A stretch of DNA of 16,054 nt from a candidate division WOR-3 bacterium (GCA_039801225.1 JBDRUH010000032.1:1-16054), one strand, 5' to 3'. Shown: positions 1 through 16,054, numbered from the stretch's first letter. Notes: a model not told the origin generated them from the sequence alone. Made by a program: numbers and translations.

Positions 1-173
1 GGGTGATTAAGGCTGATGTTGTGTCTCAGGACATCAACCGGATATAAAACTGAGGCTGGTCCATCGTCGCCTGTCAGTCGGCTAAACGGTGGACGAGAAA
101 TAAAAGATTGACTAACTATGTAGAACCTGGGTTCTGAACTCTTCGGACGCGGGTTCAATTCCCGCCGCCTCCA
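1..173 (+). ncRNA. ssrA: tmRNA (transfer-messenger RNA), 3' portion; 5' end lies outside the window
   Basis: Ends in the tRNA-like T-arm/acceptor sequence GGACGCGGGTTCAATTCCCGCCGCCTCCA (145-173), preceded by GACTAACTATGTAG, typical of tmRNA 3' regions. Two pseudoknots can be drawn: stem 11-20/30-39 with CTCAG(25-29):CTGAG(50-54), and stem 59-67/86-94 with GTCAGTC(73-79):GATTGAC(106-112). The CCA tail is not encoded after the discriminator A173. Confidence 0.92.
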
Positions 174-237
174 TTGATAATATCTTATTGTTACTCGCTT
201 GCCTTTGAATGTGCAATCCGTTTTTAGTGTTTAAAGT

Positions 238-1983
238 ATGAAGAAAAAAGGTCACCATTCTGTAGAGCACCAGGAGGAAAAATATCCCTTCAGAGTAAAA
301 TACGGTAGACGGCTTGCGGAAGAGTTCTGTGCCCTGTCGCGTCGGATTTTGCGTGCCGCAAATCAAGGTATGCCCAGAAGTGAATTTGCTCGTTTAGTTC
401 TTGAAGAGTTTATTAACTTCTCCGGTTGCGATTCGGCAGAAATTAGGGTAAATGAAGGAACTCGTTATTACCGAGGGGTCCTTACCCGGGAAAAAGGCAA
501 AAACTTTTCCTTTGAGATTGTGCCTAGAGCCGAATCCCAATCACCGGAAACGATGCCCGAAATAACCGAAGATACTCTTGGATTTAGGACGATATGCGAC
601 GCTCTCATTAGAGGCGATGTAAATTTTCAGCAAGGCTGTTTTGCCAGTAATGGTGGGTTCTGGAGTAACGACACCTCCCAACCGGTTGATGTTAAACCCA
701 ATCTTACCGTGAAAATTGGCGGCGCCTATTCTTCTATTGCCATTCTACCTTTTGTAGTAAGTGAAGATAGCCACGGCTTAATTATTTTAAAAAGCCTTAA
801 ACGGGGATATTTTAAAAAATATGAAATAGAATTTTATCAAGGTGTGGCACAGAGTCTGGGCGTGGCTATCGCCGACCGCCGGGCACAGGCGGCACTCCGG
901 GAACGGGTGAAGGAACTGGATTGCCTTTATTACATTGACAAAATTCTTGAGCAATCAAAATTGGAGTTAGCCGAAGCACTTCAAGCGGTGGTAGAAAAAC
1001 TCCCTGCCGCCTGGCTCTATCCCGAAATTGCCTCGGCACGAATAGTATTTGATGATAAACAATTTACCACAACGAATTACAAAGCAGGAGTTGCTTGTCA
1101 GAGAGCACCAATAGTTGTCCGAGGAAAGCATCGCGGGGTGATTGAGGTCGTTTACTTAGAAGGAAGACCTGAGTTAGATGAGGGTCCTTTTCTTAAGGAG
1201 GAACGTAATTTGATTAACGCCGTTGCCCGCGAAGTTGGACTTTTTATTGAAAGAAGGGAAATAGCCACCGAGCAAGCAAAACTTGAAACCCAGCTGCGCC
1301 ATGCCGACCGTTTGGCAACCATCGGACAACTTGCCGCGGGCGTCGCCCACGAATTAAATGAACCACTGAGTAACATCCTTGGTTTTGCCCAGTTGGCGCA
1401 AAAAGTGCCAAATATACCTCCCCAAGCAACCCAAGATATTGAAAGGATTGTCCAGGCGGTACTTCATGCCCGAGAAATAGTTAGTAAACTAATGACATTT
1501 GCCCGGCAGAAGCCTCCTTTGTTTACGGAAGTTAATCTCAACCAACTGATTAATGAAGGGCTCTATTTTCTTGCCTCCCGCTGTGCGAAAAGTGGGATTG
1601 AACTGATCCGGGATTTAACACCTGATTTACCGGAGATTATTGCTGACCCGGGTCAATTATACCAAGTCTTAGTCAACTTAGTGGTTAACGCTATCCAGGC
1701 AATGCCTAATGGCGGAAGATTAAGGGTCGCTACTATGGTTAGAGATGAAACGGTTTCATTAATCGTAGAAGACTCTGGTGTGGGGATGACAGAGAAAGAG
1801 AAAAGTCAGATATTTGTTCCCTTCTACACCACTAAACCCGAAGGTACCGGTCTGGGACTATCGGTGGTTTATGGTATAGTAACCGCCCATGGCGGTTCTA
1901 TAAAAGTAGAGAGTGAGCCGGGAAAAGGTAGCCGATTTGAAGTCCTATTACCCATAAAAGGAAACCCGATTGTAGAGAGTTGA
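238..1983 (+). CDS. Cytoplasmic sensor histidine kinase (GAF-like sensory regions + HisKA + HATPase), NtrB/AtoS-like
   Basis: 581-aa ORF with H-box LAAGVAHELNEPL, N-box QVLVNLVVNAIQAM, G1 DSGVGM, F-box IFVPFYTTK and G2 GTGLGLS. The N-terminal part has GAF-like segments (SIAILPFVVSEDSHGLIIL; APIVVRGKHRGVIEVVY) joined by a coiled coil ALRERVKELDCLY. No obvious transmembrane helix. Confidence 0.93.
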   Translation: MKKKGHHSVEHQEEKYPFRVKYGRRLAEEFCALSRRILRAANQGMPRSEFARLVLEEFINFSGCDSAEIRVNEGTRYYRGVLTREKGKNFSFEIVPRAESQSPETMPEITEDTLGFRTICDALIRGDVNFQQGCFASNGGFWSNDTSQPVDVKPNLTVKIGGAYSSIAILPFVVSEDSHGLIILKSLKRGYFKKYEIEFYQGVAQSLGVAIADRRAQAALRERVKELDCLYYIDKILEQSKLELAEALQAVVEKLPAAWLYPEIASARIVFDDKQFTTTNYKAGVACQRAPIVVRGKHRGVIEVVYLEGRPELDEGPFLKEERNLINAVAREVGLFIERREIATEQAKLETQLRHADRLATIGQLAAGVAHELNEPLSNILGFAQLAQKVPNIPPQATQDIERIVQAVLHAREIVSKLMTFARQKPPLFTEVNLNQLINEGLYFLASRCAKSGIELIRDLTPDLPEIIADPGQLYQVLVNLVVNAIQAMPNGGRLRVATMVRDETVSLIVEDSGVGMTEKEKSQIFVPFYTTKPEGTGLGLSVVYGIVTAHGGSIKVESEPGKGSRFEVLLPIKGNPIVES

Positions 1984-1988
1984 AAATT

Positions 1989-3335
1989 ATGAGTGAACAG
2001 ATAACAGCAACCATCCTTGTTGTTGATGACAACTTAGCCACCTTAGAGGTTCTTGAGCGTAATTTAACCGCAGCGGGTTACCAGGTTTATACTGTGCAAG
2101 ATGTCAACAATGCGGTAAAAGTTCTTAATGAGCAAGAAATTGACCTCGTAATAACCGACCTAAAAATGCCTGGTGAAAGTGGAATGGATTTGATTCGCTA
2201 TGTCCGTGAAAATCTCCATAATACTGAAGTAATGATGATTACCGGATATGCGACGATAGAAGGTGCCGTTCAAGCGGTGAAAGCCGGCGCTGAGGAGTAT
2301 TTAACCAAACCTTTTACTGATGAGGAGTTACTCGAGGCGGTAAAACGGGCACTGGAAAAACTTCATATTAGACGCACCGCTCAAGGTGCTGAAAAACCTC
2401 TAATTACATCGCCTTATGGTTTAATCGGGGAATCCGAGGCAATGAAAAAGGTATACGCCGCTATTGACCGCGCCGCCAAGGTCTCGGCAACGGTGTTGAT
2501 CACCGGCGAAAGCGGCACGGGTAAGGAGTTGGTCGCCCGGGCAATTCATTACTCCAGCCCGAGGGCTTCAGCACCATTTGTGCCGGTGAACTGCGGCGGT
2601 ATTCCTGAAGGGCTGTTAGAAAGTGAATTGTTCGGTTATGTCAAAGGTGCCTTCACCGGTGCCAATGAGACCCGAGCCGGTTTCTTCCAAACCGCAGAAG
2701 GAGGGTCAATTTTTCTTGACGAAATCAGTGAAACAAGTCTGGCAATGCAGGTGAAACTTTTGAGAGTTTTACAGGATAAAGAGGTGAGAATGGTTGGTGA
2801 CAGCCGACCCTATAAAGTTGATGTAAGAATAATGGCGGCGACTAATAAAGACCTTTTAACCCTGGTACAAAAAGGGTCTTTTCGCGAAGACCTGTTTTTC
2901 CGATTAAATGTCCTTACAATCCCTGTTCCACCTTTACGGGAAAGGGGCGACGACATTCTGTTGCTTACCCGGCACTTTATCCAGAAGTTCAGCCGGGAGA
3001 TGAACAGGGTGGCGCCCACTTTTACCGCCGAGGCTTTAGCGACTTTGAAACGCTACGAATGGCCGGGCAATGTCCGGGAACTGGAAAATCTAATTCAACG
3101 CCTTCTGGTAATGGTAGATTCGGAAACAATTGATATTCCTGACCTACCCCAACATATGCGTTTTTCTGTATTACACGGTGTCAGGTTAAACCGCACCCTC
3201 GCCGAAGTTGAACAGGAGTATATCAGTCAGGTAATTGCCAGCGTTAACGGTAATATTAGTAAGGCATCCAAGATTTTGGGAATAGACCGAAAAACATTGA
3301 GGAATAAGTTAAAACAGTCTCCCAAATCTCAATAA
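1989..3335 (+). CDS. Sigma-54-dependent response regulator (REC + AAA+ + Fis-type HTH), NtrC/AtoC family
   Basis: Receiver motifs LVVDD, ITDLKMP and TGYAT...KPF; Walker A GESGTGKE; ESELFG; intact GAFTGA (2646-2663); Walker B IFLDEI; FREDLFFRL; WPGNVREL; C-terminal GNISKASKILGIDRKTL HTH. ATG at 1989 preferred over TTG at 1980. Confidence 0.95.
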   Translation: MSEQITATILVVDDNLATLEVLERNLTAAGYQVYTVQDVNNAVKVLNEQEIDLVITDLKMPGESGMDLIRYVRENLHNTEVMMITGYATIEGAVQAVKAGAEEYLTKPFTDEELLEAVKRALEKLHIRRTAQGAEKPLITSPYGLIGESEAMKKVYAAIDRAAKVSATVLITGESGTGKELVARAIHYSSPRASAPFVPVNCGGIPEGLLESELFGYVKGAFTGANETRAGFFQTAEGGSIFLDEISETSLAMQVKLLRVLQDKEVRMVGDSRPYKVDVRIMAATNKDLLTLVQKGSFREDLFFRLNVLTIPVPPLRERGDDILLLTRHFIQKFSREMNRVAPTFTAEALATLKRYEWPGNVRELENLIQRLLVMVDSETIDIPDLPQHMRFSVLHGVRLNRTLAEVEQEYISQVIASVNGNISKASKILGIDRKTLRNKLKQSPKSQ

Positions 3336-3352
3336 AACATTAATTTTTAGAA

Positions 3353-3388
3353 TGGGGAAAATTATCCCCAGTGGTGCAATTTTCCCCA
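3353..3388. promoter_or_regulatory. Tandem putative upstream activator (enhancer) sites for the adjacent sigma-54 activator
   Basis: TGGGGA-AAATTA-TCCCCA (3353-3370) is a dyad. It is followed by TGGTGCAATTTTCCCCA (3372-3388); both share AATTxTCCCCA, 18 bp apart. They sit roughly 150-180 bp upstream of a -24/-12 motif. Confidence 0.6.
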
Positions 3389-3468
3389 AATAATCTTCGC
3401 CAAAACTTTTCTGATTGTTAGCGCTATCCCGATTTTCTTTTTTAACCACTCATAATTAAGTCTCACAT

Positions 3469-3481
3469 TATCTAATAGTTA
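3469..3481 (+). promoter_or_regulatory. IHF-like binding site
   Basis: TATCTAATAGTTA is one mismatch from WATCAANNNNTTR and lies in AT-rich DNA between the putative enhancer and the sigma-54 promoter. Confidence 0.35.
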
Positions 3482-3531
3482 TAATAATTCGTTTTAAATA
3501 TATCCGCTCTTTTCGGATATATGGCGTTTTG

Positions 3532-3547
3532 CGGAATGGTTTTTGCT
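3532..3547 (+). promoter_or_regulatory. Sigma-54 (-24/-12) promoter
   Basis: CGGAATGGTTTTTGCT has GG (3533-3534) and GC (3545-3546) exactly 10 nt apart, with TTGCT at -12, resembling TGGCACG-N4-TTGCW. It lies downstream of a GAFTGA-containing activator gene. Confidence 0.65.
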
Positions 3548-3637
3548 TAAATTATATTCGAGTAGGAGAAATAAATGGGGGTTAGATTATGGGTAATTTA
3601 GCAGATTAGTTAATTTAAATTAAACTGGAGGTGTAAA

Positions 3638-3994
3638 TTGTCGGTTACAAAGACGCAAAGAAAGGTGGCAGCAAAGAAACTGCCAGTAAAAAGAGAAAGA
3701 AAGCAGAAATTGGAGAGACCGCCACTCTCCGGATTGTGTAGCACCTGTAGCCATTCTCACGGATGTGGTTACAGATTAAGGCAGAGCCAGCCGGTTGTCT
3801 GGTGCGAGGAGTTTGAATCAACGAGTGTCCCATTTGTGGAAGAGACGCAATCGGGAATGGCGCAGGCACCTACCGTTGCCGAGATGCACGAGTGGGATAA
3901 ATATAAAGGATTGTGTGTCAACTGTGAGAACCGTGATAGTTGCCAAATTCGGAATAAGGAAATTGGTGTCTGGCACTGCGAAGAGTATCGCTAA
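3638..3994 (+). CDS. Small uncharacterised cysteine-rich protein with two internal GLCxxCx5C-x12-CEE[FY] repeats (putative metal/Fe-S binding)
   Basis: 118-aa ORF with TTG start and strong SD GGAGGT (3627-3632). Repeats are GLCSTCSHSHGCGYRLRQSQPVVWCEEF and GLCVNCENRDSCQIRNKEIGVWHCEEY. It abuts the gdh SD. Confidence 0.85.
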   Translation: MSVTKTQRKVAAKKLPVKRERKQKLERPPLSGLCSTCSHSHGCGYRLRQSQPVVWCEEFESTSVPFVEETQSGMAQAPTVAEMHEWDKYKGLCVNCENRDSCQIRNKEIGVWHCEEYR

Positions 3995-4005
3995 AGGAGA
4001 TGGCT

Positions 4006-5325
4006 ATGGCGATAACAAAAACAACGCCGATTAAGCGACGCTCACCGCGTCCCGAAATTTGCCCGCCGAAAAAGAGGAGTGTGTATCAGGATGTCATCTA
4101 CCAGTTCAACAAGGCAGCAGACATAATGAATCTTGACCCGGGTGTGCGTAAAATCCTTGCCACGACTATGAACGAGGTGATTGTCCATTTCCCAGTGAAA
4201 ATGGACGACGGACGAATAGAGGTATTTACCGGATATCGGGTTCAGCACAATAACGCCTTAGGTCCTTTTAAAGGCGGATTGCGGTTCCATCCTGCAGTTG
4301 ATATTGATGAAGTGCGAGCGCTGGCAACCTGGATGACCTGGAAGTCGGCTATCGCCAATATCCCTTTTGGTGGCGCAAAAGGTGGCATTCAGATTGACCC
4401 AACGCAGTATTCCTTCTCTGAGCTGGAACGAATAACCCGTCGTTTCACATTTGCCTTAGGTAATGTTATCGGTCCGGACTACGATATACCAGCGCCTGAT
4501 GTTAATACCAATCCCCAGATAATGGCTTGGATACTTGATACCTACCAGTCAATGGTTCCACCTCACGAAAGACAGCGGATGCTGGCGGTGGTTACCGGTA
4601 AACCGATTGAGTCTGGTGGCAGTCTGGGACGAGATAAAGCCACCGGGCAGGGGGTGGTTTTTCTGATCCGAGAATGGGCAAAAGAAAAGGGATTTGATTT
4701 GTCCAAGGCAACCTTCATTGTTCAGGGGTTTGGTAATGTCGGCTCTTGGGCGGCAAGGCTAATGAAACTTTTTGGTTCTCGACTCCTCGCCGTTGAGGAT
4801 GTTACCGGCGCAATTGCCAATCCGGAGGGAATTGACCCTGATGACCTCGCCCGGTATGTAAAAGAAAAAGGCGGCGTTAAAGGATATCCGAATGCAAAGC
4901 CGATTGGACACGACGAGTTTCTCTCCACACCAGCCGATATCTTTATTCCCGCTGCTCTGGAAAACCAGATTACCGCTGAAACCGCCTCTATGCTCAATGT
5001 TCGGCTTGTTGCGGAAGGTGCGAATGGACCTACCGACCCGGATGGCGATGCGATACTAACGAATAGGCGAATTGATGTTCTCCCGGATATCCTCTGTAAC
5101 TCCGGTGGAGTAATTGTTAGTTACTTTGAGTGGCTCCAGAACAAACGAAGCGAATTCTGGGACCTTCAGGAGGTAGACTGCAAACTCTACAAAAAAATGG
5201 TGGTGGCTTATCAAAGAGTGCGAGATACCGCACAGAAGTTCCAGGTAGACTGGCGCACCGCTGCCTATATTGTTGCCCTCGCCCGGTTAGAAAAGGTTTA
5301 TAAAGAGCGAGGTATATTCCCATAG
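4006..5325 (+). CDS. gdhA: Glutamate dehydrogenase (Glu/Leu/Phe/Val dehydrogenase family)
   Basis: Motifs GYRVQHNNALGPFKGGLRFHP, MTWK, PFGGAKGG, DIPAPDVNT, VVTGKP..GGSLGR..ATG, GFGNVG, IPAALE, EGANGP and PDILCNSGGVIVSYFEW. SD AAGGAG (3994-3999) favours ATG 4006 over ATG 4000. Confidence 0.95.
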   Translation: MAITKTTPIKRRSPRPEICPPKKRSVYQDVIYQFNKAADIMNLDPGVRKILATTMNEVIVHFPVKMDDGRIEVFTGYRVQHNNALGPFKGGLRFHPAVDIDEVRALATWMTWKSAIANIPFGGAKGGIQIDPTQYSFSELERITRRFTFALGNVIGPDYDIPAPDVNTNPQIMAWILDTYQSMVPPHERQRMLAVVTGKPIESGGSLGRDKATGQGVVFLIREWAKEKGFDLSKATFIVQGFGNVGSWAARLMKLFGSRLLAVEDVTGAIANPEGIDPDDLARYVKEKGGVKGYPNAKPIGHDEFLSTPADIFIPAALENQITAETASMLNVRLVAEGANGPTDPDGDAILTNRRIDVLPDILCNSGGVIVSYFEWLQNKRSEFWDLQEVDCKLYKKMVVAYQRVRDTAQKFQVDWRTAAYIVALARLEKVYKERGIFP

Positions 5326-5355
5326 TCTGGTAAAACAGAAAAATTACCAATTACC

Positions 5356-5389
5356 GAGCGTCCGGGTACACCCCGGGCGCTCAGTTTTT
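5356..5389 (+). terminator. Rho-independent terminator after gdh
   Basis: GAGCGTCCGGG-TACAC-CCCGGGCGCTC forms an 11-bp stem with one G-U pair, followed by AGTTTTT. Confidence 0.8.
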
Positions 5390-5437
5390 ATGCCAGAAAT
5401 TAATTGACTTTGCTAATAAGGTGGGTAGAAGGTATTA

Positions 5438-5959
5438 ATGCCTTGCCGATGCTGGCTATCCAGCCTTTTCCTTATGCTAATGAACTGCTCTTTCTTCTAC
5501 GCCACCTCGCCCCGTTATCACCAGGAGAAACGGATTAAAAAGCCGGCTGAGCCGGCAAAGGCGGTGTGCCATGATTTTGAAAAGAATAAAGGCAATCTCC
5601 CCTGGCCAGTAAAGGGGACAATTGTGAATAACTTCGGAGTCCAAGTTGACCCTAAGTATGGAACAAAGACAAAAAACTTAGGTATTGATATTGCCTGTAA
5701 ACCAAATAGCCCAGTTTTGGCAATCGGTCAGGGAATGGTGAGCTATGCCGATGCCTTTATCGGGCAGGGGCTAATGGTTATCGTAGAACATGGCGGCGGT
5801 TTCCACTCGGTCTATGCCCGCTTAGGAGAAATTAAAGTAACAACCGGACAGAAGATAAAAACCGCAGACATAGTTGGAGTAAGTACCGAGGTCTTACATT
5901 TTGAGTTACGGGTTGATGGCAAAGCGGTTGACCCAAGCGAGTGGTTAAGAAAACAATAA
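5438..5959 (+). CDS. Peptidase M23 (LytM) domain protein, catalytically degenerate; EnvC-like murein hydrolase activator
   Basis: KGNLPWPVKG...FG, NLGIDI, VIVEHGGGFHSVYARL and LHFELR..GKAVDP..WL match the EnvC C-terminal domain. Canonical HxxxD, YxH and HxH histidines appear as N, R and V. Hydrophobic N-terminal segment. Confidence 0.82.
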   Translation: MPCRCWLSSLFLMLMNCSFFYATSPRYHQEKRIKKPAEPAKAVCHDFEKNKGNLPWPVKGTIVNNFGVQVDPKYGTKTKNLGIDIACKPNSPVLAIGQGMVSYADAFIGQGLMVIVEHGGGFHSVYARLGEIKVTTGQKIKTADIVGVSTEVLHFELRVDGKAVDPSEWLRKQ

Positions 5960-5998
5960 ACCGGAGATTTGATGGTTGTTATTTGAGTAAAGTTTAAC

Positions 5999-6027
5999 TT
6001 GACATAAAAAGGAGGGGATGTTAAATT
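5999..6027 (+). promoter_or_regulatory. Sigma-70-type promoter for the pal-tol operon
   Basis: TTGACA (5999-6004), 17-nt spacer, TAAATT (6022-6027), with extended -10 TG at 6019-6020. Confidence 0.7.
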
Positions 6028-6130
6028 GTTTCTGTGATTTGCTGGCAATGGGTTAGGAAAGTTTTTAAAAACCCTTTCCTGCAATTTAATATGAAGAAAC
6101 TAAGAGTATAAAAAGAAAGGAGGCAGAACG

Positions 6131-6670
6131 ATGATTAATGCAAAAAAGCATCTCCAAACCACCTTGCTCGCAACGCTGGTGCTGGGTATGGTTTTTACCC
6201 TCACTCTCACCGGCTGTCCGAAAAAGTGCGTAAAACCGGTTAAGGAAGAGCCAATAATTGTGGAAGAGCCAACTGAAGAGGAAATAGGAGAAAGGATAGA
6301 AAAGGAAGAGGTCGCGCCGATAGCGGAACTGAATCTGCAAACAATTTACTTTGACTTTGACAAATCGGATATTCGTCCTGGTGATGCCGAGATTCTTACC
6401 TCTAATGCCCAAAAACTGAAAAAGGCGCTGGAAGGGAAGCGGCAAATAACAGTTACTATTGAAGGACATTGCTGTCCGATTGGCACCTCTGAATACAATA
6501 TGGCTCTGGGACAGCGACGGGCTGAGTCGGCTAAAGCATATCTGGTAAAGTTAGGGGTTAATGCCGGAATTCTCAATACCGTCAGTTACGGCGAGGAGAG
6601 ACCGGTAACAACCGACTCCCTTCAATACCATCTGAATCGGCGTTGCGAGTTTAAAGCGGTGACGAAATAA
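6131..6670 (+). CDS. pal: Peptidoglycan-associated lipoprotein (OmpA-like C-terminal domain)
   Basis: SD AAGGAGG; signal peptide with lipobox LTGC; LQTIYFDFDKSDIR, IEGHC, EYNMALGQRRA, VSYGEERP and NRR motifs; adjacent to cpoB/tolQR. Confidence 0.9.
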   Translation: MINAKKHLQTTLLATLVLGMVFTLTLTGCPKKCVKPVKEEPIIVEEPTEEEIGERIEKEEVAPIAELNLQTIYFDFDKSDIRPGDAEILTSNAQKLKKALEGKRQITVTIEGHCCPIGTSEYNMALGQRRAESAKAYLVKLGVNAGILNTVSYGEERPVTTDSLQYHLNRRCEFKAVTK

Positions 6671-6686
6671 CATTAAATCAGCGTGG

Positions 6687-7472
6687 ATGACAGCCAGTAG
6701 GTTTCAATCAAAAGCCGGGCGTCTTCTGGCAACAGGCTTTAGCCTGCTGGCTGTCATTTTTATTTCTTTTTCGGGAGTAATTGGCGGCGGGTGTGGCATT
6801 TATCGGGAGTATCTGCGGCGGGGCGAACTTTTGGACTCAATCTCAGTTCGGGTAAAACGACTGGAAAGGGAACAGAAAAATCAAAAGGAGTCTCTGGCAC
6901 AGTTGCGTGCCGAGTGTTTGACTTCTATAGAAAAGGTGGCGAACCGGATAGATGAGGTTGATGCCGAAGTGATTGATTTGGGTGAGCGGATAGATAAAAT
7001 TGGTCGTCGGGTGGGCGCCTGGCGCGGTGAGTTGAGTTCTGAACCTGCCGCACCACCCGAAACGGCAGTTTTTAAGCCCGATACCACCATCTCCGGAATT
7101 GATGCCGACCGCCTTTATAATACCGCCTACCTTGACTTCACCAAAGGAGATTATCAGGTTGCCATTACCGGTTTTCGCCGGTTTTTGAAACTTTTTCCCT
7201 CAAGCGAAATGGCTGATAATGCCCAGTACTGGATTGGCGAATGTTTTTATTCCTGCAATCAACTGGACAGCGCCGAAGTGGAGTTTAAAAAGGTGATAAG
7301 TTCCTATCCTGAGGGCAACAAAGTTCCCGATGCCATCTATAAACTCGGTCTAATATATCAGTTGCAAGGTAAAACAACCAGTGCCCGGCGTCAGTTTAAT
7401 GAGGTCATCAATAAGTATCCAAAAAGCCCTGCGGCGAAACTCGCTGAGGAGCGTTTGAAATCACAACCGTAG
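6687..7472 (+). CDS. cpoB: Tol-Pal system protein CpoB/YbgF (coiled coil + TPR)
   Basis: N-terminal hydrophobic segment ending GGGC (possible lipoprotein), then a coiled coil and TPRs LYNTAY...GDYQVAITGF, ADNAQYWIGECFY and NKVPDAIYKLG, ending YPKSPAAKLA. Directly downstream of pal. Confidence 0.88.
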   Translation: MTASRFQSKAGRLLATGFSLLAVIFISFSGVIGGGCGIYREYLRRGELLDSISVRVKRLEREQKNQKESLAQLRAECLTSIEKVANRIDEVDAEVIDLGERIDKIGRRVGAWRGELSSEPAAPPETAVFKPDTTISGIDADRLYNTAYLDFTKGDYQVAITGFRRFLKLFPSSEMADNAQYWIGECFYSCNQLDSAEVEFKKVISSYPEGNKVPDAIYKLGLIYQLQGKTTSARRQFNEVINKYPKSPAAKLAEERLKSQP

Positions 7473-7484
7473 TCTTTAAGTAAA

Positions 7485-8183
7485 ATGTCCCAACCTCAAG
7501 CCGGGTTTTTAACCCCATTTATCACCTCTGGTCCATTTGCATTAGGAATAATTATCCTCTTGTTTATAATGTCAGTGGTCAGCTGGGCGATATTCTTTTC
7601 CAAGAGCCGACAGTTTCGTCAGGCTACCCGGCAAACCCGACGGTTTTTAGAAGTTTTCCGAATCAGATATCGGTTTCAGGACTATCAGGAACTTACCCAC
7701 CTTTTTCCTGCCTCACCGCTAACAGCCCTTCTTATTGCTGCGGTGAAAGAATGGGATTCTCTCCAGAAAGAATGCGATAAAGAGACTTTAACCCAACTTG
7801 TCCCTAATATCACCGAGGCGATGGAAAGAGCCAGTTCCCGTGCGATTGAACGCCTGGAAAGTTCGCTATCTTTTCTGGCCATCACCACTATGGTGGCACC
7901 GTTCTTAGGACTTTTAGGCACCGTTCAGGGAGTTTTAAGAACCTTTCTTTCCCTTCGGGGCGCACAGTTACCAACATTACAACTGATTGCCCCAGGTATT
8001 TCCGATGCCTTAGTGACCACCGTAATGGGGCTTCTGGTGGCAATTCCAGCAGCACTTTTCTATAATTACTTTGTCGGCAGGGTGCATAACCTCCAGTCAG
8101 AAATGGAGCGGTTTATCTCAGAATTAACCGGCATATTCCGCCGCGAGGCGATAACTTCAGAGACGAGGAGTAGTATCCTTTAA
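7485..8183 (+). CDS. tolQ: TolQ/ExbB (MotA-family) proton channel protein
   Basis: Three TM segments; LFIMSVVSWAI, APFLGLLGTV and IAPGISDALVTTVMGLLVAIPA..FYN. Pal/CpoB context favours TolQ over ExbB. Confidence 0.85.
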   Translation: MSQPQAGFLTPFITSGPFALGIIILLFIMSVVSWAIFFSKSRQFRQATRQTRRFLEVFRIRYRFQDYQELTHLFPASPLTALLIAAVKEWDSLQKECDKETLTQLVPNITEAMERASSRAIERLESSLSFLAITTMVAPFLGLLGTVQGVLRTFLSLRGAQLPTLQLIAPGISDALVTTVMGLLVAIPAALFYNYFVGRVHNLQSEMERFISELTGIFRREAITSETRSSIL

Positions 8184-8596
8184 TGAATATGAAGCGAGAA
8201 AGAAGGCTTAAGTTTCTTGCCGAGATGAATATCACCTCTTTAGCCGATGTGAGTTTTACCTTGATGATAATCTTTTTAATTGCTGGTGTTTCTACCGCTT
8301 TGAGCCGGCAGCAAGGGATTGATTTAGACCTGCCACGAACCAGCCGTCCAGAGCCCCAGACTCGTCCTGGTCTGGTAATTGCAATTAAGTCCGATGGGCA
8401 GATTTTCATTGGCACGAAAGCGGTATCAAAGGAGGGTTTTCCCCAGGCATTGGCGAGCGTTCTCGCCCGGGGTGAGTATGAGCAAGTTTATCTTCAGGCC
8501 GACCGGCGGGTTGATTATGGAACGATAATTGAAATCCTGGGCATAATCCGCGAGCAGGGAATTTCCAGTATCGGTCTGACCGCCCTGCCAAAGTGA
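8183..8596 (+). CDS. tolR: TolR/ExbD biopolymer transport protein
   Basis: AEMNITSLADVSFTLMIIFLI TM with the conserved Asp, IDLDLP, and VYLQADRRVDYG..I..LG. Start overlaps the tolQ stop (TAATG). Confidence 0.85.
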   Translation: MNMKRERRLKFLAEMNITSLADVSFTLMIIFLIAGVSTALSRQQGIDLDLPRTSRPEPQTRPGLVIAIKSDGQIFIGTKAVSKEGFPQALASVLARGEYEQVYLQADRRVDYGTIIEILGIIREQGISSIGLTALPK

Positions 8597-8635
8597 AGAA
8601 CCGATGACTGAGGAGAAAAGAAGAAAACCCGAAAA

Positions 8636-9217
8636 GTGAAAAGAGAGCTTTTTATCTCTTTTACCGGTCATCTGGTTGTTTTTCTAACGGTTGGTTTTTT
8701 TACCGTCAAGCAGAAATCAAATCAAATCACCCGACCAGCGGTCATCACCGTCCAGATTTTAAAAGGCGGCGCTCAGGAGTCAGAAACACCCAAACCTACA
8801 CCCCGTTTGATTGAACCGGCGCCTAAACCGACGCCAAGTAAAAAGGATGCGGAAAAACCGAAACCGAAAGCCTCCAAGAAAGGAGATGATGGAATTGTCC
8901 GTCACCAGGGTTTAGGAGCAAAAATTGAGGGGATACAGGCATTGGGATATAATTATTATCTTCAAGAGATGCTGGAGCGTATTGGCGAAAACTGGGAAAA
9001 CCTCTATCACATTGGTAGTCAACAACTTAAGGCGACGGTGGTTTTTGTAATTGAGCGGGATGGTAGACTTGTTGAGATAAAATTGGAAAAGGGGTCGGGT
9101 AACGAGATGTTTGATGAGTCCTGCGTGCGGGCGGTTGCCGTTACAAAAAAACTGCCACCTTTGCCCAATGAGTTTACCGCGCCCCGAATTAAGATTCATC
9201 TTGAGTTTGAGCGGTGA
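8636..9217 (+). CDS. Short TolA/TonB-family energy transducer
   Basis: N-terminal TM with S-x3-H (ISFTGHL), Pro/Lys-rich linker (PKPTP...PAPKPTP...KPKPK), and C-terminal domain YL..M..RI..NW...VVFVIERDG...SG...FDESCVRAV....LPPLP. GTG start. Confidence 0.8.
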   Translation: MKRELFISFTGHLVVFLTVGFFTVKQKSNQITRPAVITVQILKGGAQESETPKPTPRLIEPAPKPTPSKKDAEKPKPKASKKGDDGIVRHQGLGAKIEGIQALGYNYYLQEMLERIGENWENLYHIGSQQLKATVVFVIERDGRLVEIKLEKGSGNEMFDESCVRAVAVTKKLPPLPNEFTAPRIKIHLEFER

Positions 9218-9234
9218 AGCAACTTTTTGTTCTT

Positions 9235-9243
9235 TGTTATAGT
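9235..9243 (+). promoter_or_regulatory. Possible extended -10 promoter for lemA-htpX
   Basis: TGTTATAGT (TGn + TATAGT) in the 48-nt gap after tolA, upstream of SD AAGGAG (9254-9259). Confidence 0.45.
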
Positions 9244-9265
9244 CAAATATAAAAAGGAGTTGTAG

Positions 9266-9814
9266 ATGGTAGTAATTATTATTGCGGTTGTCGTCGGGTT
9301 GGTGCTTATTTTTATTGTCGGCACCTACAACCTGTTAGTCAGAAGCCGTAACCGGGTTCAGAATGGCTGGCATCAGATCGATGTCCAACTGAAGCGTCGG
9401 ATTGACCTTATCCCCAACTTAATAGAAACGGTCAAAGGATATGCCGCCCACGAAAAGGCAATATTTGAAAAGATTGCTGAGGCTCGGGCAATGGCGATGG
9501 GTGCTAAGGGACCGATGGAAGCGGCAAAGGCAAACAGTCAATTAACCGAAACATTAAAAACCCTTTTTGCGGTGGCGGAAAACTACCCGGACCTAAAGGC
9601 GAATCAGAATTTTCTGAAATTGCAGGAGGAACTGGCTCATACCGAAAACAATATCGCCTTTTCCCGGCAGTTTTACAATGATGTGGTGATGGATTACAAT
9701 AACCGGGTCCAGATGTTTCCTTCCAATATTATCGCCGGTATCTTCAATTTCAAACCGGCGGAGTTTTACCGCGTGCCCGAGGCAGAACGAGAGGTGCCTA
9801 AAGTAAAGTTTTAA
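9266..9814 (+). CDS. lemA: LemA family protein
   Basis: N-terminal [65 protein letters not shown] and FPSNIIA. Confidence 0.95.
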
Positions 9815-9818
9815 AAAC

Positions 9819-10745
9819 TTGGTGAAGGAAAGGCAAAACCTATATCAGTTAATAGCCCGGAATCGGTGGGCGACAATCTTATTTATTACCATTTTTACCC
9901 TCCTACTGGCGACTGTCGGTTATGCATTGGGTTATTTCTTCCGCTGGGGTATAGAAATGTATCTATTCTGGGCTTTGTTCATCATTTTCTATAATATAAT
10001 TCTTTATTACAACTCGGATAAATTGGCACTGGCGATAAACCGGGCACAGCCCGCGCCGGTAGAAGAGTTCTATCAGTTGCACAACATCGTAGAAGAGGTA
10101 GCTCTAGCGGCCGGAATTCCTAAACCCAAGGTTTACATTATTGATGACGATGCACCGAATGCCTTTGCCACGGGCAGGAATCCCAACAACGCTGCGGTGG
10201 CGGTTACCCGGGGGCTGCTTGAAATGATGAATCGGGAAGAACTGCAAGGGGTCATCGCCCACGAGGTTGCCCATATCAGAAACTATGATATCCTGTTGAT
10301 GACGGTGGTGGCAATTTTGGGTGGACTTCTGATTCTCTTCCGTGATATCTTTCTCCGCTGGGGATTTTTTATGGGTGGCGGACGCCGACGCGACTCCCGT
10401 TCCCGCGGCGGTGGGCAATTGGGCTTGATATTGTTCCTTGTCGGAATAGTCTTGGCAATTTTAGCACCTTTATTAGTGGCTTTGATCCGTGCCGCAATAT
10501 CAAGGGAGCGGGAGTATCTGGCCGATGCTTCTGGTGCCTATATTGTGCGTAATCCTATCGGGCTGGCAAAAGCCCTGCGCAAAATCGGCAGTTACACCAA
10601 GAAGCTCCAGACCGCCTCGGACGCTACCGCCCATATGTGGACCGCCAACCCATTTGGCAGAGATAGAAAAAATGTTGCCAGCCTTTTTGCCTCACACCCA
10701 CCATTAATTGAGCGAATAAGACGCCTGGAGCAGCTGACCATTTAA
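9819..10745 (+). CDS. htpX: HtpX-like membrane zinc metalloprotease (M48)
   Basis: [23 protein letters not shown] zinc motif, [19 protein letters not shown] and LFASHPP..ERI.RL. The lemA-htpX pairing is common. Start is TTG 9819 or GTG 9822. Confidence 0.92.
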
Positions 10746-10812
10746 TAGGTGTAGGTTAAGGATGAGGTTGAGATTTCGCAGGTCCCGAAATCCCGAAAGC
10801 ACTCTGCGTGCT
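10746..10812. repeat. Degenerate hexamer tract plus short repeats/hairpins between convergent htpX and dnaE
   Basis: TAGGTG TAGGTT AAGGAT GAGGTT GAGATT (10746-10775); TCCCGAAA x2 (10783-10798); GATTTCG/CGAAATC dyad (10772-10792); AGCAC/GTGCT dyad (10798-10812). Confidence 0.45.
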
Positions 10813-10826
10813 AAAGGAACGCAAAC

Positions 10827-13800
10827 CTAAAGGTATGCCCTGCGGCTGTCGGCCGTTGACTGTCGGGTATAGGGTGGTAATGCACCAGTAAGTTTAACTT
10901 TATCATCGCCAAGAACCCCTTTTAACTCTGCAACTAAACCCGGTTCAATCTGAACACAATAATCTTTCAAAAGAACTTTCCTTTTCCATCCAGTAGTACC
11001 GACTACGTTTAAAATAACCGGTACCTGTCCGGGGAAACGCTTTAACACATCTTTCAATTTTAAAAGTGTTTTATCATCTAAATTCTCTTCCTGAACCTCA
11101 AGGATGAGCGATTTTATAAAGTTCTTGGCAATAGCAAAATCATAAACCCGCTCTGCCCAAATCTGCAGAATACCTCCACCGCCCCTTTCTTCGTTTCCTA
11201 AAATCTGGTCCATTCGCCCCACGCGCGGTTTGACCCTACCCTGGATTATAATAAGTTTCTCCGGCTCCAAGAGAGACCGACACTCTGACAAAAGGTCAGC
11301 GAAAACCATTACCTCTACCGACGATTCAAAATCCTCCAGGGTAATTATAAAATACTCCCGCCCTCTACGGTCCTTTTTAGTACGGCGTTTGGTGATAACT
11401 CCACCTATCGCTACTGGTGTATCTTCAGAAAAACCCTCCAAGAGAGAGGTAGGGACTAAACCGAGCGCCTCATATTCCGCCCGATATCGCTCTAAGGGAT
11501 GGGAGGTAAGGTAAAACCCTAAAGATTCCTTCTCAAATGTAAGAACTATTCCCCATTCCGCATCACGATTACTATCATCTTCCGACGCAAAATTTACCCT
11601 TGTTTCCCGGGACAACTTTACCTCTTCAAAAAGACTGGTCTGTTTTTCCTGAAACAAAAGCCTTTCTGATACCGCCTTGGCAATTTCGGAATCCAGTTCT
11701 TTGAGAAGGCGATACCGATAAGCGGCTATTGACTCCGCCAAACTGGTTTTGAAAGAATCAAACGCTCCGGCTTTGATTAATGACTCCACCGCCTTGCGGT
11801 TTATTTTTCCCCGGCACTTAGCACCTTTGCCACAATGGCGAATGAGAAAATCCAAGAGGCTCTGGTAAGGTCCTTCGGCTTTGCGCACATCAACAATCAC
11901 CGCCGCGGCACCCTCGCCGATGTTTTTAATTCCCGCCAGCCCAAATCGGACCTGCTCGTTTTCAATCGCAAAACCAACTTCACTGTGATTAATATCCGGA
12001 CCCAGTATGTTAATCCCCATTCTCCTCGCCTCTTGGACAAACTTTGCCAGTTTGTCTGAATCGTTCAATTCACTGGTCATAGCCGCGGCGATAAACTCTA
12101 CCGGATGATTTGCTTTGAGATAGGCGGTAATATAAGAAAGATAGGCATAACCGGCAGCATGGGACTTATTAAACCCGTAGCCGGCAAACTTCGCCAGGGT
12201 CTCAAAGATCTTTTCCGCCTTCTCCCTAGATATTCCGGCGTGTCTCATACAACCGGTTACAAATCGTTCTCTTTGTGCCGCCATCTCCTGAGGCAGTTTT
12301 TTCCCCATCGCCCGGCGCAGGATATCCGCCTGTCCTAAGGTATAGCCGGCAAGGACCTGAGCCGCCTGCATTACCTGTTCCTGATAAATCATAATTCCGT
12401 AAGTCTCCTGACAAAAAGGTTCTAATAGTTTATGTTCATATTCAATAGGTTCGCTGCCGTTTTTCCGCGCCACATAATTAGGGATTAAATCCATCGGTCC
12501 GGGGCGATAGAGGGCAATGAGGGCGATGATGTGTTCTAATCTTTCCGGTTTAGTCCGGGTGCAGACATCGCGCATCCCGGAACTTTCCAGTTGAAATACA
12601 CCCACCGTCTCACCCCGCTGGAGAAGTTCATAAGTCCGTTGGTCGTTAAAATTTAGCGTTGCCAAATCAATCTTCTTTCCGCTATGCCGGATAAGTTTTA
12701 TTGCCTCATCAATCACCGTTAAGGTGCGCAGTCCTAAGACATCAATCTTTAAAAGACCAATCGCCTCCAAAGAGTACATATCATACTGAGTGCAGGTATC
12801 ACCACCAGGAACTTTATAAAGGGGAACAAACTCAAGGAGTGGCTTTGGCGTAATCACCACCGCCGAGGCATGAACCGAGGCGTGCCGGCAGAGTCCCTCC
12901 AATCTGGTAGCGATTTCGTATAGTTTCTGATACTCCGGCTTTGCTCTTAACAAAAACATCAATTCCGGGGCGTCCTGAGAGACCCGACTTAACTCCATCC
13001 CTGGTGGAATCATCTTGGCAATCCGGTCCACCTCGGAAATGGGGATATCTAAAACCCGTCCAACATCCCGAATAGCGGCACGTGCCTGCATTGTTCCAAA
13101 AGTTATAATCTGAGCAACCGAATTCTCACCATACCGTTGCCGGATATACTCAATTACCTCTTGGCGCCGGGTATCGGCAAAGTCAATATCAACATCGGGC
13201 AGGGTAACCCTTTCCGGTGAAAGGAAGCGCTCAAAAAGTAGCCCGTAGCGCAAAGGGTCGATATCGGTAATGCCCAGACAGTAAAGGACCAACGAGCCGG
13301 CAGCAGAACCCCTTCCTGGTCCTACCGGAATATTTTTATTTCGGGCAAACTCAATTATGTCCCGGACAATAAGGAAATAACCAGCGAAGCCCATGCGCTC
13401 AATTGTTTTTAACTCATAATTAAGCCTCTCCTCCACTTTCGGGGTAATTTCTTGATAACGCCGCCTCAGTCCTTCGCGGGCGAGATGAGTAAGATAGGCA
13501 AACTCATCAGAAAATTCTTTAGGCGGAGAAAAAGCCGGTAAGTGAAAGCTTTTCCTTTCTAAATCTAATACCAGATTACACCGTTCAGCAATTTCCTGAG
13601 TTCGCAATACCGCTTCCGGCAGGTCCTTAAAAACCTCCTGCATCTCAATTTCGCTCCGGAAATAGAAGCCTGAACCGCTTAACCTCATTCGGTCTGAATC
13701 CTTAAGCCGTTTGCCGGTCTGGATGCAAACCACCACATCCTGCACTTGGGCATCTTCAGGTCTCAGATAATGGTTGTCGTTTGTCGCAACAATTGGTATA

Positions 13801-14417
13801 TCAAGGGTGTGGGAAATCTCCACGGTCTTAGGAATGACCCTTTCCTGTTCCGGGATGCCAGTACGCATCACCTCTAAATAAAAGTTATTTGGACCAAAAA
13901 TCTCCTGATAACTTGCCGCCGCCTCTAATGCCCGCTCAAAATCGCCTCGCAACAGATAAAAATTCACTTCCCCTTTCAAACAACCGGAGAGTGCGATTAA
14001 ACCTTTACTCAATTCCTTCAGCAGTTCTTTGTCAACTCGGGGCTTATAATAAAATCCCTCCAGGTATCCCAATGAGATGAGCCTCATTAAGTTATAGTAA
14101 CCTTTTTCATTTTCGCACAAAAGGGTAAGGTGAAAACTCGCCTCGGGAATATCTTCTCTAATCTCCTTTTCCCGACGATTACCGGGGGCAACATAAACCT
14201 CGGCGCCAATAATCGGTTTTAGTCCGGCACTCCTTGCCTCCTGATAAAACTTTATTGCCCCGAACATATTTCCATGGTCGGTTAATGCCAGGGCAGGCAT
14301 TTTGTACTCTACCGCTAATTTGACCATTTCCTCAATCCGGGAAGCCCCGTCTAATAGACTAAACTCCGAATGATTGTGAAGGTGAACAAAATTACTTCGC
14401 TTTTTCCCTTGGGGCAT
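10827..14417 (-). CDS. dnaE: DNA polymerase III subunit alpha
   Basis: 1196 aa. PHP domain FVHLHNHSEFSLLDG, ALTDHGNMFG and ATNDNHY; GPGRGSAAGS; catalytic LPDVDIDF and KIDVLGL; YQEQVMQ; FAGYGFNKSH; EKESLGFYLTSHPL; OB fold. No intein-sized insertion. Confidence 0.97.
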   Translation of the reverse strand: MPQGKKRSNFVHLHNHSEFSLLDGASRIEEMVKLAVEYKMPALALTDHGNMFGAIKFYQEARSAGLKPIIGAEVYVAPGNRREKEIREDIPEASFHLTLLCENEKGYYNLMRLISLGYLEGFYYKPRVDKELLKELSKGLIALSGCLKGEVNFYLLRGDFERALEAAASYQEIFGPNNFYLEVMRTGIPEQERVIPKTVEISHTLDIPIVATNDNHYLRPEDAQVQDVVVCIQTGKRLKDSDRMRLSGSGFYFRSEIEMQEVFKDLPEAVLRTQEIAERCNLVLDLERKSFHLPAFSPPKEFSDEFAYLTHLAREGLRRRYQEITPKVEERLNYELKTIERMGFAGYFLIVRDIIEFARNKNIPVGPGRGSAAGSLVLYCLGITDIDPLRYGLLFERFLSPERVTLPDVDIDFADTRRQEVIEYIRQRYGENSVAQIITFGTMQARAAIRDVGRVLDIPISEVDRIAKMIPPGMELSRVSQDAPELMFLLRAKPEYQKLYEIATRLEGLCRHASVHASAVVITPKPLLEFVPLYKVPGGDTCTQYDMYSLEAIGLLKIDVLGLRTLTVIDEAIKLIRHSGKKIDLATLNFNDQRTYELLQRGETVGVFQLESSGMRDVCTRTKPERLEHIIALIALYRPGPMDLIPNYVARKNGSEPIEYEHKLLEPFCQETYGIMIYQEQVMQAAQVLAGYTLGQADILRRAMGKKLPQEMAAQRERFVTGCMRHAGISREKAEKIFETLAKFAGYGFNKSHAAGYAYLSYITAYLKANHPVEFIAAAMTSELNDSDKLAKFVQEARRMGINILGPDINHSEVGFAIENEQVRFGLAGIKNIGEGAAAVIVDVRKAEGPYQSLLDFLIRHCGKGAKCRGKINRKAVESLIKAGAFDSFKTSLAESIAAYRYRLLKELDSEIAKAVSERLLFQEKQTSLFEEVKLSRETRVNFASEDDSNRDAEWGIVLTFEKESLGFYLTSHPLERYRAEYEALGLVPTSLLEGFSEDTPVAIGGVITKRRTKKDRRGREYFIITLEDFESSVEVMVFADLLSECRSLLEPEKLIIIQGRVKPRVGRMDQILGNEERGGGGILQIWAERVYDFAIAKNFIKSLILEVQEENLDDKTLLKLKDVLKRFPGQVPVILNVVGTTGWKRKVLLKDYCVQIEPGLVAELKGVLGDDKVKLTGALPPYTRQSTADSRRAYL

Positions 14418-14424
14418 TTAAGTT

Positions 14425-14453
14425 GTTATATCCTGATTTCGCTTACCTGTCAA
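14425..14453 (-). promoter_or_regulatory. Sigma-70-type promoter of dnaE, probably leaderless
   Basis: Minus strand reads TTGACA (14453-14448), 17 nt, TATAAC (14430-14425), 7 nt, ATG (14417). No SD. Confidence 0.65.
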
Positions 14454-14504
14454 TAAATTATATCCCACAATCTTAGTTCTTGGCGGTGAACTAAAGAGAA
14501 GGGT

Positions 14505-15722
14505 TTAACTACCTGAATAAACCAAACTACCATGTCTAAAAACCATCCGAACCGGATTGTGTCCTAACCGGTATATTAAATGGCGGTAATCGGGGACATC
14601 GGTTACGACAATATCCGCCCATTTACCCGGTTCAAGGCTACCCAGTTCTTGTTCCAATCTTAACGCTTTTGCCGCATTAATTGTAACCCCTCGGAGTGCT
14701 TCAACAATTGACAGACCGTAGTAAATACAGCCCAATTGGGCGGTGAGCATTTGAGAAAGAAGCGTGCAGGAACCGGGGTTAAAATCACTGCCTAAGGCAA
14801 TGGTTATTCTCAACTCCAGTAATCTTGCTACCGGAGGTTTATGCCTTTCCTGAAGGAAAAAAGTTGTTCCCGGTAATAGAACGGCAACAACTCCTTTTTC
14901 TGCCATCGCCTTCAGCCCGGTTTCGGAAGGTTTTAGAAGATGGCTGGCGGATACTGCTCCCACCTCACCAGCAACCTCAGCACCACCAGATGGTTCAATC
15001 TCATCGCAATGTATCGTTGGTAAAAGCCCAAATATCTTCCCAACCTCAAGAATTTCTTTGCTCTCCTGGGCATTGAAAACAAAGTTCTCACAAAAAACAT
15101 CACAAAACTTCGCCAGCCCCTCTTTTACCACCATTGGTATCATTTTACTAACAACCTCCTCTATATAGTCAGATTTGGCTGTACCCTCTGGAACTGAATG
15201 GGCACCAAGAAAGGTTGGCACAACCGTAACCAAACCGGATTCACCCAACCTTTTGGCAACACGTAATATCTTCAACTCATCTTCACAGGATAGTCCGTAG
15301 CCGGATTTAATTTCCACGGTTGTCGTTCCATATGAAACCATCTCCTTCAGCAATTTTAGTGACCGTTGGTAAAGTTCCTCCTCAGATGCCTTTCGGGTTG
15401 CCCGGACTGTGGAAAGAATTCCGCCACCCGCCTCAGCAATTTCCTTATAACTCCTTCCCTCTAACCGTGCCTCAAACTCATCAGCCCGCCAGCCCCCAAA
15501 AACTAAATGAGTATGCGGGTCTACAAAACCCGGCATAACCACACAACCACCGCAGTCAATCTCCGGCAATTTCTCGGTAACGCAACACCGGGGATGATCA
15601 CAGACCACGCTCACCCGACCATCCTCCACTACCACATACCCTTTCTCAACAATACCCAATCCTTCACCGCTCATCGTCAAAACTTGTGAGCAGTTTTTCA
15701 ACAGAAAACCGGTATCTGACAT
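14505..15722 (-). CDS. hutI: Imidazolonepropionase
   Basis: PGFVDPHTHLVFGG.RA.EF..RL.G.SY.EIA.AGGGI.STV.ATR, GTTTVEIKSGYGL, PTFLGAH, DVFCE, IHCDE, SASHL, LLPGT and SDFNPGS. ATG at 15722 (MSDTG) preferred to the GTG at 15740. Confidence 0.95.
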   Translation of the reverse strand: MSDTGFLLKNCSQVLTMSGEGLGIVEKGYVVVEDGRVSVVCDHPRCCVTEKLPEIDCGGCVVMPGFVDPHTHLVFGGWRADEFEARLEGRSYKEIAEAGGGILSTVRATRKASEEELYQRSLKLLKEMVSYGTTTVEIKSGYGLSCEDELKILRVAKRLGESGLVTVVPTFLGAHSVPEGTAKSDYIEEVVSKMIPMVVKEGLAKFCDVFCENFVFNAQESKEILEVGKIFGLLPTIHCDEIEPSGGAEVAGEVGAVSASHLLKPSETGLKAMAEKGVVAVLLPGTTFFLQERHKPPVARLLELRITIALGSDFNPGSCTLLSQMLTAQLGCIYYGLSIVEALRGVTINAAKALRLEQELGSLEPGKWADIVVTDVPDYRHLIYRLGHNPVRMVFRHGSLVYSGS

Positions 15723-15728
15723 AATATA

Positions 15729-15756
15729 AATATACCACACTCAACCTCAACTTCAA
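15729..15756 (-). promoter_or_regulatory. Sigma-70-type promoter of hutI, probably leaderless
   Basis: Minus strand reads TTGAAG (15756-15751), 16 nt, TATATT (15734-15729) with extended TGn, 6 nt, ATG (15722). No SD. Confidence 0.55.
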
Positions 15757-15771
15757 CTTTCAACCTCAACC
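15740..15771. repeat. Tandem (C/T)TCAAC hexamer repeat, 5 copies
   Basis: CTCAAC CTCAAC TTCAAC T TTCAAC CTCAAC C. Confidence 0.8.
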
Positions 15772-15792
15772 AGCCGACAGGGTGAGGAACTC

Positions 15793-15917
15793 TAAATCCG
15801 AAATCCTAAATCCTAAACAAATTCAAAATATTAATGTCCAAAATCCAAAATGTTTTGGTAATTTGGATTTTGATATCAGAGATTGTTTAGGATTTAGTGC
15901 TTTGAAATTAGGATTTA
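15793..15917. repeat. Heptamer-based long imperfect palindrome (candidate non-autonomous repeat element)
   Basis: Left arm TAAATCC GAAATCC TAAATCC TAAAC. Perfect 15-bp inverted repeat CTAAATCCTAAACAA (15806-15820)/TTGTTTAGGATTTAG (15883-15897); inner 11-bp IR CAAAATCCAAA (15839-15849)/TTTGGATTTTG (15862-15872); outer TAAATCC (15793-15799)/GGATTTA (15911-15917). Confidence 0.8.
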
Positions 15918-15923
15918 TTGTTC

Positions 15924-15951
15924 TTGACTCTTATGCCGTTCTTTTTATCAT
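15924..15951 (+). promoter_or_regulatory. Sigma-70-type promoter of thi4, probably leaderless
   Basis: TTGACT (15924-15929), 16 nt, TATCAT (15946-15951), 5 nt, ATG (15957). No SD. Confidence 0.55.
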
Positions 15952-15956
15952 AAACT

Positions 15957-16054
15957 ATGATATTAAAAGAAATTGAAATCTCACAGGCAATAATTGAAAG
16001 ATACTTTAAACTTCTCCTTGACAATCTTTCCGTGGATGTGGCGGTGGTTGGCGC
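15957..16054 (+). CDS. thi4: Thi4-family thiazole synthase (sulfide-dependent type likely), 5' end only; truncated by the window edge and missing from the ORF track
   Basis: Manual translation gives MILKEIEISQAIIERYFKLLLDNLSVDVAVVGA..., matching the characteristic Thi4 N-terminus (E..ISRAI...Y...L...L..DVAIVGAGP). Confidence 0.8.
   Translation, partial: MILKEIEISQAIIERYFKLLLDNLSVDVAVVG

Follow-up and report, generated by a model that had tools for sequence, protein, structure and literature searches.

We describe an uncharacterised protein of 118 amino acids, built of two four-cysteine modules, whose gene occupies positions 3638-3994 on the plus strand of the window (the whole stretch of 16,054 nucleotides of DNA from a candidate division WOR-3 bacterium that was analysed). 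The protein belongs to a family that is real, conserved across phyla and present in no domain library. Judging from gene neighbourhoods, the tightest link of the module gene is to a two-component system and not to gdh, the gene of the glutamate dehydrogenase (GDH) that follows it. Our tentative proposal is that the module protein serves as an adaptor or co-sensor, of the Fe-S type or, less likely, of a Zn type, that would link enzymes to the kinase of this two-component system. No description of the regulon or of the motif combination was found in the literature searched, which was open-access full text.

The module gene and its protein

A sequence-only reading of this DNA had pointed to a strong Shine-Dalgarno (SD) sequence with a TTG start, to a stop codon overlapping the SD of gdh and to a Lys/Arg-rich N-terminal tail, and all of these are borne out. 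GGAGG is located at 3627-3631, with the TTG codon (3638) six bases further on, and this start is favoured because the closest relatives share the same MSV... N-terminus with the window protein. The TAA codon (3992-3994) runs into AGGAG, and the ATG codons available to gdh are at 4000 and 4006, i.e., gdh begins 5-11 nt past the stop of the module gene. The tail (residues 1-30, 3638-3727) contains 11 Lys and Arg residues and has a pI of 11.6.

The repeats had been described as identically spaced, with eight Cys residues in all. The eight Cys (34, 37, 43, 56 and 93, 96, 102, 114 in the translated protein), the GLC starts and the CEEF and CEEY ends stand, but the last spacing differs between the repeats, x12 versus x11. 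Module 1 (residues 32-59, 3731-3814) has the pattern GLC-x2-C-x5-C-x12-CEEF and reads GLCSTCSHSHGC-x12-CEEF; module 2 (residues 91-117, 3908-3988) has the pattern GLC-x2-C-x5-C-x11-CEEY, reads GLCVNCENRDSC-x11-CEEY and stops one residue short of the C-terminus. The linker that joins the modules is acidic and ends with EWDKYK just ahead of module 2. The protein core is acidic as well, with a pI of 5.25 in the window protein and a median pI of 5.3 in the family, and no hydrophobic segment was seen when the 118-residue sequence was read by eye.

Two other interpretations of this stretch were discarded. A minus-strand ORF (3645-3869) overlaps the module gene and was dismissed, since only the plus frame shows conservation. 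A RiPP precursor was rejected on two grounds: there is no conserved maturase nearby, a radical SAM gene being found in one locus only (L016), and the protein is conserved over its full length across phyla.

A conserved family that is in no domain library

In the word-indexed search, 81 clusters came up; none of them has a Pfam domain, and all are named 'hypothetical protein'. An exhaustive profile search of 1.84 billion representatives, which stand for clusters at 50% identity and number about 2000 for the module family, returned 1999 relatives at E≤1e-3 and 1376 at E≤1e-10; the best 150 relatives of this search are 89-224 amino acids long. Among the 185,579 species genomes scanned, 395 stretches encode a relative. 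The hosts are metagenome-assembled genomes (MAGs) labelled Planctomycetota, Zixibacteria, Ignavibacteria, Desulfobacterota, Spirochaetota, Omnitrophota, TA06, Coatesbacteria and others, and the related loci all come from MAGs or metagenomes. Three metagenome loci (L122, L130, L139) carry a tandem pair of module genes on one strand.

The sequence-only reading had tied its proposal to conserved Cys residues and a non-random gene neighbourhood. The first is found in an alignment of 150 relatives, in which all eight Cys as well as G91 and W112 are invariant and conservation reaches 90% or more at L92, G110, H113, E115, E116 and Y117; C43 is replaced by His in two homologues, and a few homologues contain three modules. 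Among the 199 two-repeat proteins, the last spacing is x12 in repeat 1 of 193 and x11 in repeat 2 of 198, and 197 end two residues past CEE. Comparison of the two repeat profiles with hhalign (probability 98.7%, E 1.9e-16) shows them to be homologous, which means that the two modules are a true duplication. Since all four Cys are kept in single-module proteins and in fusions, each module is taken to be an autonomous four-ligand site, putatively for a metal. The N-terminal tail, on the other hand, is variable and is missing from most members. The median number of Lys and Arg in it is 8 in the 19 loci where gdh comes first downstream versus 4 in the 53 loci where a NuoE-like gene does, a rough comparison as N-termini were set at the first possible start codon.

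That the protein is uncharacterised, as had been claimed, agrees with the searches of Pfam, NCBIfam, PDB and ESM Atlas and with the fold searches, none of which matched it to a known family. It has no Pfam or NCBIfam match and matches no Fer4 family at E≤10; its sole Pfam alignment, with RseC_MucC (residues 33-46, 8.5 bits, E 2.4), is non-significant. Among the sequences of PDB structures there is only a chance match to transferrin (E 0.24), and the ESM Atlas search returned unnamed clusters only. AlphaFold2 (AF2) models had a pLDDT of 71 and a pTM of 0.29 with 45 sequences, and a pLDDT of 81 and a pTM of 0.37 with 150 sequences. They contain hardly any regular secondary structure, with short knuckle-like turns in the better model, for which nothing was found at Z≥2 among 48,161 chains and Foldseek returned no match. 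The Cys pattern had also been held to be neither that of ferredoxins nor that of rubredoxins, which is upheld: it is Cx2Cx5Cx11-12C, with one CxxC per module and no Fer4 match. The word 'novel' is justified for this pattern insofar as no family matches it, but its Cx2Cx5C core is already known to ligate [4Fe-4S] clusters in Wbl, RseC/RnfF and SPASM-type proteins.

The two-component system and the operon

The kinase gene (238-1983, plus strand) encodes a cytoplasmic histidine kinase with a GAF-type sensor region, HisKA and HATPase_c (Pfam). Its stop is overlapped by the start of the regulator gene (1980-3335, plus strand), the product of which is an NtrC-type sigma-54-dependent response regulator with a receiver, an AAA+ sigma-54 interaction domain and a Fis-type HTH (Pfam); neither protein reached an NCBIfam equivalog cut-off. 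An alignment of 62 orthologous kinases shows that the sensor domain beside the kinase core (residues ~214-345, motif ..RVKELxCLY..) is conserved in all of them. For this GAF-like domain (window 877-1272, residues 214-345, motif E-L-x-C-L-Y) no Pfam model scored above threshold.

From the layout of the sequence, the module gene is the first gene behind a candidate sigma-54 promoter, just 3' of the genes of the kinase and regulator. The candidate promoter, cGGAATGGTTTTTGCtt (3532-3548, plus strand), keeps the GG-N10-GC spacing and has a canonical -12 TTGC and a degenerate -24 element; it is positionally homologous to TGGCACAATAATTGCT of locus L005, which is a canonical TGGCAC-N5-TTGC. Of 77 loci, 47 carry the pattern TGG[CT]A-N7-TGC in the upstream region on the coding strand and 3 carry it on the reverse complement; it is absent from the downstream controls (0). 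Further upstream, 19 nt past the regulator stop, lies a candidate activator binding site (3354-3387), a tandem palindrome whose first copy is GGGGA-N6-TCCCC (3354-3369) and whose imperfect second copy (3373-3387) ends in TTTTCCCC. Both copies align in the four closest loci, and 13 of 79 upstream regions, that of the window among them, contain GGG[GA]A-N3-7-T[CT]CCC. Rfam gave no match at E≤1 on 3300-4050.

A scan of the window genome for GGGGA-N4-7-TCCCC returned eight sites, the window's own included. The window site has N6; the only site elsewhere with the N5 spacing of most relatives, at about 28852 of contig C11, lies where two plus-strand ORFs (28237-28836 and 28817-29548) meet and, by its sequence, may be a further activator target. 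The 15 sigma-54-like sites of the window genome revealed no obvious further target.

The gene following the module gene encodes an ELFV-family GDH (Pfam; 4000-5325, plus strand, with ATG 4006 as the likelier start). Its best NCBIfam match is GdhA_Arch, whose 483 bits are under the cut-off of 750, and GDH orthologues encoded beside the module gene are 70-88% identical. A terminator-like hairpin (5356-5382, plus strand) of 11 pairs, 9 of them GC, followed by a T run closes the two-gene operon. Elsewhere in the window, a Tol-Pal-like cluster (6131-9217) has an unusual order, namely OmpA/Pal-like, TPR YbgF-like, TolQ (MotA_ExbB), TolR (ExbD) and a TonB/TolA-like C-terminal domain, and at 9266-10745 a LemA-family gene is followed, after a gap of 4 nt, by an M48 peptidase gene. 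LemA and M48 peptidase form a recurrent, poorly understood membrane pair.

Genomic context in related loci

We compared 80 related loci by tblastn with the window proteins, all counts referring to one reference set. The regulator is present in 65 of them (about 56-77% identity to the window protein) and the kinase in 63 (37-65%), and in 60 loci the regulator is encoded on the same strand at most 2.6 kb upstream of the module gene. The neighbourhood is thus strongly non-random, as the sequence-only reading had anticipated, both in the 80 loci and in the genomes of the window's phylum, where the module accompanies the regulator in 53 of 53. The coupling to GDH that it had also put forward is found in the window and in 19 of the 80 loci, but in 53 of the 80 the next gene is NuoE-like; the remaining eight have other genes, which include large NAD-GDHs (L037, L060), divergent ELFV-like proteins (L053, L073) and a Pyr_redox_2 protein (L055). 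In 56 of 77 loci, no more than 100 nt separate the module gene from the enzyme gene after it.

In the 53 loci of the NuoE type, a gene of a NuoE-like [2Fe-2S] protein is followed by that of a NuoF-GltD fusion of ~1065 amino acids, or alternatively of a 616-residue NuoF with two Fer4 motifs, and then by that of a 225-residue Fe-S protein similar to the N-terminus of NuoG. This set resembles the Bfu/Stn/NfnABC bifurcating enzymes as these are presented in the cited passages of PMC10482914 and PMC11829005. According to the same passages, GltD (Fer4_20 and Pyr_redox_2) is carried by the NuoG-like subunit in characterised Stn/NfnABC, whereas it is on the NuoF-like subunit in L017 (7180-10377) and its relatives. 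Both enzymes may share one locus, in the order activator-GDH-module-NuoE (L031, L042) or module-GDH-NuoE (L030), and in L087 one module gene is ahead of gdh and a second is ahead of the NuoE-like gene. Six loci with 5.4-6 kb of upstream sequence have no two-component system nearby; a NuoE-like gene is downstream of the module gene in five of them, the exception being L074. In L026, which is one of these loci, the module gene and NuoE-like operon are preceded by a divergent gene of an Rrf2-family (Fe-S type) regulator (4865-5266, minus strand).

Presence and loss across genomes

A module match was obtained in 64 of 272 genomes of the window's phylum and in 44 of its 181 high-quality genomes. 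An activator orthologue (E≤1e-150) is present in 53 of the 272, and all 53 are among the 64 that bear the module, though such co-occurrence counts overstate the support because kin are not independent.

In the window's family, 23 of 44 genomes have the module. In 13 of these 23, the window's genome (88.8% complete) included, PF01257, the NuoE-like domain, is absent throughout; eight of the 13 have a completeness of 95% or more, and all 13 keep the module protein at 49-67% identity to that of the window. In the window's clade, the module protein is therefore independent of the Bfu-type enzyme, and the idea that it is an obligate Bfu subunit was discarded for this clade.

The GDH orthologue is present in 22 of the 23 module-bearing genomes of the family, the exception being G221 (74% complete); the two genes are adjacent wherever they share a contig, which they do not in G220. 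Three genomes (G206, G210 and G217) have the GDH orthologue and no module. Of these, G206 and G210 (98% and 97% complete) are of the same genus as the module-bearing G207, and the 4.3 kb upstream of their gdh, which encodes a GDH orthologue of 84% identity, contain neither kinase, activator nor module. What is left of module 2 in G206 is a relic of 18 codons from its end, which lies behind stop codons directly upstream of the intact gdh (L170, 4250-4306). By comparison of these sequences, the module was lost in G206 and G210 together with the two-component system, which may have been a single deletion of neighbouring genes in one genus. As the GDH orthologue is intact in all three genomes, the module is not needed for a stable GDH.

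Fusions of the module to enzymes and to a sensor domain

In three genomes of the window's phylum (L082-L084), a GDH that is orthologous to the window GDH (72-75% identity) bears at its N-terminus an in-frame fusion made up of a K/R tail, an EWKLLY motif and a single module, with the same kinase and activator upstream. The region search found four module-GDH fusion clusters, one with 70 members, and typing by profile identified a module-2-type copy in seven of seven GDH fusions. A 102-residue single-module protein is encoded between the activator and gdh genes in L089. The window GDH has an N-terminal extension (4000-4100) that is K/R/P-rich and places ~25 residues ahead of the usual family start; the linker behind the module in the GDH fusions is the same kind of K/R/P-rich segment, and this resemblance suggests that the fusions arose by loss of a stop codon.

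Fusions to a NuoE-like subunit are found at either end. PF01257 is present in 14 of the 23 longer relatives, and three more such fusions come from loci L076, L085 and L086. Typing of these 17 by profile gave eight with both modules at the N-terminus, five with a single N-terminal module of type 1 (five of the five single N-terminal fusions) and four with a C-terminal module of type 2.

Eight clusters of proteins of ~266 amino acids combine an N-terminal sensor domain with both modules. Over 120 residues, this domain shares 34% identity (E 2e-21) with residues 218-337 of the window kinase, i.e., with the GAF-like domain beside the kinase core, which is the conserved part of every orthologous kinase. 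The one sensor-domain fusion recovered with its context (L090) is encoded directly after NuoG-like and Glu_synthase-domain genes; a Glu_synthase-domain gene is also present in L008. The GAF-like domain heads other proteins as well, among them PPDK_N proteins of ~790-1970 amino acids (five of five scanned), a HisKA_2 kinase and a GGDEF-HD protein (L091-L169), and is thus a general sensor module. Because of this promiscuity, the sensor-domain fusion is no proof of contact with the kinase of the window. It may be that the GAF-like domain senses one common ligand across the regulon.

Possible function of the module protein

We favour, tentatively, the connector and co-sensor reading because it covers the coupling to the two-component system, the first position in the operon, the fusions to two unrelated enzymes and the sensor-domain fusion. 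The module protein would be a small cytoplasmic metalloprotein with two autonomous four-Cys modules, each of which would most probably hold one [4Fe-4S]-type cluster or, alternatively, a structural Zn. The kinase and NtrC-type regulator would turn on the sigma-54 promoter, so that the module protein and GDH are made together. The module protein would then dock on the co-expressed enzyme: in the window this would be GDH, and in most relatives it would be a Bfu-type NAD(P)H/ferredoxin oxidoreductase, by way of its NuoE-like subunit. Module 2 would pair with GDH and module 1 with the NuoE-like N-terminus. The protein would also dock on the GAF-like sensor domain beside the kinase core, and feedback on transcription would come from the amount of enzyme, or from the clusters through their redox or oxygen state. 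The kind of metal, the physical contacts, the direction of feedback and the sensed signal are what we infer from the comparisons above. By analogy, the modules somewhat more probably hold Fe-S than Zn, since there are Fe-S precedents for Cx2Cx5C...C in Wbl, RseC/RnfF and AhbD, and zinc ribbons and rubredoxins use paired CxxC. The earlier menu of roles, which listed sensor, electron carrier, GDH regulator and feedback partner of the kinase, brackets what the fusions to GDH and to the sensor domain point to.

Several points speak against a connector. Its co-occurrence with the two-component system may reflect only the position of the first gene in a regulated operon; GDH has, to our knowledge, no redox cofactor able to talk to an Fe-S cluster; and the six loci mentioned above have no two-component system nearby in spite of 5.4-6 kb of upstream sequence. 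Prediction of a complex of kinase residues 214-581, the regulator and residues 28-118 of the module protein gave a score of 0.00, which counts neither for nor against the connector. It is also conceivable, if on the unlikely side, that the module is a portable [4Fe-4S] 'reporter tag' that, free or fused to GDH or a NuoE-like protein, is read directly by the GAF-like domain of the kinase. If this were true, metabolic enzymes or their redox state would be connected to a sigma-54 two-component system by an undescribed route, which would operate in hundreds of anaerobic species of many phyla.

The rival that survives best, which we consider somewhat unlikely, is that the protein is an accessory subunit only: a metal domain with a regulatory or docking role in GDH and in the NuoE-like subunit, such as a redox- or oxygen-sensitive switch or a tether, that has no signalling contact with the kinase and shares no more than co-regulation with the two-component system. 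It would agree with the seven GDH fusions and the 17 fusions at either end of the NuoE-like subunit, with a module gene immediately upstream of the enzyme gene (gap of at most 100 nt in 56 of 77 loci), with L087, where each enzyme has a module gene of its own before it, and with the sorting of module types by partner, module 2 on GDH and module 1 on the NuoE-like N-terminus (5/5 single fusions). However, the GDH orthologue is intact in G206, G210 and G217, which lack the module, and both the fusion to a kinase-type sensor domain and the 53/53 co-occurrence with the regulator would be left unexplained.

A new two-cluster ferredoxin, a low-potential carrier for the Bfu-type NuoE/NuoF-GltD/NuoG-like enzyme that was retained beside gdh where this enzyme was lost, appears quite improbable. 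Such a carrier would account for eight Cys in two 3+1 sets and a small acidic core (median pI 5.3), for a gene with which, in 53 of 80 loci, an operon of Fe-S flavoenzymes begins and for the fusions to the NuoE-like subunit. The characterised Stn/NfnABC relatives use ferredoxin according to the cited passages of PMC10482914 and PMC11829005, and the Cx2Cx5C...C order is that of a known auxiliary [4Fe-4S] site in the cited part of PMC10452713. On the other side, the 13 of 23 module-bearing family genomes that lack a NuoE-like gene keep the protein at 49-67% identity, it is difficult to see why a plain electron carrier should be fused to GDH or a small-molecule sensor domain, and no likeness to any ferredoxin in sequence or fold was found in the searches. 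The ferredoxin reading fits the Bfu-linked majority, not the window's clade.

A zinc-stabilised protein that binds nucleic acids or regulates translation by means of the basic tail is very improbable, for although the tail is K/R-rich (pI 11.6), the AF2 model predicts short knuckle-like turns and the gene is tightly coupled in translation to gdh, the tail is missing from most family members, the conserved core is acidic, each module has a single CxxC versus the paired knuckles of zinc ribbons, and the fusion partners are enzymes and a sensor domain, with no nucleic-acid machinery among them.

The family marks a conserved, unstudied regulon of anaerobes in which GDH and a Bfu-type NAD(P)H/ferredoxin module come together with a dedicated sigma-54 two-component system. 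Should the protein be an Fe-S-binding connector, it would offer a concrete, testable mechanism by which uncultured fermenters tune amino-acid oxidation and redox balance, and the catalogue would gain a new small Fe-S domain. Even on a minimal reading, the module deserves a domain family of its own and is a useful genomic marker of the regulon.

Comparison with known systems

The clostridial 2x[4Fe-4S] ferredoxins, which are redox partners of the Bfu/Stn/NfnABC enzymes and whose motif is Cx2Cx2Cx3CP, present twice, are likewise small and acidic with eight Cys in duplicated 3+1 sets and, like the module protein, are encoded with ferredoxin-dependent flavoenzymes. The module protein differs from them in its Cx2Cx5C...C order, its linker of 30-40 residues and its persistence where there is no partner enzyme; with a Cx2Cx5Cx11-12C motif and with no Fer4 or fold match, it was not assigned to these ferredoxins. 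Zinc ribbons and rubredoxins have two paired CxxC knuckles per metal site, and the module protein was not placed among them either, as each module has a single CxxC and isolated third and fourth Cys.

The auxiliary site of AhbD, CX2CX5CX20-38C, ligates a [4Fe-4S] cluster, according to the cited passage of PMC10452713. SPASM/twitch domains share with the module protein the order of ligands, three close Cys and then a fourth downstream, but they are parts of large radical SAM enzymes, and in the module protein the fourth Cys is closer (11-12 residues). The SPASM/twitch pattern Cx2Cx5Cx3C, which belongs to the C-terminal extension of a radical SAM enzyme, does not describe the module protein, which has no x3C, no radical SAM domain and no Pfam match.

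Wbl proteins are described in the cited passages of PMC7363131 as soluble regulators of 80-140 amino acids in which four Cys, including Cx2Cx5C, hold a [4Fe-4S] cluster and which act by protein-protein contact; their pattern is C-xn-C-x2-C-x5-C followed by G[V/I]WGG, and they are given there as restricted to actinomycetes. The module protein is also small and soluble with Cx2Cx5C, and the G-V-W turn before the last Cys of module 2 superficially recalls G[V/I]WGG. The order of Cys is reversed, however, being C-xn-Cx2Cx5C in Wbl versus Cx2Cx5C-x11/12-C in the module protein, and Wbl proteins have one site rather than two, a sigma-factor partner, hosts of another phylum and a Pfam family, to which the module protein has no match. 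The order of Cys, the Pfam result and the non-actinomycete hosts (Planctomycetota, Zixibacteria, Ignavibacteria, Desulfobacterota and others) place the module protein outside Wbl.

In RseC/RnfF, an N-terminal Cx2Cx5C forms an oxygen-sensitive Fe-S cluster, and the protein is associated with a redox complex of the Rnf type and, in one organism, with transcription of the operon of this complex, as stated in the cited passages of PMC11729352. RseC, a membrane protein, has a single motif followed by two transmembrane helices, whereas the module protein is soluble with two complete four-Cys modules, and its alignment with RseC_MucC (PF04246) covers 14 residues with 8.5 bits versus a cut-off of 24.4 (E 2.4), which puts it outside that family.

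Two-component and sigma-54 systems have small feedback proteins, namely FixT on FixL, ZraP on ZraS and PspA on PspF. These have no sequence relationship with the module protein, and we know of none that is fused to the enzymes of its regulon, as the module is. Like the module protein, for which the feedback would be a proposal, FixT, ZraP and PspA are products of the regulated operon, and they act back on their own kinase or activator; FixT reportedly needs a four-Cys Fe-S site.
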